Positions 1-64,000 of a stretch of DNA of 64,000 nucleotides are shown one piece after another. The stretch lies in assembly GCA_951406725.2 (NCBI GenBank), contig OX597817.1:30504001-30568000 (forward strand), in the 5' to 3' direction. The notes below the pieces were generated by a model, which was given only the letters and a program-made list of their open reading frames with translations, ran no database searches and had not been told where the DNA came from. This stretch comes from Octopus vulgaris (Eukaryota). Position numbers and translations under genes: made by a program. Numbering within the stretch: position 1 is the first letter of the stretch; each line of letters begins with the position of its first letter.

Positions 1-691
1 GATGCTCCACAGTTGGAAGCAAACAAAATATATTCGTACTTGCCTCTGATGGCAAAACGAAAAATGTGGCTACAGAGAGGTGTTGTAGACACTTCATGCG
101 TCATCTGCTTTCAAATTCGTGAATCTCGGTGCCTCCACTACACCAGTGCAACCTTGCAGACCTGATATGTGGTAAGTGAGTGCTACCGCGGTCATATTTT
201 CACAGTTACTAACTTTCCTCACCCATGTTTCTTTTCCTTTGTCCAACCTAGGTTTGTCATCTGCTTTCACAGAGTTTCACATTTCACAGCAACAATTCCG
301 TTGCTTTCGGTGTAAAGGAAAAAAAGGGCCCTTTCCAGAGCCACTTTTCATACGATTGTTACACCACCTGAGAACGCATTACAACCCTTTTTAGAGCTTC
401 TTATCAAATTGTTACCGCTGTGAGAACGACAAAAAATGCCCTTTTCAAGGCGACTTCACCTGTAATTGTTACACCATCTGAGAACGCATTAAAGCCCTTT
501 TCAGAACATCGTATCTAACTGTTACCGCTTGGCTTCAGCGGTACTCGGTGACCAGTTTTGTTACAATTTGCAACAATCTTGTTCTAATTTTGTTACAATA
601 AGCGACCAATTTTGTTACAATTTGGCGTTAACATTACTATCAAAAACAGTGTAGTATTTTAATCTCGAGCAACGCCTTGTACTTTTGCTAG
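1..691 (+). mobile_element. Helitron 3' portion: degenerate Rep/Hel (PIF1-type helicase) C-terminus, internal repeats and 3' terminus
   Basis: Bases 3-88 read CSTVGSKQNIFVLASDGKTKNV, then a frameshift, then YREVL*, like the Helitron helicase end (..CSRV...KTKNVVY.EVL). Ends in ctcgagcaacgcc...ttttgCTAG|T (688-692), matching the 3' ends of the Helitrons at 13157 and 16981. Confidence 0.8.
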
Positions 692-780
692 TATCATTAT
701 AAAAAGCCGTTTTCTTTATATGAAAACATGAGCCACATTGTATTCGTCTATAGTTGTTGTGTATGCATTTTAGTTTTGAC

Positions 781-781
<1 letters not shown>

Positions 782-844
<63 letters not shown>
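782..844. repeat. (TA)n microsatellite (continues at 1301-1353 on the other side of the palindromic insert)
   Basis: Direct inspection. Confidence 0.98.
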
Positions 845-849
<5 letters not shown>

Positions 850-1299
850 ATGAATATGGTACTTAACTTAGATGCACCAGAATTTTTTATGGTATTACCC
901 ATAAAATTATCTGGGGTGATTATAACCAAAATATAAGCAACAAGAATGGATCGGTAGTTTAGTACAATTGTTTCATACTATAACAATTTATTAAAGCTGC
1001 AAATATTACAGCAAATATAATGTTAAGTAATCTTCAGCTAATTTCATATAGGTTTTCCAAACATCTTAGAGAGTGTAAATATACTTATAAAGTTATAGAT
1101 GTGAGCTCCAGAAACTTGAAGCAAGAGCTCATATCTATAACTTTATAAGTATTTTTACACTCTCTAAGATGTTTGGAAAACCTATATGAAATTAGCTGAA
1201 GATTACTTAACATTATATTTGCTGTAATATTTGCAGCTTTAATAGATTGATATAGTATGAAACTAAACTACCGATCCATTCTTGTTGCTTATTTTTTGG

Positions 1300-1300
<1 letters not shown>
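845..1300 (-). mobile_element. Palindromic hammerhead-bearing insert in (TA)n, probably a Penelope-like pLTR derivative
   Basis: Inverted arms ~925-1108 and 1125-1300 with a 16-nt loop, a short hairpin at 875-918, (TA)n on both sides and hammerhead cores in the arms. Confidence 0.75.
959..1041 (-). ncRNA. Type I hammerhead ribozyme (palindromic stem III)
   Basis: Minus strand: ttag-CTGAAGA-[ttacttaaca...tgttatagtat]-GAAA-CAATTG-TA-ctaa. Stem I is ttag/ctaa, stem III is the ACAATTGT palindrome, the site is GUA. The 10.1-11.1 pair is non-canonical (U.U). Confidence 0.7.
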
Positions 1301-1357
<57 letters not shown>

Positions 1358-1554
1358 ATTCAGGTGAATAAGGCATTTATATGGTTAGGCACCGGGTCGG
1401 GTGATTACCTGATTGTGCCAGTGTCAAATTGTAATCATTGATGCGCTTTCGTGCATATCTGATACATGCTTCGGCTTACAGGTTAAACCTACCATTTGAC
1501 GTACATAGAGACAATATAGATAGATAAATGTAAATATAGCTATAGATACACGCG

Positions 1555-1602
<48 letters not shown>

Positions 1603-1632
1603 AACGCTCAAACACAAACCCATGTATATATA

Positions 1633-1849
1633 CGAGGTGGTGCTGAAAAGTTCCTTGCTTTGGGTAAAAGAAAATACAGAAGGATCAGTTAATTATGATT
1701 TTATTCAACTTACACCTCTCTCAGATTCAAACACTTACTGTAGCGGTCCTTCAGTATTTCTGAGCCCTATAAAAGAACTCAGAGGTTTGAGCCTACAACC
1801 AGGCTTTTCACTATACCCTTAAAACCAAGAACTCTACAGCACCCCCTCG
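1633..1849. mobile_element. Mariner-type MITE / deletion derivative
   Basis: TA-cgaggtggtgctgaaaagttcc...aagaactctacagcaccccctcg imperfect terminal inverted repeats. Confidence 0.75.
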
Positions 1850-2062
1850 TGTATGGTTCATGCAACCACATATCAGACAGTCGTAATATACATATATAAG
1901 CACACATACACACACACACACGCGCGCGAACGCACGCACACATACTCACACACACGCACACACATATATATAGTTAAAATTTACAGCAAACAAAAGTCAA
2001 AGACAGGTGTAGGAACAACAAGCAGGTATATTAGTTTAACGCTCAGAGAGAATGGAAAAGCT

Positions 2063-2098
2063 TTTTTACGTTTCGACCCTATGCTCTTCGACAGAAAA
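2063..2098 (-). ncRNA. Minimal hammerhead-like motif with variant core (CUGUCGA) within a probable PLE-derived repeat (~1973-2220)
   Basis: Minus strand: tttt-CTGTCGA-a-gagc-atag-ggtc-GAAA-CG-TA-aaaa. Confidence 0.45.
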
Positions 2099-2235
2099 TG
2101 ATTAAAACGAAAAAAAGGAGAGAGAAAGAAAAAAAGCAGTGAGAGGAAATATGTGCAGGGTTACGGGTTCAACATGATGAAATAGCCAGAAGAACCGTCT
2201 TTCTCAGACCACAGGAGACTACCATCATATATGTA

Positions 2236-2471
2236 TTAGTTTGGTACATAATTATTGCGGCTTTTTTTTCAATAAATTTTATTCAACAAAAACAATAACA
2301 ACACTTAACAAAAATATCTTTAAATGTTTATTCCGGAGCATACTCACCATCTTCAATTTCTGCTTGGCGTTTTGTTTAAATTGACATTTTGTTTAAATTG
2401 AAGCTTTGCTTAAATTTTTTGTTGATATAATTTATTGAAAAAAAAGCCGCAATAATTATGCACCAACCTAA
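2236..2471. mobile_element. Mariner MITE with ~40-bp TIRs and TA TSD
   Basis: ta|ttagtttggtacataattattgcggcttttttttcaataaa ... tttattgaaaaaaaagccgcaataattatgcaccaacctaa|ta. Confidence 0.9.
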
Positions 2472-2950
2472 TATATAAACACCTTCAGTTTTCTTTTCCT
2501 TGGTGAATTTCTGTCACATATTTCTCCTTCAAATGGTGATGTGACTTTATCATGTCTGTTTACGCTTATTGAATTTGATTCTGAATTTTTTTTTTTAGTT
2601 AGCTTTTATCTTATACACAAATGTGTCAGGAAAATGTGTATAAAACTTAATTAATAATGCTGCAACAATGGTAGAATATTTAATGCTTGTTTTATTAGCG
2701 AATGTGATTACAATTTATCAAATTAGATTAAAAGTCTTTATAAGTACGGTTATTTATCATTAACTTGGGGCCATGTCTGTAGTAAACAAATTCATGACCC
2801 TTGTGTTAGGTTTTATGCACTTTATCAGTGCAACAGTTGTATGTTACAAATATTGTTTTGTATCAAACCAACTTACAACATAAGATACTCAACCCAAATT
2901 AGTTCAGTTAGGAGAAAAACTTCAATCTTCTTATATAATATATGTATATA

Positions 2951-3356
2951 CAGGGTGGGGAAGCAAAATTTACAAAGAAGGTTAAGTTGTTTTTTCTCAG
3001 CGTGTACTAAGTCAATTGTTTTGAAACCTAACATATATTGATGTCATAATCATACCTAACACTATTATCCTTACCTTTTCAGAAACTTTTGCCCATATGA
3101 GTAATCAGGAAAGCAAACCGTCAAAGAGTGTGATTTGCTGAAGCACTCATCACACCAAAGGAGATTTCAAAAATAGTTGGAGTGTCCATAAAGACTGTTT
3201 ACAATGTAAAGAATAGAATGACTATGAACAACACTATTACAGGGAAGTCTGGAAGTGGAGGAATCAACAAAAAACACACCAAAGCTTTTATTAAAGCTCT
3301 CAAATCCAAAATCCGAAAGGCTCCAACCAAATCCATGAGAAAAATGGCAATTGAAC
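2951..3356 (+). mobile_element. Tc1/maT(DD37D)-like transposon 5' fragment (TIR plus N-terminal HTH)
   Basis: ta|cagggtgggg start; EISKIVGVSIKTVYNVK...KSGSGG...IRKAPTKSMRKMAIE is a paired HTH-like region. Confidence 0.7.
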
Positions 3357-4126
3357 ACAGAGTTCCGCATGCTTTAATTGACAACAACAAGAATCATCGA
3401 GCCACAATCTCCGCTGGTTTGCTTGCTCGTCACCGCTCAACTCATGGACACAAGCAGAGATTTCTTTACCGAATCGTTACTGGCGACGAGAATTGGTGCC
3501 TGTACATCAATATGAAGCAGCGTAAGGAATGGCTTAGCTCGGTAAGCAAGCGACACCACGCGTGAAACATGATCTTCATCCGCGTAAAACGATGTTGTGC
3601 GTATGGTAGGACTGGGAAGGGATTATCCGTGACGAATTGCTTGAACGGAACCAAACAGTCAACGCGGAACTCTATGTTCAACAGATAGAACGACTCAACA
3701 CGGCTATTCAAGAGAAAAGACCTAATCGGCAATATGGAGTTCTTCTGCAGTACGACAATGTTCGCCCTCATATCGCCAATATGATCAAGGAAACCATTCA
3801 AACGCATGGCTGAGAAGTGCTGCTCCACTCACCGTACTCTCCTGGTTTGGCACCAACGGATTTCCACTTCTTTCGATCTCTTTCAAATGCTATACATAGA
3901 GTTTCGTTCAATACTGATGCAGAATTAAGAGCTTGGTTGGATCAATTTTTCGAGTCGAAATCGGGTGATTTCTACAAACGAGATATTGAAAATCTTGTTG
4001 AACGTTGGGAAAAAGTTGTAAACAACAAAGATGAATACATTATTGATTGATTAGTTGTTATTTTTTATTAAACCTTTAAACAAATTTTAATTTAAAAAAA
4101 CGGTGAAAACTTAGTTGCCAACTCAA
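3357..4126 (+). pseudogene. Mariner (DD34D) transposase pseudogene, C-terminal two-thirds plus right TIR
   Basis: VPHAL, RIVTGDENWCLY, LHPRKTMLCVW, YDNVRPH, HSPYSPGLAPTDFHFFRSL and WEKVVNNKDEYIID motifs with stops/frameshifts; TIR ...cttagttgccaactcaa|ta. Confidence 0.92.
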
Positions 4127-5470
4127 TATATATACAAAGGTGTGTTTGAAGATGAGTGTAAGCCTCATCTTGTTCTACCACAATATTCCCTTTATATGCA
4201 CCATGATATGATTGGTATTGTTTAATATTTCACTTCGGTGTTGGTAATTGTTGTACAGAATCGTAAGTATTATGATTGAACCATAGAGTCTTATGGCGAA
4301 GATTATCCAAAAATACAAATTTTGTGATCCAGCACTAATAAATGTTAGAATGCGAGAAAAAAATCTGTTCTCCATCATAATTTACATCATGTTTGTTATT
4401 ATTGTTTTTTCTTGTTGTCGCAGTCATCATAATCATTATTAGATTTATTATACTGCTATGAATTGAACATATCTGCAATACAGTAACTCACCACGTGTCT
4501 CAATAATAGCCAATCTCTTCTGCCATACAGAATGTTCTCAGATTTGTTCTCCCTTTTCTATCTACAATTTCCTTGCATTACTATTTATTATCGTAGGTCC
4601 ATTCTCCAACTGACTCACAACATATTTTTTCCTCTATAATTTATCATCCCTTCATACAATATCCCTTCATATAATATCACCTAACTGGCATCATCTTTCA
4701 ATGCTTGCAATACCCACACACTTTCTGAATGAACAACCGTTTAGTTTCTGTTGTTGTTCTTTTTTGTTTTTCATTTGTTTTGTTTTTTGTTTTTTTTGTT
4801 GGAATCCATCATACTTCCAATATATCAATGTCATCTTGTTATTATAAGTTAGTTTTGATAATATATACAGAATTACACTTTTTGCACTTACCTCGTTCAG
4901 TTTGAAGAGAAAGAGGGAAATATTTCCTAACGGCAGAAGCGATTGTAAAACTATTTGTAAATCTAACTCTGGAGTCGAAGTCGTCTCCAAGTCTCTAACT
5001 CTAACTCTGCCTAGACATAGTTTCCTTAGTCAGCTAGACATTTCACTGCACCACTTAGGTATACATTATTTCCATTAACTACAGAGCACCGCAGAAATTA
5101 TAATCTTTTGTTTTCCTCGCATATTCCGTACTTTCCTTTTGCTATCATACGCTGCTCCTAATTCTTTAACTTTAGATATATCATTCAAGCATTTGCTTTA
5201 AGTCCTCTTTCAGAAGTTAAAAATTGCTATTTCAAGCTCACCAACTTAATTAGTACAGAATTAAGTAATTAAGCAAAATACTTAGAATTCTTCAGAGCTG
5301 GAGGTTTCAATTCCTCGTTCGTTTCTGATTTCTACAGCTGGATTCGGTTTTGTTCTTCTAGAGCTTCATGCTTTCGCCATCTGATTTTCTATTTGCTTAA
5401 AAATGTGATATTATTGTAAAGATATCCGTCACTTATATGTCTTTTCTGCCGTACAGTTTCACAATTATCA

Positions 5471-5567
5471 ACAAGGGCACCCAGAGAGCGCAAGCCTCCG
5501 CAAGGCAACACCAACGTCCTCTCAACAATTAGCTAGATATGATTTATAAAATGAGAATATCTGAAAG
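5471..5567 (+). mobile_element. Probable Helentron/HINE-type element 5' fragment
   Basis: acaagggcacccagagagcgcaagcctccgcaaggc resembles HINE 5' ends; recognition only. Confidence 0.35.
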
Positions 5568-7241
5568 TAAAACGCAGTGAGAAGGTAAAACGCAGTGGGA
5601 ACCCTAGTGCATAACAGCCCCAGAAAAACTGATGACTCGGTACTGTATCCAGGGCATTTTGTGAAATGGGAGATGATACAACTGAGAAAACATCGGGTCG
5701 AGAAGGCTGTTGATCTTATCTAGACAAGAACTCTTCGGTGCCGGTGCCACTGTGCCCTCTTGCAACCAGTAACTCTTAAGTGTTGGTAGATCTACGATCG
5801 ATGGAGATATCTTACGTTCAGGAGGAACCTTCAGACTTGGTTTTCAAAGAAATGACAAATTCTTAAGTGCTGATACCATAAGAAAATATACATCTGGTAC
5901 AGTCTGTAAAATGGTTGGCATTAAGAAAAGCATTAAGCTGTAAAATCTGGTCAAATGAAAATAGGTATGGGGGATGTGGTCCTCTGACCACATCTAGGGG
6001 ATACTAGCTCAAATAAGAACTGGTTCTTAACGTAAACACGATGTAAAATGTTGAGAACAAAATCACACACATACAACCATTCACGCACACACAGTCACAC
6101 GCACACATGTATAAGGAGAAAGTGAGAAAGGTGAACGAATGATAGTTGTTATTCAATCCGCAAAGTACCAGTAATTTGATATGCGGAGGTGGGAGGATAT
6201 AAATGCAAAATATTACGCAATTAACGCGAGTGAGCTATTGAGATAAATAGAATAGAAACAAATGAATAATACACGGAATCAGTCAAGGTAAAACTTGTAA
6301 CTGAAAAAAGAGGAAGAAATACAAAGCGTAAAAAACAACAATCAAAGAATTGTACAATGAAGGACGGAAAGAAGAGAATCTAACGTTTCGGGTGATACCC
6401 CTTAAGAAAGAGGAAGCATTACGAAAAACAAGAGAAAGAGGAAAATGTATTATAACTATTTTAAGATACCTGTTTATATGGCAGATCTAAGGTAGACTAG
6501 GCTGTTACTCTGCTTTAAAAATATTATATTATATTGCACGCTCTCTCTCTCTCTCTCTCTCTTGTTTCTTTTCTTTTTCTCTATCTTTAGTTCTCTCTTT
6601 CTCAGTGAATTTAGTAGAAAACAGATACCACTCATACATTTTGGTAAGATGGTTAGTTTTAATAAAACGAAACAGATCGCTTTTGGTAGGCTTCCCTGCA
6701 AACCTAATACGCACTCTGCATGTGCATATGAATGTGTGTTTATAAAACAGTCATTATATATAAAAATATCGACAGGAATGTTGCGTATTTAGAATCTACA
6801 TACTGGAAAACTCACACATACATACATTCACACATACACATACATTCACACACATGCAAACATACATTTTTCTTAAATTCACTCGTGCATATTCATAATT
6901 TGATTTCCCACTAGTACAGTGTTGGTTGGTTTGAGTAGGAGCACTCAACGTACGGCTGTTAAGTTACAGCTGGATACTCCAAAATAATTCCAACCACCCA
7001 TAGGGTGATAATCTGTGCTTCGCTTTCTTTTCCTCGGTTAGGCATTGAAAATGCAAAGACTTCTACAAGAACAACGCACAATATAAATTTTCCCTGTTCA
7101 TACATTTTTGTAAAACAAAAATTCCACATTAGTACTTATGTGATAATCTTCTTTTCGTTGTTGGATTTAAAGAAAAATTTTTTACAAAAAAATCATTATA
7201 TTTAAATTTACATATATATTTGTTGCAAATAAATAAATAAC

Positions 7242-7646
7242 GGCGTAGGAGTGGCTGTGTGGTAAGTAGCTTGCTTACGAACCACATGGTTCCGGGTTCG
7301 GTCCCACTGCGTGGCACTTTCGGCAAGTGTCTTCTACTATAACCTCGGGCCGACCAAAGCCTTGTGAGTGGATTTGGTAGACGGAAACTGAAAGAAGCCC
7401 GTGGTATATATATATATGTATATATGTGTGTGTATATGTTTGTGTGTCTGTGTTTGTCCCTCCCTCAACATCGCTTGACAACCGATGCTGGTGTGTTTAC
7501 ATCCCCGTAACTTTGCGGTTCGGCAAAAGAGACCGATAGAATAAGTACTAGGCTTACTAAGAATAAGTCCTGGGGGTGATTTGCTCGACTAAAAGGCAGT
7601 GCTCCAGCATGGCCGCAGTCAAATGACTGAAACAAGTAAAAGAGTA
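7242..7646 (+). mobile_element. tRNA-derived SINE, family A (full length)
   Basis: A-box tggctgtgtggt, B-box ggttcggtccc, internal TA/TG microsatellite, aagtaaaagagta tail; many copies in the window. Confidence 0.9.
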
Positions 7647-8045
7647 GAATCATTTGACCGGGTATTCTGTCTCATTCTCATTTCTTTCATTTGATTCAAT
7701 TCGAAATTCTTTCATTCAAAAACAAAATGTTTCGCATTATCGATTATCTTGGAGTTTACTGTTCGAAGCTTGTCGACATGAAAAATAAGCAGTCCAATAT
7801 ATTACGCAGATGAACAGAAATACAGAAATAAGCATAACTTTTTCAATTTTCGCCAAAAGTGATTTTGAAAAAAGTATATCGCGAAATTATAATCTACATT
7901 GACTCAAATTTGCAATTAAGAACATTGGAAAACTCAAACATGAAAAGCGAGGAATAAGTATAAAATATTGAAGTCTTGAACATTTTTTCCCAGCACAGTA
8001 ACCTTAATAAGTTAGTTAATTATTAAATTTATTTATGAAATTGAT

Positions 8046-8134
8046 ATAGTAGAAAACACTTGCCCAAGGTGCCACGCAGTGGGACTGGACCAGGAACCAT
8101 GTGGTTGGTAAGCAAGCTACTTACCACACAGCCA
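8046..8134 (-). mobile_element. SINE family A head fragment
   Basis: Reverse complement of 7250-7340. Confidence 0.85.
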
Positions 8135-9129
8135 CATAACCTAGTGGTGCAATCGTTGTTGGTTTTTTTCTGATTTAATTTCTAATTTAATCACTGAAAC
8201 GGTTAATATTTTGAAATATAAAAAAGGCCAATAAGTTGGATTATTATTAAATTTATTAAGCTTTTAACATTATTTTTAACTGAAATTGATAACTTTCAGT
8301 CTATTTTGACAAGTTCTTGAGAAACAGCGCGATGTCGTTGTCGGAGAAAATATATCTGCACATCGAATTTTATAATAAAATATTGTAAATATGTGTGTAT
8401 GTGTACATGTGTGTGTGCGCGAGTTGCATAATTCGCATATCAACTCTTAGAGAGTCTCATAACATATGCGCATTTCTCTGTCTCAAACCTTGATAAAAGT
8501 AAATCACAGCTCTAAAAGCATTGTTTTCACAATTACATTTAGGGTGAAAAGGATATAGTTTAGAATGTTACAGTTACGAAACAGGTTATCTCAGTAGTTG
8601 CCTCCCTTGTCATTATTTTTAGATTGTGAGATACTGTTTTCTTACTGGAGTTCAGGATCCTTTAATTAAATGCTGGGCTCATAGTTCTCAATGTACAATA
8701 TAGTTTAATGCGGTTGTTGGTAGTGATAATTATATTAGGGACACTAGAAAATATAAAATTAAAGCTTGTGAAAATCGATGCAGTTGAGAAAATGTTATGG
8801 AGTTAAATTTATATTTGTGCAGTGTAGTATATTGTTCATGACATAACATTAATAAGGACTCTGTATGTTCGATAGTACTCCAAATGATCCATACGTGGAA
8901 AACAAATGAGATATATCTAACTACAGTTAGATTCCGATATTTTGAATACTGTACAAACAGGAAATAAATGTGGAGATAATTTTACGTGTATTCAACACAT
9001 TTTTACAAGTGTTCCATCACAAAATCTGTCATATTAAGACATACCTTATAAACAGACTACATCCTCAAATCATCAGAGATAAGATAACAAACGTAAAAGC
9101 TTTAAGTTATGAAATACCCTTCAGACAGC

Positions 9130-9545
9130 GTCATGGTATCACCAAACTCGTACTAACATCAAAAGGAACATTAGTGCACTTCTCCCTTGATGCATCCTTG
9201 TTCAAAAGAAGGCATTTTCTGGAATGTTCAATAATTTCCATATCACTGTAGTTTGTGGTGCAATATTATCTGTAACGTAACTGTGCCTTAGAGAGGGATA
9301 TTTTGGAAATACATCGTTAAAAAATGGACGACGCAGGACTGCGGGAATTTACATCTACTTTTGCATCTGACATTATGGATCCAGCTATCTCGCTTGCTAT
9401 CACTATTCTACTGTCTTAATGTGATGGCATTCCATATTTTATTGTCAATGCCATTTCGGAAATATTTGCTTTCTCTCCCAAGTTGACATGTAGCACGCTT
9501 AATAAATCTGCGATTGGTGTTAAAAGTAAAGTTCTAATTGCGACA
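9130..9545 (-). pseudogene. Degenerate Penelope-like reverse transcriptase fragment
   Basis: Minus-strand pieces NFTFNTNRRFIKRATCQLGRESKYF, SWIHNVRCKSRCKF and SDMEIIEHSRKCLLLNKDASREKCTNVPFDV follow the order of PLE RT motifs (CRLINPAKSxLGxISK, CKFxxFDI, IIxHxRKSLLF...FDV); frameshifted. Confidence 0.6.
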
Positions 9546-11715
9546 CACGATCAAGTTAGTTGCCAAACAATAACAACTCCAATGTGTGTGTATGTATATG
9601 TGTGTATATGTGTATTAGTGTGTGTGTATGTATATGTGTGTGCATGTGTATGTGTGTATTAGTGTGTATAAATATACACACATACATATGTACATATACA
9701 TGCCTACGTATATATGTATATACATGTAGACATATATATGCATACATACATATATATAATTTATATATATGCATATATATACATATGTATATATAAATGT
9801 GTGTGTGTAATATTGTCAGAGATCGATAATAAGACAGTTGGCTTCATGGCTAATTTGATGTGACCAAAATTGCATATCGATATAGATCCTTAACATGGGA
9901 ATATTTTATTTATAATGCTGTTGATCTCAGAAAGAAATGAAAATCACAATTTCCTTTTGGACTCCTCTTCAAGGTACTAAAAGCGCACGCATAAGCATAA
10001 ACAGGAACGTATATACATATATGCATACATGCGTATATATGTGTGTGTGTGTGTATGCATGTGTTTGTATATGTGTATAAATCACTCTTTCACACACACG
10101 TAGATGTAAATCTGCGTACGCGTGTGCGCGCGAGTATGTGCGCGTGTATAATGTTACACTAATAAACATACATATATACATCTGTATATGTTAGTAGTGA
10201 TATGTTAAATCTGTTTCTGCAATGATTGCTCTTTTTCCAATGCTTACATGAGAAATGACCTTCGTAACTCTAGAAATTCATTGCCAGCTTGACGTATCAA
10301 TGTAGATTGATGGCGATTCTGTCTCATCTGCATTCCCAGTATTTTCTCGTGGAAGTTTCATTTCTGTAATGGGTTTCTTCTTGTCTGATTCTAATTCTAA
10401 CTCACCATAAGCTTGTTTTATGGTAGCTGACATCTTAATGTTCCTCTAGATTGCTACTATGCAATTCTCTTCTCTCCCTCCTTCCCTCACCTATCGGTAT
10501 CATACCAATAGGATAAGATTTAATCTCTCTAGCAGAAAATTGACCACACTTTATCACTGGAAATTTTCTTACGAAATTTCATATTACTTCTAGAAGTATC
10601 AAATAAATTGAAATGAGAAAAGCTCTTAACTATTTGCTTCTACTCATTCCCTAATGTATTTTTTTATCACCTTCAGCTGCGGTTAGATTACCAAACGCTT
10701 TGCACATTCAATGAATAGAAGAAATATTCATTTATTGCATCCACCAGTCTTTCAAAAAGGAATTAAAATAATTCTTATCCTATTAAATAAAACTGTATTG
10801 ACATGAAATTATAGAAACCTTTTCCTTTAGTTTTATTTCGGGCTTTTATTACAAATACATATTTGAGTTAACGTCAAAGTTTTCCTGTATATATCTTTCA
10901 TTAAAAAATTCCGCGAACATTTTAGGCATTTTTATATCACAATATTATTGTAATTATTCAGAGGATGAGGGAGAATTTACTGGCTTTACTTATCCTTTAT
11001 ACACTATAGGAAGACAAGGTTATCAATGGCGCCTCTCAATCACATGAATGTTTTAAGATATTATGACTAAAAAATTATGAAACTGAGAAGGCATGCAGAA
11101 AAAAGATTGTTAAAAACAGAAAACATGACTGAATATTTAGTGTTTTAGAGACGTAAACCAGGTAATATCTGCTTAATCTATGCTAAAACCAAGTTAAATG
11201 TATTTTATTCGTGATGTTCAACGTATCTAATATATATAAAGGATAGAAAAATGACGTCTTACAAAAGCTTAGAGGGAGATAAACAAATTCAGGATGACGG
11301 GGGAAAAATCTCCATAAATTTAGATTTCCTTGCTCTTAAGAGACTAGCAATAGGGTATGTTTGCCAGCTAAGATTATAGGTTAACATGTTTCGTACATTC
11401 TTGATCCTTGTAACATGCTGAGTTAAATATCATGAACATCTCTGTGGGCTGCCAAGTCGATACTGCCATTTGATATGTTGCAATTTCATCATGTACAATT
11501 TTGGATAAATCTTTGATAATGAGTGTCAGACATTCAAAACTTTAGATTCAGAAACATTTAAGCGCTATATGCATGGCGTACAAGCATGTGCAAAGAAAAT
11601 ATTTGAGTTTTAGAATGATTTAAAATTAAAATTTAGGAAGATGTGAAGTAATTTTCTTGACTTCATATTCATACATAGATATGCACACATGCATAAATTC
11701 ATAAATAAAAAATAA

Positions 11716-11964
11716 ATGCGCCTTTTTAAAGCCTAGTCAGACTCATGGACCCGGTTTCCCCGGTTTCAATAGCGTATGTGTTCCCCAGCTGGACGGGACG
11801 CCAGTCCATCGCAGCGTTACTCATTTTTGCCAACTGAGTGGACTGGAGTAATGTGAAATGAAGTGTTTGGCTTAAGAACACAACGCGTCGCCCGGTCCAA
11901 GAATCGAAACCACAATCTTACGATCGTGATACTGACACCCTAACCACTAAGCCACGCGCCTCCA
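11716..11964 (-). mobile_element. tRNA-derived SINE, family B
   Basis: Minus-strand head tggaggcgcgtggcttagtggttagg...gtttcgattc; homologous to 37114-37360. Confidence 0.9.
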
Positions 11965-13156
11965 CATATATTCATAAGTATATGAATACATATACTTATA
12001 TATACATATATACATACATGCACAGCAATATTTATGTAGATCTGTATGTATGCGTATTTGGTGCTGGGGATTATTCATAATACACAATAAACACCATCTC
12101 CAGCATTAATGCCAGATTAGTTTTTCTTTAAACTTGGTTATTCAGTTGATTATATGCACTGAAGAAGCATTTTATTCAAGTTCGCAGTGATATTTTTTCA
12201 AACTTGAACTCACTGCACTGGGGTTCACTACAAGTAGAATGGCTATACACAATGATATCCGAACTTCATACCGGATCGAAGGAAGATATCAAGAACGATA
12301 AACAAGGTCTTTTTAATTGTATTTATAGAAGAAACCGAAGCTACAAAAGTGGTTTTCTTGCTGTTATGAACTCAATAATGACATATCTAATTGTTACAAA
12401 AAGGAAAAAGATGACTCCTTTGGTGGCTATGTGGAAACGAAATGAAGAAATTTAGAACAAACTATATCTAGAACTGAATTATTTTACAGCAAAATAATTA
12501 CTCCAATAAACGTCAGTTGCACGACGCAAAAGAGTAGTCGTTTATTGTGCTTTTCCCCCCAAAATGGTAATTTTATTCTCATGACGGTATTTACCTCGTG
12601 TATACAGGTGATGTAAACGTATATGTTAAAAGTATGATTGCTATGAAGAGAAGAATCCTTTTTACAATATTCTCGAATAATCTAGGGGAAGATTTGAGCC
12701 TGTATAGGAGTTTGTACATAATTGTAATACGAAGGAGGGCAACAAACCGTTCTAGCAACATTTCTATAACTAGATTCATTGTCATACTCTCAACAGATGA
12801 AGGGGTTCTCTCTGCTCTATATTATTTCCATTGTTTTTGTTTTTTTTTCCAAAGCAAATGTAACTGAGAGTGTGGCGAAAGAAAGAGGACGAAAATTGTG
12901 AAAGAAAAGAGAATTAGTATGAGTGTGACGAGGAAAACAAAGAGAGAGTAGAGTGAGATTAATAGAAAAGAAACAGTTATAGTTACGTGTTAATAAGAAA
13001 AATGAACAGTAGAAGGAAAGCATGATGGGATAACAATGAAGGTAGGTCATGGTAAGCAAGTGATGAAGAGTAATAGAGTTGCACATTGGGGGAAGGAAGA
13101 TTTGAATATGAACAGATAAAATACCATCCTTCGTTAAAAAGAAGGATTATATGAAA

Positions 13157-13554
13157 CTAGCAGTATCGCCCGGCGTTGCTCGGGTTTGTAAGGGAAATAA
13201 CTATATAAGCATTTTTAGAGAGTTATAGCCAAAAAATAGCAAAAAAAGGCATTAAATATGGGAAAAAAATTATGGTAAATTTTTTTTTAAATCGTTGACT
13301 CATCGTAGACATTTTTAGAGAGTTACTTCCCTTATTTAATAGCGAAAAAATGCATTAAAATGGAAAAAAATTATGGTAATTTTTTTTTTAATCGTAGACT
13401 CATCGTAGACGCGCGCTAATACCCCAGAAGGGCTTGATATGAATCACGACTATAAGATACCCGGTTTTGGTTAAACTGCACCGCAAAATGTGGGAGTAGT
13501 TAGGAATCTAAATCGTAGGAGACAGACACATAACCCCACTTTTATATATAAAGA
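13157..13554 (-). mobile_element. Non-autonomous Helitron
   Basis: Minus strand: A|TCTTTATATATAAAA start, cccgagcaacgccggg hairpin, CTAG|T end, no TSD; internal ~110-bp direct repeat. Confidence 0.9.
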
Positions 13555-16017
13555 TATGTTTATATCTATTGTATTTAATTGAGATTATATAAATAGTATC
13601 AGCGGAACAAAAAGTTACTGTTCGCTGAAAGTGGGTTGTAATAGTAGTTAAAGGTTGGATAAGGAACATTTCAGATCCAGTGGCTAGGACAAGTCTAAGA
13701 AAGCTGGGCCTCAAAGATACCATGATATATAATGAAAAGCTATTGAAATATTCCGTACTGCTGATACCATAGGGAAACAGGTGTTAAAATGATGAAAATG
13801 ATGATGATCGTTTACCTACACATATGTATATTGTGGCAAACTATCTTGTTTACACACACACACACACATACACACACACATTTGTATATATATATACATG
13901 TAAAACCCAATATGGCATTATATATATATATATGCACCTACACAAATGGATACACATAATCATATATTAACACCTTCTCACACACATCATATGAGTGCGC
14001 ACATATATGTATATATAATTTGAATTTTCTTAATTAACTATTGATAACTTTAATTAAAATTATACAAGAGGACAATCTTGTTGATTTATATTGTCTTATT
14101 TTTCAATGAAACATACATAGCATTGAAGGAATAATCTAATTAAACTAGTTTTCTTCTCTCTATTTTAACATGTTACAAATTTCAAAGTAGTTTTGATCAT
14201 GTTTTCATTTTGTGAAATGTCTTAGGTTATTTTATCGTTGTTGTTCTTCTTTCAATGCCATCATTGTTGTTGCTACTGTTGCTTTAGTTTTTGGTTGTTG
14301 TTTTTTCTTTTTTCATTCTTCCACAAATTATATTTTATTAATTTTTTTTTTTTTTGGCATATCTTTTTTTTTTTAATTTTCTATCATGTATTTTTTTTTT
14401 GTTTTTTTTTTTGTTCCACCAGTCGTGTTAGTTATTTATTTGTTGCTTTTGTATATATCAATAAGCCAGCAACTCATTTTCTGTTAACAAAGATTGATCA
14501 TTTCACGTTTATAATGATGATGATGATGATGATGATGATGACAGCAATGATGCTGGAAAAGTCGATGATGATCACTTAAATTAAGAATCAGAAGAATTAT
14601 GATGATTATATGGTGGAGGTGGCAGAAGGGAGGAGAAAAAGAAGGAGGCGTATGAAGATGAGTAGAGGGAGGAATACGATGGTAATAATGACTCCAACAT
14701 CAGTGATGATACAGAGATACTGACAGTAATAAAAATAATAGTATTGAGAACTGATTTCATCTCAACTTGTGGCTTACTAATAATATTTAACATGTTTTTT
14801 ACTATATGAATGCTGATGATACCATGTAACCCAATGTGTCTAATGTTATTCCTATCAATTTGTCATGAGGGAAGAGCAGGGTCCATTAGCCTTTATAGAG
14901 TCTCCTAAACCAGTGGGGAAAAAGGAGAGAAAGTATCCTCAAATGAGGGACCAGACCTAAATTCTTGTACCAGAGTGGAATTCAGTAAAATCTCCCAGGG
15001 ACCAGATGATAGTGCTATATCAGGCAATGTTTGGTCAGAGAGTTAGCAATTGACTTTGCCCCATCCAGAATGAGAAATGTGTGGACGCTCAGAAGACGAA
15101 TCACAAGTAAAATCAGACCAAGAATGGAAGAGGTTCATACAGATAAGCTAACAGCCAACTACAATTTCAAGAAGAGACTAATACTACCAGGTTACCTACT
15201 TTATCTACTCTTTGAAACATGCCTTGCTGGGTATCTACAATGTAAAGAGGCTGTAGTTTATGGATAGTTTAAGAGTGTTAAAAATAGCAATGCATTAAAA
15301 GTTAAAATGCAAGGAATACTGGGGTTTTTTTTGAAAGCTTCATTATGATCATTAATAATTATCTCCCTCAGCATGTCAGCTAGATCCGTCAAAACCTCTT
15401 ATTGATCATATTATTGAAATCTATTAAGATGTCCAAATAGTTTCATGCTATCCAGGTTCTAAAAAAGCCAGGATCATGTTTTAATATGTTCTGGTAAAAG
15501 TCTCATTCTGTTTCTAAGTTTTATTTCCCAATTTCTCAGCCTTAATAAAGTCATCTTATATCAAAATACAGTAGGTTACCTGCTAACTGTTGTTGCATTC
15601 CCATTTTTTAGTCCTGACTAAGCAGTCCTACAATTCAAAAGCATTCCAACTGTGGCCATTCCATATTTTTGTATATCATATATATATATATTAAGATAAA
15701 ACTTACTTAGAAATGGATGCGTGCGTTCCGTCATATAATAACAAATTAATAAATAAAACATATGCATATATACATACATATATGTATGTACCTACATCTA
15801 TATGAATATATACATGCATATATGGGTACAGGACACAAAAAAAACGTCGAACACAATGAGAAATGAAAACATAAACACAAAACCAAGGAAATGGACATTT
15901 ATTGTTCAAAGATGTTTCATATTCTATAAATATTTAGTAAAGCTCACGCTAGTGGTAAACAATTAATTGGTCTGTAGCTGCCCACGTCATTGTCGTGATG
16001 CTGGTTGAGATGGTGAA

Positions 16018-16040
16018 GTAGTAGTAGTAGTAGTAGTAGT

Positions 16041-16109
<69 letters not shown>

Positions 16110-16136
16110 GGTGGTGGTGGTAGTAGTAGTAGTAGT
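16018..16136. repeat. Compound (TAG)n/(CAG)n/(TGG)n microsatellite
   Basis: Direct inspection. Confidence 0.95.
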
Positions 16137-16635
16137 GACATTTATTACTTGAGAGATGATCGTTACCATTTTCAACATCATCAAATTCATAACTTTGTAA
16201 CGGTTTTTAAAAATACTTTTTCAGATATCATGTAGGATATGTTAAGAAGAAATTTATGAGTCTTGTATATCATTTCTTAGTAATGAACTTGTCACAGTCG
16301 AAGAAGAACTATTGGCTGACACACAAAATTGTTCAATCTGATAATAGCTTTTTAATTAGCTGAGAACCAAATATAGTAACAATTTAAAACAATATGACTG
16401 GTTTTGATTTAATATAACATATGAATTGTTATTTTGTTTACACATTCGTTTTTAGCTGTTAGCTGTTTCAAATGTCCAGTTATGGGTAAGATTATGGCAG
16501 TAAAGAAAATTATCAAAAATTATGCTTAATGCAAACACTCACCTTGTTTTTTATTACAAGAAAAAATATCGAATAATATGATTCATGAGTTCAGATCCTA
16601 CTCTAGGTATTTCCTTCTGCCTTTGGTACAGGTAA

Positions 16636-16981
16636 TCTATATATATAAAACTGAAGTTGTCTGTGTCTGCGGCACAAGTTGACCAAAATTGAGAGTATGG
16701 TAGAAGAAGGCTTGCTCTTCATTCTGTAGAAGATAAAATTCAAATCGGACCATGTTAACACCAAAAATTATTTACATCAAAAAGGTGCCTTTTTTTCTAT
16801 GAATATCCCGATTTTTTACGATTTTTTTAAATGCTGTGTCGCCATTTTTCGGTGTATTTCAACCAGAAAAATGTTCACTTAGAGAGAATAACAAGCTACA
16901 TAATGCAAAATTTTTACTTTTCAAAATTTCCAATTCTAAAGGGTCAAAACAAACCTGAGCAATGCCGGGCAATACTGCTAG
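16636..16981 (+). mobile_element. Non-autonomous Helitron
   Basis: A|TCTATATATATAAAA start; cctgagcaatgccgggcaatactgCTAG|T end. Confidence 0.9.
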
Positions 16982-17368
16982 TTAATTTATAAAGTTATTG
17001 TCTGAGGAAACATTTTTCTCTCTATAATCTACACGTTTAACACCCTAAGCAACATCTATCTACAATTTTCAATATTTGCAAATGAATGTAAAATAGGTGT
17101 AAATTATAAGCTAAATATATATATTTTGTATCCCACAACCTCAAATGACACTACCACACTTCTCAACCCAGTGGAATGAAATCTCTTACCAATATACCTT
17201 AATCATGGGCCACACACACTCAGTGTCTTTTCTACCAATGTTCAATAGCTTCTGTTCCTTAAAGACATCTGCTCTCAAGCCACCTGACTTGTCTGTCTCC
17301 ACTCAGCCATTTCATACCTGCCCTTCAAGGTCCTCTGTTGCAGGCTTTCATCCTAGAATGAGAGCGCT

Positions 17369-17628
17369 CTCTTTTACTCTCTTTTACTTGTTTCAGTCAT
17401 TTGACTGTGGTCATGCTGGAGCACCACCTTTAGCCGAATAAAATCGACTCCAGGACTTATGCTTTGTAAGCCTAGTACTTATTCTATCGATCGCTTTTTG
17501 CTGAACCGCTATGTGACAGGGATATAGACACACTAGCATCGGTTGTCAAGCAATGGTGGGGGAGGGGACAATAACAAACACAAACATATATATATAGATA
17601 TATATACAACACAGCCACTCCTGTGCCT
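17369..17628 (-). mobile_element. SINE family A, internally deleted
   Basis: Tail and head match the reverse complement of 7242-7646. Confidence 0.85.
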
Positions 17629-18145
17629 ATCTAGAATTTCTTCCTTGCTCATATTTTTCTTTTTAAATTATTCTGCAGCTGTTCATGAAGAACTTCAATA
17701 CCACTGCTCTAGTAGGACCTGTAAAAATTGTAGGCATAGATTTTTACTCCTTGCTTAAGTCTAAACTATTTTAACAAAAATAATCCGAGACCAGTTTTAA
17801 ATTAAAGTCTCTCAGTGAATTATTACTACCATCAACAAAGATTTGAACATGACATAATCTCATTTTGTTGCTCTTTTTATATTTAAATATTCAATATCAA
17901 ATTTTTCAGTAATCATTGCAGAGAAATCACAATGTGACCAATTGGATACAGATGACTTTTTATAGATTTTGAATCAAATTGCCTATATCAGATGTTTTTG
18001 AAGTAGATGATTTGAAATGTGCATATACAGCTGTCTGATGGCTTACACAGTTGATTAGATTCACAAGTCACCACGTGAATGAAGAGAGAATAAAATGGAG
18101 AAGATGTGTTTTAATAATATTAGAAATAAAAGTAAAACAAAATTT

Positions 18146-19224
18146 AAGCTTTTGACGAAATAGAGGGGTATATAGCATGAAATGATGTGGAAGAAAACTG
18201 GAGATTTCTATGGGACAACCTGTTGAGGGCTACTGGCCAGATCTGTGGATGGTGCAAAGTCCCCTCTCGACCCAAGGTAACGTGGTGGTGGAACAATGTA
18301 GTTGACAGGGCCATTAGGGAAAAGAAACAGGCATGGAAGGACTGGAAGAACTGTGGTAGCAGGGAATTGTATCAGACTGCCAGAAGGGAAGCTAGGAGAC
18401 AAGTTTATTTAGCCAGAGGGGAAGCAGATAAGTAATTGGATGTGTAATGTCAGTGTGCATACACGACAGAGTGTAAGCACCCTGAGAGAAAAGTTGGGCT
18501 TAAGAAGCATTAGATGTAGTGTGCAAGAGAGACGACTGCACTGATATGGTCATGTGTTTCAAATAGATGAGGACAGCTGTGTGAAAAAGCATCACACCCT
18601 AACAGCTGAGGGAACCTGTGGGAGAGATGGACTCAGGAAGACATGGGATGAGTTGGTGAAGCACAACCTTTGCACAGAGACAATGACAAGTGACCAAGAC
18701 CTTTGGAGATATGTTGTGCTTGAGAAGATCTGGCAAGCCAAGTGAGACCATAACTGTGGCCTATGCCAGGGCAGCATAATCATCCCATTTAAGAGTACCC
18801 TTCAATTATTAGGTAATAAACTGTGCTTGTGAAGACCTGTTGAGGTAACTGAAATTATTGTCGTAGCCAATGACAGTACTGCCTGATTGGCACCCATGCC
18901 AGTGACATGTAAAAAGCATCTTTCAAGCGTGATCATTGCCAGTGTCGCCTGACCGGTTCCTTTACCAGTAGCACGTAAAAAGCACCCTTTGAGCATGGTC
19001 GATACCAGTACCACCTGACTGGCTCTCATGCCGGTGGCACATAAAAAAAGCATCCACTACACTCTCGGAGTGGTTGCCGTTAAGAAGGGCATCCAGCTGT
19101 AGAAACCCCACAAGATCAGATTGGTGCCTGGTGCAGCCTTTTGGCTTGCCAGCCCTCAGTCAAACCATCCAACCCATGCCAGCATGGAAAGCAGACGTTA
19201 AACGACGATGATGCTGATGATGAT
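18146..19224 (+). mobile_element. RTE-clade LINE remnant (ORF2 fragments, repetitive 3' UTR, (GAT)n tail)
   Basis: KVTWWWNNVVDRAIREKKQAWKDWK, then a C-terminal block (RLH.YGHV...GTCGRDGLRKTWDELV), then GTGCCnnnGGCAC units and aacccatgccagcatggaaagcagacgttaaacgatgatg. Confidence 0.85.
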
Positions 19225-19284
19225 TTAATGAAATGAAGGCAATAAATAAGATTACAATATGCATGTATATATATGTTTGTATGA

Positions 19285-19540
19285 ATGAGGGATTATCTTT
19301 TATCCAAAATAATAGCACTGTTACCCTTGTTTCCATAATGTTACCATGTGCGTATGGTCTATGTCTTAAAATTATGGAAGCTCCAGCTAATATATAGGCT
19401 CTATGTTTTTCTGTGTTCCTCTTAATTGTCCTAACTGATGATCCATCTATATCACACTGCTTTGCAGTTTTTGTTGAACGTTTACCATTTTCAGGTTGAT
19501 TTAATACATTAATTTTCAGAGATGTTGACTTTCTTGACAT
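19285..19540 (-). pseudogene. Tigger/pogo (CENP-B-type HTH) transposase N-terminal fragment
   Basis: MSRKSTSLKINVLNQPENGKRSTKTAKQCDIDGSSVRTIKRN...LLFWIKD resembles HTH_psq/CENP-B N-termini; possible TIR cagttgtcccttg at 20158-20170. Confidence 0.65.
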
Positions 19541-19699
19541 TAGAAAATCTTCATTCTCATAAATATTTTAACAAAATATAAAATAATTACAACTGTTGCA
19601 TTAGTTTAGAGTGTGGTCCACATCACTACCACATAAGTGAAAAGAAGGAATGTGAAAGGAAAATGTAAACCAAAATGGAAATGATAAATTTCTAAATTA

Positions 19700-20080
19700 C
19701 TAACAATAACTCTGAGCACCTTTCCAAACTCCACCTGTCTAACACCCGTGGATATGTTTACAAAGTCAAAAAACAGCACAGCTCCTATGACTTTCGAAAC
19801 ATTTTTTCACGCTAAGAGTTGCTGAAGCATGGAACAAACTGCCAGCATCAGTTGTTAGTTGTTGGAGCACTGCATTCTTCAAAACTTCCATGCTTCCTGA
19901 GATTCGCCAACACTACACCTGATTTTCTCCCCTCCATACACACGCAAGCATGTATCTGACTCATACACCGCTCACTTCCCAGACATTTGTACATTACTGC
20001 ATATGCTTTATATGCACTTTTCACAAGTTCTGGTGCACCTTAGCACTGTATACAATAATTTCATTATTATATTATTATTA
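19700..20080 (+). mobile_element. CR1/L2-group LINE 3' end with (TTA)n tail
   Basis: NTRGYVYKVKKQHSSYDFRKHFFTLRVAEAWNKLPASVV matches the TRGH...FFSxRVVxxWNxLP motif. Confidence 0.85.
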
Positions 20081-20810
20081 TATTAAAGTATTGTTTCTGT
20101 ATACATAAAGTTAAAGAAAAAAAACTGACCAAAACCAAACAATGCTACGGTGAAAATCAAGGGACAACTGTTTGTTGTATTCAAGTCAGGCATTTAATGG
20201 TAGGGATTTCTATTCACCAAATGTTAGTGATATGAACCAGCATCATAACCAGGTTATAAGATATCATCTTTCATCTTTCGTCATGAAATGGCAGCTAAGC
20301 TTCAGCACTTTAAATTTGTAGATATTACGAAATATTTGCATTGTTTTATATTGATTATATAAAGTGACGATGCGGAAAATTAAAATCAATGTAGCATTTA
20401 ACTCTAGAGGATATCAGCTTCACCTAATTCAGGTGACAAATTTATAGAGAAAAACATTCAGTGATCCTTTCTAACAAACAATGTACTTTCTTCCTGGCAT
20501 GGTTTTCTTCTCAAACAACTCCCCAACACATTTTAGTTTTACATACACATGCAGACACACACTCTGAAGTACACATATGCACAGTTATACATTCATACAC
20601 ATGTGCGTATGTGTGTATGTGTGTGTGTGTGTGTACAAGTGTGTATATAGGGAGTAGGAGAGAGATTTATGTATACAATCATATAAATATATATATTTCT
20701 ATATATATATATATATGTATATATTTATACATATATATAGAGAGAGAGTGTTGTGTGTGTGTATGCAGTGTATGCATGCAGCCATATATATATGTACATA
20801 TGTGTATATG

Positions 20811-20873
<63 letters not shown>

Positions 20874-21754
20874 TTATATCTGTTTACTCATCTAATGGCA
20901 GATAGTCACTAGATTGTAACTATATAAATATTTAGTTATTATCTATTGTCAACCACCCCTCCAGCACACTATTCCTAAATAAACAGGGTGAGTATGGCTG
21001 GAATCCCTTTCATAAAAGAATTGCCTACTCAATCAGGGTTAACTTGGAGGTGAACAATCACAAAACAATCCCTATTATTTGAGAGGAAGCCAGAGTAAGT
21101 AAGGAAAAGTTTATGTAATTTCTCAATCTACTCAAAATAATGGCTAAACCTCCTTTAATAAACTCTGTAATATTTTTGTATCTTACATTGGCTTATCTTA
21201 GATGCTTGACCTTGGGTTAATCCTATTTACTAAAGTGGTTTCATTAATAACAAGGACTTGGTGAAATAGAGCTGAGATTCTAGCTTTCAATGTTGTCTTT
21301 TTACATCACCTCATCTTCTACCTCTACATCCACCTCTCCTCCTTTCTCAAAGTTGCTATCATCACAATTTACATCCTCATTATTATTGTCATTATCTTCA
21401 TCAACAAGGATCTGTAAGAGAAGCACATCAATGAAAATAAAATAAATGCTTGATGCAAATATTATGCATATCTGATATGATGGAAAACATTCAAAATTAA
21501 TCTTAATTAATCTAATCATCCAAAATAAGAAAATGAATATGGATAGATCTTGTAATAATAATGAAGGGTTTCTGCTACAAATACCCAGCTGTGAAAATTC
21601 TTCATTCAAATTATCATGGAACTATCTCAAATCACAAATGTGTACATGTGTTTTTAACATGTAATGGAAACAAGAATAAAAGATGAGAGAATAGATATAT
21701 ATATATATCCACACACATATATATATATCATCTTCATCATCATGATATATATGT

Positions 21755-21868
<114 letters not shown>

Positions 21869-22077
21869 TGTGAAATAGAAAGATGAATAATCTTGTAGTA
21901 GATTAATCAAAAGATTAACCGATACCTTAGTAGCAAAAATCACAGCAGTAAAACAGCACGGTTGGAGGTACAACCATATGGTGTTGCAACCGTGCGTTGG
22001 TGCGGATAATTGAAATTAGAACATTATTGGTGAATTGAAGAAATGGAGCTGAACGCAGATTGAACAGAAATCGTTTT

Positions 22078-22169
22078 ATTTCATTCTACACGTGTTTCGA
22101 AAGGCACAAATTACCAAAATCCGATGGAATAATGGGACCATATTGTGTCTTTCTCTTCAGGAAGAAAAT
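22078..22169 (-). ncRNA. Type I hammerhead ribozyme (mirror copy)
   Basis: Exact reverse complement of 22551-22642. Confidence 0.8.
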
Positions 22170-22550
22170 AGGAAATCCGTTGGAAAAACAAAAACAGAAC
22201 AGAGGCGGAGCAAAAACAAATCGAACTATGCTCCTAAGAGCCCATGGCGAAACTGTTTATCAGTGTATGTTGAGAACCGGTGGCTGAAGAATTCAACGGG
22301 TCAGGCATCGGTCAATCATGTGGGTGAGGGGGCGTAGATGTTCTTTGTGACCGAGAATAAAGTTCTCGGTCACAAAGAACATCTACGCCCCCTCACCCAC
22401 ATGATTGACCGATGCCTGACCCGTTGAATTCTTCAGCCACCGGTTCTCAACATACACTGATAAACAGTTTCGCCATGGGCTCTTAGGAGCATAGTTCGAT
22501 TTGTTTTTGCTCCGCCTCTGTTCTGTTTTTGTTTTTCCAACGGATTTCCT

Positions 22551-22642
22551 ATTTTCTTCCTGAAGAGAAAGACACAATATGGTCCCATTATTCCATCGGA
22601 TTTTGGTAATTTGTGCCTTTCGAAACACGTGTAGAATGAAAT
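22551..22642 (+). ncRNA. Type I hammerhead ribozyme
   Basis: attttcttc-CTGAAGA-Gaaagacacaa...ttgtgcctttC-GAAA-CACGTG-TA-gaatgaaat. Full core, G10.1-C11.1, long stem II, palindromic stem III ACACGTGT, GUA cleavage after 22633; stem I has 8 of 9 positions paired. Confidence 0.82.
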
Positions 22643-23361
22643 AAAACGATTTCTGTTCAATCTGCGTTCAGCTCCATTTCTTCAATTCACCAATAATGTT
22701 ATATATATATATATATATATATACATATATATATACATACATATGTGTATGTATGTATGTGTGTGTATGTGTGCATGTGTGTGTATACTAGCTCAGGTAT
22801 CTTTAGTCATACAGATAAGTTACATGCAAATCAAAAAGTGAAGGGAAAATCTATTATTTAATATTTGCAGGTTTTCTTACAAATTGCAAGATGTTTCATC
22901 TAAAGCAAAAAAAGAAAATAAAGCACAGAAAAGCTGATGATTCTACCTGCAGCTTTGCTGTTTTCTAGGTGAAGCATTTTGCAAATTATAAGTAAAATTT
23001 GAAATACAATTGAATATACATATGCATATATGCACATATGTGCATATACAATTATGCATGTATATATGGTTGCATATGCATGTATGCACAGTAAAAGATG
23101 GGTGACAAAGCAAAAGAATGTAAAAAAAGACTGAATGATAATTTCGAAAAGAATTATTTGCTTAGCACTCAAAGAAATGGAAGTAGTTAATTATGACATT
23201 TCAGAAAATCGGTGTAGAGTGGGAAAAGGAACGAAAGACAAGGGAAAAAATTAAAAGAGCAATCGAGGTGAAAATACCTATGTGATCTTGTGTCTCAATA
23301 CACACCCAAACTGTCACTCACGAATAAAATATGGTCTCTCTCTCTTTCTCACATGAACACA

Positions 23362-23546
<185 letters not shown>

Positions 23547-24033
23547 CACACACACACAGATACACAGCCACATGCATACGCACACATACACACATTCACA
23601 CACACTGACTTTCCATATTTCCTAACAAAAAATTTCTGTCACTGATCTTCAGAGAAAATATATAAGTAGAACATGAAATCCATTTATCGTAAATATGTAG
23701 TAAAAGCAAACCATAAGAATGTGTGTGTGTGTATGTGTGTGTGTGTGTGTGTGTGTGTATGCACATATATGCCCTCGTCTACGAGAACCTGTTTGTGTGC
23801 ATGCGTAAATATGTATGTGTGTGTGGTTTCGTATCCATTTCTTGACAGTAATACTTACCATGTTCTTACACATGTTGATTATCTTTCGGCCTTGGCTTAC
23901 AATTGAGATGCAGGGAATGTGCATGTGTAACCTTTCATCTTTCCCTCTTCTCTCCTTCCCAACCTCACTTCATGCATTATTAGCAATGCTTATTCCTTCT
24001 TATTTCTTATATCACACACCTTTTAAAGCTATC

Positions 24034-24630
<597 letters not shown>

Positions 24631-25124
24631 TAGATGTAAAAGTTAAAGAAACAGGAGTTCCATAATTGGAATTTGAATAACTACTATGATATTTGTTACA
24701 TATGAAACGTTAGGAAAGTCTTTCCATATTTTTATTGTTCCACTTAGAGATTGTATCGGTAAAATATATGTTAGTCAGTCTCTTTCTTTGCCAAAAGTGT
24801 TCACTTTTCCAGGTTGTCTTTTAGACTTTTATTAACATAACCAAGTGTGCCAATGATTATTGGTTTAAATGAAAATTTATGATCAGGGAAGATAAATAGC
24901 AGATTTCAAAGCAGACATTCATAGATATTTTTCTAACTTATTTCAGAACAGTCATTTATATCCGCAAAGCAGCTGACATCTTTGACTATACAAGACTTTT
25001 CTTTCCTACCCTAAATAACTATATCAGGTAGGTTAATTTGCGCTTGGTTTGAAGTGGTTCGACAGAGTGCCAAGCACCCACCTGTGGGGAAGTGCCAACT
25101 AGGAGCCCATACATGTTCAGATTA

Positions 25125-25364
25125 GATGAAGGAAATAGAGATGGATCGGACATACACTGTGGAAAGAAACCTCAAATGTGACATGACAAGCACTTGACTG
25201 GAACCCGCAGGGGAAAAGGAAGCGAGGACGCTCGAAGCAGACATGGAAGCGGAGCATTTTGGACGAGCTCAGGACCATGGGAAGCAGCCAAGAGACACGC
25301 CAATGACCGCAAAAAGTGGAAAACACCTGTTGAGGCCCTATGCTCCACAAGGGGCAAAAAGGAT

Positions 25365-25395
<31 letters not shown>

Positions 25396-25533
25396 AAGAA
25401 GAAGAAGAAGAAGAAGAAGAAGAAGAAGAAGAAGAAGAAGAAGAAGAAGAAGAAGAAGAAGAAGAAGAAGAAGAAGAAGAAGAAGAAGAAGAAGAAGAAG
25501 AAGAAGAAGAAGAAGAAGAAGAAGAAGAAGAAG
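25125..25533 (+). mobile_element. RTE-type LINE 3' end with expanded (AAG)n tail
   Basis: [35 protein letters not shown] motif followed by (AAG)n at 25366-25533. Confidence 0.85.
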
Positions 25534-25631
25534 CTTTGACGGAAATGTTCCACCTGTATTACGTGTTTCCATATGAATATATGCATGTATTCAATAGCAG
25601 AGGCTGAGACATTATTTATATATGTCCCAGG

Positions 25632-25815
25632 GAGAAATTCTTAGCAGTATTTCGTCTGCCACTACATTCTGAGTTCAAATTTCACCAAGATCAACTTTAC
25701 CTTTCTTTCTTTCAAGGTCGATAAATTAAGTACCAGTGAAGCACTGGGGGTGATATAATCGACTAGTCCCCACCCCACAAATTTGAGGCCTTGTGTCTCC
25801 AGTAGAAAGGATTAT
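25632..25815 (+). mobile_element. SINE family C fragment
   Basis: gtatttcgtctgcc...ctgagttcaaattt...gtcgataaattaagtaccag, shared with 44236-44468. Confidence 0.8.
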
Positions 25816-26087
25816 TTACATCTATCCCAGAGAAATCTTTTCTATGGATATCATTGTTTAGTTTTAGCAACAACCTCACGTCACACTGGGAAGTGGTTCC
25901 TTGATGACGTTTTTGTACAGCTACTGATTATGTCTTCACAGAAGAGTGACATAGTTTACATTTGTGATTGCATCTTAGAATTTTAAGGGCTTCGCTATCC
26001 TGCTTGTTTACAATGTGTTTCATAGCTATCTTTTGCTCTTGGATGTGGCATGATGTAGTGGTCTCATGTCCAAGAAAGGTTACATTT

Positions 26088-26496
26088 TATGTATGTATGT
26101 ATGTATGTATGTATGTATGTATGTATGTATGTATGTATGTATGTATGCATGTATGGATGTATGTATGTATGTATGTATGTATGTATGTATGTATGTATGT
26201 ATGCATGTATGTATGTATGTATGCATGTATGTATGTATGTATGCATGCATGTATGTATGTATGTATGTAGTATGTATGTTTGTATGTATGTATGTTTGTA
26301 TGTATGCATGTATATATGTATCTATGTATCTATGTATGTCATTATTCAGTTTATTTCAAGATTTCTTGCCAATAGAGAAAAAACTGGTTTCTAACCTAGA
26401 TCCAAGGCTCCTTCATTGGAATTTCTACATCAACAACAGGATATTTTTGTATGTATGTATGTATGTACATATGTACGTATGTATGTATGTATGTAC

Positions 26497-26527
<31 letters not shown>

Positions 26528-26926
26528 TGTATGTATGTACGTACGTATGTATGTATGTATGTATGTATGTATGTATGTATGAACAGATTTGTATGTTTAT
26601 GTATGCTTTCTCATGCATATAGTTGCGTATCTAGACTTGCTCATATATATTTAAATTATAAACTTCTGGAAAGTTTTACAGATTTTTACAGTTCCGGTGT
26701 TGGATTGGATCTATAGTCTTCAAATTAGCTTTCTTCTTTCTGGTTTTGAGAAGCCTAATTTCTCAAGATATTTAGGCAGTATGTATGTATGTATGTATGT
26801 ATGCATGCATGCATGTATGTATGTATGTATGTATGTATGTATGTATGTATGTATGTATGTATGTATGTATGTATGTATGTATGTATGTATGTATGTATGT
26901 ATGTATGTATGTATGTATGTATGTAT
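26088..26926. repeat. (TATG)n compound microsatellite interrupted by a retroelement end
   Basis: Direct inspection. Confidence 0.95.
26340..26780 (-). mobile_element. 3' end of an RLE-type (R4/Dong-like) non-LTR element inserted in (TACA)n
   Basis: Minus strand LPKYLEKLGFSKPERRKLI*RL*IQSNTGTVKICKTFQKFII* parallels the IQK..LLGT.HILR end of the RLE elements at 53401 and 53974; followed by a UTR ending aataaactgaataatga. Confidence 0.6.
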
Positions 26927-27173
26927 GGTGGCCAATGACTACCTATTCTACTAAAATTACAGATGTAAAGTCTTCCTTTCATGGCCTTCCTTGATGACAA
27001 AAATTTACAAGCAAGACCAAAACTCCACCTGAATATTGAACGTATGTATTTTCCTCATCAACAGCAGCATTATCTTTTCATCCATCCATTTATCAATGCT
27101 TGGAATAGGCTAACAAAGTTTTAGCAAATAAAACTCTTCACCAATTATGGCAATTATCTATCCTCACCTTTGT

Positions 27174-28231
27174 GAGGTTCAGCCTCTTCAGAATAGCCTT
27201 CACCAAGTGTTTTTTCCAAACATTTCTCTTCTGCATGACCCTTCCAATCAGATCACTTGGCATTTCTTTGCCCAGCTGTCATCCTCCATATACAGCAGAG
27301 TCCATACAGTACAATTGCCTTTCTTCCATATTACAGCTGATTTCTTTCATAGCCAATATTTATTCTGTCATTCAAGTCCAGAAACAAACAATAGGATGAT
27401 TAAGCCAGTCATACTCATATATTTCCTTCCTTCTAATCTCCATACATCTATTATATCCAATGTCTGTTTCACTCATATATATATAAGCATAGACCACTTT
27501 TTGTTGATGGCAAAAATAATAGCTTGTATGATTTTTTCCATCCATCCTCTCTCTTCTTACTCTGAGCATTATACCTTAAAGCACCTACTTCATCTTACAT
27601 AACAGAAAAATGTGTGCTCATTTTGCTACGTCAGAGGTTGTCGGCCAGACCAGTGGTCAGATTGAGCTGAAAATTGACACAATTATGGCATAGAAGGCGT
27701 GATGGTTCAGCCTCTTCAGAATAGCCTTCACCAAGTGTTTTTTTCCAAACATTTCTCCATCTGCATGACCCTTCCAATCAGATCACTTGGCATTTCTTTG
27801 CCCAGCTGTCATCCTCCATATACAGCAGAGTCCATACAGTACAATTGCCTTTCATTGCATATTACAGCTGATTTCTTTCATAGCCAATATTTATTCTGTC
27901 ATTCAAGTCCAGAAACAAACAATAGGATGATTAAGCCAGTCATACTCATATATTTCCTTCCTTCTAATCTCCATACATCTATTATATCCAATGTCTGTTT
28001 CACTCATATATATATAAGCATAGACCACTTTTTGTTGATGGCAAAAATAATAGCTTGTATGATTTTTTCCATCCATCCTCTCTCTTCTTACTCTGAGCAT
28101 TATACCTTAAAGCACCTACTTCATCTTACATAACAGAAAAATGTGTGCTCATTTTGCTACGTCAGAGGTTGTCGGCCAGACCAGTGGTCAGATTGAGCTG
28201 AAAATTGACACAGGCATAGAAGGCGTGATGG
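27174..28231. repeat. Near-identical tandem duplication, period ~531 bp
   Basis: ORFs 27372-27569 and 27903-28100 are identical; only a few small differences between the copies. Confidence 0.95.
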
Positions 28232-28827
28232 GGCAGAGAGTTGAGTAGGTTAAAATTCACCATCTGGAAAGATGCGGTTGCTATGGTGAGAAGAGTGATT
28301 TTTTATCGATTCAAGAGGGCTCTAAGCCCCTCCAGATTGGTGCGATTGGTATCTAATCTAATCTATAAAATGAAGAAGTTGATATAAATTGGATTCTTAT
28401 GTAAAAAGGGGTCTAAATGGGGCTGGAAGAAGATTAAAATTTACAGGAGGAGGTAACTTGAGGTGAGAAATTGATTGGGAGACCTTTGGGGTGCTACAGT
28501 GGTTGCTAAAATGGGGATTTTATTGATTTTGGGGGACACTTGGTGGTCTAGATTGGACACCTTTTGCCCGATTTCAATCAAATTTTCAACATGGTAAAGT
28601 GGAAGTGGATTTGTAATTTAAGCGCAAAAATCTAATTTTTTATAAATGGGAGAGAGATAGATAGAGAGTAAGAGAAAGCGAGGGAGAGTCTGAGAGAAAG
28701 GAAGTGTAAGAGAGTGGAAAAGCGAAAGAGAAAGGGGAGAGAAATAAAGAGGGAGAATGTGGCGATAAGAAACAGAAAGTAACAACCACACCCTCACTCG
28801 TGCGTAGAGCAGGTCACCTTAAGCTAG
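28124..28827 (+). mobile_element. Non-autonomous Helitron (different family)
   Basis: A|TCTTACATAACAGAAAAATGTGTG start; subterminal ctcgtgcgtagagcagg and CTAG|T end. Confidence 0.6.
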
Positions 28828-29012
28828 TATACATATATATTTGCATATATATATGGATGGATGGATGTGTGTGTGCGAGTTTTATGATGGACTGAATGAC
28901 AGTTTGGTATCCAATAGATATAAACTCTCTGGTTGTTCTCATTCATTTCATCAGATAAAGTTAATATAAACATACTTCGTATAAATTCAATATAAATATA
29001 CATAAAGATGCA

Positions 29013-29054
<42 letters not shown>

Positions 29055-29579
29055 CACACACACACATGCATGTATTCATATATATGTGTCTACACGTGAG
29101 TATGTGTGCTTATGTATTCATATATGTATACATGTATAATTAATTTTGCTGCAGTCTAATTAGCATGAAACTAGACAAATTAGTTTGTGGAGTGAGACAC
29201 ATGCTTTTAAAGTAGGTTTCAAGTAGCTTCCTTAACTGTAAAGTAATAATCTATCACAAACCATTCTAATTAAATGTGAAACCAGCAATGGCGACTACAA
29301 TGGTGTTTAAAGGGTGACAGTGACGATGGAACTTAAGGAGCCAAGGATGGCTCCATCCAACTGGTTAGCATGATGTTTGGGACAATTGTTGAACGAGGAT
29401 GATACTTGAGGATTCCAAGGATGATAAATGATGATGATGATGATATTGGTTCTTGTAATGATGATGATATTAGTGACAATAATGATCTCGACGGTTGCAG
29501 TTATATCAGCTTTTTTAATGAAAATTATTTCTTAAGAGCTTGCAAGCTACAACACATAGACGTGTGTGCATGTGTGTAT

Positions 29580-29639
<60 letters not shown>

Positions 29640-29684
29640 TTGTTTGAATTTATGCCTTCCTGTTACATATTAAATGTACTTTGA

Positions 29685-30095
29685 ATCAAAATCAAAATCA
29701 GATTCGATGACTGGCATCCATGCAAAGAGAGCCATATGAGTATGATCATTGCCAGACTGGCTAACCGGCTTCCGTGCCAGTGACACATAAAAGACACCAT
29801 TCGAGTGTGACCATCACCAGTGTCACCTCACAGGCACCTGTACTGGTGGCATGTGTAAAAAGATTCGAGCGAGGTTGTTGCCAGTACTACCTGACTGGCC
29901 CCCGTGCCAGTGGCATGTAAAAGCTCCCACTACACTCTTGGAGTGGTTGGCGTTAGGAAGGGCATCCAGCTGTAGAAACTCTGCCAGGTCATGATTGACG
30001 CCTGGTGCAGCCATCTGGTTCACCAACCCTCAGTCAAATCGTCCAACCCATGCTAGCACGGAAAGCGGACGTTAAACGATGATGATGATGATGAT
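29685..30095 (+). mobile_element. RTE 3' UTR copy
   Basis: Homologous to 18870-19224; (GAT)n tail. Confidence 0.85.
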
Positions 30096-31282
30096 GTATA
30101 CAGAAATAGTAACGTTATTAAATTCATCAGTCCCAAGTATGGTGCTTGGAACCGATATCAAACCCTCCAGGTAGTTACAGAAGCTGACTAGAAAGCTTCT
30201 ACTTGGTCACTCAACCAAGCAAGGAAGCATCTATGTAGTCAGTGATCGAGGTAAAAATGGCAACCAAATTTTTTTCAAATCTCACCCAACTGTCTAAAAT
30301 AAAAAATAGCACATTGGGCAGAGAAGCTTTTGATAGAATAGCCATCTGTTCAAATGTCTTTGATTAATTGGGGCCGACCTTGGGCAACACAACAACAACC
30401 ATGATTTGATATGCAGCACTAGAGTTAAGTGCAAGTACAGCTGAATAAATATTGTATCTCTCTGATTGCTTCCATTTTTATTCCACCATTGTGACCAAAA
30501 TATCCTTTAAACATAAGACAATAGAGTAGACCAGTGACTCCTAGGCTTGAAATAATAGTCCACAACTGGGTTAAAAATACCATTTGCTTGGAATAATGTC
30601 AGTGATGCAGCAAGAACCAATGTTCTTATGCTCTCTCATAACATAAGATAAATCATGAAATCAGGCTTGGCAAAGGAATACTTTATTGAAATCCACATAA
30701 ATGAAACTGCCAAAGTTTTGCCACCAAAGATGACTCTTCTGAAATAGACATTAAAGATGAATTCCTGAAGTGACTCAGAGTAATTCTATAGATGGAATTA
30801 TTTCTTTCTAGTTTCAGTAAGGAGCAATGGGATACCCAACTGTTTTGACATAGGTTGGTGCTGAAATCTGTTTGTTTTTCATTGACTAAACAATTAAATT
30901 TGTGACATTTATTTATTTAAATAATTACCGCCTGCTGGTAAACATAATTTCTTCAATATAATGTGCTTCAATGTCTGGCAACTAAAATTGACTGTTTCCT
31001 CACACTCGTGTCATCAAAGATAAAAAGTCACAGATATTTTACAAGGCTCTATAAAGAGATATTGCACTGAAATGATGCTTTATCTGCAACCAATTTTCTT
31101 GTCTACAAAAATGTTACTTCTGAAATCAACATTGTAAAAGACCGATTTTCAAAGTTGAAAAGCTATATTTAACCAATAATACATTTGAAACTATTGATAG
31201 AACAGTATCTTTTTCACGTCAGCAAAAAGTAATAGGATACCTAACTATAATCACGTGAGTTTTTAATGTAATTCTATTTCTC

Positions 31283-31770
31283 AGAGTGTGATCGTTACCT
31301 GCATTGCCTTATTAGCACTTGTGCTGGTGGCATGTGAAAAAACATTTGAGGGAGGTCACTGCCAGTGCTGCTGGACTGGCTCCTGTGCAGGTGGCACATA
31401 AAAAGCACCATTCGAGCATGATTGTTACCAGCCTCACCTGACTAGCACTTGTGCCAGTGGTATGTGAAAAAACATTCAAGTGAGGTCATTGCCACTGCCA
31501 CTGGACTGGATCCTGTGCAGGTGGCACATAAAAATCACCATTTGAGATTGGCCATTTCCAGTACCACTTGACTGGCCCTCGTGCCGGTGGCACGTAAAAG
31601 CACCCACTACACTCTCAGAGTGGTTGGCATTAGGAAGGGCATCCAGCTGTAGAAACTCTGCCAGATCAGATTGGTGTCTGGTGCAGGCATCTGGTTCACA
31701 AGACCTCAGTCAAATCGTCCAACCCATGCTAGCAGGGAAAGCGGACGTTAAACAATAATGATGATGATGT
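31283..31770 (+). mobile_element. RTE 3' UTR copy with five ~65-bp hairpin units
   Basis: Units at 31321, 31385, 31451, 31515 and 31581; (GAT)n tail. Confidence 0.88.
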
Positions 31771-32238
31771 TGATATATGAGTATCACATCAAGACCAAGA
31801 TTAAATCCAGCTTCTTCTCAGTTTAGATATGAAAATAGCTCTATTAAAGACTGAGTAATGCATCCAATATTCAATGTCAACAAAGCAATTTCATCCTACT
31901 AAACCTAAGCATTAATACTTAGTTGTACAAAAATTGTGCATTTATGTATTGTATAATATACAAGTTTACCTTGGAGTATTATGAACACACTTTAAATTGA
32001 GGTAACATTGAGAAAGCAGTCTTGAAAGCACTGAACTTGACTGTGAAACAAAAGTAGCATGCCCTGACTACCATAGCACACTCATACAGTCAATCATTTT
32101 GTGTTTTGGCGGCATGTAGCAGGGCAGTCAGCTAGGTGGATGTATGGAGCAGTAGACTCATACTCATGCTGGGTTGTTTAATCAACTATTTACCATATAC
32201 TTGATCAGAGTTGAACTTAGGCTGAAAAGTTAGTTTTA

Positions 32239-32750
32239 CCATCAATCCTCGAGTATAATCCACATTTTTTTCCCAAAATTTAAAGGTCAAAATCCCTAGT
32301 GCGTACTATATACGAGGTTAAAAATGAAAAGTATTTTCTAAGCAATGTCCAAGTCTCTATTTACTGTCTGGCATTGTTTATTCAGATGCATTTTGTGATG
32401 TTGGGTGCAAAAATACCTTAAGCTAAGCCTGAAAGCAATGAAGTCATAAAAGAATCATCCATAACTTGCAGTAAGCAATATTTATTAAACGTTATTACTG
32501 TTATTTCTTTATTTTCTGCAAACAAAATTCACAAAAAAGTTACACATTTGCATTATGTTATATATACAATAATAATAAAGGATGTTACCATATACAGTTT
32601 TACAAACCAAGGACGTTATATAGACCTCCTTGCCTCAAGTTAGAGAAGGGGTGCGTATTATACACAAGGTTTAAGTTTTTCAGAGGTACAGTCCCCTAAA
32701 AATTCCCTGTGTATTATACTCAAGGGCAGACTATACTCGAGGATTTACGG
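32239..32750. mobile_element. Tc1/pogo-superfamily MITE
   Basis: ta|ccatcaatcctcgagtata ... tatactcgaggatttacgg|ta TIRs. Confidence 0.88.
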
Positions 32751-35241
32751 TACACAACTAGAACAATAATTAATTTTCCGGAAAAGCTGTTTATTTGCTA
32801 CTTACTTCAGCAAATCTACATTTGTTAAAATTGAAATTGTTTCCTTGCAAATTGTTGTCAGGTACAGCTATGAAATATATTGCCAGCTCTTGTGCAGCAC
32901 ACAAACTGTAATTAACATAGTTATCAATGTTGATTTTAAAAATGTGTAATTCCAAAATAAGGTGCCAAAGTATGTTAAGTAGAAATAGCAATTAGTAGAG
33001 TTTACAAATGTTCATTATACAATTTTTTCCTAATTGTTAATAATTTCCTTTTTTAGGCATACAGCCATTTTGTGTAAAGCAGTGGGATATAATCAGTTGG
33101 ATCAACCTCAGTTCTTTACTCATTCACATTTGATGAAACTGGAAGGATAAATGGCAAAATTATTATTTGTAAATTTATACTCAGAACAATAGAGACACCA
33201 AACTAGATGGCATGTTTTAATTAGCCAAACCTATATATCTGAACTAACAAGCTTCATTTTCTAATTAAATAATCCATTTATCATAGAAGTGTTAATTACA
33301 AAAAAAAAAAAAAGAACCAGCTACAAAATGTATTTTATAATGAATACTGAGTTTAAATTAAATAACTGCAAAGATCCAACGTTTTCAGTGAGTGATATAA
33401 ATACAAACAATGTTAATATTTTTTTCTGCAAGGGAGGAGGCACTAATGTTGTGAACTAAACTATATATAGCTTCACCCCATAATGGAAACTATAACAAAT
33501 GTTTAGCCAGTAAAGAATTCGACTGTTGTTCTATATTTGTCAATATTGTTTACATTATAAAGGTAGACAGAGAGATAAGTTGTTTTGCAGTTCTATTCAA
33601 TGCCCTTCTATTTCTGATAGAAATTATGAGAAAGAATGAAGATGATCGTGATCCTGATCATGAAGATGATGGGTAGTAAGAGAATGATGATGAAGGGCAG
33701 AAGGACAATGATGATGATAGTGAGGACAAAGACAATGATGTTATCTTAAGACCATAAAATTGAGGAAGAAGAAGAAGAATTTTATCGTTCACAACGCCCT
33801 GAAATCTTTAGAGACAAGGCTAAATATACAAAATTTTATATTACAATTTAATGAACTTATAAGAATAACATTACTGGCAACTTCACACAGCCACTTGGAG
33901 TTATGGTTATTGGACTTACCTGGTTAGATTTGTTGTATCAAGTGAGAATTTTCTTGTGTTTGTAAATTGCGGAGGAAGTTATAGCTACTTCAGCTAGATG
34001 TCCTGAGCAACTAGGAAAAATCGTTCATTTATATAAATAATTTACATTTGGTAAATAAGGTAGAGTCAATAAGTTAGTGATCAGGCCAATGAATAATGTC
34101 ATCTTATGTGCAACTTTTGATGTAAATTTGAAAAGCTGAGTACTGAATCCAACAGTGAGAAATAAGAAAGAGAACAACCAATCTAGTAAAAACTGATGGA
34201 AGTAAAGAGATAGATGTAAAGATAGTAGAAAGATGTCTAAGCATCTGACTACAAGACCAATGTTCTTATGGATTTGAGGCCCAATATCTGAGAATGAACT
34301 TTCTCTTATGTAAGCAAGTAACGGAAATCTCTGAAACTTCATTCAAGTATATCACGTGTCTGAACAAGATTTTAGTATCAGGCATTTTTCTCTATTGAAT
34401 TGTTCTTCTGTCATTTCAATGTAATATTTCAGACAGGAAGCATCATTCAGTTCCTGGGACTTTATTTATGTTGTGTTGACAACGACCACTGTTTTGTGGT
34501 GACAATAACAAGTTTCATGACTCATTTATGCTTTTAAGAACTTAGTAGAAACTATTTGTAGTAGGGTCTTAAACTTATTCCCTAGTTAGGAGATATTTTC
34601 CAGAACATCTCACTATTAAAACAACGTTTTTTTTGTTGGTCTTTTTTTGTGAATAAGAACCTTAGTTACTCTCTAAACCTTCTTGAAGTGCCTTCCCTCT
34701 CCAATACAAGAGCCACACAGCGTTGTAAAATCCTCTGGTTAACATGTGCCTTCTTATTAGAGGAAAGGTCAAAAATAGATAAAACTTCCTTAGATTATTT
34801 GACAAGCATTTTCTCCAGTTATGAATATATTAGGTTATTCCATAGACACTTGCTTAAGATTCCATTCAGTTGTATAGTCAATAATGTCAGCCTCAAATAT
34901 TGAGGTTTGCTGCTCATGAAAAGGTTGATATTACACATTTGTTTGGTAGATTTTCTCTTAATACTGCTAATGACAGTGGTCATATTGGTGATGGTGGTGG
35001 TGGTGGTGGTGGTGGTGGTAGTGATGGTGGTGGTGGTGGTGGTATGTATCTGTGTGTAAGGGGAGAGAGTGTAAGAGTAATTAGGATGATGAATGGTGAT
35101 AGTTGTAATGATAATCATTATGGTAATGGTGAATCACAACCAGCATCATAATCATTTGTCATAATCATCATGATACTTCTCATCCTCCTCATCTTCATAC
35201 TCCTCATCATCGTCATCATCATTATCATCATCTTTACTGAG

Positions 35242-35624
35242 ACTCTTTTACTCTTTTACTTGTTTGTCATTTGACTGTGGCCATGCTGGAGCACCGCCTT
35301 TAGTCGAGCAAATCAACCCCAGGGCTTATTCTTTGTTAGCCTAGTACTTATTCTATCAATATCTTTTGCCAAACTGCTAAGTTATGGGGACGTAAACACA
35401 CCAGCATTGGTTGTCAAGTGATGTTGGGGGGACAAATACAGACACACAAACATATACACATACACATATATGACAGGCTTCTTTCATTTTCTGTCTACCA
35501 AATCCACTCACAAGGCTTTGGTCAGCCTGAGGCTATAGTAGAAAACACTTGCCCAAGGTGCCATGCAGTGGGACTGAACTCAGAACCATGTGGTTTGTAA
35601 GCAAGCTACTTACCACACAGCCAC
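35242..35624 (-). mobile_element. SINE family A
   Basis: Reverse complement of 7242-7646. Confidence 0.9.
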
Positions 35625-35889
35625 CCTTAAGTAATTATTTCTTGCTATGATTATCAAAACCCATCGTATATAGAGGTGTAGTTGTTGGTCAATCCTAAGT
35701 CAACCGGACCAAACAAACCTATGACCAATTGTGTTTCAACCAGAACCATTCTGTCTGTTTTAAGAATGCATTCTCCTATATTTCCTTCCCTTTTTTTTTA
35801 AAGGAGTAGGGTGTGATTTGATGGTGAATTTGCCTGTTATTTCTAGTAAGTCGAACTAACATGTAGAGTATCCATTAATTTGTATAATC

Positions 35890-36115
35890 ATCGTTATCAT
35901 TATCATTTAACGTCCGTTTTCCAAGCTGGCAAAGGTTGGGCAATTTGTCAGGAGCTAGCAAGGCCAGGAGCAGCACCAGGACCCATAGTTTGCTTTGGCT
36001 TGGTTTATACAGCTGGATGCTCTTCCTGACACCAACCATTTTACAGAATGTGCAAGGTGCTTTTTCATGGTGCCATCACCTGTGCTTTTTACATGGCACC
36101 AACACCAATGCCCTT
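35890..36115 (-). mobile_element. RTE 3' UTR copy (degenerate)
   Basis: tttaacgtccgttttcca... reverse complement of the RTE tail. Confidence 0.75.
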
Positions 36116-37113
36116 CATGGGCAAGCATTACCAAGGTGGTTTTAGGACATCAATTCTCTTCTATTCTGTTATAATGATTATTGGAATTTATTTAGTTGAA
36201 TATGAAATTTTTATCCATTTTACAAGAAACAAAGTGACGTGCAACAAACTATATTTTACCAGACAACACATTTACAAAAAAAGGGGGGAAAGAAAGGGTT
36301 CGGTGGAATTTATTTTGGACTATTTTCTTGCCAATAATATATTAATGAAATCTCTATTTTTCTGAATCACCCAAATACCAACATTGGTAAAGTATGACAA
36401 AAGTTTAAAGAGTCCTCTTAGCTGTGCATTCAGAGACCTTCACCATTATTAAATGTTTACTGTGCCTTGGTGAAATCTGACTGAGAAAATCCATGAGCAA
36501 AGACAATTCAGCTATGGCTATCCACCTTTTGTAGGGCTATCTAGAATTACACTAGCATGCTTTCAAATTTAATATGGTAAAGTGAGATTTGAGATATACA
36601 TGGTTGCTATTTCTAGCAGGATGATCGACCTGGTATAAATTGTCATCATTGCTTTAGCTGTTTTGATTTTTCGAATTGCTGTTCTTAAGTATTTAGATTT
36701 ATTGTTTCTGTTGTTTGTGATAGTTATTCTTGTTGCTCTCTGTTTTTCAGAATGAATAAAGTCAAACAACATTCTGATAAAGGGAGTTGTTGCACTGAAT
36801 CTTAAAAAAAATTGGTGAATCTGAATCATGATTGAAATTCTTTTAAATTTCAGGAAAAATAACAAAGAAAAGATGAGACGTTTCGTTTATTTTTACTTCT
36901 AACAGCATGTTTATGTGCACGCAGATGCCATTGCAAGATGAGTGTCTATGTGGTTGTTCAAAATGCTAGAATAAATAACCTAACCTCCTCAATTTACTCT
37001 CTAACATCTTAATAATAGATGGACATACTGGATTATGTTGATTTGGTAAATGATCATAGACCTCTGATCACAGATTTATTGATCAGGTATAATCTAGTGC
37101 TAAATAAAAGCAG

Positions 37114-37360
37114 TGGAGGCGCGTGACTTAGTGGTTAAGGTGTCGAGCTCATGATCGTAAGGTTGTGGTTTCGATTCCTGGATCGGGCAACGCATTGTGT
37201 TCTTGAGCAAAACACTTCATTTCATGTTGCTCCAGTCCACTCAACTGGCAAAAATGAGTAACACTGTGATGGACCGGCGTCCCATCCAGGTGGAGAATTT
37301 CTATGCCACTGAAACCGGGAAACTGGCCCTTATGAGCCTGACATGGTTCAAGAAGGAACA
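37114..37360 (+). mobile_element. SINE family B
   Basis: tggaggcgcgtgacttagtggttaagg...gtttcgattcc A/B boxes. Confidence 0.88.
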
Positions 37361-38615
37361 TTTATTTTTTTTTTTTTTAAATAAAAGCAGCGATCTTCAG
37401 TGTATTTTATATTTTAATGTAACATTTGTAACAACTTAACATAGTTTAGTTTTACAGTTGTCATTGAAGTTGTTTTAATCTAGCAGAAAGTAGTAGTCTT
37501 TTAAGTCACCTGATGACGATCTGTGTCCTGGGTATGACTTTAAACTGCATCCAGTAGTGGAGCCCTGTTATTGGAGTTCCAGGATTTCTCTCAACCATTA
37601 TTATTTCCAAGTCTACTCTGACCCAGAGTATCAGTACCTGTTAAGGTCCCAGCTATGGGTTACCTAGCATGTTGACTAAGCCCTGTCCTATCTTCCCTCC
37701 TTCATCAAATCCAGCATCTGACACCCTCTGCATTAGTCTGACATTCGACCACAAATTGTGTGTTTTACACTACAACTGGACAAAGCCAAGTGGGGTGACT
37801 GTAAAGGTGCCCCACTACATACTGTGGATATGGCAGCTCACTGCAGCTTGTCCCTGACCCCAGCTGTCTTGGATCTCCTCCTTGCCACCAGACCAGTCAT
37901 AGATAAGTCAAGTTGTGTGGTAGAGGATTCCATACCGTTTTTGTCACTGGAAACAAATCTTTGCTCAGACTTTGGTCTATCTCAGCCTTCTTCTTTCAGT
38001 TTCCTCCATTTTTTTTCCTTTTCTTTCTCTCTCAAGTCTATTAGCAATGAGCATCTAGTAGCAGAAGCAAGCATGGATAAAGCTAGAAGCCTCTCTCTCT
38101 AACTTGAAGATTGCACAGTGGTGGCATGAGTAAGATGGTCATTGAAATCTGCATGTGGAACAACAGGCTTCTTTCATTCTGCTCATGTGTCTAGGCTGCC
38201 CTAGTCAGAAAAGACACTGCCTATCTCAATCCAAGGAATAGCCTAGAAAAGTTGGCCCAAACAAAGCTTACCCCACATTCTACCCAGTCAGGAAAGCGCA
38301 CCTAGATGATTATTTAAATAGTGGTAACTCATCTTTTTGAGGTGGCTCTCTAAGAAGTCAGTTTCAGTCATGATAAGCTGTCTTATTTGACACTTTTTGT
38401 TTGCTAGACATTGGACTTTTTCTAGATTCCACATAAGCTCTTCTAGTTTCCATTTTCTACTGATGGCCTTTTATCCACTTGCACACATTGGACTCTATAA
38501 TACAGTATTCCATTGGCTTTTGCAAGCACAGAAATAGCTACATAGAATCTTATAAACATAACTGAATAAAATTTAACTCACAATCAAGGCGAATTGTAAA
38601 TGAAGATTTATTATA

Positions 38616-38785
38616 GGTGTAGGAGTGGCTGTGTGGTAGTAGCCTGCTTACCAACCACATGGTTCTGGGTTCAGCCCCACTGTGTGGGATCATGGGCAAG
38701 TGTCTTCTACTATAACCTCGGGCCGACCAAAGCCTCGTGAGTGGATTTGGTAGACGGAAACTGAACGACCCCCATCGTATATATG

Positions 38786-38872
<87 letters not shown>

Positions 38873-39096
38873 GTTTGTATGTGTGTGTATATGTTTGTGT
38901 GTCTGTGTTTGTCCCACCAGCATTGTTTGACAACCAATGCTGGTGTGTTTACGTCCCCGTAACTTAGCGGTTCGGTAAAAGAGACCGATAGAATAAGTAC
39001 TAGGCTTACAATGAATAAGTCCTGGTGTCGATTTGCTCAACAAAATGTGGTGCTCCAGCATGGCCGCAGTCAACTGACTGAAACAAGTAATAGAGT
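38616..39096 (+). mobile_element. SINE family A
   Basis: Homologous to 7242-7646 with an expanded internal microsatellite. Confidence 0.9.
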
Positions 39097-42000
39097 GAAA
39101 GTGCATACTTCGTACTGAATTGCTTTCTGTTTCACATTTATATTCACAAGCCACATATGTAATTATTATTGCATTATTTTTCCAACAATATATGAAATAA
39201 TCTGTTTTTTGTTGTATAGAAAAAATTCTATACAACCATTATCTATACATGCAATTTTTAATTATTTACACAAAGCTTTTATCAATTTTTTCTATCACTC
39301 TCTCTCTCTTTCACTGTTTCCTCTTCCTATGCTTCTCAAATGTCTAATAACACTGCCAAACAGTGACTGATTCCTTTAATTTCTAAGGAATATAGTTCAT
39401 TATTTGCAGGGATCAGAATTATTATGAAGAACTGCTTGCAGGTCCCTAAAATTCAATGCAATTCAAACAAGTTCCAAATAAACTTTAGTTTCAAGCAATA
39501 GTACATGCAAGGTGACAAAATTGTTTGATTACAAAATATGAACATTGTACTAATGCAAAACATGGCATATAAAAACAAAAATTAAACTACGGATGTGAAA
39601 ACGAACTCTTTGCACAATTGCGTTTTACATATATATATAGTTTTAAAAAAAATTGCAGGTAATTAGGTAAATCTGAAAACATCCAATTTGAAAATATTAC
39701 TATATAAATGAGTGTTACACATATGTAATATTGTAAGTTGAAAATCTTTGATTAACTGAAAGTAATTAGTGCAGTCAATAGATAGAAGTTTCTTCTGAAT
39801 GGGGGTGGAGCTAAATCTAAAAGCAAGCAATGATGATATCTACAATAAAATCAACTAATTGGAATTTATGTAAGATAAACATAATGACTGCAAAATATAA
39901 TTTCAATTGAATGAAATTCTCCATCACAATATATAGTATATGTAAGACTCTACTTTATAAGTATTTATTATTCATAAAGACCTCCAGGCATATGGCCCTT
40001 TGGCCATATTAGTATTATTCCTAATCAGCATCATTACATTCCTCTTGTTGCTATATATATATGTTAAACATTTTAAAGTTTTACCGACTAATTTTGTTGA
40101 TTTGTTTTTCCATGTTTTTCCATGTTTAGAATAAGACAGAATAAATAGATTATTAAAGCATTGTTTTACAATCCTTCCTCTCACAAATGTTTACTGCTCT
40201 TTCAGTTAAGAAATCTTTCAATTCTTGTTATGTCTAGGGAGGGTCATTATGCCAAATACAAAATAAAAGTAAAATCGTTCTATTCCCATCAACCAAATCC
40301 ACTCATAAGGCTTTGGTTGATCTGGGGCTGTGGAGAGATACTTGTTTCAGGTGCTTAACAGGGTAACTGAACATAAACTCATGTGGCTGGGGAGTGAACT
40401 ACTTAACCACCAAGCCATGGCTAGTAAATATAATAAAACCAAAACATGTCTCTGTGGCATTCACTGATTGGCTTTCAAAAGACGATCCACTCCTCTTCTT
40501 CATTAAAATTTTCCATAAATTTCAGTTGTATAATCTAATTGGTGTTATCTCCCTTGTTTGTCATTTAGATTTTAAAAACCACAAGAGGATATGTTTGTCT
40601 ACTGACTGCATAAATATTCTCAGTAAAGTGAGATTTTACAATTCCCTATGTTACATATTTAGTTAACAGAATTAATTTGCTACTCAATAAAAAATTGCTA
40701 CACAAGCAGCTTAAGTGTTTTTAGAAGAGACCACTGTGTTGCAAGCATTCAGGACAAATCTCTGGTCGGAGGATATCTTCTTCCCCTCTTCTACATCATG
40801 AAAACTTTGTAAAGGATTCTAGCATTGCATATATCTCATAGCTATAAGATAAAAAGTAATTGTAATATCAAATGACTACATTAGTTCCCATGCTTCAGTG
40901 CAATGTCAGCCATAATGTCAACAACATAATGAAAAAGGTGATTGTACTTTATTTCCTTCTATAAAAAATGCCTTATGACTCTTTTTGAAAAAATATTCAG
41001 TTGTGATTTATATATTCTGAAATTGTTTTAAGAATATTCTTGTAGATTAATCAAATGTATTTGTTACTTTTTGGCTTGGCTTTGTAGAACATTCATACAC
41101 TGCTTGCTTAATTTATTATGATGGAATCATCATGCCTATGGGCATTCTTTTCTTTATTTTTGTTTGTTAAACTTTGTTTTGATAAAACATTAACATCTCA
41201 CAAAGTTAATTGTTTTCTATTGAGAAGATTTGTGTTATCCATTTTCTTGATTGACTGCAGAAGTTGGTAATGCTGATTTGTCTAAGAACAGAACTCTTTT
41301 GCCTATTGTTAACAACACTTTTGAAGCTCACTTTCATTACAATGATAATTTTTGCTTCTGTCATTATCATTATTAATTGCAAGTCTGATGCCAAAGGCAG
41401 AAACACAATTGGTCAGAAAACCCAGCATTAAACAAAAGAACTGTCTTTTTTTTTCTCTGAAATAATGAGAAAACAGTATTTAATGTCTATCTATGAAAGA
41501 AATAAAGCCAAGTCCATAAACAACAATATTTGAGTGGGATAAAGAGAAAAAGATAACATCAAACACGTCTTATCTGTTACACTTTCCATGAAAAATACAA
41601 ACATCTTCATGTATTATAAGCACTCAACTAAATAATACAACAAATTTGTAGTTCAGTCAGTAGTACTTCCACTCATATTAAGCCTATATATCCTAATATC
41701 TAGTTATAAAAATAATACTTACTTTAGTTATAAGGTTTCTTGAACTATTAGTCTTTCTGTTCTGCATTAGCAAATATATTAACAAGATAACTTTAGTAGA
41801 GAAGATGGTAAACTTATAGCATTTCAAGTAATGAGCTATGTTTCAATTCTCAGCTCTATCTGTTTTACATTACTTATGTCTTATATTACGAATACTCTTG
41901 ATTTCTCTTAATTTTCTTTAACTTTCTTCTTCTTTAACTTCATTCTAAAGAGGAGAAGCTGTAGCTTTATTGCTATCTGGAAGAAAGAGAAGGAGACAAT

Positions 42001-42321
42001 GTTAATGTACTCTAAGTAAAAAGCTGTAATAGATTTATAGCAAGTAACATCTAGAAATGAAAAGAATTTAAAAGAAAAACAACAGAAAGTCAAAATTAAA
42101 CAATTAATTTGAAGTAATAAAATCAAGTAACTCCATTTACTTTAATGAGTCAGTGAGATAAGTATTAATGACTGAAAATTAGAGTAACACCTTTTGTTAA
42201 GAGGTAACACTCGAGCTAAGTGCTCAGTGCAGCAAGCACTCTATACTAAATTAATTTTTATTATAACCTGAAAAGATCTGTCTTTGAGGTGACAGAAATA
42301 GTAGAATGCTAGATTAATATT

Positions 42322-42990
42322 GGCTTCAATTTTTGGCACAAAGCCAGCAATTTTGGGGAGGGGAGAGTAAGTCGACTACATCGACCCCAGTATTCATCTG
42401 GTATGTATTTTATCGACCTCCCAAAAGGATAAAAGCTTAAGCTGACCTCAGCAGAATTTGAACTCAGAATGTTAAGATGGATGAAATACCACTAAGCACT
42501 TTGCTCAACATGCTAACCATTCTTGTTTCTTTTTTGCCCACAAGGGGCTAAACACAGAAGAGACAAACAAGGACAGACAAAGGGATTAAGTCAATTACAT
42601 CGACCCCAGTGTGTGACTGGTACTTAATCTATCTACCCCGAAAGAATGAAAGGCAAAGTTGACCTTGGCAGAATTTGAACTTGGAACATAACGGCAGATG
42701 AAATACCACTAAGCATTTCACCCGGCATGCTAACCATTCTGCCAGCTCACTGCCAAAAATGCTCAATTAATATTATTTACTGTATTTAGCTTCATCTTCC
42801 TTTGTTTTGAATTCAAATTCTGCAAGGTTCCATTTTACTTTGGCCAGTAGTTTTAGGGAGAGGTTTTTGTTAATTACATGGATACAAGGATTTGACTGGT
42901 ACTTTATTTTATTGAAACTGAAAGAACGAAAAACAAAGTTGACCGTGACAGAATTTACACTTAAAACATAAATTGCTGGAGCAAATGCCA
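42322..42990 (-). mobile_element. Cluster of SINE family C copies (42322-42520, 42525-42754, fragments to 42990)
   Basis: Repeated tcgaccccag...gaatttgaactcag...accactaagca blocks. Confidence 0.82.
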
Positions 42991-43257
42991 CTGAACTGTG
43001 CTGATCCAATTGACTTTATATATCTCCTAAAATTGTGCCACAATCCTTCACCTAAGTTTCTTTTAAGCATTAAATTTTAACGAAATACTTCACTCATTTT
43101 ATATATAGTAAACAAACGAGACACTTTGTGATTACTTGACATGCTATAAAATACAGTCAAGTATTCCTCAAATCACACACTACAATTTTTAAAATGTATG
43201 GTCACATTGGACAGTAGATAGAATGATCACAGCAGGAATGCCTTTGACCAATCAGAA

Positions 43258-43625
43258 TTTGTTGGCACTCCATCGGTTACGACGACGAGGGTTCCAGTTG
43301 ATCTGATCAACCAAACAGCCTGCTCCTGAAATTAATGTGCAAGTGGTTGAGTACTCCATAGACACGTGTACCCTTAACATAGTTCTTGCGGTGGTTCAGC
43401 ATGACACAGAGTGTGACAAGGCTGGCCCTTTGAAACAGAAAGAAAGAGTGAGAGAAAGTTGTGGTAAAAGAGTACAGCATGGTTCACCACCACCTCCTAC
43501 CGGAGCCTCGTGGAGCTTTAGGTGTTTTCGCTCAATAAACACTCACAACGCCCGGTCTGGAAATCGAAACCACGATCCTACAACTGCAAGTCCGCTGCCC
43601 TAACCACTGGGCCATTGCGCCTCCA
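43258..43625 (-). mobile_element. tRNA-derived SINE (family B-like head, different tail)
   Basis: Minus-strand head tggaggcgcaatggcccagtggttagggc...gtttcgattt. Confidence 0.82.
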
Positions 43626-44235
43626 TATCCAATCAGAAGTAACATCCAATCAGAGACTAAATAACAACTACCACCTTAATATACATAATAGATTCTGCAA
43701 GTGAAATACAATTTCATGTTGCCATTGCTTGTGTTACATTTACTTTATTGTTATTCACCTAATTGATCTTATTTTTGTTATAGTTTTCCTGAGATGTGAA
43801 AACTGCAGCACAAAATGCATAGCTTCAAGGGTGACTGGTAGAATGTTCTCTACTGTGTGATCAGCATTGAGTGTCAAGTATCTCATGCAAGTTTGTTTTT
43901 ATTAACTTCTGTTTGATTTTAACCATCCATGGTTTTAGTTATATTCTGAGATTTAATTGCTTGAATCATATATGTGTCTGATAGGTTTGTTGTATTGTTC
44001 TGTAAATATGATTTTCAATAAGAACTACAATATAAATACGTGTTCTGTACATAAGATAAATTGATATTATAGACAAATACTGACTGTTAAGGTATCAGTT
44101 GAGGAAACACTCATCTTATATGCTATGTAAATCTAAAAAGTAGACTGTATGTAAGAGAATGAGAAACTGACGAATTGCTTTTAAATGTAGTTAAAGAATA
44201 TGTTGTGTAACATAATGACAGTGTTAGAATACATA

Positions 44236-44468
44236 TTTCTTTACTACCCACCAGGGGCTAAACATAGAGGGGACAAACAAGGACAGACAAACGGATTAAG
44301 TCGATTACATCGATCCCAGTGCAAAACTGGTAATTTATTTATCGACCCCGAAAGGATGAAAGGCAATGTCGACCTCAGCGGAATTTGAACTCAGAACGTA
44401 ATGACAGACGAAATACCACTAATGCATGCATGCCTGGCGCGCTGTACGTTTCTGCCAGCTCGCCGCCT
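44236..44468 (-). mobile_element. SINE family C (full length)
   Basis: Minus-strand head ggcggcgagctggcagaaacg; near-identical to 54616-54840. Confidence 0.9.
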
Positions 44469-44861
44469 TTACAGAATGACAGTGTTAGAATATAATGTAC
44501 AAAGTGTGTGTCAAGATTATAGTTGATGTTTGGTCCTAAGTTAGTCTTATTTGAGCAAACTTATGAATATCAACATTCCAGCTGTCATGTTTCTGTCTTT
44601 ATATTTATTTACAGCTACATTGTTTGATATTGCCCCTGTTATTCTTTTAAAGTGGTTGAGTATAACCTCAGGAATATTTGGTTATTATTTCTTGCAGGTC
44701 AAATGACCACTTAGAATTTTCAGGTTCATGTTGAACTGATCAATGATGAATGATAAGAATGAAAATATAAAAGAAAAACAATATAAAGAATTAGGGATAA
44801 ACATGAAAAGTTTGCACCAGTATAGTTTGAACAGGGAAGAAATAAACTCAGTTTTTGTTTG

Positions 44862-45156
44862 TTCCTTCTCGAGCCACACCTGGCTCATAAGGGCCAGTTT
44901 TCCAGTTTCCTTGGCATATAGGTTCCCCACCTGGACGGGACACCGGTCTGTCGCAGGTGAGCTGCAAGATGCAGGAGGAAAGAGAGAGAGAAAGTTGTGG
45001 CAAAAGAGTCAGCAGAAGTTCACCATTACCTTCTGCCAGAGCCGTGTGGAGCTTAGGTGTTTCGCTCATAAACACACACATCGCCCAGTCTGAGATTTGA
45101 ACCCATGATCCCTCGACTGCGAGGTCACTGCTCTAACCACTAGGCCATGTGTCTCA
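44862..45156 (-). mobile_element. SINE family B variant
   Basis: Head similar to 43258-43625, tail similar to 37114-37360. Confidence 0.82.
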
Positions 45157-45597
45157 ACAAACAAACTCAGTACTGTTTATCAATCAGTCGTATTCTCTAC
45201 CATCCACATAAATTCAATTTATTATATTAGCAAGAATCTTGGGAGATTTAAAAACAGGAATTTCAAAACAAGTAGATATTAATGTCTATCTTGCTCCCAT
45301 TATAGGTATAAAGGAATTAATTCTGTCAGAAACTGAAATAAATTCACTACTGCACTTCTGTCACTACCACCACCACTACCACATTATATTAATTTCAATT
45401 AAGAGCAAATTTCTCAGCTAATGTCACATCAACAGATTGTATTCTTAATGGATACAATCCTACAGCTGAGTGCACCCTAAGGCTGAAGGGACGAGTGAGA
45501 GAGAAATAGACATCATTTTTATAAAGCCATACCTTTACTTTGTTGGGTATGTTATAATAACTAAAATTCTGATCATGGTGTCTTAATAATTAAGTTG

Positions 45598-45952
45598 TTG
45601 GCATCCTTTTTGTCTCAAGAGACAATGGAGTTGCGCATAAAATAATCTAGTCTGGCTTTTACATTTCATGTCCTAATACATCTGCTGTGGCTGTGTAGTC
45701 CTATCCTGGACAAACACTTCCTCTGGCAGGTGCTGCAAATGTTGCAAAGACTTTGCCTGGCTAGTTGTAATGTCATAGTTTATTGTTGACGTCTTTTCTT
45801 GTCTTTCCATTTCTCCTCTCTCCCTCTCTCTGTCACTGGGGGGCACTAGGTCTGTAGGAAGACCGTTCTTACGATACAAGGATGTTTGCAAAAGGGACAT
45901 AAAGGCCTGTGACATCAATATTAGCAACTGGGAAGCAGTTGCCAGCAACCGT
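45598..45952 (-). mobile_element. RTE/BovB-type LINE 3' end with inverted 5' segment
   Basis: Minus strand CQRKCLSRIGLHSHSR plus a ccattgtctcttgagacaaaaaggatgcc end; plus strand 45832-45952 GTRSVGRPFLRYKDVCKRDIKACDINISNWEAVASNR. Confidence 0.8.
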
Positions 45953-46077
45953 GGAAATAATTAAGTAACTGAAGGTTAATTACAAACTGAAATGAAACTT
46001 CTACTCAACAGATTCATTGACTTATGTAAAATATCTATCAACGGTTGCTCATGAGGTAAGAATATGGTTGGTATCAG

Positions 46078-46128
<51 letters not shown>

Positions 46129-47199
46129 TGTATGGTTTTTTTTTTTTTTTTTTTTTGCTAATATCAAAGAAAATACAATAAAGTTCCATAAGTGTCCATT
46201 TTCTAGCTAGGTATTGTAATGCGTAAAATGGCAGTATTTTGCAGCTTGAACTCTTGAACTGCGGCTTAAATAATCTTCCTATTGTAAAATGGCTCAAGAT
46301 AAGATAAACATAAAGACACTAAATGTTTTGACATTTACTGCCATTCTGGATCAGTTTCCTGATTGATAGCATTGGTTCAGTGATTGAAGATATCCTCTGG
46401 CACAGAAGAGCATTGCGGAATGTTGATCTCAGAGATTCTTTATTACTATGTATATAACATCATACGGATAATACTAGTTGAAGTTAATTGCTTCAAACTA
46501 CATACAGACGCAGATATATGCATACATATATGTATATATAATGTATATAATATATATCTGAATATATATGTGCATATAAACACTATATATATATTTATGT
46601 TGTATATATATATAATATAAATATAAATATATATATATATGTATACTTTTACATACATATGTACACACACACACACACTTATATGTATATTTATCTATGT
46701 ATATGTTTGCATGTATGTATAAATATATATGTGTATGTATGCATGTATGTATGTATGTATGTATGTATGTATGTATATATGTATGTATGTATGTTTGTGT
46801 GTGTGTATGTATGTATGTATGTATAGAGAGAAAACAAGTTTATTTGACTGTGTCTGTTTGGCTCTGTGTGTGTATGTATATATAAGTGTGTCTACGTGTA
46901 TCTTTCTGTGCTTAGGTTTTTCTTGCAAAAAATATATATCAAAGCAGTACCTAAGCATTTGAGGTGAGCGTGTAGACCATGACGTACTAGGATTACAAAG
47001 CTAGCAGACACAAGTGCGTGTGCATGCATACACACATACACACACATACACTTGCACACACACACACACACACACACAGACATACACACACACATCTGTA
47101 TATAGGTATTTAGATTTCGAAGCCAACTCATAATCTGCGGAGTTTAGTGATCAGAAATCATTGTCATAAAATGTCTTAATGAACAGATACAAAGCTTAA

Positions 47200-47263
<64 letters not shown>

Positions 47264-47519
47264 ATAATATTTGCATCTTCTTTTGCTCTTTTTCCAAACC
47301 CAAAATATATATTGTTTGCTTATTCTTTATATTCTTTACCAAATGAAGCAACTCATATTGAATCAGAAAGTAAGTTTATTTCTTTTGATTTATTACCATT
47401 TCATCGTTCCATAGATTGGTTCTGGATATCATTTGTTCCTAAATTCACTTGGGCATATTTATCGTTTTGATGAAGCAACTTTTATTTCTCTTTTCTTTCT
47501 TCCTTCTAGTCTTATATAA

Positions 47520-47578
<59 letters not shown>

Positions 47579-47601
47579 CATACATACATATATATATATA
47601 T

Positions 47602-47709
<108 letters not shown>

Positions 47710-48017
47710 TCCTTTCCTTTCTTATATTTATCTATGTAGCTATTAAGCATATGATGTATGTTTGTGTGTTCTTGCGTTGGCTGTATGTGTGTGTGTGTAT
47801 GTGTCTGTAGGCATGTATGCGTATGGGTGTTTGTGCAAGACATAACTATTATTCTCATTACAAGTGAAAAATGAATAATCCTCTCATTTTTCAATTAGTA
47901 TATGATTGTTCAGTCACCATAAAATGATGTAAAGTAAATAAGGGGTGAACATAGAGAAAATAAAACAAGCACACACATATATACATACATAGATAGATGT
48001 GTATACATATACAGATG

Positions 48018-48072
<55 letters not shown>

Positions 48073-48278
48073 GTATATGTATGTATGTATGTAATTATAT
48101 ATGCATATATATACATATATATACACATATATAATATGTAATATATAATATTTCATTTTACTATATATACTATTTATACTATATATTCTATATTCTACAT
48201 TAATATTATAAAGAATATAAATAAAACATAAAAAACAGATAGAGTTGGAATTCCTTTGAATAATATATATACATATAC

Positions 48279-48312
<34 letters not shown>

Positions 48313-48389
48313 GCTTATATATATGTGTGTGTATATGTATATATATATACACATACGTATGTACAACTGTGCTTAAAATAATTCTATTT

Positions 48390-48705
48390 GAGGTGTTGTG
48401 GAGAGAAGACAGGAGAAAACTTAATCTTATCTCATAAAAATTTTCATGTTTTATCTGAAATGGTGAAATGAATATGGACTCGCTCAGATATTTGTTTTAA
48501 TTGTTGAAAGAAGCAAAAATGTTACTAATTGATACCCTTCTTAATACTGACCACACACTCATACATTTTTGTAGGATAGCTACTATTTAGTTTGCTGGTA
48601 TTTACTGAATATATATTTTAATCTATAAAAGCACCAACCGATCGTGGCCGTTTGCCAGCCTCCTCTAGCCCCTGTGCCGGTGGCACATAAAAAACAACCA
48701 ATACA
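48390..48705. repeat. Left arm of a ~315-bp inverted duplication (partner 49851-50165)
   Basis: Base-by-base reverse-complement match with few mismatches. Confidence 0.92.
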
Positions 48706-48870
48706 CTCACGGAGTGATTGGCGTTAGGAAAGAAAACCAGGTGTAGAAATACTGCCAGATCAAACTGGAGCCTTGTGCAGCCTCCTGGCTTCCCAGAGCC
48801 TGGTCGAACCGTCCAACCCATGCTAGCATGGAAAACGGACGTTAAACAATGATGATGATGATGATGATGA
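48627..48870 (+). mobile_element. RTE 3' UTR copy
   Basis: Homologous to 52380-52631. Confidence 0.85.
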
Positions 48871-48952
48871 GAACAAAATTATATCTTTGATATGGCTTCT
48901 TTTATTCTGTTTTGTGTCAGTACTCTATTGGATCCACATATTTTGTGTTAGA

Positions 48953-49124
48953 AGGCACAGATGTGGTAATGTAGTTGAAAAACTTGCTTTCAAACTATGT
49001 AGTTAGTGTTAGATCAAGTTTCACTGCACTGAACCTTCGGTATATATCTTCTACTATAGCCTCAGGTTGACCAAAGCCTTGTGAGTGGATTTGGTAGATG
49101 GAAATTGAAAGAAGCCCATCATAT

Positions 49125-49160
<36 letters not shown>

Positions 49161-49553
49161 TATGTCTTTATTGCCCCATAGGGGGCTAAACATAGAGGGG
49201 ACAAACAAGGACAGACAAAGGGAGTAAGTGGATTACATCAGCCCCAGTGCATAACTGGTACTTATTAAATCGACCCCAAAAGGATGAAAGGCAAAAGTTG
49301 ACCTCAGCGGAATTTGAACTCAGAACGTAATGGCAGATGAAGTACTGCTAAGCATTTTACCCAGCTTCCTAATGTTTCATCATCATCATCATCATCCATA
49401 TTTAATGCATGTTTTTCATGCTGGCATGGATTTGACAGGAATTGGCGAGGTCAGGAGCCACACCATGGTCCATAGTCTGTTTTGGCTGGGTTTGTACAGG
49501 TGGATGTCCTTCCTAACACCAACAACTTTACAGAGTGTAGCGCATGCTTTTTA
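48953..49553. mobile_element. Adjacent fragments: SINE A head (+, 48953-49123), SINE C (-, 49168-49365), RTE tail (-, 49378-49553)
   Basis: Homology to the copies listed above. Confidence 0.8.
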
Positions 49554-49850
49554 CATTTCAGTATGTATACGGTTATGTGCATATCCCTTTGTCTTGACAC
49601 CATGCAATGATTAAAAATAAGCGCCACTGTCATACAGGTAATGTTATTCATTTCCACTCTTCCATGTAAAACCTAACTGGTCATGTGAAAATATTACCTT
49701 GTCTGTAGAAAGTTAAATTCTGGTGACAGGAAGGGCATTTAGCCATAGAAAATCTGTCTCAAACAAACTATGTCTGTCCCATACAATCATGGAGAAGTGA
49801 ATTTTAATGATAATAACAAAAGATACACTGGAATGTCAGAGTCCATTTCT

Positions 49851-50165
49851 TGTAGTGGGTGTTTTTTATGTGCCACTGGCACAGGGGCTAGAGGAGGCTG
49901 GCAAACGGCCACAATCGGTTGGTGCTTTTATAGATTAAAATATATATTCAGTAAATACCAGCAAACTAAATAGTAGCTATCCTACAAAAATGTATGAGTG
50001 TGTGGTCAGTATTAAGAAGGGTATCAATTAGTAACTTTTTTGCTCTTTCAACAATTAAAACAAATATCTGAGCGAGTCCATATTCATTTCACCATTTCAG
50101 ATAAAACATGAAAATTTTTATGAGATAAGATTAAGTTTTCTCCTGTCTTCTCTCTAAAACACCTC
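49851..50165. repeat. Right arm of the inverted duplication of 48390-48705
   Basis: Reverse-complement match. Confidence 0.92.
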
Positions 50166-50682
50166 TTCCCATGGAATGTTTGAGTGGTAAATTTAATCCA
50201 TCAACCAGCTAACATCACCTCCCAATAACTTAGGTGTCTTTAATAAAGTCCACTCCATTGCTAACATTAGCTGGTCTCCATTTTCAAGATAACTTTTTTC
50301 CTCTTTCCCACTAATCTTACAAACCCTGTAATGTGATCCCTGTCTTAACCTCCTAATTAAAATCTCATAAACAACATTACAAACTCATTGGAATTCACAA
50401 CCTTTGCTCTGTAATAAGCTTTCATACAGATCACAACCAGTTTGCTCAGACTATATTTATATGATGTTTATATAAGGTAAATGGTAATTACATGATGTTT
50501 TTCGAAACTCTATAAAAAATAAAACATAAACTTAACATCTATGAGGATATTAACATCAAGTATCTTAGGCAAATATTAAGCTAAATATTAGCAAAAGCAA
50601 AATTATCTATATTCTGAAAAATGTAAGCAAGATATAAAATTAGGAAACAAATTATTAAATGAATAAGGTTTTTCATTATAAG

Positions 50683-51324
50683 ATCATCATCATCATCATC
50701 ATCATCATCATCGTTTAACGTCCGCTTTCCATGCTAGCATGTGTTGGATGGTGTGACTGAGGACTGGCAATCCAGATGGCTGCACCAGGCTCCATTCTGA
50801 TCTGGCAGAGTTTCTACTGTTGGATGCCCTTCCTGACACCAACCACTCTGAAAGTATAGTGGGTGTTTCTACGTGCCACCGGCATGAGGGCCAGTCAAGT
50901 GGTACAGGCAACAACCATGCTCAAATGGTATTTTTTATGTGCCACCTGTACAGGAGCCAGTCCAGTGGCACTGGCAATGACCATGCTTGAATGTTGTCTT
51001 TCATGTGCCACCGGCACATGTTCCAGTAAGGTGAAATTGGTAATGATCACACTCGAATGGTGCTTTTTACATACCACTGGCACTGAAGCCAGTCAGTGGC
51101 CCTGGCAACAATCACACTTAGATGGTGCTCTTAGTGTTTCACTAGCACAGATGCCAGTCAAGCAGTGTTGTCATCGAATTTCATTTCGATTTCACTTGTC
51201 TAAACAGGTCTTCACAAGCAGAGTTTAGTGTCCAATGAAGGAAAGGTATGCATAAGTGGGCTGGTTACACCACTGGCATAGGCCACGGGTTATGGTCTCA
51301 CTTGGCTTGCCAGGTCTTCTCACA
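50683..51324 (-). mobile_element. RTE 3' region with hairpin-unit array
   Basis: (CAT)n followed by the reverse complement of 18720-19224. Confidence 0.85.
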
Positions 51325-51673
51325 AATTCACTGCTAGTATCACATGGTTTTATTTTTTTGGTTGGTGGGGTTATCTTCTTTTTCAGAAAATAGGAGGAAA
51401 TGAATTGGGAATGTTCATCATCATCATTTAACATCCGTTTTCCATGCTGGCATGGGTTGGATAGTTCGATAGGAACTAGCAAGGTACAAAGTTCCAAAGT
51501 CAGTTTTGACTTGGTTTCTATGACTGGATGTCTTTCCTCATGGCAATCACTTAACATAGTATACTGGGTGCTTTTTACATGGCACCAGCACCATTGCTTA
51601 AAACATGGCAGCATCACCAGTGCTTTTTACTGATTACGTTTTAATGTTAGTAAAGAAATACTTCCTTCCTATA

Positions 51674-52085
51674 GGCACAAGAGTGGCTGTGTGGTAAGTA
51701 GCTTGCTTACCAGCCACATGGTTCCAGGTTCAGTTCCACTGCGTTGGCACCTTGGGCAAGTGTCTTCTACTATAGCCTTGGGCCAACAAAGCCTTGTGAG
51801 TGGATTTGGTAGACGGAAACTGAAAGAAGCCCGTCATATATATGTATATGTATATATATATGTGTGTGTGTTGGTATGTGTGTGTTTGTCCCCCCCCCAA
51901 CATTGCTTGACAACCGATGCTGGTGTGTTTACATCCCCATAACTTAGTGGTTCAGCAAAAGTGACCGATAGAATAAGTACTAGGCTTACAAAAAATAAGT
52001 CCTGGGGTCCATTTGCTCAACCAAAGGCAGTGCTCCAGCATAGCCACAGTCAAATGACTGAAACAAGTAAACAAGTAAAAGAGTA
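51674..52085 (+). mobile_element. SINE family A
   Basis: Homologous to 7242-7646. Confidence 0.9.
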
Positions 52086-52195
52086 CCAATTACAACCAAA
52101 AAAAAACCAGAGATACTTTATATTATGACTGTTTTATTAGGAGACTCAGTAATAGGAAATCTATACACATTTTAAATTTTACATAAATATAAAGA

Positions 52196-52631
52196 AATCA
52201 GAATCAAAATCGAAATCGATCAACATCAATGGAAATTGTAGCCGTGATACCAGTGCTGGTGGCACGTAAGTGAACCATCCGAACGTGACTGTTGGCAACG
52301 GGCCTCTGTGCCGGTGGCACGTAAAAGGCACCATCCTATCATGGCCGTTGCCAGCCTCGCCTGGCCCCCGTGCCAGTGGCACGTAAAAAGCACCATCCGA
52401 CCGTGGCCGTTTGCCAGCCCCGTCTGGCACCTGTGCCGGTGGCACGTAAAAAGCACCTACTACACTCACGGAGTGGTTGGCGTTAGGAAGGCCATCCAGC
52501 CGTAGAAACACTGCCAGATCAGACTGGGCCTGGTGCAGCCTTTTGGCTTCCTAGACCCCAGTTGAACCGTCCAACCCATGCTAGCATGGAAAGCGGACGC
52601 TAAATGATGATGATGATGATGATGATGATGA
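52196..52631 (+). mobile_element. RTE 3' UTR copy (young, four hairpin units)
   Basis: GTGCCGGTGGCACGTAAAAAGCACC units; (GAT)n tail. Confidence 0.88.
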
Positions 52632-52816
52632 TAAAGAGCAGTTCTAACATTTCTGAAAATGGTCAATATGACAGGTTGTTTGATTTTACAGTTCCTGTTT
52701 AACTAGAGGTCAGCACTGACTGAGCAGACCAATGATCAAAGACATTTCAGATATGAGCATGTAATCATTTTTCAAGCTCTGTGTATCTGGGGCTACATAA
52801 TAATCATAATAATCAT

Positions 52817-53256
52817 ATGGGGCATGACCTTGCAGGTGGGACCCAATTAGAATTTTCTTCAGGTCAAGTAGCCCATTCCACTCAAAAGGGCCCTGAATAA
52901 GGGTTGTTTAAGGATGTTGAACAAACCACCCATGTTTCCAAAGGTGAATTATCCAAACCTCCAAGAATCCCTCTCAACACATGGCTATGATGCTCCCCCA
53001 CTACTTCTGCTCATGATCAGAGATGCACATATCGTCAGCCACTAAGGGACATGCTCAACTGGTTAAGATCAAACAACTGGCAAGCAAATCTGTGGTATTG
53101 AGCAGAATATTTGCTGTAGCCCATCTTTTACACCAAGACAAAACAATGTACATGATAACACTTCCAATCAGTTAAGATCACAAGCCATGAAAGCCACTGC
53201 CTGGTACTGCATCAGGGAATTTATTATTATTACTATTATTATTATCATCATCATCA

Positions 53257-53293
<37 letters not shown>

Positions 53294-53302
53294 CATTATT
53301 AT
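52817..53302 (+). mobile_element. Retroposon 3' portion ending in a (TTA)n tail
   Basis: GC-richer block ending gggaatt(tatt)n; family not identified. Confidence 0.5.
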
Positions 53303-53714
53303 TCAGTAGTATATTTTTTATATCGTCCTTTCACTTCACTACCGAGCGCAGCTCTGTGTGCCTTGGGTATGTGCTGTGATTTGTTGTGATGCTCCGATGG
53401 TTATTGTATGGAAAGTGTTCTGCGTAGGATGTGTGCAGTGCCTAGTAGTGCAATTTTCTGTATGTTATATGTGTTTGTAAGTCCTGGTGTTTTTGTTATG
53501 TATTTGTCTGAATATTTTTTTATCATGCCTAATGCACCTACTATGATAGGAATTGTTTCTGTTTTTAGATTCCACATTCTGGTTACCTCTATTTCCAGGT
53601 CTTTGTATTTTGAAAGTTTCTCCATTTCTTTTAGAGACATGTCATCTGCCAGTATTGATACATCAATTAGAAAGCATTTTTTCCTTCATGACCTCTGACA
53701 ACTATATCTGGTCT
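53303..53714 (-). mobile_element. R4/Dong-like non-LTR retrotransposon 3' fragment (RLE endonuclease), copy 1
   Basis: RPDIVV...CFLIDVS...EKLSKYKDLEIEVTRMW...IPIIVGALG...IQKIALLGTAHILRRTL (PD-(D/E)xK RLE); flanked by (TAA)n. Confidence 0.88.
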
Positions 53715-53721
53715 GTTATTA

Positions 53722-53755
<34 letters not shown>

Positions 53756-53757
<2 letters not shown>

Positions 53758-54272
53758 TATGTTTGACTTTTGCTTTATATTTGTACAAGTTGGCTCCAAG
53801 TCTCACCCAGAGACCTCAAGAGACAACAGGGTTGGAAGTTCATGTTGTTGTTATGCCTAGTGTGCCATATATTTGGGGGGTGGGGATGTTGTACTCATGA
53901 ATGTCTAAAAAAAAAAAAAGTTTTTTTTTTTTTTTTTTTAAACCGAAAATTATGTTTGTTTTAAACCTTGAGATTACATAGAGAGTATTTTGCGTAGGAT
54001 ATGAGCAGTTCCCTTGAGCACTATCTTTTGAACTTCTGCCATTTTTGGGTTTCCTGGTATCTGAGTTAGGTAGCTATCAGCCCCTTTTGCTATCATTCCC
54101 AGGGCACCTATGACAACAGGTATTGTTTTAGTCTTCAGCTTCCACATTTTGCTGATTTCTATTTCAAGATCTTTATATTTGCTCAGTTTTTGGTAGGTCT
54201 TGACAGATACGTTTATATCGATTGGGACAGTCATATCAATGAGGAGGCATGTTCTTTGTTTGAAGTCTTTCA
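53756..54272 (-). mobile_element. R4/Dong-like RLE 3' fragment, copy 2 (different subfamily)
   Basis: CLLIDMTVPIDINVSVKTYQKLSKYKDLEIEISKMW...IPVVIGALG...VQKIVLKGTAHILRKIL; flanked by (TAA)n. Confidence 0.88.
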
Positions 54273-54273
54273 A

Positions 54274-54330
<57 letters not shown>

Positions 54331-54615
54331 CATTATTATTATTATCATTATTATTATTATGTGGGCTGATTGAACCATTAGAGTATCAGAAAGAATATCC
54401 TGTGACATATGTTCCAACTCTTTACGTTCTGTGTTCATATTCCATTGAGATCAACTTTGCATTTTATTCCTTTGGGATCATTAAAATAAATTACTAGTGA
54501 AGTACTGTGGGTGGATGGTATTGACTAATTCCCACCCTCATAATTGCTGGCCTTCTATATAAGTGTGTGGGCATGCATGCATGCACATGTGTGTGTTACT
54601 GCTGGCAAACATGTG

Positions 54616-54840
54616 TTTCTTTATTACCCACAAGGGGCTAAACATAGAGGGGACAAACAAGGACAGACAAACGAATTAAGTCGATTACATCGACCCCAGT
54701 ACGTAACTTGTACTTAATTTATCGACCCCGAAAGGATGAAAGGCAAAGTCGACCTCGGCGGAATTTGAAATCAGAACGTAGCGGCAGACGAAATACGGCT
54801 ACGCATTTCGCCCAGCGTGCTAACGTTTCTGCCAGCTCGC
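54616..54840 (-). mobile_element. SINE family C
   Basis: Near-identical to 44236-44468. Confidence 0.9.
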
Positions 54841-55515
54841 TGATAGGGAGCTGGACTTCAAGGAAAAACATCAGCATTTTATATTAATCATGAGCTTTGC
54901 GTTTTGTCTATAGTGAAAGAAATATAACATCCAACGCCCCAGACTGCATAGCTGTTAATAGGCTCCTAAAAGCAATATTCATCATCGTAAGTAAAAGAAA
55001 GCCCGAGATTAAGAATTTTCTTATTGGCTTGCAGTGCTGACTTTAATTTCTGCTGCTCTAAGTATAGCCTAAAGGGGTCATGTGCACCAACTTGATGAAC
55101 TGTGTTAGAAACATTACAAGCTGGTAAGGTGTTCTGCATTGCACCTTATCACCATTCTGCAGTGACTCGATCAATGGGTTATGAAAATCCCCACCAACAC
55201 CATTTACACATTTGCACGCATTAAATATCTATGTGTGTAAATATGTATGCATGCATGTACGCATGTATCTATGCATGTCTATGTACATATTTATGTATGC
55301 ATGTTTATATATATATATACACACACATATGTTTAAATATATGTGTGTGTGTGTGTGTATATACATATATATACACACATATACATATATATATATATAT
55401 ATATATGTATAGATATATATATATATATATCATATATATATGTATATATATGTATACACACATACACACACACACATATATATATACATATATATATACA
55501 TACATACATATATAC

Positions 55516-55580
<65 letters not shown>

Positions 55581-55592
55581 TGTATGTGTCTG

Positions 55593-55637
<45 letters not shown>

Positions 55638-56280
55638 GTGTATATGCATCTATAACAGAAAGAGGTTAACATTTAATACTTTCTTTTTTAATTATTATTT
55701 CTGCTCTGATTTTCTGACTTGCATTATTTTCTTTACATGTATTTACTTTTTGACTCATTTTGCTTTTATTTTATACACAAAAATGTAGAGAAAATATAAC
55801 CTAAAGGACTATTATTAGTTAATGACAAATCATTGGTATATATTGTAAGCCAAACTTTCCCAGAAAGCATTAGGTTAAATTTGCCATTGTTCTTTTATAT
55901 AAGCGCTAATGACTGGAAATTGAAAGCTTTTGTAAGTTGCTTTCTGCCTTTATATTACTGTTCCATAATCAATAGGCAACCTGAAACAGTGCAGCTACAT
56001 AGATTTATATTGATAAGGAGTTAGAAAAACAATCACACAACAGAAATTAATACAGCCACACACGAACACATATATGTACGTTCACAGACACAGAAACGCA
56101 AATAAAATTACTTTGTTTTTCTTTCTCTCCAAATTTCTGACTCTCTTTCATTTTCTTCTCTCTTTCTTTTCAAGCTGAAAGACATTTAAATTTGTAACAC
56201 TCCTACAAATATAAAAGCATGAGTATGCAGAGAATTGTTTTATGTTTGTGCAAGTTTATAGATCAGCACACATACACACA

Positions 56281-56492
56281 CATCATCATCATCATCATTT
56301 AACGTCCGTTTTCCGTGCTAGCATGGGTTGGACGGTTCGACTGGGATCTGGGAAGCCAGGAGGCTGCACCAGGCTCCAGTCTGATCTGGCAGTGTTTCTA
56401 CAGGTGGATGCCCTTCCTAATGCCAACCACTCTGTGAGTGTAGTGGGTGCTTTTTACGAGCCACTGGCACAGGTGCCAGGGGAAGCTGGCAG
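56281..56492 (-). mobile_element. RTE 3' UTR copy
   Basis: Reverse complement of 52420-52631. Confidence 0.85.
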
Positions 56493-56498
56493 TATGTA

Positions 56499-56535
<37 letters not shown>

Positions 56536-57694
56536 ATCATTGTAGCTTTGTTGCTTAGCCCAAGGCAAATACTGATTGATAAGAGTTATGGTTACAGGAT
56601 TCTAACTGCGGCCACCCAGTCTGCTTAATAAATATAGTGTAATCAGAATATTAATATCCATTATTTACTTCAGAGGGAGGTGGTCCCCATTTTTTTCCAT
56701 TCATGATCAGCTATACCTGATTTATCAATATCTCCTCGTGTCACAGCTTTGCAATATCCCTGTGCCCTTATTTTGATGGGGCAGCATTTCGCCTTTGTAT
56801 AACCTACCACTGCTGCATGGGATGGAGTACATGCAGTCTTTGGTCATATTCTCTTCTATTGGTGGTTTTATTCGAAGGAGATATTTCCAAATTGTTGTTT
56901 TACTCTTGAATACTGTCCTGATCTTATATGGGCTGCATATCTTTTGAATCTTTTCGGAGAGGCTTTCACATAGGGTAGACAGACAGGCCATCCATATACC
57001 GCAGCCAATCTTCACAGAACAATACCTCAACTTTAATTCCCACCATCCATACAGTGTAAAGAGAGGGATTTCTCAGTGCCTAAAACATTGAGCAAAGTCT
57101 ACAAGTAGCGATCCTGATACACACCAAGAAGAAATTATCAAGCTGAGTAACAATCCATTAAGCAACAACTACCCAAAAACATACAATCCTCTCCAATTAT
57201 TAAGAAAAGAGAGGATGAAACCCATAAACTGACCACTGTCTGTCTACACTATGTGAAAGGCCTCTCTGAAAAGATACAAAAGATACGCAGTCCATATGAC
57301 ATCAGGACAGTATTCAAGAGTAATACAACACTTCACAAATATCTCCTTCGAGTAAAACTACCAATAGAAGAGAATATGACCAAAGACTGTGTGTTCTCCA
57401 TCCCATGCAGCTGTGGCTGGTTATACAAAGGCAAAACATGCTGCCCCCTCAAAATAATGGTAGAGGAACATCTCAAAGCTGTGACACGAGGAGATATTGA
57501 TAAATTGGGTATAGCTGATCATGTATGGAAAAAACAAAACACAAAAACTAAAAGAAGCAGCACATATGCTAGGACATAATAACCTCCTAAGCAGACCTAG
57601 TGCAGATATGTGTAGCATATGGGAACTGGTATGAAGGAAGGATTGGAAAATATAAAATTTATAAACCCTAAAATTCACTCCATAATTGCCCACA

Positions 57695-57767
57695 GGTAAT
57701 ATGGCATAGTGGTTAAGAGCATGGGCTACTAATCCCAAGATTCCAAATTCAATTCCAGGCAGTGACC
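57695..57767 (+). other. tRNA-like (Pol III A/B box) module inside the PLE 3' region; not a functional tRNA
   Basis: 73 nt: ggtaatatggcatagtggttaagagc (A box), gggctactaatccc (anticodon-like arm), aattcaattcc (decayed B box), agtgacc. Confidence 0.6.
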
Positions 57768-57835
57768 TGAATAATAATAATAATAACATCGAAAAATACC
57801 TTAGGAATGAGAACCCAGGTTTGAAATTTCCCCAA

Positions 57836-57881
57836 GACACCTGATGAAGGCTGGAGAGTATATCAGCCAAAACATTGTGTT
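57836..57881 (+). ncRNA. Minimal hammerhead ribozyme, inactivated copy
   Basis: gacac-CTGATGA-aggctg..cagcc-aAAA-CaTT-gtgtt; two CpG>CpA changes relative to the 60234-60279 copy. Confidence 0.65.
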
Positions 57882-58043
57882 AACAATAAACAAGATGAGG
57901 ATAAATATCCGTCAAATGTAAATAATGTACATAATTCCTCATCTCTCAAATATAGAACTGTATGTATGAGCATGTTTATATGTATATACATTGATGTGTA
58001 TATATTTCAATTCAATATGAAATACATTGTGAAGTAAGTTTAA

Positions 58044-59121
58044 TCCCTTAATGGATTATCCCAAGTTTACTTGTGCATCACAAATGTATCTTTTTAGAAC
58101 CAGACAAGTATACTCAGTCAAAATTAACTTTTAATTTTAGCATCCAAACGAGTTTATTTGTTTTGTATCATTTTACTTTTGAGCAATTACGAATTTATTC
58201 ATGTTGTTTAAAAAATATAAATATTTTTTCATTTGATGGATTTGGCTATCTGGAATGCTTATTTTTGGTATAAAGCATCTTTGGAAACTTCAGCTTCTGC
58301 TATGAAACCGCTGAAATTTAGAATGCAAATAATCACCTAGATTATTGAAAAATATAGGTCCTTATTGCCTCCCAAGAAACCAGGAAGACCATCATCAATC
58401 CCACATCCAACAAGATTTGTCCCAGCTGGTCACTTTCCCATGGAAATACCACAAAGTGTTAAGAAAAAGAACCCTACAAGACAGTGTGCAAAATGAGCAG
58501 AGAAGACAGACGCTAAAGAAAAGAAGATTCAAAGAGAAAGCAGATACATGTGTGATGTCTGCAAGATAACTTTGTGTGTAACTCCTTGTTTTAAAAATTA
58601 TCATTCTAAATAAACTGTCTATCTCGTTTTTTTAAAACAATTTCCTTTGATTTAAAAGCGATACATCTTATAAAAATTCAAAGATAGTTAAGTTATATGT
58701 ATTTTGTCAATGTCCGAGTTAACTCATTTAACCCTTTCATTACTAACCCGGCCAAAACCGGCTCTGGCTCTGTAGTACAAATGTCTTGTTTTCATAAGTT
58801 TTGCATCAAAATATACCACCAAACCTTAGTTGCAATTTATATTCCTAACACTAGCTTAATGATAACCAAGTTATTTTACTAAATTCTTTGTTATATTTAA
58901 AATAATTGAAAGAAACACAGAACATCTCAAAATAAATATGGTAACGAAAGGGTTAAATCCAAATGAGTAAAAGTACATTTTAATTTCTATAATAAAAAAT
59001 AAAGGAAACAAGATAAAAAAAATTTTTTTTGTAATTAACACAGTATATATAATTAAAAAAGGAAAAAAAAAATATGCTCTGAAATGAAAAGCCATGTCAA
59101 AATAATTGATCCATTAAGAGG
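58044..59121 (+). mobile_element. piggyBac deletion derivative retaining the C-terminal Cys-rich domain
   Basis: TTAA|tcccttaatggat ... atccattaagagg|TTAA; KKNPTRQCAK...RESRYMCDVCKI.LCVTPCFKNYH at ~58465-58610. Confidence 0.82.
58732..58952. mobile_element. piggyBac-type MITE nested in piggyBac
   Basis: TTAA|ccctttcattac ... gtaacgaaaggg|TTAA. Confidence 0.88.
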
Positions 59122-59702
59122 TTAATCTTCAAATAGTGAGAATTCTTGACATGGTCTAGTCTTGTTAAACCTCATCAGCAAAGTGAAGTCTGACCTTAAC
59201 AACAAAATCTTAGATTGGCAATAGAAATGCAGATATGGAATGAATGAACATTGAGTGGCATGATAAACTTTTTTGAAAATGTCTTGGGTACTTGAGAATA
59301 ATGGTTATCTTTTTGATGTTTGGAGAATATTAGTAATAGCTGCCAACAGAGCTCTCTGTAGAGATTAAGAATTTTTATTGATATTTCTTCTCACCTAGAG
59401 GGATGGTATTACGGCAATGATCGATTGCTGTTGACACATTTGCATGCTTAGCCTCATTTAGGTAATTATTTAAATAAATATTTATTCTACAGATAGAAAT
59501 ATCATATTTATAATCTGCACGAGAGAGAAAGATGGAGAAAGAGAGATAGAGTAAGTTTGTCATTGATGGTGAGATAATGGCTATTTGAAAGCTGCAAATT
59601 TGCTCACAAGGCTTACAGAGAGGAATTTTTGCATGCAATATTAATTCTCTACCAATTTCAGGCAGCTAATTCTTAGCATATTTTCCTATATACCTATCAG
59701 CT

Positions 59703-59788
59703 GTGAGTGTGTGTGGGTGGGGGGGGGTACATGCATGAGTGTGTGTATGTGTGTGTGCAAGTGTGTGTGTGCGTGTATAAGTGTGTAA

Positions 59789-59819
<31 letters not shown>

Positions 59820-59908
59820 TGTGTGTGTGTGTAAGTGTGTAAATGTGTGTGTGTGTGTATGTGTGTGTGCGTCTGTAAGTGTGTGTATGTGTGTGTGTGC
59901 AAGTGTGT

Positions 59909-59945
<37 letters not shown>

Positions 59946-59950
59946 CGTGC
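59703..59950. repeat. GT-rich compound microsatellite
   Basis: Direct inspection. Confidence 0.95.
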
Positions 59951-60145
59951 GTGCATGCACAATGATCATCATCATTGTTTAACATCACCCCTAACATCTG
60001 GCCACCTAATTCCCCAGACTGCAACCTGATGATCATCTGTTTCCCATGCTGGCATGGGTTGGCTGATTTTATAGAACCTGGCCCACTGAGGAGCTGTCCA
60101 GACTCCAAATTGTCTGTTGTTGCATGCTTTTAACAGTTTGATACC

Positions 60146-60316
60146 CAGTTCTATATTTGAGAGATGAGGAATTATGTACATTATTTACATTATTTACATT
60201 TGACAGATATTTGTCCTCATCTTGTTTGTTGTTAGCACAACGTTTCGGCTGATATACCCTCCAGCCTTCATCAGGTGTCTTGGGGAGATTTTGAACCTGG
60301 GTTCTTATTCCCAGGT
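60146..60316 (-). mobile_element. Solo PLE pLTR fragment (same family as 57797-57960)
   Basis: Reverse-complement match to 57797-57960. Confidence 0.88.
60234..60279 (-). ncRNA. Minimal type I hammerhead ribozyme
   Basis: gacac-CTGATGA-aggctg-gagggtatat-cagcc-GAAA-CG-TT-gtgct; ACGT palindromic stem III. Confidence 0.72.
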
Positions 60317-60341
60317 GCATGATTGCTTATATTAGTAATAT

Positions 60342-60545
60342 TGTTTTCAAATTTTTTTACAAGGCCAGCAATTTTGGTAGAGAGTAAGTTGCTTACTTCA
60401 ACCACATTACTCAACTGGTATTTATTTTATCAAACCCAAAAGGATGAATGGCCAAGTCAACCTCAGCAGAATTTGAACTCAGAGTGTAAAGACATGAAAC
60501 ACTGCTAGGAATTTTGCCCAACAGGCAAAAATTCTTCAAGGTCAC
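60342..60545 (-). mobile_element. SINE family C (degenerate)
   Basis: Homology to 42322-42520. Confidence 0.7.
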
Positions 60546-61108
60546 CTAAACATTATTTTATGAAAATAGCAATTTGATATTGAAAAGCCAATACATTCTC
60601 CGTTTGAGAATACCTTTTATGATATTCAAACTAAAGCAATAAACTAATAAATCACATCATGAGATGCAACCATAACTTAAATGAATTTGAGCTTCCATTC
60701 TCTTCCTCTTAAATTAGGTGTATTCTTATATCTGCTTCAAGGGAATTGGAATTTCAGTTGTTTACTCAACTGCTATTTGGTAATTCATCAGTCATTTTGT
60801 GCTGCACAATATCTAGCTTCTAATAAGAATTAGCAAAGAAGTGTATTGCACCTTATTTTGATATTTCAATGATAATATAATCCAAGAGTATTTGTATCTC
60901 TTAAATTAACTGGCAAGATTATTGGTATAAGTGTTATTAAATATTATGCCTATATAAGCAATTTTAGATTGGGTCAGAAAAACAACTTCACTTACAGGAT
61001 GTGAATCTCGTATCACATGCTTGCTAGATCACCACATCCCCAATTATTCTAAACTGAGATTGCATTGCATTTCCTTCTATTTCATATATTACTCATTAAT
61101 TTATTTGC

Positions 61109-61157
<49 letters not shown>

Positions 61158-61349
61158 TACACACACTCATACAGATATATGCATATAATAATAATATTGA
61201 TAAGCTTAAAACTTATAAGCAATCATCATGACTTGACTAAAGAACATAGTCTAGTATTGGGGCATATAAGCCCTAAATACATATAAATATATATTAATAA
61301 CCTATTGTTCAAACTCAAAATGCATATAGTGCAGAGCATGTATGTGTGT

Positions 61350-61816
61350 GTTGAAAGACCATATGTCTGGCAAAAGGACTCTCCACCATGCTACACAAGC
61401 AGGAAAACCCAGCCATGGCTCTTAGACAAGTTCTGCAACCACATAAACCCTAACATCTAGCCACCTAACTCCCTAGACTGCAACCCCCTTGATTATTATG
61501 TGTGGGGCGCAGTTGAGAGAGTGAGACCAACAAAACTCCTTGTAACACCACCGATGAACTGAAGACAAGGATTATGGTAACATTCACCAACTTAAACAAG
61601 GAAACCATCCAGAAGAGTTGCAGGAGATTCCGAAGTCGTTTGGAGTCCATGGTTGAAGCCAATGGCGATTTTATTGAATAAGTTTATTGAATAAGTTTAC
61701 TCTTTAGTATTTCAAGATATTTTTATGTAATTTTGGTAAATATATCTGTAAAAATGAGATGTCAGTGCTATTTTCATATTTGTGTAATTTAGACGAAAGT
61801 TTATTCACCATACCCT
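61350..61816 (+). pseudogene. Tc1/maT(DD37D)-like transposase C-terminal fragment plus right TIR
   Basis: VWQKDSPPC...PPNSLDCNP.DYYVWGAVE...CRRFRSRLESMVEANGDFIE*; ends ...caccataccctg. A small fragment also lies at 59980-60026. Confidence 0.85.
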
Positions 61817-61943
61817 GGAGTGGCTGTGTGGTAAGTAGCTTGCTTCTCAACCACAGGATCCCAAGTTCAGTCCCACTGCATGGCACGTTGGGCTAGTGTC
61901 TTCTACTATAGCCTCGGGCCAACCAAAGCCTTGTGAGTGGATT
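61817..61943 (+). mobile_element. SINE family A head
   Basis: Homologous to 7250-7375. Confidence 0.85.
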
Positions 61944-62061
61944 TTCAAATTTGGATTGCATATTATTTTCTTCAGCCCACTAATATTTATGGCATTTAAT
62001 GCGTGTCTGTGTGTGTGTGTGTGTTGGTGTTATTGAGACATCATTATCATCATCATCATCA

Positions 62062-62105
<44 letters not shown>

Positions 62106-62715
62106 TGTGTGTGTATACATACATGCACACACAAAACCATCTAGTTAGGAGAACTAACTCAATTCAGCCATAAACACACACAAGAGCTTTTGTCCCTAAT
62201 TAGCTGACATCTCTCAAGCATGCATAAATACACAAGCTTTTCAATGTGCATAATATCAACATTAGTTATTTTGCCAAGAGCAGTACACAATATATCAGAA
62301 AGAAAGCATCCATCCTTGTAGACTTTGCCTCAGGCATCCATTTACAACTGTCAACATTAATTCACTAGTTTTCTGGGGGGTTTCTTCCTTTCCAAGGTAG
62401 TGCTCTTGTTAAGGAATGCATCAGATTGTTGCAATATGTGCAGGTTTTTATGGAGACAAAGATTGCAATTACATGCTTAGAATGCACAAGGACAAGACTT
62501 TATCAAAAATGTTCCTGGTTATACTGAGTAGTGTTTCCCTCCTCCTGGAGTTTCCAGAGGAAACAGAAGGAAATGGACTTCCTGGACTTGAAAAGGTTCC
62601 TATGTGAAATGAGCATTTTCTTCAAATCATTAAACTTAATTTCATTGTAATTTCTCATATTATCAGATGAAGTAAGAGTCACCTTATAGATAATTTCCTT
62701 GGAAATTAATGGACA

Positions 62716-62864
62716 AAGAAGAAGAAGAAGAAGAAGAAGAAGAAGAAGAAGAAGAAGAAGAAGAAGAAGAAGAAGAAGAAGAAGAAGAAGAAGAAGAAGA
62801 AGAAGAAGAAGAAGAAGAAGAAGAAGAAGAAGAAGAAGAAGAAGAAGAAGAAGAAGAAGAAGAA
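62716..62864. repeat. (AAG)n microsatellite
   Basis: Direct inspection. Confidence 0.97.
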
Positions 62865-62876
62865 GATGACGACGTA

Positions 62877-63087
62877 AGGCAGCAAGCAAGCAGAATTGTT
62901 AGCATGCAGGGCAAAATGTTCAGTGACAGTTCATCCCTTATGTTCTGAGTTCAAATTCCACTAAGATCCACTTTGCTTTACATCATTTCAGAATTAATAA
63001 AATAAGTACCAGCTGAGCACTGGGGTCAATGTAATCGACTTATCCCTCCCCCAAACCTGATGGCCATGTGCTAAAATTTTAAACCAA
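62877..63087 (+). mobile_element. SINE family C (degenerate)
   Basis: aggcagcaagc...ctgagttcaaattcc...aagtaccag. Confidence 0.72.
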
Positions 63088-63121
63088 TATCCCTGCATGT
63101 GTGCATGTGTTTGCACATGTG

Positions 63122-63670
63122 TACACATGCACAAATACACACACACACACACAAATACATACACACACACAAACACACACACAAATACACACACACTCAC
63201 ACAAATACAAACACACTCACAAATACACACACACACACACACAAATGCACACACACAAATACATACACACACAAATACACATACACAAATACATACACAA
63301 ATACACACACACACACAAATTCATATGCACACACAAATACACACATACCACATACAAATACATGCACACTCACAAATACACACACAAATACATATATACA
63401 CACACACAAACACATACACTCACACACAAATACATGCACACACACAAATACACACACACACAAATTCATACACACACACACAAATACATGCACACACACA
63501 AAAATACACACACACACACATACAAATACACACACACACACAAATACACACACACACACACAAATACATACACACACACAAATACATACACACACACAAA
63601 TACACACACACACACACAAATACACACACACTCACAAATATACACATACACACACACAAATACATACATA
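63122..63670. repeat. CA-rich minisatellite (CACACAAATA-type units)
   Basis: Direct inspection. Confidence 0.95.
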
Positions 63671-64000
63671 CGTGTGTATATGAGTTTCTTTAAAATATAG
63701 CACTACAGTTACATTTAATCTATATAAAGTCCTGTTTGGATTTCTGGTCACCTTGATCTTTGATTCATAATTTTTCCCATATGTGTGTGTGTGTGTGAGC
63801 ATGCGTACATGCACGCATGCGTGTGTACTTGAGGTAATCTCATTAGTAGAAATTCCTTTGTAAGGCTTTAATAAACATTTTGATAAACGCCTGCATGATC
63901 AATCGCAATATGCCTGTATATATATGTATGTATATATATATATGTGTGTATAGGTACATTTTTGTTACTGCAAACAATGCTTTGAATGGAAACCTAGATT

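Follow-up and report, generated by a model that had tools for sequence, protein, structure and literature searches.

The palindrome at positions 846-1300 of the window, by which we mean the whole 64-kb stretch of DNA analysed here, is best read as the two likely 5'-truncated pLTRs of a Penelope-like element (PLE), joined head to head within a (TA)n tract, one of which has lost 8 nt of a hammerhead ribozyme motif through a neutral microhomology deletion in a dead copy. We put the probability of this reading at approximately 0.7. That the locus belongs to the PLEs in the first place is, judging from its architecture, very probable; the assignment is made indirectly because the locus carries no coding sequence and no other copy of its family was reached.

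Architecture of the palindrome

The features of the locus, with the evidence for each, are as follows.

784-845, no strand: left (TA)n tract, the presumed insertion target (TRF, 31 copies, 100%)
846-925, minus strand: 3' tail of the left arm, absent from the right arm (fold z -2.09, 7 of 200 shuffles)
877-914, minus strand: 13-bp stem-loop within the tail (z -4.11, 0 of 200 shuffles, for a stretch picked post hoc)
926-1108, minus strand: left arm, with the element sense on the minus strand (arm alignment)
959-1041, minus strand: putative intact minimal hammerhead motif of type I (sequence, descriptor, constrained fold)
962-971, minus strand: span of the three registers of the deletion (arm alignment; AC...AC microhomology)
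1103-1130, no strand: inverted junction GAGCTC-N16-GAGCTC, with its loop at 1109-1124 (sequence and alignment)
1125-1299, plus strand: right arm, with the element sense on the plus strand, stopping at the point where TATA in the long arm coincides with the TA tract
1192-1266, plus strand: broken hammerhead, with helix III and the GUA site gone and the junction near 1262/1263
1301-1354, no strand: right (TA)n tract (TRF, 27 copies, 100%)

Aligning the two arms with each other bears out the original prediction of inverted arms of about 180 bp (left 926-1108, right 1125-1299) around a 16-nt loop (1109-1124). What that description overlooked is the tail of approximately 80 nt at 846-925, which sits on the left arm only and has no counterpart on the right. 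Over 180 aligned positions the arms show 6 substitutions (1101/1132, 1080/1153, 988/1245, 983/1250, 932/1293 and 925/1300), in keeping with the earlier count of about six, and the right arm has a single 8-nt gap. The divergence between the arms is 3.3%, versus 0 of 341 positions in another palindrome at 22017-22703, and the claim that this is a real, diverged palindrome holds up. The two palindromes are also unrelated in sequence, as had been stated (local score 41, the best of 200 shuffles reaching 42). Both arms open with GAGCTC, adjoining the loop; palindromic hexamers occupy 4 of the 178 hexamer positions of the arm, and one such hexamer is the one that begins it. The two sense copies face away from the central junction, and each terminates in TA repeats; one of them bears the tail, whose stem-loop at 877-914 may be a candidate protein-binding or initiation element.

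The hammerhead motif

Hammerhead numbering and core motifs are used here in their customary sense. Read along the minus strand, the left arm has TTAG at 1041-1038, CTGAAGA at 1037-1031, a 56-nt linker, GAAA at 974-971, CAATTG at 970-965, TA at 964-963 and CTAA at 962-959, just as the motif had been written out before (ttag-CTGAAGA...GAAA-CAATTG-TA-ctaa). In hammerhead terms, helix I has 4 bp, CUGAAGA and GAAA flank a long helix II with a U.U at its base, and helix III has 2 bp and a palindromic AAUU loop; the cut is predicted to fall after GUA, between 963 and 962 of the minus strand. The type I order of the core (CUGANGA, GAAA, NUH) is present in the minus arm at 1037-963, while the plus arm lacks the NUH. 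Taken together, the letters support a hammerhead-type motif on the minus strand. A strict descriptor (CTGANGA, GAAA, a palindromic hexamer, TH and a helix I of at least 3 bp) has three matches in the window, namely this motif and both arms of 22017-22703, and none in 300 block-wise dinucleotide shuffles of the window, a null that is favourable since the descriptor was devised after the motif had been seen.

In folding, the 56-nt linker forms a long helix II (z -2.76; 4 of 200 shuffles were equally good), and helices I (4 bp), II (long) and III (2 bp) can all pair. The stability of the 83-nt motif as a whole is not significant (z -1.49, 13 of 200 shuffles), its lowest-energy fold differs from the hammerhead, and the hammerhead fold lies 5.0 kcal/mol above the monomer ensemble. 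The palindromic helix III loop, ACAAUUGU, has a predicted self-duplex energy of -6.4 kcal/mol, which would permit dimers. The G10.1-C11.1 pair, common although not universal among hammerheads, is missing, with U.U in its place. Neither this motif nor the three other intact hammerhead motifs of the window were matched by the Rfam hammerhead models at gathering or E-value thresholds. Matches to Rfam microRNA models, all below gathering scores, reflect hairpins and microsatellites and were set aside.

Judged by its sequence, the unusual feature of the motif is the long helix II. Our comparison of this helix covers 26 Hydra-clade rows and the row of PLE-X1_sMoe, within a literature that has many more hammerheads in the supplements of PMC4209133 and PMC7229834. 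Within this set, a U.U at the base of helix II (U after CUGANGA, U before GAAA) occurs in 14 of the 26 Hydra-clade rows (File S2 of PMC8557442), so the U.U at 959-1041, which looks like damage, is natural. The linker, on the other hand, is more than twice as long as the longest among the 26 (26 nt; PMC8557442), and a precedent of approximately 54 nt is found in the spike-moss row, PLE-X1_sMoe, of the same paper. With the minimal type I hammerheads described from metazoan PLEs (PMC4209133) the motif shares the CUGANGA/GAAA/GUH core, the 4-bp helix I, the short helix III with its palindromic loop and the occurrence in opposite-strand pairs, but it lacks their usual G10.1-C11.1 and its helix II is much longer. 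The axolotl hammerhead HHR_Amex2 (PMC7229834) likewise combines a 2-bp helix III and tetraloop with a U.U at the base of helix II; this motif of the non-LTR retrozymes is reported there as weak as a monomer and better as a dimer.

Related loci in the window

The palindrome at 22017-22703 also lies in (TA)n and has identical arms of 341 nt around a 5-nt loop, with intact hammerhead motifs on both arms, a 55-nt linker and a CACGTG helix III. Its left arm carries a structured tail of 150 nt (z -3.8), so that the whole element spans 21867-22703; it is either very young or an assembly fold-back. On sequence, then, a long helix II is common to two unrelated families in one genome (linkers of 56 and 55 nt). 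A further inverted pair of the same layout, 88% identical (56691-56986/57236-57534), encodes the end of a PLE-type protein: the proteins that its translation matches have RT domains and, by look-alikes, GIY-YIG domains, and a PDB search with the frame at 57151 gave no matches. This pair is followed by a stretch that looks tRNA-like by eye and then by a short hammerhead at 57841 (region to 57960). The latter, on the plus strand, shows two CG-to-CA changes relative to an intact relative at 60274, as neutral CpG decay would give. The relative is a second copy of this short hammerhead type at 60146-60311 on the minus strand, with an intact core at 60274-60239 and no adjoining ORF seen.

The deletion in the right arm

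The arm alignment shows, as had been noticed, that the plus-strand copy lacks 8 nt comprising stem III and the GUA site. The original prediction went further and took the loss to be exactly that of the cleavage module, CAATTGTA; the 8-nt loss is real, but this is just one of three equivalent registers (ACAATTGT, CAATTGTA and AATTGTAC), flanked by AC...AC microhomology. ACAATTGT is the sole perfect 8-nt palindrome in the arm. A1250 in the right arm also disrupts a helix II pair, and the clustering of two substitutions near the deletion looks unremarkable. How readily would a deletion of this size strike the ribozyme by chance? Among 119 distinct 8-nt deletion alleles, 25 (21%) affect the core or helix I and 5 take out part of GUA; when only the 11 alleles with at least 2 nt of microhomology are considered, the corresponding numbers are 4 and 1. 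Chance inactivation of the ribozyme is therefore not rare. Of the two explanations offered at the outset, a chance microhomology deletion is the one that finds support, given the flanking AC repeats and the three registers. What is more, PLE copies are often disabled by microhomology deletions (PMC3846280).

Probable origin as the end of a Penelope-like element

The traits that suggest a PLE are the inverted copy joined head to head, the one-sided 3' tail, the pLTR hammerhead and the (TA)n target. PLE insertions have been described as carrying a 5'-truncated copy in inverted orientation and a tail at one of their ends and as preferring (TA)n (PMC8557442), with head-to-head inversions whose junction palindromes were read as signs of self-priming (PMC3846280), and with minimal hammerheads on opposite strands, 100-700 bp apart (PMC4209133); two start sites of reverse transcription define the tail, and both strands are cleaved (PMC11167929). 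In particular, the endonuclease-bearing, (TA)n-targeting PLEs of the Hydra and Neptune clades share with the locus the head-to-head arms, the tail on one arm, the (TA)n target, a hammerhead near the 3' end and a palindrome at the junction (PMC8557442; PMC3846280). They differ from it in that no ORF is found here and in that the tail is approximately 80 nt, as opposed to the 30-40 nt usually reported for PLEs. Two comparisons of the consensus files of PMC8557442 with six k-mers of the window each gave no relevant match, line breaks in those files being able to hide matches. The cephalopod Naiads have the (TA)n target, inverted copies and tails in common with the locus, but are described in PMC8557442 as being without canonical hammerheads. 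An origin from a Naiad was rejected, since visual comparison with the ends of Naiad_Obim and Naiad_Ovul showed no resemblance.

A tblastn search revealed no RT or endonuclease sequence in 846-1300, which is expected for pieces truncated to less than 300 nt. No further copies of the family turned up in the 64-kb window, in bacterial and archaeal genomes (searched with an exact, gapped 24-base pattern) or in phages. One 35-nt plasmid match was judged to be due to chance.

Reading the locus as a PLE end, one can picture its formation as follows. The element protein would nick the TA tract, copy the RNA from its 3' end and stop after approximately 280 nt, leaving the arms presumably 5'-truncated. 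The second arm would then arise either by fold-back at GAGCTC-N16-GAGCTC or by a second priming at an inner start site. Since a fold-back copy cannot outrun its template, the short, deletion-bearing right arm would, in the case of fold-back, have been copied from DNA. Within the parent element, cleavage by the ribozyme would probably be weak and would improve in a dimer, as is reported for related motifs (PMC4209133; PMC7229834; PMC6765202).

Alternative explanations

A different account of the missing 8 nt is that they mark a cleavage scar, i.e. that the RNA was cut after GUA and then bridged, so that the right arm was born without them. Namely, the reverse transcriptase could have left the 3' product, whose first nucleotide is C, and landed on the C of GAAAC in the 5' product, or a ligase could have rejoined trimmed ends. 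The appeal of this idea is that the predicted scissile bond coincides exactly with the end of one register, an ending possible for just 2 of the 119 8-nt alleles and for 34 of 2012 alleles of 4-20 nt (1.7%); moreover, RtcB efficiently ligates hammerhead-cleaved retrozyme RNA in vitro (PMC7229834). Nevertheless, this is a single event, noticed after the fact, and such an ending is not as rare once only deletions with microhomology are counted, being open to 2 of 11 alleles of 8 nt and to 7 of 186 of 4-20 nt. The idea also conflicts with fold-back, in which the short arm, copied from cDNA, never met cleaved RNA, and for an Anolis PLE uncleaved RNA is reported as the main template, with no reads ending at the cut site (PMC11167929). 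We consider both the scar and the bridging route behind it unlikely.

The second explanation originally offered, that the deletion was fixed by selection against cutting a plus-strand host transcript, is poorly supported: the ribozyme is predicted to be sequestered, and no host gene was identified. Whichever strand is transcribed, the complement of the ribozyme-sense arm is made first, and the arm is then predicted to be sequestered; RNA that runs through the whole palindrome is predicted to lock the ribozyme into a hairpin of approximately 175 bp. In the folding model, the cost of adopting the hammerhead fold rises from +5.0 kcal/mol for the motif alone to +8.9 in one arm and +86.6 in the whole minus-strand palindrome, and on the plus strand CUGAAGA is predicted to pair with the left arm (p = 1.0) at all five nascent lengths; these are equilibrium predictions, and editing or proteins could open the hairpin. 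There is, furthermore, one sense copy per strand and no tandem partner for a dimer, and motifs of this class are reported to be weak as monomers. In favour of some activity, the axolotl motif with the same 2-bp helix III, tetraloop and U.U cleaves to 22% as a monomer in 1 h (PMC7229834), so a motif like that at 959-1041 need not be inert.

Is there a host transcript to be protected? The plus strand has an intron-like signal at 172-251 (GTAAGT, TACTAAC at 207-213, a pyrimidine tract and CTAG), and of the window's six TACTAAC sites only one is preceded by a donor of this kind at a distance of up to 45 nt. In addition, retrozymes are depleted from Xenopus introns and exons (bioRxiv 10.64898/2026.07.22.740005). 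Against this, no host protein was found. Pfam was searched with ORFs of at least 45 aa that passed a complexity filter, and 7 of 416 had matches at E <= 0.01, only one of which, a transposase piece, lay above the cut-off; the scan is an insensitive one, which left out shorter and low-complexity frames, missed the real PLE piece at 57151 and could miss short exons. As for individual frames, the only match of the one at 1-162 is a tandem-repeat ORF, the one at 3-119 has Atlas scores of at most 0.81, and the frames tried upstream of the intron-like signal gave no protein match. No strand skew was seen either. Dead hammerheads number 2 of 3 on the plus strand and 0 of 3 on the minus strand, which leans towards the selection idea and is non-significant (Fisher p 0.4 two-sided, 0.2 one-sided), in a tally of six loci (three from the strict descriptor, one from a relaxed descriptor, two by homology) whose pairs are not independent. 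An intact plus-strand hammerhead sits at 22560. Among the titles and beginnings of abstracts that we covered, which included few subscription papers, no report of strand-biased loss or of cut-site deletions in PLE hammerheads was found. All in all, selection of this kind appears very unlikely.

It is just as improbable that the locus is not a PLE end at all, but a retrozyme monomer or another repeat that was folded back during DNA repair, or else an assembly fold-back artefact. Such a reading would sit well with the fact that no coding sequence, Rfam match or family copy was seen. However, the locus is not in tandem units, and its one-sided tail and flanking TA tracts recur in the unrelated element at 21867-22703; a fold-back read artefact, in turn, would hardly contain six substitutions and a deletion outside a homopolymer. 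Retrozymes consist of tandem repeats of 170-400 nt (PMC7229834), whereas the locus is inverted and single. A non-LTR retrozyme was accordingly rejected, no head-to-tail tandem array being present apart from the (TA)n.

Finally, the arms could have been copied from two family members, one of a deletion-bearing subfamily, in which case neither the substitutions nor the deletion would date the locus, and although PLE hammerheads vary highly within one genome (PMC4209133) and the PLE protein is predicted to act as a dimer on both strands (PMC11167929), the identical arms of 22017-22703 (341/341) suggest that arms start out identical, and the palindromic hexamer at the beginning of the arm fits self-priming, which leaves this the least probable of the explanations.

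Other features of the window

In its repeat content the DNA resembles that of an octopus, and several further repeats were observed. Short direct repeats at 315-624 (315-419/425-529 at 78%, TTGTTACAA units at 556-623) are possibly the subterminal repeats of a DNA transposon, an imperfect palindrome of 250 bp at 2230-2477 (71%) is MITE-like, and 3134-3810 on the plus strand is a transposase remnant of the Mariner/Tc1 type (Pfam Transposase_1, E 2e-8). A near-identical tandem duplication of approximately 530 bp at 27132-28133 was seen as repeated ORF translations. At 48390-48705 and 49851-50165, a 316-bp inverted duplication, 97% identical, surrounds 1.1 kb of SINE-rich DNA; no hammerhead was found in it, and it is either a recent inversion or an assembly feature. 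The minus-strand frame at 53977-54450, without a Pfam match, resembles what we take to be the C-terminal end of a non-LTR retrotransposon with a restriction-like endonuclease.

Implications

If the locus is what we consider most probable, it is a decaying transposon end and carries little wider weight. More generally, a PLE insertion of the head-to-head type should keep its own ribozyme silent in read-through RNA and form long double-stranded RNA instead, which makes such insertions ill suited to testing for selection on cleavage. The long helix II, for its part, is a variant that escapes both short-helix descriptors and the Rfam models. Were the cleavage scar to be true instead, the missing 8 nt would be a fossil of hammerhead cleavage in vivo, and deletions that repeatedly stop at the scissile bond would give direct evidence from genomes that the hammerheads of PLEs cut in the course of the transposition cycle. 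The role of the hammerhead in PLEs is described as unresolved in PMC8557442 and PMC11167929; if the deletions of many copies ended at the cut site, this question would become testable from genomes alone.
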